Source of the DNA: Octopus bimaculoides
Taxonomy: Eukaryota
Direction of reading: 5' to 3'
NCBI RefSeq assembly: GCF_001194135.2
Contig: NC_068989.1
Span: 4,151,240 to 4,215,239 of the forward strand
Length of the DNA: 64,000 nucleotides
Positions 1-64,000 of the stretch are shown here, in pieces; within the stretch, counting starts at the first letter, position 1; every line of letters begins with the position of its first letter. The position numbers and the translations under genes are program-made. The notes under the pieces are model-generated. The model was not told the origin of the DNA. It made no database searches and worked only from the letters and a program-made list of their open reading frames with translations.

Positions 1-2240
1 AAAGGAAAATGTAATAGAAATTGATTATTATCAGCATATATGTTGACATTCGGGTGATTAAAAGAACCGGAGACAGTGAGAAAGCGATGAAGGTAGTGGG
101 GTGACAAGTATACTAAGGGAAGAGAAATCCAGGATATCTTGTCGGCGCTGGATTTGTTACGTATGTCAGTCACCTGACATCGTATGATCTTGAAGAAAAG
201 ACAAGGGCAGGTTAGATACAAAAGTTGGCTGCTGATTGTTGAGTGGTTTACAAGAATAGCAACAAAACAAAAGAACAAAAAATGACCATATTTATAGTGT
301 GGAATGAGATAAGATTTGATTAAAATTCAATGACAAATAATAATTCTACTACATAAGAAACAGCAAAAAATAGCAATAAAAGAAATTAAAAAGAAACTAG
401 TTTTAATCAGATAATTGGCAAATACATAAGGTCGTGATTAGAACCTTTATTTCACAACACATCGGTTGTATGGTTAAGTACGTACACATGCTAATTAGGC
501 AACGATGTAAATGTTAAAGCAACTCCGCAAACGCTTTGAGGTAATTAGGATGACCAATATAGTTTTCTTAAGTGCTCACTCAACACATGAAAACACACAC
601 ACACAACGCATCTCTATAAATGTCTACCGATCTGTACTGTTGTAGACATACATGCTGAGTGTGCGTCTGTGTGTGTTACAGAGAGAGACAGCGCAAGGAG
701 GAGGAGGAGGAAAGAAGGAAAGAGAGCGGGAGCAATGGCTCGCGTACGTGTCGTTTTTTTTTGTCTTGATGCGTTAGAATTAATATCGAACTGTAACGTT
801 CACAAAATGTCCATTATGGTTTATGCTTATGCAACATAAGAGATCACATGTCCTGTTTCGTGTCAAAGATAGATGAATTCTGTTTAAGCTGCGTGTCATT
901 TGATGTTATATTCATTTCTATGCCCAGGTACATGTCAGTGTGTGGGGGGGGGGGGAAGATTTGTAAATATATGTGTGTGTGTGTGTGTATAAGTGTATGT
1001 ATATGTATAAGTATATACCTATATATATACATATATTTATATATATACCTATATAAATAAGCACACATATATGTGTGTGCGCATGTGTGCACGCGTGTTG
1101 TATGCACGAATATATATAATTCCTCTCAAGTGAACAAACATGCTTATCCACACACATAACTACACACGTGAATATTTGCAAAAAACATATGTCGAAACGC
1201 ACCAAAAAATTACACACATATACAAATATATGAGAGGTTACAAAATTGCACACAGTTCCACAAAAACATTCATTAACATAAACATTTATAAAATGAATCT
1301 CATTCGTTATCAAGGTTCCAAGTTGCCCAAATCCTTAAACAGTTATCTTAAATAACAACGCGACGTGCCAAATTTAGGGCGGTAAGTAATGACTTAACAA
1401 TGATAAATATGACATACTATTTCATTTGAGTAACAATGTATAATGAAGGTATACAAGGAGACTTACACGTACACAGATACACACAGAAGCATACATGCAC
1501 ATACAAGCACACATACAGGCAAATATATACGTAAATACCAGATACTGACCTTTCCAATAATCAATATGGATAACTTTACATACATAAGAAAGTATATATA
1601 AACGCAAACACAGATATACGTTTAGACAAACATGCACACACATATATGAAGACATACATATATATACGTATTTGTATATGCTATTACATATATATATTCA
1701 CCCGTGTGTTTGTATACATGCATGCGCACGTGTGTGTGTGTGTATTTGTCTATGTCTATATATGTGTATACAGAGGACAACTTTTCTTTGAAACATGTTA
1801 ATACGGAGAATACGACTGTTTCCAATTTAAATCATTTATATCTATGATTTCTCTTAGTTCCATAGTATTTGTTCATGTTCGACTCGGAACAATAGCGTCC
1901 CAAAGACAATTAATAATCCGAACGCATTTTAGTTTTCATAATAGATTTTAGTTCACAACTACAATTTGCAAAATGCAGCAAATGATTATAGGAATGTTCT
2001 TGCCAAAATGTTTAACGCTATACTTCTGTTTGCTGTCATAGATTTCCCCATAGATGTGTGCTGATGTTTAGTATGTTTTCTCGGGAATACAGCTTGCATT
2101 TTGAATTTTGTCTTTCAACAAAGCTATGTGCACTATTGTACCGAGAGACCATGGGGAGCTGGAAGAATTAAGATTATGATACGCACTAAATGTCTATCTA
2201 TTCATCCATCTATCTATTATACACATGATGTCTCTCTCTC

Positions 2241-2274
<34 letters not shown>

Positions 2275-2295
2275 CGTGAGAGAGAGAGTGTGTGA

Positions 2296-2333
<38 letters not shown>

Positions 2334-2496
2334 CTTGGGTGTACAATTAAATGTTGGACACCTACTTAGAGTAGATCGTCATCCTCTAATTTGTTCTAAT
2401 GGTAGTTTAACTACAGTTCTATATTTCAGAGATGAATTATATACATAGTAAAATATTAAATCTATAAGCTCTAAAATTCACTCCATAATTACCGAC

Positions 2497-2566
2497 GGGC
2501 ATATGGCGTAGTGGTGAAGACCACGCGCTACAAAGACCAATATTCCGAATTCGATTCGAGGCAGTG
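2497..2566 (+). mobile_element. tRNA-derived SINE-like head (Pol III A and B boxes)
   Basis: A box TGGCGTAGTGG at 2504-2514 matches TRGCNNAGYGG. A degenerate B box GAATTCGATTC lies at ~2547-2557 at tRNA-like spacing. No full cloverleaf. Confidence 0.7.
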
Positions 2567-2637
2567 ACCTGAATAATGATAATAATATCCCCGAAAAATA
2601 CCTTAGGAATGAGTACCCATGTTCGAAATTTCCCCAA

Positions 2638-2683
2638 GACACCTGATGAAGGCTGGAGGGTATATCAGCCGAAACGTTGTGTT
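2638..2683 (+). ncRNA. Type I hammerhead ribozyme, minimal Penelope-type with palindromic stem III
   Basis: Stem I GACAC/GUGUU; core CUGAUGA 2643-2649 plus extra A; stem II GGCUG/CAGCC with 10-nt loop; GAA then palindromic ACGU; GUU cleavage triplet, predicted cut after 2678. Confidence 0.85.
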
Positions 2684-3318
2684 AACAACATACAAGACGA
2701 GAACAAATATCCGTCAATTACTCTTTGTTGTATAGCTAATTGTGATATACACAGTAAATGTAGAAGTGTCGGTGAAGCGTGCGACCCCAGTACATCGAAA
2801 CGTACTTTAGTTTATCGATTCCAGAAGGATGAAGAGCTAAGTCTATATTGGCGATATTTGAACCAAGAATAAAATAAGTAGGAAGAAATGCTGATAATCA
2901 TTTTGACCGACGCGCTTAGGATTCCCCCAGATCACCGGCTTCATTATGGCCACAATAATACCAACAATAATTGGTCACTACACATTCTGGACATTCATGC
3001 TTTGCTCGCTGACAACACATCAATCTGAAAATCCAGCATCAATTCTCTAATATGGATTTTCTATGCTGTAGCATCAACGTTTTCTAAACAGTTGACTTAT
3101 TAGCGTTAATCTCCTTTACATTATAATAATCTTCGGATTACTAAACCGTTCTTTCCCCCACCAACGTCTTCTTCATTGTTAGCTTATTCTGTTTCATGTT
3201 TTATTAATAAATCGGTAAGGCTTTTCGTTTGCTTGTTTATTTATTTATTTTAATTCTTTCTTTATTTAATGCTTAGTTATGACAGAAATTATCGCAATTC
3301 GTCTCAATAATTTATCTA

Positions 3319-3329
3319 CCACCACCACC

Positions 3330-3375
<46 letters not shown>

Positions 3376-3463
3376 TTACTACTACTACTACTATCACAAC
3401 CACCACCACCACCACCATCACCACAACCAGTACTGCTACTACCGCTACCACCACCACCAACAA

Positions 3464-3530
<67 letters not shown>

Positions 3531-3560
3531 GTTGCTGCTGCGGCTTCTGTTGCTGCTGCT
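3319..3560. repeat. Compound (ACC)n/(ACT)n microsatellite
   Basis: Direct inspection; source of the poly-Thr/poly-Val ORFs. Confidence 0.95.
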
Positions 3561-3920
3561 GGCATACTTACTGTTGCTGGTACGGCTGTGTTGACCGTGG
3601 TGATTACCTCACATTATTACCATTACAGCTGATAATCTTAAAGTAAACATGATGTCAGAACCAGTTTAACAAAATATAATTCCAGTAATCTTAGCCACGA
3701 CCCTGTACATTGTAAGCTCAAATCCCAATAAGGCGTTTTCAGCCTTACGATTTAAGGTTTCAGGAGGGTAATTCTTTTAGCTCTTTTACTTTTTATTTTG
3801 CCGTTTTTCCTCTTTTCGTTTTCTGTTTCCTAACCGTCCACGTGCTCTGGATGCTCCCTTCTTAACTTTTCACGTTTCATCTTTCATTCATTTTTTTTAC
3901 TTCGATATGATATATAGTTT

Positions 3921-3975
3921 GTGCCTGATGATTAAGTTAGAGGTATTGCTCAACATATGAAACTATTAGTAGCAC
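3921..3975 (+). ncRNA. Type I hammerhead ribozyme, near intact
   Basis: Stem I GUGC/GCAC; CUGAUGA 3925-3931; stem II about 8 of 10 pairs (GUU-A-GAG/CUCAAC core); GAA-ACUA-U-UAGU; GUA triplet, predicted cut after 3971. Confidence 0.75.
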
Positions 3976-4801
3976 CTAAAAACATGTATTGTATCTATCC
4001 AATTAAACTCTGTGTGTGTGTGTGTGTGTGTTGTATTTTGTGACCAAATTGATATTTATTATAGTACATCGCACACGCGTCTGTGTGTTTTTGATTGTAT
4101 GTACGTATGTATGTGGTATATTAGTATGTATATAGATATGTGTGTATGTGTTTAGCTTGATGAGGGTTTTGACATAATGGTCGATATACGCATTTTATCC
4201 ATACTAACATCATACAAAAATCACAAAAACTTCCAAATTATTTACTTCTCATTGTCTAACTTTCTCAATCGATTGAATTCAACGATAAATCGAAATCGAA
4301 ATCAATCAATTTCCGCTCTATGGCATACGCGTATTGATGTTTGATCACAAACATTTGAAAGAAAAAGAAAATAGAAAACCGCTGATATTTATTGTATAAA
4401 TAGACGGGTTGACCAAAATCAGTAAACAGCACAAGAGCAATGCACGCACGCACATACACACACATACACACACACACACACACACTCAAACACACATGTA
4501 TATATATGTGTGCGTGTAAGAATATATTTACGTAAATTATATATATATATATATATATATAAGTATACNNNNNNNNNNNNNNNNNNNNNNNNNNNNNNNN
4601 NNNNNNNNNNNNNNNNNNNNNNNNNNNNNNNNNNNNNNNNNNNNNNNNNNNNNNNNNNNNNNNNNNNNNNNNNNNNNNNNNNNNNNNNNNNNNNNNNNNN
4701 NNNNNNNNNNNNNNNNNNNNNNNNNNNNNNNNNNNNNNNNNNNNNNNNNNNNNNNNNNNNNNNNNTATATATATAATATATGTATATAATATATGTATAT
4801 A

Positions 4802-4853
<52 letters not shown>

Positions 4854-4989
4854 ATGTATGTATGTATGTATGTATGTATGTAGTAATGTTTGTTTTTAAG
4901 TTCAGTTTAATAAAAACAATTTGACATTAATCTGATGGTTTATTCTATAATTTTGTTGAGTATATATTTAAAATCCTTAACCAAAAATG

Positions 4990-5952
4990 TTATTGACAGT
5001 GACATCGACCCCGGCACTTGGTTCGTACTTCGATTTTTTCTATCCTAAAGAGATGAAAGGCAAATTTCACCTCGATGTTATTTCAGCTCAGAATATAAAA
5101 AGCCGGAAGAAAAGCCGCTAAGTGTTTTGTCCGTCATACTAACGATTTATCCACCTTGCTGCTCTCCTAATTAATTGATCTTTGAATAATTTAGACGAGA
5201 TAGTCTAATGGAAATAATTCAAAATCACCAGTGTTATGAATATGGGCGATAAAGACGGATAAATGTGTATCAAATGACATACAAGTGAATTCTTGTTTTA
5301 TTGAAATTTACTCCCCAATAAACCTGGGAAATTAGTTTTGCTAGTGGTAGAACAGTTGAGAGAACTGAGGCAACCTTAGATGAAATATTTTGCTTAAGAA
5401 AAAATTGCACCCCCACTCCGGAATCGAGATCACTCTCTTACGATTGGAAGTACAGCACTCTAACTACTAGATCACGCGCCTTTAACAAATATTGTTTTCT
5501 ACTGTAGGCAAAAGACCCGAAATTTTGGGGGAGGTGGCCAGTCGATTAGATCGACCCAGTACACAACTGATATTTAATTTATCGACCCCGAAAGGATGAA
5601 AGGCAACGTCGACCTCGGCGGAATTTGAACTCAGAACTCAAAGTCAGACGAAACGCCGTTAAGCATTTCGTCCAGCATGCTAACGGTTCTGCCAGCTCGC
5701 CGCGTTGCCTTTACCAAATATTAAGACATATCTGCAATTGATTTCAAGCTCTGGCACAATTCCACAAATTTGGGAGGGGGGGGTAGTAAGTCAATTACAT
5801 CGACCCCAATATTCAGCAGGTACTTATGTTTTAGACCCCGAACGGATCAATGGCAAAGTCGACTTCGGTAGATTTTGGACTCATTACGTAAAGGCGGACG
5901 AAATGCCGCAAAGCATTTCTCCCGGCATGCTAGTGATTCTGCCAGCTCGCCA
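4990..5952 (-). mobile_element. Cluster of three family B SINEs (~4990-5165, 5490-5703, 5735-5952) plus a partial family D SINE (~5370-5482)
   Basis: Repeated ATCGACCCCGAAAGGATGAAAGGCAA..GTCGACCTCGGCGGAATTTGAACTCAGAA...CTGCCAGCTCGCC in the same (reverse) orientation. Confidence 0.8.
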
Positions 5953-6719
5953 TTTTAAGAATTGTTTGGAGACAAAAAGATAGCTATGGGCACGTGTTTC
6001 TTCCGTCTGGCGTCATCAGCGTTCACTCCAGCTGATACTAATTCATACACAAAAAGGAATAGAAAGCATTTATATCCTAGTTTAATTTGCATAATTTAAA
6101 CGAAGGTGAGACGCGACATATAATTGACAGTTGCTAATGGTATCAGAAGGGACAGCAAAGATGGATAAATGGTTTTCATTTAATTTGGGAGAGCAATGTT
6201 CTAACATGTCTCAGTATTAGCGGGTATGGCGTGGAAGAAAACGGAGATCAATATTTTCGACATTCAAAATTCGTACATCCTTGCTAAACGAGGGTGCCTC
6301 TACATCCTTGCGTGATTTGCTAAAAGCAGTTGTCATGCTCAAATAACATTACCACTGACTTAGGAAAGGATTCACGGAATATCGCGGCGTTGGATTCAGT
6401 GCGGATAGAAAAAAGAAACCGTTTTGGTCGTGGGTGGATTGGTTTCGACTAGAGTTAACCTAGTGCAAAGCAACAGCGACTTCAGATTCGTTGAAGTATG
6501 TGTTCTAGTTACCAAGATATTATTCTAGCAATTATTCCCGGGGAAGGCTTTCATCCTTTTGGAGTCAATAAAATAACAACCACTCAAGTACTGCTCCTGT
6601 TGTAACCGACTATATTTACCACCCGTCCCCCACCCCACCAATTTATACTCTTGTGCCTATGGTAGAAATCATTATGGAATAATAATGAGTTTTCAGTTTT
6701 CTGTTTGTAGCAATTTCCC

Positions 6720-6811
6720 TTCTTCTTCTTCTTCTTCTTCTTCTTCTTCTTCTTCTTCTTCTTCTTCTTCTTCTTCTTCTTCTTCTTCTTCTTCTTCTTC
6801 TTCTTCTTCTC
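6720..6811. repeat. (TTC)n microsatellite
   Basis: About 30 perfect units. Confidence 0.95.
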
Positions 6812-7554
6812 CTTCACTAATGTGTGTGTTTGTGAAAGACACAAACATCACGTCATTTAACTGCTCCATCCCTGACAAGCTAAGGCCATTTTCCTACGCC
6901 AGAAATCAATAGTTTAATTCGTTTGGGTGTGATCTATGGTTTAATACTGCCTCAATTATTAGATTTTCTTTCATATGCAACTATTGATTTTCTACTTAAG
7001 CACAAGGATATATTCAGAAAGAAGGTATTTGAATACTGAATCGGACAATCTATTACCGTGGTTTGAAAAACAAAATTTAACCAATGGGGTTTCGACTCGG
7101 AATTTATAGGAGTGATAGGAACAAATGCTGTTTTATCGATTTTGAAGGAACGAATTGCAAAGCCAGCCTCATCACTATCTAAAAGCAGAATGTATAGGGA
7201 GCAATTATAAGTTTTTATATGGCATTCAAGTATAAAATTGAGGTAAAAATGATTTTTGGTAGCCCTACTGATACGATTCGAACAAATATATTTAATACTT
7301 GCCGGCAGATAGCCCTGATGATCACAGGGTTTCTACAACTAATTCTCGTTATCAATTATAAATATTTCATTCTGATATTAATAACAGATATTGACAAGAA
7401 GGAGATGGAGGTAAACTCTAGACTATGATTTCATTCAAAATTAAATAAAAGTATTTCAAGACAAAGTTGTAGTATTCAACATAAGAAGGTATTTCCCCTC
7501 TGTTCGAGGTAACCGATGATAAATAACTCCAAGAATCAAATGAGCCCGAGTTTC

Positions 7555-7990
7555 TAAGACACAACTGAAAATAATGTGAGACAATGATTTTAACAGGAGG
7601 AACTTAGTCGCTAGCAGTGACTGATTACTTGACTAGTACTTTAGTTTATCGACCCCGAAAAGATAAAAGATGATATCCGGATTTGTACTCAAGAAAAAAT
7701 TACGCAACGCCATTTTATTAATAATCTAACGATGCTACAACCTCGGCGCCTACATAATGATTAATAATAGATGTATTCCTTTCTACTCTAGGCACAAGAC
7801 CTGAAATTTTAGAGGCTGGGGATAGTTGATTACATCGATCCGAGTGCAAAACTTGTACTTATTTCATCGACCTGGTAAGGGTGAAAGGCAGAGTGGACTT
7901 CGGCGGTATTTGAATTCAGAATGCAAAGGCAGACGATATCTGCAAAGCATTTTGTCCGATGTGTTAACGATTCTGCCAGCTTGCAGCCTT
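7555..7990 (-). mobile_element. Two family B SINE copies (~7555-7750 partial, 7775-7990)
   Basis: Reverse-strand family B motifs TATCGACCCCGAAA and GGTATTTGAATTCAGAA...TTCTGCCAGC. Confidence 0.7.
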
Positions 7991-9344
7991 AATGCTAGAT
8001 ATAATGAGCCAATCAGCCCGAATTAGAAACAGAAGACGACAACTGACGGAATTTAACGATGTTAGTTAAGTGTTGCTCTTGTCTTAAATAACTAAATTCC
8101 ATAATATCTTTTGTAGGTCTTCTGAAACATATTTTACGAAATTAATATTCCATTTGAATAATGACATACAAACTCAATCTCACATTTGTATATTTGTCTA
8201 TATCTTCAATATGTATCTACCTATCTATCTATCCGTCTAACCGGTTAGCTACCTAGCTATCAATCTGTCAATTTGTCAGTGTATCGGTCTCCTTAAATGT
8301 CTTTGTCTATCTAAATAGCTATTTATTCATCTACCTATCTTCCTCTTTACCATCACTCAATCTATCTGTCCTCTTGCGTGTGTATGTATACGTATATATA
8401 TATGTATATATATATATATATNNNNNNNNNNNNNNNNNNNNNNNNNNNNNNNNNNNNNNNNNNNNNNNNNNNNNNNNNNNNNNNNNNNNNNNNNNNNNNN
8501 NNNNNNNNNNNNNNNNNNNNNNNNNNNNNNNNNNNNNNNNNNNNNNNNNNNNNNNNNNNNNNNNNNNNNNNNNNNNNNNNNNNNNNNNNNNNNNNNNNNN
8601 NNNNNNNNNNNNNNNNNNNNNNNNNNNNNNNNNNNNNNNNNNNNNNNNNNNNNNNNNNNNNNNNNNNNNNNNNNNNNNNNNNNNNNNNNNNNNNNNNNNN
8701 NNNNNNNNNNNNNNNNNNNNNNNNNNNNNNNNNNNNNNNNNNNNNNNNNNNNNNNNNNNNNNNNNNNNNNNNNNNNNNNNNNNNNNNNNNNNNNNNNNNN
8801 NNNNNNNNNNNNNNNNNNNNNNNNNNNNNNNNNNNNNNNNNNNNNNNNNNNNNNNNNNNNNNNNNNNNNNNNNNNNNNNNNNNNNNNNNNNNNNNNNNNN
8901 NNNNNNNNNNNNNNNNNNNNNNNNNNNNNNNNNNNNNNNNNNNNNNNNNNNNNNNNNNNNNNNNNNNNNNNNNNNNNNNNNNNNNNNNNNNNNNNNNNNN
9001 NNNNNNNNNNNNNNNNNNNNNNNNNNNNNNNNNNNNNNNNNNNNNNNNNNNNNNNNNNNNNNNNNNNNNNNNNNNNNNNNNNNNNNNNNNNNNNNNNNNN
9101 NNNNNNNNNNNNNNNNNNNNNNNNNNNNNNNNNNNNNNNNNNNATTCATCTACCTATCTTCCTCTTTACCATCACTCAATCTATCTGTCCTCTTGCGTGT
9201 GTATGTATACGTATATATATATGTATATATATATAGGTAGGTAGGTAGGTAAAGAGGTAGTGTGCGTTTGCGTAATGGTGTACGAGAGTGTGTGCGTAGG
9301 TATGTATGTCTGTTTTTGTCTTTCTGTTTGTGTTTATGCTTCCG

Positions 9345-9535
9345 GTACCGTTTGGCAACCGGTGTCAGTTAGTTTACGTCCCCGAAATATAGCCGTTTAG
9401 TATAAACAAATGCCGATAGAATGATTACCTGAGTTGAAATGAATACGTCCTAGGGGTCGATTTATTCGATTGAATCCTCCAAAGCGGTGCTCCAGCATGG
9501 CCGCAGCCCAGTGAGTAAAACAAATAAAACATAAA
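9345..9535 (+). mobile_element. SINE family A, 3' half (diverged)
   Basis: GCGGTGCTCCAGCATGGCCGCAG motif and upstream GGGGTCGATTTATTCGA. Confidence 0.75.
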
Positions 9536-9842
9536 TGATATAAGCTCATAGAAATGAAAAAACAAAAACGTTCTCTCCGAGTGTGAATTGTGTGTGAGAT
9601 GATGTTTGAGTTTCTGCTCACATTTCATCTATCACTCACATTGCCTGTTTGAGTTACACTCTGCCATCTTAGACTGATTCCTCTTGTAACTTTATCACCT
9701 CGTTGTTTCTTATTTCACCTCTCAATGTTATGACTTATTGTCCTATAGAACCATCGAGTAAGATTACAGACACCTCATAGATTTAGATATTCTGTTGTAT
9801 TAGATTAAGAAGGAAGTTGTTACCTACACACACACACACACA

Positions 9843-9880
<38 letters not shown>

Positions 9881-10989
9881 TATATACATATATATATATT
9901 TACACACACACACATGTATATGTATGTATGAATGAATATACACGACGGCTTGTAAACATCTAAGAAACAAAAAAAAATCGATAACAGCGATGTTTTTTTT
10001 TTCTTCATCTTCCGTATCACGACTAAAGATTGTTGTTTCTCTATAGACAGAATTATTCAAACCTATATGCAACATTTTTTATTCACATACACTACCTCAT
10101 ACTCTCTCTCTCTCTTTCCATCTCTTCTCCCTCTCTCTTTCACTTTCTCTTTCACTCTCTCTCTCTCTCTCTCTCTCTCGCTCTCTCTCTCTCTCTATGT
10201 TTTCTCTTTTTACATTCTCTTTTTATGTCAAACTTTTGCTTGTATAAATTCTTTTCTTTCTCTCTTTCACTCTTTCTTTCTATAACTTACTCTTCTTTTT
10301 ATCCTCCTCCTTCCCTCTCTTATTTTAGCCCTATCTTCCAATCATTATTTCTCTCACAACTTTATTTTAATATCTCGTCGTCCATTAAATTACTCTTCTT
10401 TGCTTTCCTACTTTCACTTTCACTTTAAACATTATCTTTCCTTTTCTTTCTCACCCATTCCTCTCATTACACATAACACTCTCTCTCCCTCTCCCTCTCT
10501 ACCTCCTTAACTCCCTCAGCCCGCACCTCCTCACTATCACATGTCTCTCTTTCTCTATCTTTCTTTAAAAAATATTTAATTCTCAATTTCCTTTCTTTTT
10601 CCCAGACATTATTCAAATTTTTGTACATTTTCCTTTCTTCTTTTCTCCGCCAAGTTTTTATTCTCTTTTTTCTCGCACCCCTCTTCAACTACTTATTATT
10701 AGTAGTAATAATAGTACTCGTAGATATACTCGTATTACCTCTACGCTTCCTTTGTCTCATCTATTGCTAAACGATCTGTTTGTCTTCTAGAGATCACATA
10801 CCGTCTGTCTTTATTGTAAAATGTAGACAACTTAAATTTCCTTATGTTCCTATTAATATTATCATTTTGGCAAGTGCCAACCAAAGAGAAACTGTGATTT
10901 CTTAACTTGCTAGAACTCCCTGAAATAAAGCTGCTATTTTCAAAACCAAAAAGGTTTTTTTTTAATTATATACTCCTAGATCTTCTTAC

Positions 10990-11210
10990 TCTTAGATTTT
11001 CCTGTACAGTTGGTACACCGGGTAACAAGACGCCTTCAGTCACTTTGGTGCTGATGCCAGTTTGCTTCAGATCTCTTTTGAAGATGGCGTACCATATCTT
11101 CGTTGGTTTACCACTTCTCTGTTATCCCTCTGTTTATGGCCGTCCAAATGGACTGGCTTGGAAGGAGATACTTTTAAGCGTAAGTTTGTCCAATCAAATT
11201 TGACTTGAGC
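10990..11210 (-). pseudogene. Degenerate RTE-like LINE 3' fragment
   Basis: RSGKPTKIWYAIFKRDLKQTGIS resembles GRP..RW.D..KRDLK..GI. Upstream frames are interrupted by stops. The element may extend to ~12500. Confidence 0.5.
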
Positions 11211-13049
11211 TTACACAACCATAACATCAATAACTTCATTGATCTGAATATTATTAGGGTGCATAAATGGTAAAATGGAGAGAGAATGGAGTATGAAGCC
11301 CTGCGAGGTTTCCTTACTTCACTTAGTTCAAATACGCACAGTGGATAACATGTCCCTGGTAAGTGATATATTAAGATCTCCACTGGACAAAATGACCTCA
11401 TATGAGCAACGGAGGAGTACTTCTCCCGGGGACTGACCTAAACAAGGTCTGAAAAGGGTGTATTTGTAAAAGGTTAGCAATGGCTCATGTAACAAGTTTC
11501 CCTTCTCACGCCATTGAATAGAAACGCTCATGTGTGACACATCTTGGTTCGAATACTGTCGCAGAGGAACACAGAACGTAAAAGTTTCAATCTTTGCAGG
11601 CATCATTAAAATATATACAACTCAAATAGTGAATGTGACTTAAAGATTTAAATGGTTGTAATCTTCTTCAATCTTTATGAGTTCGTTTGTGGACAAGATT
11701 AAAAATTATTACAGAGCAGTTGTTTGCATTACCTCTTGCAAAAGTGCTTTGAAACAAGTGATTGATTGATTATTCTATCCAGCACGATAAATTATTCCCA
11801 AAATCTCCACCCGGGGCTCAATGCGTACCGCCATAAGATAGATGCTTCCATAGTCTTCGATCGTTGGTAAGATCATTCTGGGAAACCATGTCAAGAGCTG
11901 TCCATGCTGTGATTCTATCTCTCTAGCTCTTACATTGCCGACCTCTGTTTCTCTTTCCAATCGCTTTGTGTGGATAGGCAGTTTGTGTACTTTACTTTTC
12001 AACGACAATAGTGACTGATGATAATTTGGTTATTTGTCTCAGCTCTTCGGTTCTGACATGGTCTGAGAGATTTGCGTTTGTTATAAAGTTGCATTACACG
12101 ACACTCAATGACTTCCAGTTGACACATTCTCGCCCTTATTGTATCGATAGGAAGAGATTAACAAATCTAATGTGTTGTACAGATCTCAAGTATTATGTAA
12201 TTTCTCTACTTCCGAAACATGTATTATTAGTCAGTATTTCTTCCTGAGTTCACGGCAGAGATTGGTTTCATCATAGGTACTTAGGCTCAGTGAGAGATAA
12301 TTGTACCAACAGTGATAGCCAGATTCCTGCTTCTGTTTAAGAAATTGATAGAAGTACGTTACACTGTGTAAACTGTGAATTTCTGAGATAGAAAGCATCA
12401 GTAGCAGTACCGAATACGATTCGAACTTCCAGTTTTATTGGCTCTTGTTAACGGTGACTTGTAACCGGAAGAATACTCTGTTGTATAAGAGGGTGTACAG
12501 TTACACTGCTCAAGGATTATACGTGCAATAAGAATATAAATGCCTATTTTTAAAAGGAAAGTTTGTCAAATGCATTTGTATAGTTTAAAATACGTTTGTC
12601 CAATGTGCGATGTAAAAGGTTTGTTGTTCGTAGTGGTGCCAGATCAGAATTGTAAAGTTATACAGAATATCACAGTTCATACACGCGCTTTCTATTGTAT
12701 AATCTTTGCTTTAGATCTGGTTTCGTTTGGTTTCTACAAATGCAGCAGATCAATCAAAACTGATCGACAACGTTGTTCACTGCTGGAATGTAGAATTATC
12801 AGCAACAAAATCAGTGAATGTTTTATGATATTACGTCCCTTTACATTGTAAATTCAAATCTTTGCATTGCATTCTTCAACAGCCTATAAAAGTAAAATAC
12901 GTGTAAAATACGAGTCAAATTTGTTTTGACTTTAATCTAACGTCAAATTTAATTAAACCCTCACGCTGATACACGGGATTCAATTATACAATACATCGCA
13001 AAGCGTTACCTCCGCAACAATATTATTATTTGTTATCACTTAAGAAGCA

Positions 13050-13235
13050 GAATCATTTGTGCGTCGGACAAACTGATAAGCATTTCTTTGGGTTTTACGC
13101 TTCGAGTTCGAATATCGCCGAGGTCCAGTTTGTCTTACATCATTTTTCCGTCAATCAAATAAGTACCAACTGAGCACTGTGATCGACTTGCTCCTCCCCT
13201 CAAAATTACTGGCCTGGGACCGTACAATTAGAAAG
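13050..13235 (+). mobile_element. SINE family B, diverged
   Basis: GAGTTCGAATATCGCCGAGGTC...AAATAAGTACCAACTGAGCACTG. Confidence 0.7.
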
Positions 13236-14514
13236 AATAATTTCTTGTCATTTAAGATGTTAGAATGGTAGAATTGTTAAGAAAGGTCAAATCCTGGCGT
13301 GGCTGATATTTTGTATAATTCTTGTCTCCCAGAGTCGATAAAATAAGCATCGACCAAGCAGTGGGTTGACCTAATAAATTGTACCCCTTCTCTTAAAGTT
13401 CATGGTTTTCTATATTTATTCCAATTCATTATCCCCTGTGAGCATAATAAAATACATTAAAAGTACGAAGATACAAGATTTCTCTACCAATAAATACCCT
13501 GTCTGCTTCGACCAGTTACAAGCGTCTGATAGCTTCAACAGAATACGAGGCTAGTGAACCTTATTCTCAATCTCAACATTCTACTAATGCAACAATTCTC
13601 AGACGTTCAATAATTGCTAAAATATTGCATATAGCTGTATTACCATTCTCTCATAGTCGACCCTTATCTCATTTTCAAGACAGACGTTTTCTCCTTATAT
13701 TTTTCTACCATCATATCCTGCTTGGTTTTGTCAGAAATACTAATGCGAAATTTGTTTTCCTCGACGAGAATGTTTTAGTAGCCTATTCCATCCTTAAACT
13801 GAGAAATGTAAAAGCATTAGAAGAGAGAAAAGTAGTCATGTCCGAGAGAAGACATTAAAAAACCGACAGAAATTCTGATAGAAATTGTTTAGCTTTATTT
13901 TGCTTTTACTAACGTATTTTATGTTAGATTTCAATATATCGGTGATGAAAGGCAAATGTTGCGACACACTCGATCGACAAAAACCTCAATATGTTTCAGA
14001 AAACATTGAGAAACGAATTGAGGATTATTAAACCATTAACAAATTATTGATAAATAGATAGGCGTCCCAAAACGTTGAGATTAATTTCAAATCTCTCACA
14101 AGAGATTAAAATAGATTACAACTCAAGCATTGCTTAAAATAGAGTAAAATACATGACTAGAATTATATGTTATTTCCTTCTATTTGATGGGTGAACTAAG
14201 ATTGACCGATAAACACGGGTTTGCCAACGTATACATTGCAATGCAGACGGGCAAAGCGTAGTGAACTCGCAAATTTTATGCACTTTCCATGAATATCTCT
14301 GCAAATAATTATTAAACGATCAGTTTTAATTCATTAATCGTTTTAACTTTGCCTGATTATACTTCAAATTGATAGTATCTGAGTCATTTTGGTATCGTAA
14401 TTGTCTACCAATCACTTATATATTTTTACCCCAAACTAGTCAGGCTCTCTGCGACTCATCTAAGTTTGACTGTGTACGGGCATATGTATGTGGGTGCATA
14501 TGTGCAAGCATGCG

Positions 14515-14557
<43 letters not shown>

Positions 14558-14604
14558 GTATATCTATCTATCTATATACATACATATATATATGTATATA
14601 TATA

Positions 14605-14639
<35 letters not shown>

Positions 14640-15837
14640 NNNNNNNNNNNNNNNNNNNNNNNNNNNNNNNNNNNNNNNNNNNNNNNNNNNNNNNNNNNNN
14701 NNNNNNNNNNNNNNNNNNNNNNNNNNNNNNNNNNNNNNNNNNNNNNNNNNNNNNNNNNNNNNNNNNNNNNNNNNNNNNAGATATCATGTGATCGGTGAGC
14801 ACTAAATCTCCTTTTGAAACTTAAAACCAGGGAAGTATTTCACATGTGAAACAGCAGATGACTGCAGAACTCACCCCCGCCCACCTCGATAATGAAATTG
14901 ATCAGGCGTTTGTGCATTTCACTTCCGGGGAAAGGGCAAACCTTCCGCTGAGATGGTTCCTTAATCATAATAATTATTTAACGTTTGCGTTTTATAGATA
15001 CAAAAAAAATATGCTTTTGAGGTCGACCATAAAGTTTACACAGAATTAAATGTTCATATTAACTAATGCTTCATTCTCTTTCAAGCCATTTTCAAATGCG
15101 TTCTCCTAAAATTCCTGGAGAGCAAGGCTCTCTCACTGGATGTTATATTTCCACATCAACAATTAACCTGCCAATTTTCACCTTAATGACTTTTCCATTA
15201 ATTACAAATAATTTCGATTATTTATAGGGATAACTTCAACACCTGTTGTGTATCTAAAATCTGAAGGGTTTATTTTGTACTTAGCATGCATTAAACGTAT
15301 TTTATGATGAAGAACGAACCAATCGTTTATATATACCAGTAAATATATTTGCAATACGCAAATTCATAAAATCGCAATACGCACATCTGGTTTGTCTTCC
15401 GTTTACATTTTCTGAGTTTTCTTTTTTTTATTTTTTGGCTTTTAAGCTGCAATGAGAGAAATAAACAATCGATCAAAAGAAAAAAGGAAAAAAAAAATAT
15501 GAATGATAATATTAATGGGATTGTACCCAAAATACTGAAATTATAAATCCCAAAACCTGGAATATGTCCAAAGAGAGAAATCTTTAAATCCATAAATTAA
15601 GAATAAAACGGAAAAGAGTGAGCATCAGATGGGGAAAATCGATTTATCTTACTGTAGCAATCAATCAGAAGACAAAAACCAAAACCAGATGTGGTGCAAT
15701 GAAGTAGACCGAGATTTTCGTGAGGGTTTCGCAGTAAATTAGTGTCACTTTATATAGCTCAATCTAAATTTAGATATTCTGTTTTGTAATTTGGCTCGTG
15801 TGTTAGTCTGTTTTCTGTTTCTTTTCCCCCCGACAAG

Positions 15838-15900
15838 CATGGCTGCGGGGTTTAGGGGGCTGCTTTGCAATCACGTTGGCTTCGTTATGCGGCAACATGG
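15838..15900 (+). CDS. Candidate 63-nt internal or start-containing exon of an unidentified host gene
   Basis: Pyrimidine tract TCTGTTTTCTGTTTCTTTTCCCCCC then AAG acceptor; perfect donor GG|GTAAGT; GC-rich. Open in two frames: MAAGFRGLLCNHVGFVMRQH or WLRGLGGCFAITLASLCGNM. No recognisable homology. Confidence 0.4.
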
Positions 15901-15976
15901 GTAAGTCTCTTCTATTATGGTTTGTGAGTGAATTTGGTAGACGGAAACTGCTTGGAAACCCGTTCTATGCATATAC

Positions 15977-16038
<62 letters not shown>

Positions 16039-16468
16039 NNNNNNNNNNNNNNNNNNNNNNNNNNNNNNNNNNNNNNNNNNNNNNNNNNNNNNNNNNNNNN
16101 NNNNNNNNNNNNNNNNNNNNNNNNNNNNNNNNNNNNNNNNNNNNNNNNNNNNNNNNNNNNNNNNNNNNNNNNNNNNNNNNNNNNNNNNNNNNNNNNNNNN
16201 NNNNNNNNNNNNNNNNNNNNNNNNNNNNNNNNNNNNNNNNNNNNNNNNNNNNNNNNNNNNNNNNNNNNNNNNNNNNNNNNNNNNNNNNNNNNNNNNNNNN
16301 NNNNNNNNNNNNNNNNNNNNNNNNNNNNNNNNNNNNNNNNNNNNNNNNNNNNNNNNNNNNNNNNNNNNNNNNNNNNNNNNNNNNNNNNNNNNNNNNNNNN
16401 NNNNNNNNNNNNNNNNNNNNNAGACAGACTGGCATAATTGGTAGAGCGGTAAACAACAGATCTTACAC

Positions 16469-16682
16469 TAGGAGGGGGTGCTGAAAAGTTTGTGCTTCCA
16501 AAGGTTTGACGAAAGACCTGGCGAGAGGCCAAACTTTACGAGTTCTTTAACAGTACTTAGAAAAACGGAAGTAAAGGTGCAATAAGTGTGAGAATACGAG
16601 AGGGGAATATGTATTTTCATTTACCCCTCCTTCCTGTATTTTCATATACTCAACGCCAGGAACTTTTCGGCACCACGTCGTT
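16469..16682 (+). mobile_element. Mariner-derived MITE
   Basis: Imperfect TIRs GGAGGGGGTGCTGAAAAGTT / AACTTTTCGGCACCACGTCG (16/20) with TA at the left end. The internal remnant RCNKC..RGEYV resembles the mariner transposase C-terminus. Confidence 0.7.
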
Positions 16683-17306
16683 TGACTCAGTCAAAGATCA
16701 AATTCTGCAGCGGTCGATTTCATCCAACCATCCCTAAGGATTTGGATACAATAAGGGCAAAGGAAAATCTCGATCTGTTCGACTACATTTCTCGTTCTTT
16801 CAGAAATTATAATGTAGTTAATATTATTATGTATGTTTGGCCTGAAGTCGGTTTCTCCTTCAGAAGAGCCATGATGAATTCGATAAACGCATTCAAACCA
16901 GGCCAATTCTGTCTGGAGATATACATACATACATACATACATACATACATACATACGTACGTACATACATACATACATATGGATGGGGGTAAGTATGTGT
17001 TAGATGAATATGAATGCATGCATATATGTACGTGTGTGCGTGTATGTCTGCGTATACATATATATATATATGTACACATATATTTGTATGTATATATATA
17101 TATACATATACGTGTACATACATATGTGTGTGTGTATATATATATATATATATAGATGCATGCATGTATACATATACCATGCCATGTATATGCATGCATA
17201 TGCTTATCTCATTTTGCGTTTTTACGCGTATATACATGTTTGTGTGCGTTCATATTAACGATATAGTCTTCTTTAACCCGTTCACTCTCCTTCTCTGTCT
17301 CACTTA

Positions 17307-17408
<102 letters not shown>

Positions 17409-17512
17409 TTCTGTCTCTTAATATACCCACATTCACGCGCATAACATATATAGATAAATCTAGATATAATAGCCTCCTCTCACTCTCTCACTCACACACA
17501 CTCTGTTTCATA

Positions 17513-17563
<51 letters not shown>

Positions 17564-17564
17564 T

Positions 17565-17605
<41 letters not shown>

Positions 17606-17633
17606 ACATACATACATACATACATACATGCAC

Positions 17634-17664
<31 letters not shown>

Positions 17665-18002
17665 AACACACATACATATACTTATAACAGCAGCTGTCGC
17701 GAAAGGAGTGAATGCGCTGTTAATGTCAATTCAATTAGCGCCTCAGGCGGTGATGTGCCTCGACTGCCGAGCAAATAAATGGATACTTAACTCCCACCAG
17801 ACTGTCGATATGAATAAACAACAGACGAGCACATGGAAAAGTATGACGCTCTACTGATTCTGATCTTGAAACAACCATAGAACATTGAAGCGTTCCCACA
17901 ACACCTTCCTAACAGAAATGACAACTTCCTTGAATATTATCCAACTGCTTCGCAAAAGGAGAAATATATTGGATGATATTGCTGTTTATGTTGCTATTGC
18001 TA

Positions 18003-18304
18003 GTGGAGGCGCAATGGCCCTGTGGTTAGGGCAGCGGACTCGTGGTCATAGGATCGCGGTTCCGATTCCCAGACCGGGCGCTGTGACTGTTTATTGAGCG
18101 AAAATACCTAAAGTCCTCGAGGCCCCGGCAGGGGATGGTGGCGGACCCTGCTGTACTCTTTCACCACAACTTTCTCTCACTCTTTCTTCCTGCTTCTGTT
18201 GTGCCTGTATTTCAAAGGGTCAGCCTTGTCACACTGTGTCACGCTGAATATCACCGAGAACTACGTTAAGGGTACACGTGTCTGTGGAGTGCTCAGCCAC
18301 TTGT
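18003..18304 (+). mobile_element. tRNA-derived SINE, family C (runs into a gap)
   Basis: GCAATGGCCCTGTGGTTAGGGCAGCGGACTCG...GGTTCCGATTCCC head. The body is shared with 57766-57960 and the tail with 38520-38680. Confidence 0.8.
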
Positions 18305-19058
18305 NNNNNNNNNNNNNNNNNNNNNNNNNNNNNNNNNNNNNNNNNNNNNNNNNNNNNNNNNNNNNNNNNNNNNNNNNNNNNNNNNNNNNNNNNNNNNNNN
18401 NNNNNNNNNNNNNNNNNNNNNNNNNNNNNNNNNNNNNNNNNNNNNNNNNNNNNNNNNNNNNNNNNNNNNNNNNNNNNNNNNNNNNNNNNNNNNNNNNNNN
18501 NNNNNNNNNNNNNNNNNNNNNNNNNNNNNNNNNNNNNNNNNNNNNNNNNNNNNNNNNNNNNNNNNNNNNNNNNNNNNNNNNNNNNNNNNNNNNNNNNNNN
18601 NNNNNNNNNNNNNNNNGGCCAAGATGACCACCCCAGCTTCAGAAAAATCAGCAAACCTGAAAGGCTTTGGTACCAAAGGTTCTGCAAAATCGACGTTGTA
18701 TCTCTACCAGTAATACACGTGGGTTCAGCACAGTCAAGTTCATCAAATCTGCGATACAAAATTGGGAAACTGGTAATGCGCAGAGTGAATGAAAATCAAT
18801 ACTACTGTTAGATACAAATGAAATTACTATTTCGTGTCCTTGTTCTCATAAATTTGGCGATGATGTAGAAGTGATGATGGCCACATTGGGGAATTAGTGA
18901 TGTAGCAGTAGCCAGAGGGGAATGGTGTTCTGTGGTAGTAGTTTTGTGTGTTGTTGGTGTTTTTGTTCTTTAGCCACGGTCATTTAGAAATCGGTAGATA
19001 TATGATCAGAGGCGCTCCAGATGTGACCATCTTTATACGAAAAATACATTAGACAGAC

Positions 19059-19101
<43 letters not shown>

Positions 19102-19619
19102 NNNNNNNNNNNNNNNNNNNNNNNNNNNNNNNNNNNNNNNNNNNNNNNNNNNNNNNNNNNNNNNNNNNNNNNNNNNNNNNNNNNNNNNNNNNNNNNNNNN
19201 NNNNNNNNNNNNNNNNNNNNNNNNNNNNNNNNNNNNNNNNNNNNNNNNNNNNNNNNNNNNNNNNNNNNNNNNNNNNNNNNNNNNNNNNNNNNNNNNNNNN
19301 NNNNNNNNNNNNNNNNNNNNNNNNNNNNNNNNNNNNNNNNNNNNNNNNNNNNNNNNNNNNNNNNNNNNNNNNNNNNNNNNNNNNNNNNNNNNNNNNNNNN
19401 NNNNNNNNNNNNNNNNNNNNNNNNNNNNNNNNNNNNNNNNNNNNNNNNNNNNNNNNNNNNNNNNNNNNNNNNNNNNNNNNNNNNNNNNNNNNNNNNNNNN
19501 NNNNNNNGATATAAGTGATCGTGGGCGGATTGGTCGGTTGGTAGAATCAAGCGGCGCTTCTAAGTATATTTGTAGTGGCAGGGACTTGAAAGTAAGCAGT
19601 AGCGGCAGCACGAGTTAGC

Positions 19620-19620
19620 G

Positions 19621-19686
<66 letters not shown>

Positions 19687-19779
19687 TACGGAAAAGAGCA
19701 ATAACCTGCAGGAAGTCAAGAGTTGAAAACTGAATCTGCACCAACACCACCGCCAACAACAACAACAACAACAACACTG

Positions 19780-19829
<50 letters not shown>

Positions 19830-19898
19830 CGTCATCACTAGCAGCAACAGCTGAAACAAAGGCAACAGCAGTAGCAATTAACCGCTTTAACTGTATTG

Positions 19899-19933
<35 letters not shown>

Positions 19934-20238
19934 GTCGTCGTCATCGTCGTCATTATCATCATCATCAACAGCAGCAACAACAACAGCAGCCACGGCGACG
20001 GCAGCTACAACATGAGACACCTCTGCTAGAAGTACACCGACAACACAAGCAGCAGCAGCAGCAGCAGCAACGACGTCATCTGCAGCAGACACAATATCTT
20101 CAGCAGCAGCAGTAGCAGCAGCTACAGCGACATCTCCAAGGACAACTCCACATTTCTAAACGGCAAATGTGTGGTAGTAGTTGTAGCACAGGCACAATCA
20201 TTAGCACCATCATCATCATCATCATCATTAGCATAATG

Positions 20239-20280
<42 letters not shown>

Positions 20281-20340
20281 CAAATCCTAGCATCATCATC
20301 ATCATCGGCATCATCGTCATCATCATTATCATCATTTTCA
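19620..20340. repeat. Compound trinucleotide tract (CAG, TAG, AAC, GAT, CAT, AAT)
   Basis: Direct inspection. Confidence 0.9.
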
Positions 20341-20359
20341 GTATTATTGAGGTTGGCAA

Positions 20360-21500
20360 GTGTAGAGTAAGGTAAGACAGATTAGGTATGTACCTGGGTT
20401 AATATCGGGTAACGTGGGTTTAGGCAAAGAGAAATACGAAAGGTAATACAAGGGTATGATGATTTAAATTGTGTTAAGGGGTATCTGGGGTAACATGGGG
20501 TAACGTATGTAAAGCAGTGGAAATTAACTTGGGTAAATGTAGGGTACGGTAAATCATGCTTGGTATGTAGCGTAACAGGGTGGAACGTAGCGGGGACGGA
20601 AATTACGTCAGGTAAGTCTAAAGTAAGATGCGGTTAATCATATTTGGTATGGGTAATAAGGTGTGAAAGTGATGGGTAAGGTAAGTTAGTTTAGAGTAAG
20701 TAATGTAACGTAGGGCAAGGTAAACTGAGGTGGAGAAGTCTCGAGTAAAAAGGTGTAATTTAAAACAGGATAAGGTAAAGTGAGGTTGAATAGGAACAAC
20801 AATATTTAGTAAGGTAGATTAAACGTTATTGATGGGTAGTAAAACAGGGTAGATATGGTAAGATAAAGGTAAATTAATGGAGGGAGGTAGGGTAATTTCG
20901 GGTATGGTAGGGTAATTTATGGTTTAGGACATTGGTTCCCAATGAAAATAATGTGAGACAATGATTTTAAATTTAGGTACAACACCGGTAAATTTAAGAG
21001 GAGAAGCTTAGTCGCTACAAATGACCGAGTACTTGACTTGTACAGTGGTTCCCAAAGTGGACGGTATTGCCCCTATGAGGGCAGGCGAAAGTTGAAGGAA
21101 AGTGTTGAAGAAAAGTGGAGTGATAATGGGGTAGCGATTCGTGTAAAAACAACAAATAATGGGTTCATTAGGTTAAGTTTTATTTGTGAAATACAGTTGC
21201 TTTGAATTTGCTTCAGAAAGAGGTCTATGTTTGCGATGGTTAGTTGGGGCGCTAGGAATGTGTAAGGGGTGTAAAGGGGGCGGCATCATCCAAAAGTTTG
21301 GGAACTACTGGTTTAGGGTACTGTAAGGTATGGTAATACGGAAGAGTTAAAGAGAAGTAAATTAAAGTAATTTCGAAATGGATACGCTGGGTTACGTTAA
21401 GTTGAGATTTTGTAAATTAGAGCTAGCTAGGGCCGTATAATCTATGGCAGGGTCAGTTAAGTTGAGATAAACTAAGATAATATTTAAAGCAATCCTAAGG
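20360..21500 (+). repeat. Decayed (GGTAA/GGGTA)-type pentamer tract interrupted by a SINE fragment and the hAT MITE
   Basis: Roughly two dozen or more GTAA motifs in 20360-20930 with strong G/T strand bias; the tract resumes after 21311. Confidence 0.6.
21043..21310. mobile_element. hAT (Charlie-like) MITE
   Basis: TIRs CAGTGGTTCCCAAA / TTTGGGAACTACTG (13/14); 268 bp non-coding. The 8-bp TSD is not conserved. Confidence 0.65.
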
Positions 21501-21504
21501 CAGC

Positions 21505-21705
21505 GAGGTGACACAATCATTAACATTCCGGACAAAATGCTTAGCAGCATTTCGTTTATTTATATTCTGAGTTCAAATTCTACCGAGGCCGACTTTGCCT
21601 CTCGAGGTCACTAAAATAAGTACCAGTTGATCATTGGGGTTCGATGTAATCGACTTATCCTCTTCGCCAAAGTTGCTGGCCTTGTGCTGAAACTGAAATG
21701 AATAT
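21505..21705 (+). mobile_element. SINE family B
   Basis: TTCTGAGTTCAAATTCTACCGAGGCCGACTTTGCC...AATAAGTACCAGTTG...GATGTAATCGACTTA. Confidence 0.75.
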
Positions 21706-22415
21706 TCGTTAATATTAAGTAAGGTTGTATGTCATAGGATAATGCATGATAAATGAAGTTGAGGTAAGGCAAGTTCTGTCATCATTGGATTGTCATCAAT
21801 AGAACTACATCAGCCGCTACGAGTTCCACCTACGCCACCGATACGTTTGAAGGGATTCTGCTTTTCTGATCTAAAAATTTCGACATAAGAAAATGCTGCA
21901 TCGGAAGTGATGTTCGTTACAAAAAGAGGAACGTCAGCTGGAACAATAATTTCTACAATGGTGTGTGTGTGTTTGAAATATAAGCAGCAGCAACAACGCC
22001 AACAGATATTAAAATAAAAATGAACGGCAAAACTACTACTACAACCATTACCAACAACAACAACAAAATCAACAACAGCAATCAATGCAAATTTATGTAC
22101 GTATATTGATGTTGGACTAAAATAACTACAGCAGAAGCTAAAGCAACAACAGTCAAAACATGAGCACTAGCAGCAACAGCAACAGCAGCAGCAGTAATTA
22201 TATCTACAACAACAATAATGAAGAGAGAAAAAGAAAGATAATGCCGTAGGCAAATATAGCGGCAAAGAAAACAGAAAGAAACAAGATATGTTCTCTGGTT
22301 TAGGTAGAATTTCAGATGAATCAACTGTGTTTTGTGTAGGTTAAACAGGTCACTAACAGCTTGTAAAAGCCATAAATCCTCAACTGGTGTTTATGTTTAC
22401 ATATACATACATACA

Positions 22416-22446
<31 letters not shown>

Positions 22447-22448
22447 CG

Positions 22449-22479
<31 letters not shown>

Positions 22480-22490
22480 TAGATAGATAG

Positions 22491-22538
<48 letters not shown>

Positions 22539-22645
22539 GTATAAATGTATGTACATGTACATGACTGTATATATGCATATACAAACATGTTTTATAAATA
22601 TATTGTACACCATTTTAAAATACGATCACAAATGAAGTTTATAAT

Positions 22646-22724
22646 TTACTACAGCTGTTTCGTTAGAATGTTATTGATATATTTATAGATTATATCATAG
22701 CATAATTCCACCATCTTCAGGTAA
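22646..22724 (-). ncRNA. Type I hammerhead ribozyme with long stem II
   Basis: On the reverse strand: stem I UUAC/GUAA; CUGAAGA-U; long interrupted stem II including UGAUAUA/UAUAUCA; GAA; perfect palindrome ACAGCUGU; GUA triplet. Confidence 0.8.
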
Positions 22725-22806
22725 CACTTTAAACAAGCATAAACATGCAAGATAAAAGCATTCAATGATGGTCTATCTTATCCAAGAAACAAAATTATAT
22801 AAACTT

Positions 22807-22843
<37 letters not shown>

Positions 22844-23399
22844 GATTACACGCATACACAAACACACAATTATGTATAAATTTGGATATAGTTGGTCAGC
22901 TGTATACCTGATTTGTATTCTCGAAGTTTATAATCGACAGTATTATATTACTGGTATTACAAGTGTGTCTGACAAAAGGCAACGGAATATTTTGTCTCCG
23001 GCACTTTATATTCCGAGTTCAAATTTGGCTGTTTTACTGGTACTTTATTTTATCGATCCTGATGCCAAAACAAAATCGATCTCGGCGTTATTTGAATTCT
23101 CTGATCAAATATAACTGGGAAATACTGGTCTTTTGTTCAGGCCGGAATAATTAAAATGATCTTACTCATTGACTAATATACATTCTTCGTGGGATAATTA
23201 TTTCTAATTAACTTTTTAACGACCACTGCATGGGAAATGTTACTAATAATGCTATTAAATACAGAAAATTATTAACTTCAGCAGACATTTATACGACTTT
23301 TCCGTTACTCTAACAACAACACTAAATTTAGCCGTTTACAACGGTGAGCTTAATATTTTTCTTGTAACTGGGCACAACGCCAAGTTGGAAAGGTTTTCG

Positions 23400-23406
23400 A
23401 TGATGG

Positions 23407-23448
<42 letters not shown>

Positions 23449-23890
23449 CGATGATGATGATGATAATGATGATGATGATGATGATGATGATGAAGAGGAG
23501 GAGGAAGGGAGAATAACCATGATGATGATGATGATGAAGAGAAGGAGGAAGGAGAAAATAACCATGAAGAGGAGGAGGAAGAAGGGGAGGAGAAGAGGGA
23601 TAACCATGAATATGATGATGATTATGACGATGATGGTGTTGATGATGATTATGATGCTAAAAATACTAAGAAATGTTGACGGAGATGAAGAGGAAGATGT
23701 GACGAGGATGATGACGATAATGTGAACGATAATAAATATGGCGACGAAGATGATGCAGACGATGATGACAAACGAAAGGAAACTCCGGAAAAAGAGGAGC
23801 AGGAAAATAGTGACGATAACGTTGTTGATGATTATGATGATGATGATGATGATGACAACGAAGATAATGATGATGACGATGACGATATAG
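23400..23890. repeat. (GAT)n/(GAG)n-rich low-complexity tract
   Basis: Direct inspection. Confidence 0.9.
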
Positions 23891-24261
23891 TCGATTGAAT
23901 TACCTCCAGTTACTTAATTGATCAACGCAGATATGGCAACACTAAACGATTTGATTATTTGCCAACCTAGCAACCGCCATTTATTTTCTCAATGAACTAC
24001 CGAGAGGGGCCTTTGATAGAGACGGATGATAGTTTTAGACTGACCGTTAGCTTTGCTAGAAATAGCAGTTAAATTACCCGCAAATCACTCCACCCAAACA
24101 TATTTATCTTTTTTTTAATTACATAAAAAGAAATATAACGTACATAAAACTAAATTAGATCTGAAAATAAGATGGATCGGCCATGTCTAATATTTCTAAT
24201 GTATTGACAATGTTGAGCCGGATTTAACAAAAATAGCAATGGATCCGGCAAGTAAGAAGAC

Positions 24262-24550
24262 TCTGCGGTTAAGAAGATGCTTTACGAAGATATGGTCTTA
24301 GGTTGAAACCAACTAATTTCTGCTGTTACCCGGGTTTACCAGGGATTGCGCAGTGAACTTGGTAGGCGGATATTGTGCAGAAGCTTATCGTATATGCATA
24401 CATTATTTAGCCATTCGGCCCAAAGGACCGATAGAAACAGTACCAGACTTAAAAGAATATGTACTGGATTCGATTTGTTGGACTACGCCCTTCCAGACGG
24501 TGTCCCATCGTGGCCGCGGTCCAATGAGCGACACCAGTAAAACACAGAAG
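24262..24550 (+). mobile_element. SINE family A, old diverged copy
   Basis: Degenerate head, TTGGTAGGCGGA block, and GGCCGCGGTCCAATGA tail collinear with family A. Confidence 0.6.
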
Positions 24551-24897
24551 ACAAACGGTACAAGATGAAAGATAATCAATACCAAGCAACAGAATTCCGA
24601 ATCGAAAAAAAAAAGAAAGCAAATGACTATATACTTCATATGAACGCCGGCACTTTACCGTTTTTCTTCATTGCAGGTTCCACTTCCTGTAAATTAATTA
24701 AATATTTAATACAAACCCAGAGGTTTCTTCTTAAACTCCAACGTTATTATTCATTATTTAGCTTTTGTTCTATAAGAACGCCCACATTGCATGTAATTCT
24801 TTTCTTTTTGTTTTGTTTCACTTTCAAAATCGATGCGAATTCCTGTTGCTGTTGCACATCATTTTTTTTATTGATGTTGAGGTTATTATTATTATTA

Positions 24898-24940
<43 letters not shown>

Positions 24941-26681
24941 TATTATTATCATTATTATCATAGTTGTTGTTGTTGTTGTTGTTAATATTATTATTATTGG
25001 TAGTAACAGTAGTTGTGGTAGTTTATGCCGTTGCTGCTGTAGTATAAACTGAAGTTTTGTGAATTTCTTTGCTGTTCCTTTATAAATAATTGTAGGAAAA
25101 TACTCTATATGTATGTGTGTCTCTGTATGTGTGCGTGCGTATGCGCGCTTGGGTGTACATACACACACACATATATGTATAAATATATATATTCATATAT
25201 ATATATACGTGTGCGTGTGTATGTGCATATATATAAATGTATTTATATATATAGATATCCATATATATAGATATGTCTGTATGTGGGCGTGTATACATAT
25301 ATATATATATATTACATATATTTTACACATACACACACATATATATATATGCGTGGGTGTGCATACATTTTTGGTGTTTTATTTATATATGTACGTACAC
25401 AACTATGCTTATACATTTTCATATAGGTTTGTGCACTCTCTTGTATGAATGTTTGTGAGTGGAGTTTCCCTCCGTGTACATACACATGCATACCTGCACG
25501 CATATATGAAAGTTACCATGAATAAATACAGATATGTGCAAATATACGTACATAATACATACACACATATTTAAACCTATATCTCTTGTGTCAAGAGTTA
25601 TTTACTGTCTGCATCAAAGTCAAATGGGAGGGTAAAGTATAAGTAAAGCAAGTTTCATGTATAAAAATAACCATAGTGTAACTTTTTTGACCAGCCGCCA
25701 TATTCAAATCGATCTTTTATTTTAATCTAATTTCCTCAGTATTCTTCTATAACTTTTCTCCCTTTATCCGCCCCCCACATTTTTCCATCATCCATCATCC
25801 AATATGTGTGTGTTTAAGGCATAGTAAAATCTCTTGTGAAGGCGCAAGGCTCGGTGTTTAAAACATCGGACACACAATCATGGGGTAGTGAGTTCGATTC
25901 CCGGACCGTTCTGTGTGTTGTAGTCCTGAGGAAGACTTTTTATTTCCTGTTGCTCCACTTCACTCGGCTGTAGAAATGAACAGTCTTTGTGGAGTCACCC
26001 GTCAATAAGCAATACAAGTATATCATTTTTACGAGGTGAGCATGGGTCACATAGAATAAGTTGTACTATTACATAACCGTTGTTTATGTTGCAAGTGTGT
26101 CTATACCATTTATTGTTGAAACGATTGTAGCGAAGGAATAAATGTAATATCAACAACTCCATTCTTGGACCATTTAGACACACACATATATATATGTATA
26201 TATATATATATATATATATTATATGTGTGTCTGTGTGCGTGTGTGTCTGTGTGCGTGCGTGTGTGTCAGTATGTCAGTGTGCATGTGTGTGTGTGTGTCA
26301 GTATGTCAGTGTGTGTGGACGTGGGTGTGTGCGTAAAATCTCTTTTTAATCAGTCAGGCGAATAGAGTTTGACAGCTGTCGTTTCTAATGATGACATGCA
26401 ATGATGTATGAGGAGTCATTGTGATGTCGGGGTGTGTCGTGTGAGCAGCAGTGCAATCTTTTGTGTACATCAGTATGTGAGAGTGTCTGTGATTGCCCTG
26501 CGTTTGCGAGCATCACTACACGCATATGCACATATACACAAATGACGCATGGGTTCACATGAAAATGTGTGTGATATTTATAAAAAAATGTGATTCTCTT
26601 AGGAGGTGATGAAGAAGCAAATTACAAATAATATTCCCAATATTTCGTTCTTGTCACGCGCTGTTTGTACGACTCCTTTAC

Positions 26682-26727
<46 letters not shown>

Positions 26728-27026
26728 NNNNNNNNNNNNNNNNNNNNNNNNNNNNNNNNNNNNNNNNNNNNNNNNNNNNNNNNNNNNNNNNNNNNNNNNN
26801 NNNNNNNNNNNNNNNNNNNNNNNNNNNNNNNNNNNNNNNNNNNNNNNNNNNNNNNNNNNNNNNNNNNNNNNNNNNNNNNNNNNNNNNNNNNNNNNNNNNN
26901 NNNNNNNNNNNNNNNNNNNNNNNNNNNNNNNNNNNNNNNNNNNNNNNNNNNNNNNNNNNNNNNNNNNNNNNNNNNNNNNNNNNNNNNNNNNNNNNNNNNN
27001 NNNNNNNNNNNNNNNNNNNNNNNNNN

Positions 27027-27080
<54 letters not shown>

Positions 27081-28060
27081 CACACAAGGGTACATATGCA
27101 TAAATCAAACAGCAATCACACATATACAGCCCTATATAAACTATAATCGTATATACTTATCTACAGGTACAGACACAAACATGTACACATACACACACAC
27201 TCACACTCATACACACACATATATGTATGTATATGTATGTATATGTATATATATCCACGTATACAAATGCATTCATTAATACTTACATTCATAAAACACA
27301 TACAGTAAATTTGTTTCGATTTTCATGTTAGGGACTGAGAATATGATGCAAGCTGACATGTAATTTATAGTGGATGTAAGTTATACAACGATTGGCGCCC
27401 ATTTGCTAATATGGTGTTTGACTCATTGTAAAATCTGATTACCGTTTACCGTATAACCACTTTTTATTGATTCCATAACTATATTTCAAATGTATGTCTT
27501 TCTAATGTAATGAAGAATAGTAAAATACATATGCAATTTAGCATTACGTTGTAGTTGTTGTTGATTTGGTTTTTATAGGTACGCACAATTAAATCATCGT
27601 AACGCAACGATAATTTAGTTAATAATATGCGTAAATATATTTCTTGATTAATGGGCAGAGTAAACGGGACTTATGCAATATATACATACATACACACACA
27701 CACACATATATNNNNNNNNNNNNNNNNNNNNNNNNNNNNNNNNNNNNNNNNNNNNNNNNNNNNNNNNNNNNNNNNNNNNNNNNNNNNNNNNNNNNNNNNN
27801 NNNNNNNNNNNNNNNNNNNNNNNNNNNNNNNNNNNNNNNNNNNNNNNNNNNNNNNNNNNNNNNNNNNNNNNNNNNNNNNNNNNNNNNNNNNNNNNNNNNN
27901 NNNNNNNNNNNNNNNNNNNNNNNNNNNNNNNNNNNNNNNNNNNNNNNNNNNNNNNNNNNNNNNNNNNNNNNNNNNNNNNNNNNNNNNNNNNNNNNNNNNN
28001 NNNNNNNNNNNNNNNNNNNNNNNNNNNNNNNNNNNNNNNNNNNCAAACACACACACACAA

Positions 28061-28091
<31 letters not shown>

Positions 28092-28940
28092 CATATACTC
28101 AATAATAAGAAGCTCAGTAAACACTACTGTTATTTTCAAGTTTCATGTAACACACTCGTGTTTCTGTAATCCCCATCAAGCAAATATCTCAATGCACGAT
28201 CATTCCTTCCTCATCCCTAGTGTTGGGTTCTGACATTCTCTAGCAAAGTATATTCATATTCATCACCTAATGGATAGAAATGTCAAACATCCTTATTCTC
28301 ATTGCCATACTAGCGATAGATATTATGCCTTCGGTCTCGCTGCTATTTGGTAGTGTTAACACGTCGATAACGATGATAATAGTTTCTCGTGTCCCTGATG
28401 GTTTTTTTGAATACGCTCCAAGTATCGTAGTTCAGATGTTCGTAACGCGAGAAGTTACAGAGGTCATGGTGTTAGTTTTTTATTTCTATTGCATTTATTT
28501 ATTTGATTTTCTTGTCAGTAAGCTGTTCTTTATCTTGGTGGTTGTAACTGTGGCATTGGTTATCATAGATACTTCACTTGCATTTACCGTAATGATGGTT
28601 ATGAATCGCAATGATGTATTTGATCAATGCTGGTTTTGATCTGGTGTAGCTGGAACTGTTTGTGTTCATATAAATGTGATCGTCGTGTTTACTGCGTAAT
28701 TGAAATATCACACATATTGTATTATATTATTCTATTTTCTATCATGTATTATATTATATAATATTGTTTTATGCTATATCGTATTATATCATATTGTATT
28801 ATATTATATTATATTATATTATATCATATTATATCATTTTGCAGGAAAACACACAATCTAATTATTGTAATAAAATTATTATTTATTTGAAATGATTTAA
28901 ACAAATTAATATGCTTTATTTTAAAATGAATTTAAAGTAT

Positions 28941-28995
28941 TTTCTCTTTTTCTTTTGCAGGTAAGTTTATATTTTTGCTGGTGAAATTGGTAAGA
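28941..28995 (+). promoter_or_regulatory. Candidate recursive splice site (ratchet point) with 29-nt cryptic RS-exon
   Basis: TTTCTCTTTTTCTTTTGCAG|GTAAGT at 28960/28961, followed by a second donor TTG|GTAAGA at 28990. Confidence 0.6.
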
Positions 28996-29069
28996 TTGAC
29001 TTCATTTTCTTTATATCATGTACGCGTATCGCTGTGTATTTACGGGTATGTGAATACGCGATTTAATGC

Positions 29070-29124
<55 letters not shown>

Positions 29125-30140
29125 AGTGCGCGCATTTTATCACTTTAAATTTCAAAATATTTAAAAATAAAAACAAGCAACAATTAATCAATCAGCCATA
29201 ACTGACATCCGAAACACAAATGAACATTTTTTTTATACATCAAATGCGGTTTCGTTATGCTGAGTGGGTCATCTACTCACATCNNNNNNNNNNNNNNNNN
29301 NNNNNNNNNNNNNNNNNNNNNNNNNNNNNNNNNNNNNNNNNNNNNNNNNNNNNNNNNNAGTTAAATATGAATTTCAAACTGAATAAAAGAATTAAGATAT
29401 TTTGCGTATTCTTGACTTATAACAAATATATTGTACGTAAATTTCAAAAACGAAATCTTATAAGGACCCTAAGTGTTATAAGGATTCTGGTTGAGAACCA
29501 CTAGACTAGATGAACAGACAAAAACAAATCATCATCATTAGCTAGTTAGAACTCACGAATTATAAACAAATGCCGTATTTATTTGTGTAAGTTGGGCTGT
29601 TTTATATTTGATGTTTACCAAAAAAAAAAAAAGAACTGCGGTGCCACGAATATACGTAGCAAAACTAAACCTATGAAAGGGAAACACTTCCTGCCAAAAT
29701 TTTAAAACTAAATCAGAGGTACGGCTTTTATACATGCTCAACTTATATATGAGCAAATCTGGTTGTTGTTTTTTTTTAATGTCATTGATTTGGCCATATT
29801 ATCTCAATAATTGAAGCGAGCTGCTCGACCAGCTACATACAGCAGTCATATCGTGCGCATGCATGTGTGTTAGGTAAGATGAGAGAGTATTAGCAGATCT
29901 CTGGTTCTGGCTATTCATATTAATGATAACACCTTCTCAATTCAAATACTAAGCGGGTTGGACATGGTGTATTTAATTACAGATCATTAGATAGATTTTA
30001 TATTATACAGAGAACTCAACACAAGAGTGCCATAAAATTATAGAATGCGTGAAACACAAAACTAATAGAAAGATTATCTAATACATTTGTGATGGTGTGT
30101 ATGCATGTATCTGAGAGCATCTCTCTCTCTCACTCTGTAT

Positions 30141-30214
<74 letters not shown>

Positions 30215-30722
30215 AGGGTGTATGTGTATATATAAATATATGTGCGTATATATATGTATATATGTATATATATGTATACATGCATATACACACACATATA
30301 TATTTAAATATATATAAACATATTCATGCATATATGTGTGTATATGTTTATATACACTTGCATAGATATATATTCATACACACAAGTATACAAAACACGC
30401 ACACACACTCACTGAGCTACACACACATACACACAGATTCACATATTGATGCAAGTGAATGAGGAGAAGTACATCAATATTCAATGTGATCGATAATGTT
30501 AATTGATTGATCATGAAAATTAGTAGCAATTTATCAGAGGTGTGATATCAGCAGAGCAGCTTGGAATTAATTGTTGATATAATTAAGTAAAAATATCGAT
30601 ATATTTCATTGCAACGAAAAACTCAATATGGCTTCATGCAATGAAAAGAAATAATCTTATCTGCCGATCAGCATCACCCACCTGCATGTTCACGATGATG
30701 ATGATCATCATCATAATTAACT

Positions 30723-30795
<73 letters not shown>

Positions 30796-30811
30796 GATAA
30801 CAATAATAATA

Positions 30812-30896
<85 letters not shown>

Positions 30897-30898
<2 letters not shown>

Positions 30899-31187
30899 TC
30901 CTGATGCAATGCCAGGTAGTGGCTCTCATGGCTGATTGCAAGTGTTTTGTCTTGGTATGAAACATGGGCTATAGCAAATATCTGCTCAATACCACAGATT
31001 TGTTTCTCAGTTGTTTGACCTTAACCATTCCACCATGTTCCTTGGTGGCCGACGATATGTGCATCTCTGATCACGATCAGAAGTAGTGGGGGGAGGCATC
31101 ACAGTTATATGTTGAGGAGAATTCTTTGGAGTTTGGATCATTCACCTTCGGAAACATGGATGCATTGTTCAACATCCTTAAACAACT
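30897..31187 (+). mobile_element. Interspersed repeat family X, left part (interrupted by the TRIM)
   Basis: Starts right after (AAT)n. Its end AACATGGATG...AACATCCTTAAACAAC matches the reverse complement of the end of 50985-51262. Confidence 0.6.
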
Positions 31188-31886
31188 TGTCTTGGCAGGA
31201 CACCCCCATGTGAGAGGTGGGCTGTTCCACTACTGATAAATAGGGGACAGACACAGCAAGCAGTGTCAGTCAGCGAGGTACGCTGTTTGGGCCAGGCACC
31301 CAAACGGCGAAAATACGTCGTCATAATGCGGGGTATATCAGTGGCGACAAAGATACATCCCACTGTATAACGATGTCGTTATAACAGTGGTAACGTGGTT
31401 ACGAACGTTAGTAGGAGTTTCGAAATGGAACAACTACGGACAGTGAAAAATTTGAAGGAACTGAACTACATACAGTGAATATTAATATAAACATTGTGAA
31501 AAATATATAAATTCTATTGAAAAAAGATTCTGAAGAAAAGCTGTCTGATAAACCTGGAACTCTAACACAACTGAACTACACACAGTGAAAAATAATATTA
31601 ATCCGTTTGAAGGATTTGAGTCAGGTCGCTACATCTCTGTAGCACTACCAGTAAACAATGTAGACTACTACTACCTGCGGCATTCAGAAGCAAAAAAAAT
31701 AACGTCGTGTGAAAAAAATCTCAAAGAGGGGAGGTGTTGTGGTGGACACCCCCAAGTGAGAAGTGGGCTGCTGCACTACTGATAAACAGTGGATAGACAC
31801 AGCAAGCAGTGTCAGTCAGCGAGGTACGCTGTTCGAGTCAGTCACGCAGACGACGAAAATACGTCGTCATAATGCGGGACAGATCA
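31188..31886 (+). mobile_element. Complete non-autonomous miniature LTR retrotransposon (TRIM)
   Basis: Two ~152-bp direct repeats with TG..CA ends (31188-31339, 31735-31886). PBS TGGCGACAAAGAT at 31341; PPT AAAGAGGGGAGG at 31723-31734; TSD CAACT/CAACC; no internal ORF. Confidence 0.85.
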
Positions 31887-31953
31887 CAACCCTTATTCGG
31901 GGACCTTTTGCGTGGAATGGGCTACACGAACTGAAGAAAAATTCTAACTGGAT
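31887..31953 (+). mobile_element. Interspersed repeat family X, continuation after the TRIM
   Basis: CCTTATTCGGGGACCTTTTG...GAAGAAAAATTCTAACTGG is homologous to the reverse complement of ~51165-51225. Confidence 0.65.
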
Positions 31954-32006
31954 TACTACTACTACTACTACTACTACAACTAATACTAATAATAATAATA
32001 ATACTG

Positions 32007-32061
<55 letters not shown>

Positions 32062-32808
32062 CACTGCTGCTGCTACAAAAATGACAATAACAGAAATAAC
32101 AACAGCAGTATATTGTTATTAGTAAGCAATTATGATATTCCACGTTATTGTTCTTATTCTTGCTGTTGTCTTATTTTACACTTATTATCTATGTTATTAC
32201 AATATTCGTCATCAGTGACTTCTTTTACAACCACCAACTTCATTTGCAAAAACAGCAAAGCAGGTACCACTACCTGCGCCAGCATCGCACTCGTACTCAC
32301 TGTTTACCATCGTCACCGTCACAATTATCACCTCCATTTCTTGACTTTCTATCTCATTAGCAAGCGAATTTTCTAAAACTTTTCCATTGATATTTATTAG
32401 CAGAAGCAATGCACAAATATGTGTATATCGATAATATGTATTAACTATACAACTACGTAAATATGTGTGTGTGTCTGTGTACGTGTGTGAGTGTCTGTGT
32501 GTGTGTGTGTGTGTAAGTGCGGGTGTGTATGTGTGTGAGCACATGTGTATGTCATTTATACATTTATATAGTTATATATATGCATATATATATATATATA
32601 TATATATANNNNNNNNNNNNNNNNNNNNNNNNNNNNNNNNNNNNNNNNNNNNNNNNNNNNNNNNNNNNNNNNNNNNNNNNNNNNNNNNNNNNNNNNNNNN
32701 NNNNNNNNNNNNNNNNNNNNNNNNNNNNNNNNNNNNNNNNNNNNNNNNNNNNNNNNNNNNNNNNNNNNNNNNNNNNNNNNNNNNNNNNNNNNNNNNNNNN
32801 NNNNNNNN

Positions 32809-32888
<80 letters not shown>

Positions 32889-32953
32889 ACATGTATATAT
32901 GTATATGCTTATATATACATATACGTATGTATATGTGCTGTTTATATACACAA

Positions 32954-33043
<90 letters not shown>

Positions 33044-33596
33044 GTACACATATGAATAGGCTTAGGAATATGTGTGTTTGTGAGTATGTATGTGTGTGTG
33101 TATCATGTGTCTTTTGATCGGTGTGAAAGAGGGCAATTGATTCGATCGTCAGTAAATTTAATATAAGACTCTGCCAGATTTAATCTCATAACAAATTCTA
33201 TCACGCAAATATTGGTTTCGTATATTCCAAGTCTGAAAACACTTTTCATATATTCAGGCTCATTCCTATATTAATTTTGAATTGGTAACATGCCGTCATA
33301 TGAAAACATTACCTGGCGGAATCAAGCACATTCACACACACACACACACATACACACACGGACTTATATGAAATTTATGCAATAAAAGACTTCGTGGATT
33401 TCCACTGCAGATACGTATGGTCGATAGTGTCAGCCTGTTATATGTATGTATAAATTCATGAATCGATGCAATACATATATGCATGTGTGTAAGTATGTAA
33501 TCGGGTATATAAGCAAGACTGTAGACAGGTGGTTTTATGTTGGAACTCAGACCAATATAATAGAAGAATTGGTTCATATTGACGTGGCTATGAATA

Positions 33597-33652
33597 TATT
33601 GTTGATGAAGACCTACAAAAATATTGCCCAGGGACTTGAAACGGTAACAATA
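33597..33652 (+). ncRNA. Decayed hammerhead ribozyme (C3 missing)
   Basis: Stem I UAUUGU/ACAAUA; UGAUGA lacking the first core C; stem II remnant AGACCU...AGGGACUU; GAAACGGUA. Confidence 0.5.
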
Positions 33653-33735
33653 GCACAAATACACATACGCGCATATATATATGCATATGTGTATGTATAT
33701 GTACTGGTTATATACACAAATACATACACACACAA

Positions 33736-33794
<59 letters not shown>

Positions 33795-33897
33795 AACATA
33801 TATTCACAGATAGGGATACTCACACAACGCACGCACACACAGGTAAGCCCGAACACAATCATACGATGCACTCTCCAACATTAATTTATATGTACTC

Positions 33898-33934
<37 letters not shown>

Positions 33935-34439
33935 CATAGATGAATATGGGTTGTATGCATGTGTATGTGTGTGTGGCGGGGGGGGGGCGTGTATGACTTT
34001 TCAAAAGCTGCATAGATCGAAAATCCTTAGTGTCTGTCCCTTCGTCTGAATAGATTGTTATATCTATTGACTTCTTTTAATGGAGAAGCTACGTATTTTA
34101 AGTGTCAAACCACTCCCAGACATCTCGATTAAGTGAGGAGACCTTTCATGTAACTCAAAACCACTTCGAGTAAATCACTTTCGTTGATGATTTTGTCTTC
34201 TTTTTTGTTTAGTTGGTGTAGTTTTCTTTAACCCTAGGTTTGCCATGAAGCAGCAGAACCACGACCGAATTATATTCGAAATCTGATCCTCCAATATTTT
34301 GGCGAGTTACATTCCATCGTATGCCACTTACTCTTTCAAATTTTGTGGATCTAATTCGAGAGGGTTCGGTAGCTATTTTAGAAGGTCTCGCATACACGCT
34401 AAGAAACATTCATTTGGCTGTGTGCTCTTTAAGTTGAAA

Positions 34440-34690
34440 CATAACTTTATCTTTCCATTTTCTCCACCCAGTTTTCTTGGGAGAGTAATGGAGGCAAAGC
34501 CCTAAGGCACCTTCTCTATAGGGCCCTGTCAAAAGCAACTGCAAGGACATTTTCCTGCTGGAAATAGATATTATTCGACCATTTCCATTTTGCTCTACCC
34601 CTTGGTCTCCTGGTTGGCTGCGCTTGAATTATCTGTCATCCAGTTCTTTCCGGCGGCATTCTAATTACATACACCTGCGCCTACACTATG
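34440..34690 (-). pseudogene. RTE-like LINE C-terminal fragment
   Basis: RMPPERTG*QIIQAQPTRRPRGRAKWKWSNNI...VAFDRAL*RRCLRALPP resembles the RM..ER..RQIL...P.G.RPRGRP..RW.D.I end of RTE-clade ORFs. Confidence 0.7.
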
Positions 34691-34784
34691 AAAAGGTGTA
34701 GGTGCAGGTGTATCATATCTGGAAGAACCGATTGAACAGCAAAAATTTGTGCGAATTTCACGAAAGGTTTTCTCAAAGAAGGGT

Positions 34785-34938
<154 letters not shown>

Positions 34939-34964
34939 CCTAGACATTACTTTCTAAAGACCCA

Positions 34965-35196
34965 GGACTCCTAGGGCCGGTTGCCCGGTTTCCACGGCGT
35001 AAGAGCAACCGAGATCAAAACATTGCCACTTAACGAGATACCGGTCCATCACAGAGCTACTCATTTCGAAGCTGAGTGAACTGAGGTAACATGAAATGAA
35101 ATGTTCTGCAGAAGAACGCAAAGCACCACCCGCTCCGGAAATCGAAACGACTGTCTTGCAATCGTGAGTACAACACTTTGACCAATAAGCCACACG
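34965..35196 (-). mobile_element. tRNA-derived CORE-like SINE, family D
   Basis: GGGCCGGTTGCCCGGTTTCC...ACATGAAATGAAATGTTCTGC...GGAAATCGAAAC...TAAGCCAC. Related copies at ~25835-25980 (+) and ~53925-54150 (-). Confidence 0.65.
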
Positions 35197-35779
35197 CTTT
35201 TATAGTAAAGGCTTACCTGGCTCTAAAAAGAACTACATGGAAAACTAAATTAACGACATATAGATCCGACCAGAGGAGCATATCTCACTTAACAATTACC
35301 GTGTGTTGGCACGGTCGAATGTTTAAGAGGTTTAGGTCTTCGCTCTTTGGCTGCTATTTCTAGTAGATCAATCGACTACGCTGAAGTTCCTTCCTCGGCT
35401 TGTGGTTTTGCCATTGCTTGTATCAGGGAAGCTCATAATTATCGATGAAGGAAATAAAAATACCAACTTTTCAGTTGATTGATTGATACCCTAGTGACTT
35501 TCCCATCTGTCTACCACTCTCAGAACTTAATTTTAATATCCAAACTTAATTAGAAAATCGATAATTTTTAATCAATATAGCTATTTCCTTGTTTTTAATA
35601 TAATTATATTATTTAACATAATAATTATGGCAATCACTACGTTATTTAATTCGACTGAAGGTGGGAAATAGTTAAAAGAGTAAAATAGGTTGTTTGCAGC
35701 TTCGTCGTTTCCTTTGAAATTATCACTTCAAATCCCACCAGGGTTGACTCCGCCCTTCACCCCCCCACACGAAATTAAC

Positions 35780-36190
35780 CTTTTACCTTTTACTTGTTTC
35801 TATCATTGGACTACGACCATACTGGGGCATCGTCTTGATGGCTTTTAGTCGAACAGATCAACTTAAGTACTTATTTTCCAAGCCTGATGCTTATTCTATC
35901 GGTCGCTTTTGTTGAAACGCTTTGTGTACGAAGACGTACATAAACCAACACCGGTTGTCAAGCAGGAGCGGGGGGGGAACAATCATAAAAACACAAACAC
36001 ATACTCACACACAGACATATATGGGACAGGCTTCTACACAGTTTCTGTCTACTAAATTCCCTCACAACTCATTGATCGACTTATGGATGTAGTAGGCGTT
36101 TGTCCAGCATGGCGCATAATGGAACCGAACTCGCATCAATTTGATTGCGAAGCGACCTTCTTCTTTAACAGCACAACTAGACATGCGCCT
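35780..36190 (-). mobile_element. SINE family A, diverged full-length copy
   Basis: Collinear with the reverse complement of the family A consensus seen at 61231. Confidence 0.7.
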
Positions 36191-37904
36191 ATAGTGGCGA
36201 AAATGTTTCGCAGCATATCTTCCAGCTCCTTATGTTCTGAGTTCGAATCCCACCGAAATCAGCTTTGACATTCATTTCTTTCGGTGGTTGACAAAATGAA
36301 ATACCAGTGAAGTGCTGAAAAATCGATGGCTTCTGAACTCAGATTTACTGACCTTGAATGCCACAATGGACCGACAGTCTATTCAGTGGTGACATCGAGA
36401 TTTCCATCACTTATTCGCCTTGGAAACTGAGTAACTACCATTGTAAGCCCTTGGGTTCAAGAAAAATGATTTAAATAACCTATAAGGTTTGCATTATTCA
36501 AGTAGGATTAACTAAATAAAGCATGTCAATATTTAAAACCTGCAGCATTTTGATATCGCTTTGTTCGCTCCGACGAGAGATTTGCATTATGTGATCAGCT
36601 ACATGATTCTAAAATAACTGCAGCGCTCTGAAAGACAGATCCCCCATCGCGGATATTGTCGATAATCGAAAAACCGTCATCAACAGCTCATTATGTGTTA
36701 AGCAAGTGACTCAAGCCACTGAACTTACCACGATATCGTTGGAAACAATTAAAGATTTAATGGATATGCTTTATGCTTTCTATAATCGATCCAAGTTACA
36801 CATTCAATAGTTATTTATACGGAGGAAACTATAGCATGCTGTTTACTCGTCTATTACCTAGCAATACATCAAGAACGTCTTGAGAGATGTTATGTAAAGG
36901 GAATTGTGGGGAAAAAAGAGACAAAAACAAAAGACTTCTATTTCGAAATATTTTGTTTCAATTCCGCTTAATTTGTGTATGTGTAAGTACAAGTGTGTGT
37001 GTGTGTGTGTGTGCCTGCGTGTGTATGTCTGTGTATAGTATGCATGTATGTATGTTTTAATGAAAGATCATTTCTCATATTGATATATATANNNNNNNNN
37101 NNNNNNNNNNNNNNNNNNNNNNNNNNNNNNNNNNNNNNNNNNNNNNNNNNNNNNNNNNNNNNNNNNNNNNNNNNNNNNNNNNNNNATATATATATATATA
37201 TATACATATATATATGCATGTATGCATAAATATATATATATTCATACATATATATATACACACACACATATATATATACATACACACATATATATATACA
37301 TACATATATATATATATATACACACATATATGCACATATGTATATATGTATATATCTGCACATACATGAGTGTGTTTTTGTGTGTGTGTTCCTCTGTTTG
37401 TGTGCGTGTATGTGCGTGTGTATACGTATGCATACGTGTAAGTTTTAATGTATGCAAATTTTCATACAAACACTCACTCAAGCACGTATGAATCGTTTAT
37501 CGCTGAACTTAGACGGTCAGAAGAGGCTGGCAGTTAGACGCGTGTTCCATTGTAAATATTCATTAGACAATATTTGTGGCTCCGTATACATTATCGCTAC
37601 TGACATTTTCATGGCACGTTTATCATAAAAATTGTAACTATAACCAGATTAACGTTGTTAGTCCATCACGTTGCCATTTACAACTTTGTGTGCAGGAAAA
37701 TATGGAACGAATTATTATAATGATTGTGTTTCTCTATAGAGAAACGATTCCCTAGGATATCTACAAGTGCATCAGCTCTGAATCTGTACATACGGACAGT
37801 AAAATAGTAACATGGTTGCTTTGTTTTGTTTTATTTTCTGTTGAGACAATAGGTTCATGCGTTCATATACATCTATTATTAAATACATTTTTCATCTTTT
37901 AATG

Positions 37905-38094
37905 GTTTCAGTCTTTGCAGAGTGACATGCTGGAACACTGCCTCAGAGGATCGCAGTCGAACAAATTTACCCTAGGACTTAATGCTTTTTTAAAAATATT
38001 TTGCTACTTATTGTATCCTTCTCGTTTGCCGAACCGCTAACGTTACGGAGACGCGAACAATCCAACATCAAGTGTCAGCCAGTGATGTGGGGGG
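37905..38094 (-). mobile_element. SINE family A, 3' half (diverged)
   Basis: TTTGCCGAACCGCTAAC-GTTACGG and CATGCTGGAACACTGCC motifs on the reverse strand. Confidence 0.75.
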
Positions 38095-38180
38095 ATAAAA
38101 ACGTATATACAGTCATATCTGTGTGTGTGGGGTGTGTGGGTGTGTGTGTGTGCGTGTGTGTGTGTTTGTATGTTTGTATG

Positions 38181-38380
38181 TCTGCGTTTGTTCCCACAAC
38201 ATCGCTTGAAAACCGATGCTGGTGTGTTTACGTCCCCGTAACTTAGCGGTTCGGCAAAACAGACCGATAGAATAAGTACTAAGATTACAAAGAGTAAGTC
38301 CCGGGGTCGATTAGCTCGACGAAAGGCGGTGCTGCAGCATGGCCGCAGTCAAATGACTGAATCAAGTAATAGAATAACAG
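38181..38380 (+). mobile_element. SINE family A, 3' half
   Basis: CCCCGTAACTTAGCGGTTCGGCAAAA...CAGCATGGCCGCAGTCAAATGACTGAA. Confidence 0.85.
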
Positions 38381-38417
38381 AGTATATTAACGTACCCGTT
38401 TATTATATCTTGATAGA

Positions 38418-38680
38418 CGCGTGCCGTAGTGGTTAGGGTATTTGACACACGATTGTAAGACACTTTATTTCACGTTGCACCCGTCCACCCATCTGACAAA
38501 AATGAGTTCTACCTTGTTACATTCTGTCACGCTGAAACTCCCTGAGAACCACGTAGACGATATGCGTGTCTGTGGAGTGAGTCCTCGGCCACTCACACGT
38601 TAAGTTCACGTGAGAACAGGCTGTTTGATTGGTCGGATCAACAGAAATGCTCGGCATTGTAACCGACAGAGTACCAGTTT
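38418..38680 (+). mobile_element. SINE with family D-like head and family C-like tail
   Basis: GCGTGCCGTAGTGGTTAGGG head, CACTTTATTTCACGTTGC core, and CTGAGAACCACGT...GTGTCTGTGGAGTG tail. Confidence 0.65.
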
Positions 38681-39519
38681 ATTTTGATTCGATGCAAGAC
38701 AGATTGCTTGTCACAACAGAACATCCGAAAGAAATGCCATGAAACGTTTGGTTAAGGTACCGACGAAAATCCATTCAAATCTAAGAAAAAAGTATATTTT
38801 CTACAAATAATGATTTCTCGCTTACGAACACAATGCTATGTATAGTTGTAGANNNNNNNNNNATATATATATATATATATATATATAAACACACATATAC
38901 ACATGCATACATTTCGTCTACCGTATACTTGTCTGTATGGATATGCAGTTGTATTCCTAGCAGTCTGTATATTATCTACAAATGTATTGATCTGTATCTC
39001 TCTTTCACTTTCTCTCCCTTACTCTCCCCCCTCTCTCTCACTCATACATACTCTTGCTCTTTTTCTTTCTCTCTCAATTTTTTTTATCGACCTATTTTTT
39101 CCTGTTTTACACAATCCTACATACACTCTGCATATATTCCAGAATGAAAAAAACAAAAAACAAAAGAAGAGACGCAATAATTGAAAAAAAATGCTCATAT
39201 TAGCAAACACCAACAGCATCCACACTCATTGTCCACTCTCCACTCCAACTCGACTTCACCCCACTCTACTCCACTCCAACTCGACTTCACCCCCACACCA
39301 CTCCACTCCCATCCTAAAATCCAGCAAGACAACATTGGTCGATGTAAACCTGCAGTCGACACATAATCCTGTTTATTTAGCACGGTTTATTAAGTTCTTA
39401 CATTAACGCTTCAGCGATTAGAAAAGGGATTAAAGTACCGCGTGGATTAAGCTCGGATTAGAAGACGTTAGGGACTTTCTCTTAGTCACTCGGAAGGCAA
39501 AACTATAATAGCCGATACT

Positions 39520-39557
39520 ACTACTGCTACTGCTGCTGCTGCTGCTAATGACGATGA

Positions 39558-39617
<60 letters not shown>

Positions 39618-39790
39618 GGTGATGATGATGATGGTGATGATGATGATGGTGATGATGATGGTGATGATGATGATGGTGATGATGATGATGATGATGATGA
39701 TGGTGATGATGATGGTGATGATGATGAGGGGGAGGAGGAGAAAGAGAATGATATTAATATTACCACTATAAGTATTATTATTATTATTAT

Positions 39791-39852
<62 letters not shown>

Positions 39853-39867
39853 ACATCATCATCATCA

Positions 39868-39922
<55 letters not shown>

Positions 39923-39940
39923 CATTATTATTATTATTAA
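39520..39940. repeat. Compound (GAT)n/(TAG)n/(TTA)n tract with a (GAT)4GGT higher-order unit
   Basis: A 15-bp superperiod is visible at ~39590-39720. Confidence 0.9.
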
Positions 39941-52232: not shown

Positions 52233-53148
52233 CACATACACACATATATATACACATTTGTATATATGTACATTTTTGTATGCATATAATATGTATGTGT
52301 GTATACATGCATGTATGTATGTACGTGTATCCCTACGTATGTATAACTGAATGAATAAACGGATAAATGAGAGAATGTACAAAGGAATGAAGGAAGAAGA
52401 GGAGTGTATATATTATACGCGCAGATTCTTCTTTTTCCAACACTTTCAGATAATATATTACGCGAGAATTTTCAAGATGGCGCTGTAACAATGTACTATT
52501 TATTCCGTCGGTTTTCACAAGTCATGATGTTTCAGCATATGGCTGATAACTTTGATAAAAGAGCTCCCTTATGGTCAATACCAGCGCCAAATTCCGAATA
52601 ATTCTATTTCATTTTTCGACCGTCTTGAACATTTTCCGTACATTTTTCTTTCTTTTTTTTTTTTTTTTTGATTGGAAAATAAATGACTTATAAGTATTAT
52701 GTATCATTTCGAAATCTTTTCTATGATGCATAAAATGCATCTAATGTTACCAAACCGATAATATTTGGTCTTTTTCGAAATTTGATCATTTACAGTACGA
52801 TACTGGAATCCTCTAACTGTTGACCATCAATGACAATTCTAGAAAACCACCTTCAAGCGGTTAAATCTCTGCAATACATACACATACATGCATACACACA
52901 CTAACACACAAACATACACACACACAGATGTAAACATATTTAACAAAGATAGCATTGACATTGATTCGAAGTTTCGACTAGCTAAGCTATCAACGGGGAG
53001 TTCGGTGAAAGCGTCGCCGGCTGATAATTTCATGCGCTTATGATACATGAACAGCCATTGAACAGCCATTTTATAAATATGGCTGTTCAAGTATAATAAA
53101 AGCATGAAACTACTAGGAGCTCTTTTGGCTGTGCATTAAAATTTATAT

Positions 53149-53272
<124 letters not shown>

Positions 53273-53719
53273 GGTTTTAACACTGTCTCTCTCTGTGTCT
53301 GTATATATTTCTCTCTCTATCCATATACGTGCGTATAAATTCATACACACTCACGCGTGCATACACACAAACACGTACATACGTTTTCATATATATTTAA
53401 TTCTTGCTATTGTTTAACATTCTAATCATTTCAGATTTATACTTCTACCCTCGTTAAATATGATAACAGTTGCATATATTAATCATCACAGCTTTCAGTG
53501 ATTGTGTAATAAGCGATAAATGCTGTTTCCTAAAATGAAAATATGACAAGCTTTACACCTGACTCAGGTATTATAAATTTAATGTCGTGCTGATAAAATA
53601 GTGGAGAGCTATATTTATGATTTTACAACTTCAAAATAATATGTATGATCACAATCTGTTAAACCACAGCTGTCTAAATTACGTACTTTCTTTATTTCAC
53701 TGATACCACATTGTCTTTT

Positions 53720-53780
53720 GGGGGTACGTTTCGTTAAAAGCCTCGAACGCATTCACTTAAGGTCATAATCTTCAGGCTCA
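53720..53780 (-). ncRNA. Hammerhead-like core with eroded stems
   Basis: Reverse strand CUGAAGA ... GAA-ACGU-A core is intact. Stem II is partial (UUA/UAA, CCUU/GAGG) and stem I poorly paired. Confidence 0.45.
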
Positions 53781-55109
53781 CAATTTCTTGGTATGAAACG
53801 AGAGCTCAGTCAAGGATTTGTAACCAGACTTCTATTCCAACGTCCAACCAAATTTTGCCTGCTTATGTTCATCCTCTACCTCATCATCATCATCATCATC
53901 ACCCTTGGGCATTACTGTCTTGAATCCGAGGATTCATAGGCCGCCTACCCGATTTCTATGGTGTATAAGTAGCTGAGATCAAAATTTGCCCTTAAACGAG
54001 ACGCCAGTCCGTCGAAGAGTTGCTCAGTTACCACTGAGTAGACTCGAAAAGAATGAAATATAGAATACAAAGCATTGCTCGGTCTATAAAATGAGACCAC
54101 GATCTTACCATCATGAGGACAACGCCGTAACCGCTAAGCTACGCATCTGTTTAACAGTGACACCCAGATATTCAGATTGTGAAGAAGATGCCCTGAATCC
54201 ACAAGTCTATGTGATTAGGTGCAGATTCAAAACAACATTACCCTGCTTCCATGACTAAATGATATAAGATCAGCAAACGAAATGCTATCTATGTGGTCGT
54301 ATTTAGAGGTAGAAATAATAGCTTAAATCACTCATAAATTACATACCGCAGTCTTAAAAAACAAGCACCTATGGGCCCATGCGGTAATGAATACATAAGG
54401 TGAGAAAAACACGGCATGATGGTCACAGGTTTTCTTCTCATCTTTTTAGAAACATTAGCCGCTACAGAAGTGAAAATTGAAAAATCTGAACATTGATTTG
54501 ATTAAATAATAACATATTTGATCATATATCTATTTATCTGTGTCTGCTCAGGCACACTAAACGGCAAAAGACAACAACTTAGGAAAGGTTAGTACTGAGT
54601 ATGAGGACCGTTAAGAACAACTGATTCGATTAGATTTATAAGAAAACTGTCGTCATAAACACAATGATAAAAACACGAAAGTATCAGGCCTGCAAATAAA
54701 CCCACACGAAACACGTAACTAACACACTAACAAATGGAACCAGTATCTAGTTAAATGAAACCAGTAAACTAATTACGAAAGCAGAATCAAATTTGTAAGC
54801 AGCATAAAAGAATCAAGAAAAAATTGATAAAGAAAAGAAAAGAAGAGATAAATAATGCGCTAAGAATAACTCTATAAAATTATTTTCTACTCTAGGCACA
54901 AGTCCCGAAATCTTTGGGAGGAGGCCCGAAGTTATAGCAGAAGACATTTGCCCAAGGTGCCACGCAGTGGGACCTACGCCTAGCTGTATATATTTATATT
55001 TAATGTGTGTGTTTGTGTGTGCATGTGTGTGTTTGTGTGTGTGTATTTCGCTGTGCCTCAGCGAGTAAAATTTTATACAAATTGAAGCATTCTAGAAATG
55101 GATCACAAG

Positions 55110-55470
55110 GAAAATGGATGACATCTCAAGTCTTGATTACTGGAATAGTCTAGAGAAAATCAAATATTCCAACAGCAATGCCCACATGACGCTGATACGT
55201 ACCTTAACATTCACACAAGGCTTGCTGTCCGTGCCATCCGTGCCATCTACAAAAGAACATGCTCGCGTCAGATCACAACACAAAGACAGGACTGTTTCAC
55301 CTCAACAGACTCTGTTCTCTCTAACGCCATGCCAAGACACACAAGGAAAGAAAAGAAATTTCGTAACATTCAAACGGTCCTGGTCTAATATCTTCTACAA
55401 ATCTCAGATAAACCACCTGCACCCGGATATAAGCGCCGAAAGTACTACAGTAATATTAAACTTCATTATT
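55110..55470 (+). pseudogene. Degenerate CR1/L2-group LINE 3' end
   Basis: LDYWNSLEKIKYS and, in a shifted frame, SDKPPAPGYKR resemble the L.YW.RL..L.LYSL and IPD.P..PGY.R motifs at CR1/L2-group C-termini. Confidence 0.6.
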
Positions 55471-56564
55471 TAGCATTTCCAAGTGGTGCCATGAACGTAG
55501 GTGTGGCCTCGGTAAATTCTGGTCGAAACTTATCTCAGTATCTAAGTTATCTAAGAGTACAAACAATACCCACGGTGAAATATGGAATAATCCACATATC
55601 GAAACCGCTAGAATAATCTAGAATTGAAAATAAACCATTGTATGTAAATTGCGAGGAAATTATGCGCATTGAACCAACCACCATTTCATCATCACAGGTC
55701 TATACGAAAAACAGGAAAGAACTATGGCAAATCATAGACAGGAAAAGAGAAATGAAGAAATGAATAACAAATTTTATTTTGGGTTATTTCAAATATGAAA
55801 TGCTATAAATAATTAAATTGAGTTAAGTATGACTTTCCTGTTACACGCACATACTCATCTGTGCAAACACATACATATATGTATACATACATATATATAT
55901 ANNNNNNNNNNNNNNNNNNNNNNNNNNNNNNNNNNNNNNNNNNNNNNNNNNNNNNNNNNNNNNNNNNNNNNNNNNNNNNNNNNNNNNNNNNNNNNNNNNN
56001 NNNNNNNNNNNNNNNNNNNNNNNNNNNNNNNNNNNNNNNNNNNNNNNNNNNNNNNNNNNNNNNNNNNNNNNNNNNNNNNNNNNNNNNNNNNNNNNNNNNN
56101 NNNNNNNNNNNNNNNNNNNNNNNNNNNNNNNNNNNNNNNNNNNNNNNNNNNNNNNNNNNNNNNNNNNNNNNNNNNNNNNNNNNNNNNNNNNNNNNNNNNN
56201 NNNNNNNNNNNNNNNNNNNNNNNNNNNNNNNNNNNNNNNNNNNNNNNNNNNNNNNNNNNNNNNNNNNNNNNNNNNNNNNNNNNNNNNNNNNNNNNNNNNN
56301 NNNNNNNNNNNNNNNNNNNNNNNNNNNNNNNNNNNNNNNNNNNNNNNNNNNNNNNNNNNNNNNNNNNNNNNNNNNNNNNNNNNNNNNNNNNNNNNNNNNN
56401 NNNNNNNNNNNNNNNNNNNNNNNNNNNNNNNNNNNNNNNNNNNNNNNNNNNNNNNNNNNNNNNNNNNNNNNNNNNNNNNNNNNNNNNNNNNNNNNNNNNN
56501 NNNNNNNNNNNNNNNNNNNNNNNNNNNNNNNNNNNNNNNNNNNNNNNNNNNNNNNNNNNNNNNN

Positions 56565-56613
<49 letters not shown>

Positions 56614-57765
56614 GTATGTATGTATGTATGTATATGTATTAGATGGTTTGGAGATGATGTACAGGAATTATATATTAGAAAAAATAATAAGGTACTCAGA
56701 TATCTGGATGGTTGTACATTTACAGAATTTTATTAATTAATATGTCACATGTTTTTGTAAATTAGCGCTTGCATCTATTCTTGTAGATTCTCCAGATTTA
56801 ATTTTTTCTTCGGAGGATTTGTCTCCTTTTATAGTATTATTGAATGTGTAGGGGTGGAAAGATATATAGTATAGTTAAAGGGGTGAGGAATGGGGAGAAG
56901 GTGAGAGAGAGTGCGTGTGTGTGTGTTTGTGCTGGTGTGTGTGTGTCTGTGTGTGCGTGCGTGTATGTGTGTGCCTGTGTATCTGAAAGGAGTACCAATA
57001 GGAAAGAGAAGGAAAGGTGAAAGAAGAAAGAAGTATATTGTGTTTACAGCTGGTCAGTTCAATGACAATTTGATTCTTGGCCTTTAAAAATGGCAAAACC
57101 AGGTGGCTATTTAAGGTCGGGCATTGTTTGGAAGAAAGTTGTTTTTCTAAAAAGTTGCTAAAATAAGTAGGGGGGGGGGACGGTCACTTTAATCAACAAT
57201 ACCCTTCCCCAAAATGTATGACCAAATATAACTTTACTGCGGTTTATTTGATAATTTTAATTTACTTATCTTGTTGTTGCAGACGCCGATAATTATATTT
57301 ATTGCCGTCTTTAGAAAATTATATTAGATATTTGATAATTGTGTTGCTTTTAAAGTAATTTGTTATTTTTCTCATTCTATCTATCGTGTATTAATCAACG
57401 TTTGAGAGCCAAACACCTGTTATTAAGACATTTCTTTAATTTCTACATAGTGATGAATGATAACGTTTACTACGCTACGTCTCATAGCATTTGGTGCTGA
57501 TTTTATTAATGTTTTCTTCTAATTGTGTCTTATGTATTTGGTGTTGTTGTTGTTGTTGTTTGTGGTGGTGGTGTTCATGTAGTGCTGGTGTTCAGTCCTA
57601 GCTCACCTCCGATCGAGCAGATGCATGATCAAAACTATCCCGTCCGTGATAATCACGTCTTTTAACTATTTGCACAGTATCCAGTAACTCACCATCCAAT
57701 ATGCTCATGGCGTATGTGTTCCCCCCAGCTGGACGGGACGCCAGTCCATCGCAGCGTTACTCAGG

Positions 57766-57960
57766 AAACAGGAAGAAAGAGTGAGAGAAAGTTGGGGCGA
57801 AAGAGTATAACAGGGTCACCCCCCCCCCTTTCGGAGCATCGTGGAGCTTTTATGCATTTTCGCTCAATAAACACACACAACGCACGGTCTGGGAATCGAA
57901 ATCGCGATCCTCCGACCGCGAGTCCGCTGACCTAACCACTGGGCCATTGCGTCTCCACTT
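57766..57960 (-). mobile_element. SINE family C, 5' part
   Basis: Reverse complement of the head and body at 18003-18195. Confidence 0.8.
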
Positions 57961-59876
57961 TGAATATAATGCATATATATATTATTTTTTCCTAACGTTT
58001 CTAAAGTCTTTTCATACATTTGTGTGTGTTGTTCTCTGCCTAGATCCTTAATTCCTTTCTGCTTCTCAGTCTGTGTTTGTTCTAATTCTGAATTTTGCTA
58101 TTTAACATGACATTTGCATCTCATTAATTGTCATCGAACTTGTGATGACGTATTTTTATATCCTTAATTTTGCGTAAAATCTAGTCAACTGCTGTCTACA
58201 ATAGCGTTTTCAGATATCATTTTCAGCATACATTCCGAAGTCATGTCAGTAGGCTGCGTACTCTCCACCATCGTATATTCACCCAAGCACCGTCTTATAT
58301 ATTATGGTAGTTAAATATTTTACCACCAGACAAAATGGGAGTCGAGAATAAAAAAAGCACCTGGAATATTCTGTTTCCAATTCGATTTTAACATTCTCTA
58401 TTTTGTTTGTCAGTATAGCAATATTAATTTTTTTGATAATTTTGTTGTTATAGACATTCTGATCCCCGTGGCTTGTGGCTTTACTAAGTAATAACACTGA
58501 TATCTCATGCACTGTCATTCATGATTTTGCTAGAAACTTCGGAATGCCACAGTTGATATAGAACCGAATTTTCGAGCCTTTACCACAGGAATATACACTC
58601 AGACGCATATTCACAAATGCATACACACACGCACGCATGCACACGCATGCACACGCATGCACACACATACATTAATATATATAGGTGTATGTCTGTTTGT
58701 GGCTGTGCGCATGTATGTATGTATGTACACTTTCCAAATTCCAGTTACGAATAACGAATAAATCCATTTTGACGTCGCTGCTTTGCATACTCAAAATATA
58801 TTGTAATATTGACAAACAGCTGAAGAAGCAAACTACTTCGCCGGTCAACTCAGGGAATTGTGCTCGAGAAAGTAATCGGTTTATATGTTTGGGAAAGAAA
58901 TCTATTTCTCTTCTCTTTGTAAACGAATGATAAACAACGAATTATTATACAGCAACCTCACCACTAACATGTAAGAGACGCAGGTTTAAACAGGAGGCAT
59001 GGACTTCACATATTCCATTTTTTAAGTTTTGGTATATCAATATATCGATAAATTCTCGTTTCAGTTCTACACACTGTACAGTAAATCTGAGTTTAGGATC
59101 GACCGAATGTGATCGACAAGCTTTTGGGATTCAACATTAAATCCGATTCGCTCTCTTTGACGTTGATATTAACCTTGAAAAATACATTACCGACACACAA
59201 CTTCCTTCATTGCATGAATCTATACATTCGTCGCCCAATGCCCAGGAAATCAATATATTTGATGAACGCTACAGAGATAAGAGATAAGCAGGATACAAAC
59301 TAAAAATGTGACGCATTTTCATTGCAATTTTGAAACGATATCATATCCTGTACATCACTAGTACTATAGAGAAACGCATGAACATAAAAAAGCCCATATT
59401 TTCTTCTTTCCTTATAATAAAAGCATCGTTCTAACTCACCTAGTCCAAAGAAATACACAGTAGAATAAAGCATAGCTGTGCAATTAATCAATGACAAAAT
59501 CGGTAATAGCTTTCCTAGCGGAGTTTTCACTAGTCAGAGGTAGGAGGACTCGTATTAAGGATGAGACCAAAGGCAATATATGACAATTATAGCTCTAGAA
59601 AATGTTCAGGAATAGAAACAGTAATTATAATAGCAAAAGCTTCAATTAACAATCAGAAATGCAACAATAGCCCACACATTTTCAAAGCTAATACGAGAAT
59701 ATAACATGGCAAACAGCCCCTGGTTTTCTGGTATAATACAGCAATTATAGTTTTCGTATTATCATTTACATCTCTCAGAATTCCAGCAAATTTGCAAACG
59801 GGGGACATTGATTTGAGTTTTATGGTACACTCAATCCACACATGTACTATCCGCATGCGCACAAGACATGTGTCTG

Positions 59877-59916
<40 letters not shown>

Positions 59917-59965
59917 GCTATCTATCTAACTATCTATCTAACTATCTATCTATCTATCGCTCTCT

Positions 59966-60004
<39 letters not shown>

Positions 60005-60925
60005 CAGAGAGACGTACATACATATATGTGTATATAAACATACACACACACGAACACAAACACACACACGTACACACACACATCCATACATAGTGTGAAA
60101 GAACAACAGGAAGCGAGTTGTTTGTATTTCCTGTATTTCCCATCCAGTACGATCGTTTCAGTCTGATCATTCCACTATATGTAATTCTACGTTTCTGTTA
60201 ATATATAAATCACTCTAAATTCACATGTGTGTGTGAGTGTGTGTGAGTGAGTATGTGAGTAATTGTGATGAGTAATCCTCAGAGTATTAGTATGGACATC
60301 CATCAAGCTAAGTTTATCTGCAGGACAAAAGCGACTGCCTTCTAAATGGAAAACTCTTAACGAAAGCTATTATCTAAAACGCGATGGTGAAAATCTTAGC
60401 TGGATATCATAATAATGAAGCAAACACTTATCTCAACAAGTGATTTGTTTTGTTAATCACCAACAGATAGAAATGAGGAAACGTACAACCATCATCGTTT
60501 TATCGATAGATATATTTAAAATCTCTTGACCAACAGGTCAATCACACATCCCACCACAAAATAAAAGCAATGTCAAATATTGGTTGCATAGAAACAGCTT
60601 TAATAAACAAATAAGTCAAGCAAGTCTGAGATAATGTTACAATACCGCCACAAAAACAAATTCTACTTAACTTACACGATATGTACGTAAGTATTACCAA
60701 CTGACAGCTTAAGCCAAGCCGTTTTAACAGGCCTAATTCTAGCAATAATTATGTCGGAATGAATAGATTTCTTCGTTGTTATGCTAAATGAGAAACGCAT
60801 TTCTGCCGAAATGAATGCTTCAAAAACGGACAAATTAGTCAGCTTTAACAATAATATATACCAATACATAAATGTGTGCCTCTGTGTGCCTGCTTCTTTC
60901 ACACAATCTCTCTCATTGTCTCCCC

Positions 60926-60989
<64 letters not shown>

Positions 60990-61170
60990 ATCACCATCGC
61001 TTGACAACCGATGCTGGTGTGTTTACGACCCCGTAATCTAGTGGTTCGGCTTAAGAGACCGATAGAATAAGTACTAGTCTTACAAAAAAATAATTCCTGG
61101 AGTTGATTTGTTCGACTAAAAGCGGTGCTCCAGCATGGCCGCAGTCAAATGACTGAAACAAATAAAAGAA
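60990..61170 (+). mobile_element. SINE family A, 3' half
   Basis: CATCGCTTGACAACCGATGCTGGTGTGTTTA...GCGGTGCTCCAGCATGGCCGCAGTCAAATGACTGAAAC. Confidence 0.85.
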
Positions 61171-61177
61171 TTAGAGA

Positions 61178-61208
<31 letters not shown>

Positions 61209-61230
61209 AGTACGAAAGAATATATATATA

Positions 61231-61397
61231 TAGGCGTAGGAGTGGCTGTGTGGTAAGTAGCTTGCTTACCAACCACATAGTCCCGGGTTCAGTCCCACTT
61301 CATGGCATCTTGGGCAAGTGTCTTCTACTATAGCCTCGGGCCGACCAAAGCCTTGTGAGTGGATTTGGTAGACGGAAACTGAAAGAAGCCTGTCGTA

Positions 61398-61428
<31 letters not shown>

Positions 61429-61653
61429 CTATGTGTGTATGTGTTTGTATGTCTGTGTTTGTCCCCCCAACATCGCTTGACAACCGATGCTGGTGTGTTT
61501 ATGTCCCCGTAACTTAGCGGTTCGGCAAAAAAGACCGATGGAATAAGTACTAGGCTTCCAAAGAATAAGTCCTGGGGTCGATTTGCTCGACTAAAGGCGG
61601 TGCTCCAGCATGGCCACAGTCAAAAGACTGAAACAAGTAAAAGAGTAAAAGAG
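61231..61653 (+). mobile_element. Full-length tRNA-derived SINE, family A (Octopus OR-type, CORE-like)
   Basis: A box TGGCTGTGTGG, B box GGTTCAGTCCC, CORE-like CTTGGGCAAGTG, internal (TA/TG)n linker, and a tail ending GACTGAAACAAGTAAAAGAGTAAAAGAG. Confidence 0.85.
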
Positions 61654-61885
61654 ATACATAAGCGACGAAAATATGTTGGCAAATTAAATTTAAATGTTGA
61701 AGTGAATCTAAGGGTTTTTTTGTGTTTCTTAAATGGTTTATAAACACCTAGCTGCAATATATATATGTGTTTTTGCATTTTTATATGCATACTTATTTGT
61801 GTTTCATATATATATTTTTTGTAATCTCAGGGGGGTGGCGCTTAATCGCTATGTGAGTGTATATGTATTATGCTTATATCTATAG

Positions 61886-61918
<33 letters not shown>

Positions 61919-62582
61919 CCTAATTGTGCAACTGTTTATGCATGTGCATCGTTTGCATATTTGTTTGTGCATGCATATGTGTGCATATAGATGTACATGC
62001 CATGAGACATAGCCGTTTATATACCGTTTATATACCTATGTCTGTAGATGTGTGTGTTCGCGTGTATGTAAATGTATTCAATAAGCATCAGTTACATGAT
62101 GTCATTCGCAAGATGGCGTTAATTCATTCGGTAAATCAATATGTCCACCCATGAATTGTATGTCAACCAATACACCGTGTAATTGCATAACAATAAAATA
62201 GGCCGCGCAATGGATATATAGTTAAGTGGTTTGATTCGCAATCACGTAGACTCAGGGAGGAATATTAAGCAAGGATTTTCCATAAAATCTTAGATCAAAA
62301 CCTTAAAATATTGTTTGATCCTAGCGGTGACTTTTCGATACCTTTCAGTACTGATAGAACCAATTTAATGCTATTCCGGCCAGACGTTCTCCTTCTTTCT
62401 TAGACTATTTGCGACTATATTTTCCAATGTAGAAGGTGGACGAAATATAATTAAGATCGGTCGCCAATGTTTTAGAGAGCCACTTGGGAATTCGAAGCTT
62501 CCTTATGCGCCATTTGTATGTATGTTAATATGTGTGTGTGCGTAAGTGTATATGAATGTGTGTTTCTGTGTCTATGTATCCA

Positions 62583-62633
<51 letters not shown>

Positions 62634-63457
62634 TTATCTACCTGTTTATCTCTCTCTCTCTCTCTCTGTGTCTCTTTATATATATATATANNNNNNNNNN
62701 NNNNNNNNNNNNNNNNNNNNNNNNNNNNNNNNNNNNNNNNNNNNNNNNNNNNNNNNNNNNNNNNNNNNNNNNNNNNNNNNNNNNNNNNNNNNNNNNNNNN
62801 NNNNNNNNNNNNNNNNNNNNNNNNNNNNNNNNNNNNNNNNNNNNNNNNNNNNNNNNNNNNNNNNNNNNNNNNNNNNNNNNNNNNNNNNNNNNNNNNNNNN
62901 NNNNNNNNNNNNNNNNNNNNNNNNNNNNNNNNNNNNNNNNNNNNNNNNNNNNNNNNNNNNNNNNNNNNNNNNNNNNNNNNNNNNNNNNNNNNNNNNNNNN
63001 NNNNNNNNNNNNNNNNNNNNNNNNNNNNNNNNNNNNNNNNNNNNNNNNNNNNNNNNNNNNNNNNNNNNNNNNNNNNNNNNNNNNNNNNNNNNNNNNNNNN
63101 NNNNNNNNNNNNNNNNNNNNNNNNNNNNNNNNNNNNNNNNNNNNNNNNNNNNNNNNNNNNNNNNNNNNNNNNNNNNNNNNNNNNNNNNNNNNNNNNNNNN
63201 NNNNNNNNNNNNNNNNNNNNNNNNNNNNNNNNNNNNNNNNNNNNNNNNNNNNNNNNNNNNNNNNNNNNNNNNNNNNNNNNNNNNNNNNNNNNNNNNNNNN
63301 NNNNNNNNNNNNNNNNNNNNNNNNNNNNNNNNNNNNNNNNNNNNNNNNNNNNATATATATATATATATATATATTAATATATGCATATATATATATAAAT
63401 ATACATACATACACACATGCATACATACATACATACATACATACATACATACATACA

Positions 63458-63488
<31 letters not shown>

Positions 63489-64000
63489 TGTTGGTTCGCT
63501 CTATATGAACCATTCACATTCAGAACTATCATTAAATGCATTCTAGACTCGAACATTTCGTCTTCATTAATTAGAATCTCATTCCCCTTATAAAGGAATT
63601 AGATACATTAGAGTCTCGTTCCGTTTTTAAAATCTATGAAGTATACTAAGAGGCTGATTTGTTGATTGGCCTGCTATTCCTAGCAAATCGATTGAGATTA
63701 TGTATGTACTTTTATACGGCTAGTGAAAACCGGTTGCGTCCCTTTATCTGAGATACGTAGAGTGTTTGATAAATAATGATCGATAACATAGACATAATAT
63801 GTACTATAATCGATATGATTGAATTAATTCTTTGAGTGATCCATCACGGCCGTAGTCAAATGACTGAAATGAGTAAACGAGTAAAGATACATTTCTTTTA
63901 TTAGCCACACAGGGCTCAACGAAGATGGGACAAATACAATGTAGAGCTTTTCTTTTTGGGAGGGGGAAGGAAGGAAAAAAAAAAAAAAAAAAAAAAAAAA

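What the first reader, a model, noticed from the sequence alone, without database searches (positions are those of the whole stretch)
28941..28995. Recursive-splicing-like ratchet point with a 29-nt cryptic exon
Seen: a 16-nt pure pyrimidine tract plus GCAG is immediately followed by the perfect donor GTAAGT, and a second donor (TTG|GTAAGA) lies 29 nt downstream. The ~270 nt upstream are extremely AT-rich and nearly AG-free, in non-repetitive context. Established: AG|GTAAGT zero-length exons with a short downstream cryptic exon are the signature of recursive splicing in long Drosophila and vertebrate neuronal introns. Inference: the window lies in a very long + strand intron removed stepwise. 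I know of no demonstration of this in cephalopods. Alternative: an AT-rich non-coding exon 28845-28960 using the upstream TTTTGCAG at 28844.
Basis: partly seen in the sequence, partly recalled or inferred. Interest (0 to 1): 0.75.

Follow-up and report, generated by a model that had tools for sequence, protein, structure and literature searches.

The report
Recursive-splice-like motif in octopus DNA
A near-perfect splice acceptor joined directly to a splice donor really is present in this octopus sequence and is unlikely to be a pure accident, but nothing available here shows the region is transcribed, so recursive splicing is a plausible, untested reading.

Summary
The motif is real. A 17-nt pure pyrimidine tract (28940-28956) and GCAG (28957-28960) abut GTAAGT (28961-28966), and TTG|GTAAGA follows 29 nt downstream. 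Of 285 AG|GT junctions in the window (both strands), it is the only one with at least 16/17 pyrimidines upstream. The two other GTAAGT donors lie in a GGTAAG-rich satellite. Markov models expect 0.0002-0.002 such motifs per window.

One descriptor is wrong. The AT-rich, AG-poor upstream stretch is largely an (ATATT)n microsatellite, so the context is not "non-repetitive".

Every sequence-level feature of fly ratchet points is met: TT at -5/-6, a strong tract, and a short out-of-frame cryptic exon with a second donor.

The interpretation could not be tested. I found no coding exon, Pfam domain or RNA gene anywhere in the 64 kb. No cephalopod genome or transcript data were reachable. Strand, intron membership, usage and conservation all remain unknown.

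Transposon remnants place the window in Octopus, closest to O. bimaculoides.

My probabilities are judgement:
- recursive site: about 0.35
- chance or non-functional: about 0.3
- ordinary AT-rich exon 28845-28960: about 0.17

If real, it is a new member of a known kind. Interest is modest.

The parts
28714..28834 (.). (ATATT)n microsatellite. It accounts for most of the AT-rich, AG-poor upstream stretch.
   Evidence: TRF: period 5, 23.8 copies, 72% matches. Direct-repeat family D1.
28837..28844 (+). Upstream acceptor-like TTTTGCAG|G. This would be the 3' splice site of the alternative exon 28845-28960.
   Evidence: Sequence. 11/17 pyrimidines at -20..-4. TTTTGCAGG occurs only twice in the window, here and at 28953.
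28845..28960 (+). Candidate AT-rich non-coding exon (rival reading): 116 nt, 16% GC, stops in all three frames.
28906..28920 (+). Branch-point-like yUnAy motifs: TTAAT (A at 28909, 51 nt from the 3' splice site) and TTTAT (A at 28918, 42 nt).
   Evidence: Pattern scan. Inferred only.
28936..28937 (+). Intervening AG (in AAG|T), 23 nt upstream of the proposed 3' splice site. It lies between the branch-point-like motifs and the CAG and is a blemish on the acceptor.
28940..28956 (+). 17-nt pure polypyrimidine tract with TT at -5/-6.
   Evidence: It is the only AG|GT junction of 285 with at least 16/17 Y. TT at -5/-6 is found in 99.5% of fly ratchet points (bioRxiv 10.1101/006163).
28957..28960 (+). 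GCAG: the proposed 3' splice site, with the last intron base at 28960.
28961..28966 (+). GTAAGT: a consensus 5' splice site that would be regenerated once an upstream exon is ligated to 28961.
28961..28989 (+). Proposed 29-nt cryptic RS-exon. It is out of frame (29 mod 3 = 2), with stops in two of three frames.
   Evidence: Fly cryptic RS-exons are short (~50 nt) and generally out of frame (PMC8605326).
28990..28995 (+). Second donor TTG|GTAAGA, which would define the cryptic exon.
   Evidence: Chance of a GTAAG in +15..+80 is 4.9%.
29046..29051 (+). Further donor-like site CGG|GTATGT (85-nt exon). CAG|GTGTGT at 29072 would give a 111-nt exon.
29072..29121 (+). (GT)25 microsatellite, a UG repeat if transcribed on the + strand.
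   Evidence: TRF. 2.9% of + strand positions lie within 150 nt upstream of such a tract.
27712..28043 (.). Assembly gap on the left of the 1,240-bp contig that carries the site. The right gap is 29284-29358.

Best explanation
A + strand composite splice element that would act as a recursive splice site (ratchet point) if it lies in the sense strand of a long intron.

Inferred mechanism:
1. U2AF and U2 recognise the strong acceptor. It consists of branch-point-like TTAAT/TTTAT at -51/-42, the 17-nt pyrimidine tract with TT at -5/-6, and CAG ending at 28960.
2. U1 binds the downstream donor GTAAGA at 28990. Together these define a 29-nt cryptic exon (28961-28989).
3. The upstream exon is ligated to 28961, removing the first part of the intron as a lariat.
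4. Ligation places the exon end in front of GTAAGT, regenerating a consensus 5' splice site.
5. That site outcompetes the weaker GTAAGA donor. The cryptic exon is therefore removed with the remaining intron and leaves no trace in the mRNA.

Shown: the sequence elements, their exact spacing and their statistical rarity. Inferred: transcription, strand, usage and order of events.
For: - The motif is exact.
- It is the best of 285 AG|GT junctions on both measures.
- Markov expectation is 2e-4 to 2e-3 per window, and about 20-fold lower once a second donor within 80 nt is required.
- TT at -5/-6 and an unusually strong pyrimidine tract match fly ratchet points. Fly recursive 3' splice sites are stronger than ordinary ones (PMC6110457).
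- A short, out-of-frame cryptic exon with its own donor matches the fly RS-exon model (PMC8605326).
- No coding exon was detected within +/-12 kb or anywhere in the 64 kb. This fits a deep-intronic position.
- Weak + strand hints: all four Y12NYAG|R matches are on + and none on -. AATAAA/ATTAAA occur 94 times on + and 117 on -.
Against: - There is no evidence of transcription, host gene, strand, junction reads or conservation.
- Absence of exons is equally compatible with intergenic DNA.
- An AG at 28936 lies between the branch-point-like motifs and the CAG.
- The 29-nt cryptic exon is shorter than the ~50 nt typical of flies.
- The pyrimidine tract sits in low-complexity, microsatellite-rich DNA. 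It could be the complement of an A-rich retroposon tail.
- This genome is rich in SINEs, like vertebrate genomes. In vertebrates, sense-strand enrichment of the motif is only about 1.5-fold.
- A second TTTTGCAGG 116 nt upstream favours an ordinary-exon reading.
- The site is on a 1.24-kb contig between gaps, so its orientation relative to neighbouring sequence depends on scaffolding.
Confidence: 0.35

Rival explanations
1. Chance juxtaposition with no splicing role. A T-rich low-complexity tract, possibly the complement of an A-rich retroposon tail, happens to be followed by GCAGGTAAGT in DNA that is untranscribed or transcribed from the other strand.
For: - Pure pyrimidine tracts of at least 16 nt are common here: 19 on each strand in 58 kb.
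- The surroundings are microsatellites.
- Genome-wide, Markov models still allow roughly 8-80 Y10 motifs, or 0.07-4.5 Y16 motifs, by chance in 2.7 Gb.
- The finding was selected after the fact by a reader free to flag any pattern.
- There is no gene evidence in the window.
Against: - The per-window expectation is 2e-4 to 2e-3, and about 1e-5 to 1e-4 with the second donor.
- TT at -5/-6, a weaker second donor and the out-of-frame cryptic exon all agree with the functional model at once.
- TTTTGCAGG is duplicated 116 nt away, which is itself improbable.
Confidence: 0.3
2. Ordinary exon boundary. Under this reading 28845-28960 is a 116-nt AT-rich non-coding exon (UTR, lncRNA or poison exon). Its acceptor is TTTTGCAG|G at 28844 and its normal donor is CAG|GTAAGT at 28961. 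The pyrimidine tract is merely the 3' end of that exon.
For: - TTTTGCAGG occurs only twice in the window, and both copies are on the + strand at exactly these two positions (11/12 identity over 12 nt).
- No local duplication explains this.
- CAG|GTAAGT is a 9/9 match to the standard 5' splice-site consensus (direct reading).
- The exon has stops in all frames, consistent with a non-coding exon.
Against: - The upstream acceptor has a poor pyrimidine tract (11/17) and is embedded in an (ATATT)n repeat.
- 16% GC is extremely low for an exon.
- A 17-nt pure pyrimidine tract ending 4 nt before a donor has no role in this model. By my estimate from the counts, its per-position rate is about 3e-4.
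Confidence: 0.17
3. A cassette or cryptic exon that begins at 28961 and is sometimes included. It would be 29 nt long, or 85 or 111 nt using GTATGT at 29046 or CAG|GTGTGT at 29072. The adjacent UG repeat might keep it repressed through a TDP-43/TBPH-type binding protein.
For: - A strong acceptor and several downstream donors are present.
- (GT)25 starts exactly at the 111-nt donor.
- Only 2.9% of + strand positions lie this close upstream of a (GT) tract of at least 10 units.
- From my own knowledge, UG-repeat-flanked cryptic exons are the known targets of TDP-43 in mammals. This was not tested here.
Against: - The perfect GTAAGT at the first six exon bases would then be coincidence, at about 2-3e-4.
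- GT microsatellites are very abundant in this window: 12 on the + strand.
- There is no expression evidence.
Confidence: 0.08
4. The motif belongs to an unrecognised multi-copy repeat family. The independence assumptions behind the chance estimates would then fail.
For: - The window is packed with SINE and transposon remnants.
- No cephalopod repeat library or genome was available to exclude this.
Against: - No second copy of 28100-29283 exists in the 64-kb window, although several SINE families recur there.
- The adjacent 122-aa ORF has no relatives among 5.8 billion proteins.
Confidence: 0.07

Closest known systems
Drosophila intronic ratchet points / zero-nucleotide recursive splice sites (Ubx, kuz, Bx, luna; Hatton 1998, Burnette 2005, Duff 2015, Joseph 2018, Pai 2018)
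   Same: - The (Y)n-N-CAG|GTAAGT core.
- TT at -5/-6.
- A very strong pyrimidine tract.
- A short, out-of-frame downstream cryptic exon ending in a second, somewhat weaker donor.
   Different: - The cryptic exon is 29 nt, against about 50 nt in flies.
- An AG lies 23 nt upstream of the acceptor.
- Location in a long sense-strand intron, constitutive usage and ultraconservation are all untested.
- The organism is a cephalopod, for which I found no report.
Vertebrate RS-exons in long neuronal genes (Sibley 2015; Blazquez 2018, PMC6224609)
   Same: An exon-definition step across an exon that starts with GTAAGT, followed by competition between the regenerated donor and the exon's own donor.
   Different: - Vertebrate RS-exons are usually longer and can be annotated, included exons.
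- Motif enrichment in vertebrate long introns is weak, about 1.5-fold (PMC2773006).
- No data on inclusion are available here.
Zero-length exon of rat alpha-tropomyosin (as discussed in PMC2773006)
   Same: A 3' splice site followed immediately by a 5' splice site.
   Different: That element is thought to mark a pseudo-exon or NMD-linked alternative exon rather than to subdivide a long intron. Which of the two applies here is unknown.
Exonisation of antisense retroposon tails (Alu-type; from my own knowledge)
   Same: A T-rich tract that may derive from the complement of an A-rich tail and supplies a polypyrimidine tract in front of an AG.
   Different: No retroposon body was identified next to the tract. 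This concerns the origin of the tract, not its function.

Membership tests
Recursive splice site (Drosophila-type ratchet point) | [quoted passage not shown] | tested here: met
   17-nt Y tract + GCAG|GTAAGT at 28940-28966. Best of 285 AG|GT junctions.
Recursive splice site (Drosophila-type ratchet point) | TT at positions -5 and -6, with an unusually prominent pyrimidine tract (196 of 197 fly ratchet points) | tested here: met
   T at 28955 and 28956. Criterion taken from bioRxiv 10.1101/006163.
Recursive splice site (Drosophila-type ratchet point) | Short downstream cryptic RS-exon closed by a second donor, generally out of frame (~50 nt in flies) | tested here: met
   TTG|GTAAGA at 28990 gives a 29-nt exon, 29 mod 3 = 2. 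This is shorter than the typical ~50 nt (PMC8605326).
Recursive splice site (Drosophila-type ratchet point) | Lies on the sense strand of a very long intron | not testable with these tools
   No exon, Pfam, Rfam or tRNA evidence in the 64 kb.
Recursive splice site (Drosophila-type ratchet point) | Use in vivo: exon-to-ratchet-point junction reads, sawtooth nascent RNA profile, recursive lariats | not testable with these tools
   No RNA data are accessible.
Recursive splice site (Drosophila-type ratchet point) | Strong evolutionary conservation confined to the acceptor|donor core | not testable with these tools
   No cephalopod genomes are in the searchable collections. Exact-pattern scans of metagenome and prokaryote collections returned nothing, as expected.
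Recursive splice site (Drosophila-type ratchet point) | Usable branch point with an AG-free interval down to the acceptor | tested here: inconclusive
   yUnAy motifs lie at -51 and -42, but an AAG at 28936-28937 lies between them and the CAG.
Ordinary internal exon (28845-28960) | Competent acceptor and donor flanking a sequence found in mature RNA | tested here: inconclusive
   The donor is perfect. The acceptor TTTTGCAG|G is present but has only 11/17 Y and sits inside a microsatellite. The exon is 16% GC with stops in all frames. No RNA data.

The most novel reading that the evidence does not exclude
This is a genuinely used, conserved ratchet point in a very long, probably neuronal, octopus gene. 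It would be the first recursive splice site shown in a cephalopod or any lophotrochozoan. That would imply the exon-definition form of recursive splicing, with a very short 29-nt cryptic exon, dates back to the bilaterian ancestor and is used in the giant introns of cephalopod genomes.
Probability: 0.3. Interest if true: 0.5.

Novelty: new member of a known kind. Interest (0 to 1): 0.3.

Why it matters
Recursive splicing is documented in flies and vertebrates. Motif enrichment has also been reported in other insects and in sea urchin (PMC2773006). I found no report for molluscs or cephalopods. Octopus genomes combine very long introns with a vertebrate-like load of SINEs. They are therefore a useful test of whether ratchet points or other aids are used to remove giant introns.

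A single motif cannot settle that question. It does provide a concrete, cheap target for RT-PCR or total RNA-seq. It also motivates a genome-wide count of the motif on sense versus antisense strands. If the site is used, the 29-nt cryptic exon would sit at the short end of what exon definition is thought to tolerate.

Tried and rejected
1. Comparative data through nearby ORFs.
- Exact look-ups of ORFs 28280-28639, 28975-29148, 55114-55473 and 12540-12851, and of an O. bimaculoides TE protein, found nothing on record.
- A homology search of the 122-aa ORF next to the site found nothing.
- I therefore obtained no orthologous locus and no transcript contig.

2. Host-gene search.
- Pfam scans of complex stop-free ORFs of at least 48 aa across the window returned 0 families. 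A few microsatellite-like ORFs were dropped from the 1-16.6 kb and 57.8-64 kb sets.
- Rfam and ARAGORN found nothing.
- 77 filtered ORFs from 16.5-41.6 kb, concatenated and searched against 5.8 billion proteins, gave one hit. It was a SINE-derived N-terminus of a dynein gene model, not a local exon.

3. Exact-pattern scans of the metagenome and prokaryote genome collections returned 0 hits, as expected for animal DNA.

4. The idea that the two TTTTGCAGG copies reflect a 116-nt tandem duplication is rejected. The alignment score equals the shuffled mean.

5. The other two AGGTAAGT sites (20610, 20679) are rejected as splice signals. They lie in a GGTAAG-rich degenerate satellite.

6. The acidic, coding-looking stretch 23.35-23.9 kb is rejected as an upstream exon. 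It is spread over three frames and is low-complexity.

7. The bacterial promoter/terminator scan is irrelevant to this eukaryotic locus.

8. Base skew over the whole window is nil (A 18597, T 18619, G 10400, C 10368). It therefore says nothing about strand.

Full report
**What is in the sequence**

The + strand reads ...aaagta TTTTCTCTTTTTCTTTT GCAG|GTAAGT ttatatttttgctggtgaaaTTG|GTAAGA....
- The pure pyrimidine tract spans 28940-28956.
- GCAG occupies 28957-28960 and GTAAGT 28961-28966.
- The second donor has its GT at 28990, 29 nt after 28961.
- CAG|GTAAGT is a 9/9 match to the standard 5' splice-site consensus (direct reading).
- T occupies both -5 and -6 relative to the acceptor.

The coordinates and the description are correct.

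**Is it more than chance?**

- Y10-N-CAG-GTAAGT occurs once in the window on both strands and in none of 100 dinucleotide-preserving shuffles.
- Markov models of order 1-4, trained on the window itself, expect 1.7e-4 to 1.7e-3 matches per window. For the 16-pyrimidine version they expect 1.6e-6 to 1e-4. Scaled to a 2.7-Gb genome this is 8-80 and 0.07-4.5.
- I scored all 285 AG|GT junctions in the window. This one is the only junction with at least 16 of 17 pyrimidines at -20..-4. It is one of three with a perfect GTAAGT.
- The other two (20610, 20679) lie in a degenerate GGTAAG-rich satellite and are not splice signals.
- A GTAAG within +15..+80 of a random position occurs 4.9% of the time.

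The whole composite is therefore expected about 1e-5 to 1e-4 times per window. That is not negligible across a whole genome, and the pattern was chosen after the fact. Even so, it is not what this sequence produces casually.

The 270 nt upstream are indeed 84% A+T. They hold only two AG dinucleotides (28843, 28936), against 6.7 expected from local composition. Only 2-3% of 269-nt windows have two or fewer.

However, 28714-28834 is an (ATATT)n microsatellite, and that explains most of this. (GT)25 follows at 29072-29121. The site sits on a 1,240-bp contig bounded by N gaps at 27712-28043 and 29284-29358. The context is therefore low-complexity draft sequence.

It is non-repetitive only in one sense: no other copy of 28100-29283 exists in the window.

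**Fine anatomy**

- Branch-point-like yUnAy motifs lie 51 and 42 nt upstream (A at 28909 and 28918). An AAG at 28936-28937 lies between them and the CAG, which is a blemish on the acceptor.
- The 29-nt interval is out of frame and has stops in two frames.
- Further donor-like sites give possible exons of 85 nt (CGG|GTATGT at 29046) and 111 nt (CAG|GTGTGT at 29072, where the GT repeat starts).

One unexpected detail remains unexplained. TTTTGCAGG occurs only twice in the 64 kb, with 0.3 expected. Both copies are on the + strand, 116 nt apart, at 28837 and 28953. They are 11/12 identical over 12 nt. No duplication of the intervening sequence explains this.

That exon would be 16% GC with stops in all frames, and its acceptor has only 11/17 pyrimidines inside the microsatellite.

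**Comparison with known recursive sites**

- Duff et al. report that 196 of 197 fly ratchet points have TT at -5/-6 and a more prominent pyrimidine tract than ordinary introns (bioRxiv 10.1101/006163).
- Pai et al. find recursive 3' splice sites stronger than ordinary ones (PMC6110457).
- Joseph and Lai describe a short cryptic RS-exon of about 50 nt. It is poorly conserved, generally out of frame, and closed by a donor that loses to the regenerated one. They report more than 500 ratchet points in flies (PMC8605326).

All of these sequence-level features are met here. The only departure is the shorter cryptic exon.

Shepard et al. give a useful base rate. [quoted passage not shown] The enrichment is only 1.5-fold in human (PMC2773006). 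Where octopus falls is unknown. Its SINE-rich genome resembles vertebrates in that respect.

**Context**

- Taxon. A reverse-transcriptase-tail ORF at 50724-50936 (-) has its best hits, 93-77% identity, exclusively in Octopus bimaculoides proteins. The cephalopod assignment is therefore supported.
- Genes. I found none. Pfam scans of complex ORFs of at least 48 aa across the window returned no family. Rfam and tRNA scans were empty.
- Annotated proteins. I concatenated 77 filtered ORFs of at least 44 aa from 16.5-41.6 kb and searched them against 5.8 billion proteins. The only hit was the first ~97 residues of an O. bimaculoides dynein model. Those residues are a SINE present twice in the window (18005-18282 +, 57765-57968 -). 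The remaining 2,700 residues have no match.
- Genome access. Look-ups showed the O. bimaculoides genome is not in the gene-position collection.

Host gene, strand, intron length, usage and conservation therefore could not be tested.

Weak strand hints exist. All four Y12NYAG|R matches and all three MAG|GTRAGT matches are on the + strand. Poly(A)-signal hexamers number 94 on + and 117 on -. The counts are too small to carry weight.

**Verdict**

Its defining biological features are untested.

My probabilities are judgement, not computation:
- about 0.35 for a functional recursive site
- about 0.30 for a non-functional coincidence in untranscribed or antisense DNA
- about 0.17 for an ordinary AT-rich non-coding exon ending at 28960
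- the remainder for an included cryptic or cassette exon, or a repeat-borne motif

If real, it would extend a known mechanism to cephalopods. I found no paper reporting this. That would be a new member of a known kind, of moderate interest to specialists, and cheaply testable by RT-PCR or total RNA-seq.

Noticed in passing
window 20400-20950 (+): Degenerate satellite rich in GGTAAG, GGTAAA and GGTAGG. It contains the window's only other AGGTAAGT matches (20610, 20679). It forms a dense cluster of 5'-splice-site-like hexamers on the + strand.
   Followed up: partly
window 28837-28845 and 28953-28961 (+): TTTTGCAGG occurs only twice in the 64 kb (0.3 expected). Both copies are on the + strand, 116 nt apart, and no duplication of the sequence between them exists.
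   Followed up: yes
window 18005-18282 (+) and 57765-57968 (-): A SINE-like repeat forms residues 5-97 of the O. bimaculoides dynein heavy chain model A0A0L8HIS0. The rest of that protein is absent from the window. A repeat was probably taken into that public gene model by mistake.
   Followed up: partly
window 38161-38382 (+), 61432-61653 (+), 60987-61086 (+), 44567-44757 (-): Four copies (86-91% identical) of a second SINE-like element. ARAGORN does not call them as tRNA-like.
   Followed up: no
window 48678-49064 (-) and 50724-50936 (-): Two transposon remnants. One is mariner-like with frameshifts, recognised by eye but not called by Pfam. The other is a reverse-transcriptase-tail ORF 93% identical to O. 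bimaculoides A0A0L8GZ77. Both are on the - strand.
   Followed up: partly
window 23354-23900 (+): Purine-rich GAT/GAA/GAG stretch that reads as poly-Asp/Glu in three different frames with no continuous ORF. It looks coding but is probably low-complexity DNA.
   Followed up: partly
window 62406-62518 (+): Exon-like candidate: pyrimidine-rich acceptor ttctccttctttcttag|A, an open frame, and donor TTT|GTATGT. It was covered by the Pfam scan (no family) but not by a homology search.
   Followed up: no
window 29072-29121 (+): (GT)25 begins exactly at a CAG|GT donor-like site 111 nt after the proposed acceptor. On + strand RNA this would be a UG repeat next to a potential cryptic exon.
   Followed up: partly
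whole window: There are 18 N gaps totalling 6,016 bases, and microsatellites are very dense. The finding sits on a 1,240-bp contig (28044-29283), so its orientation relative to its neighbours depends on scaffolding.
   Followed up: yes
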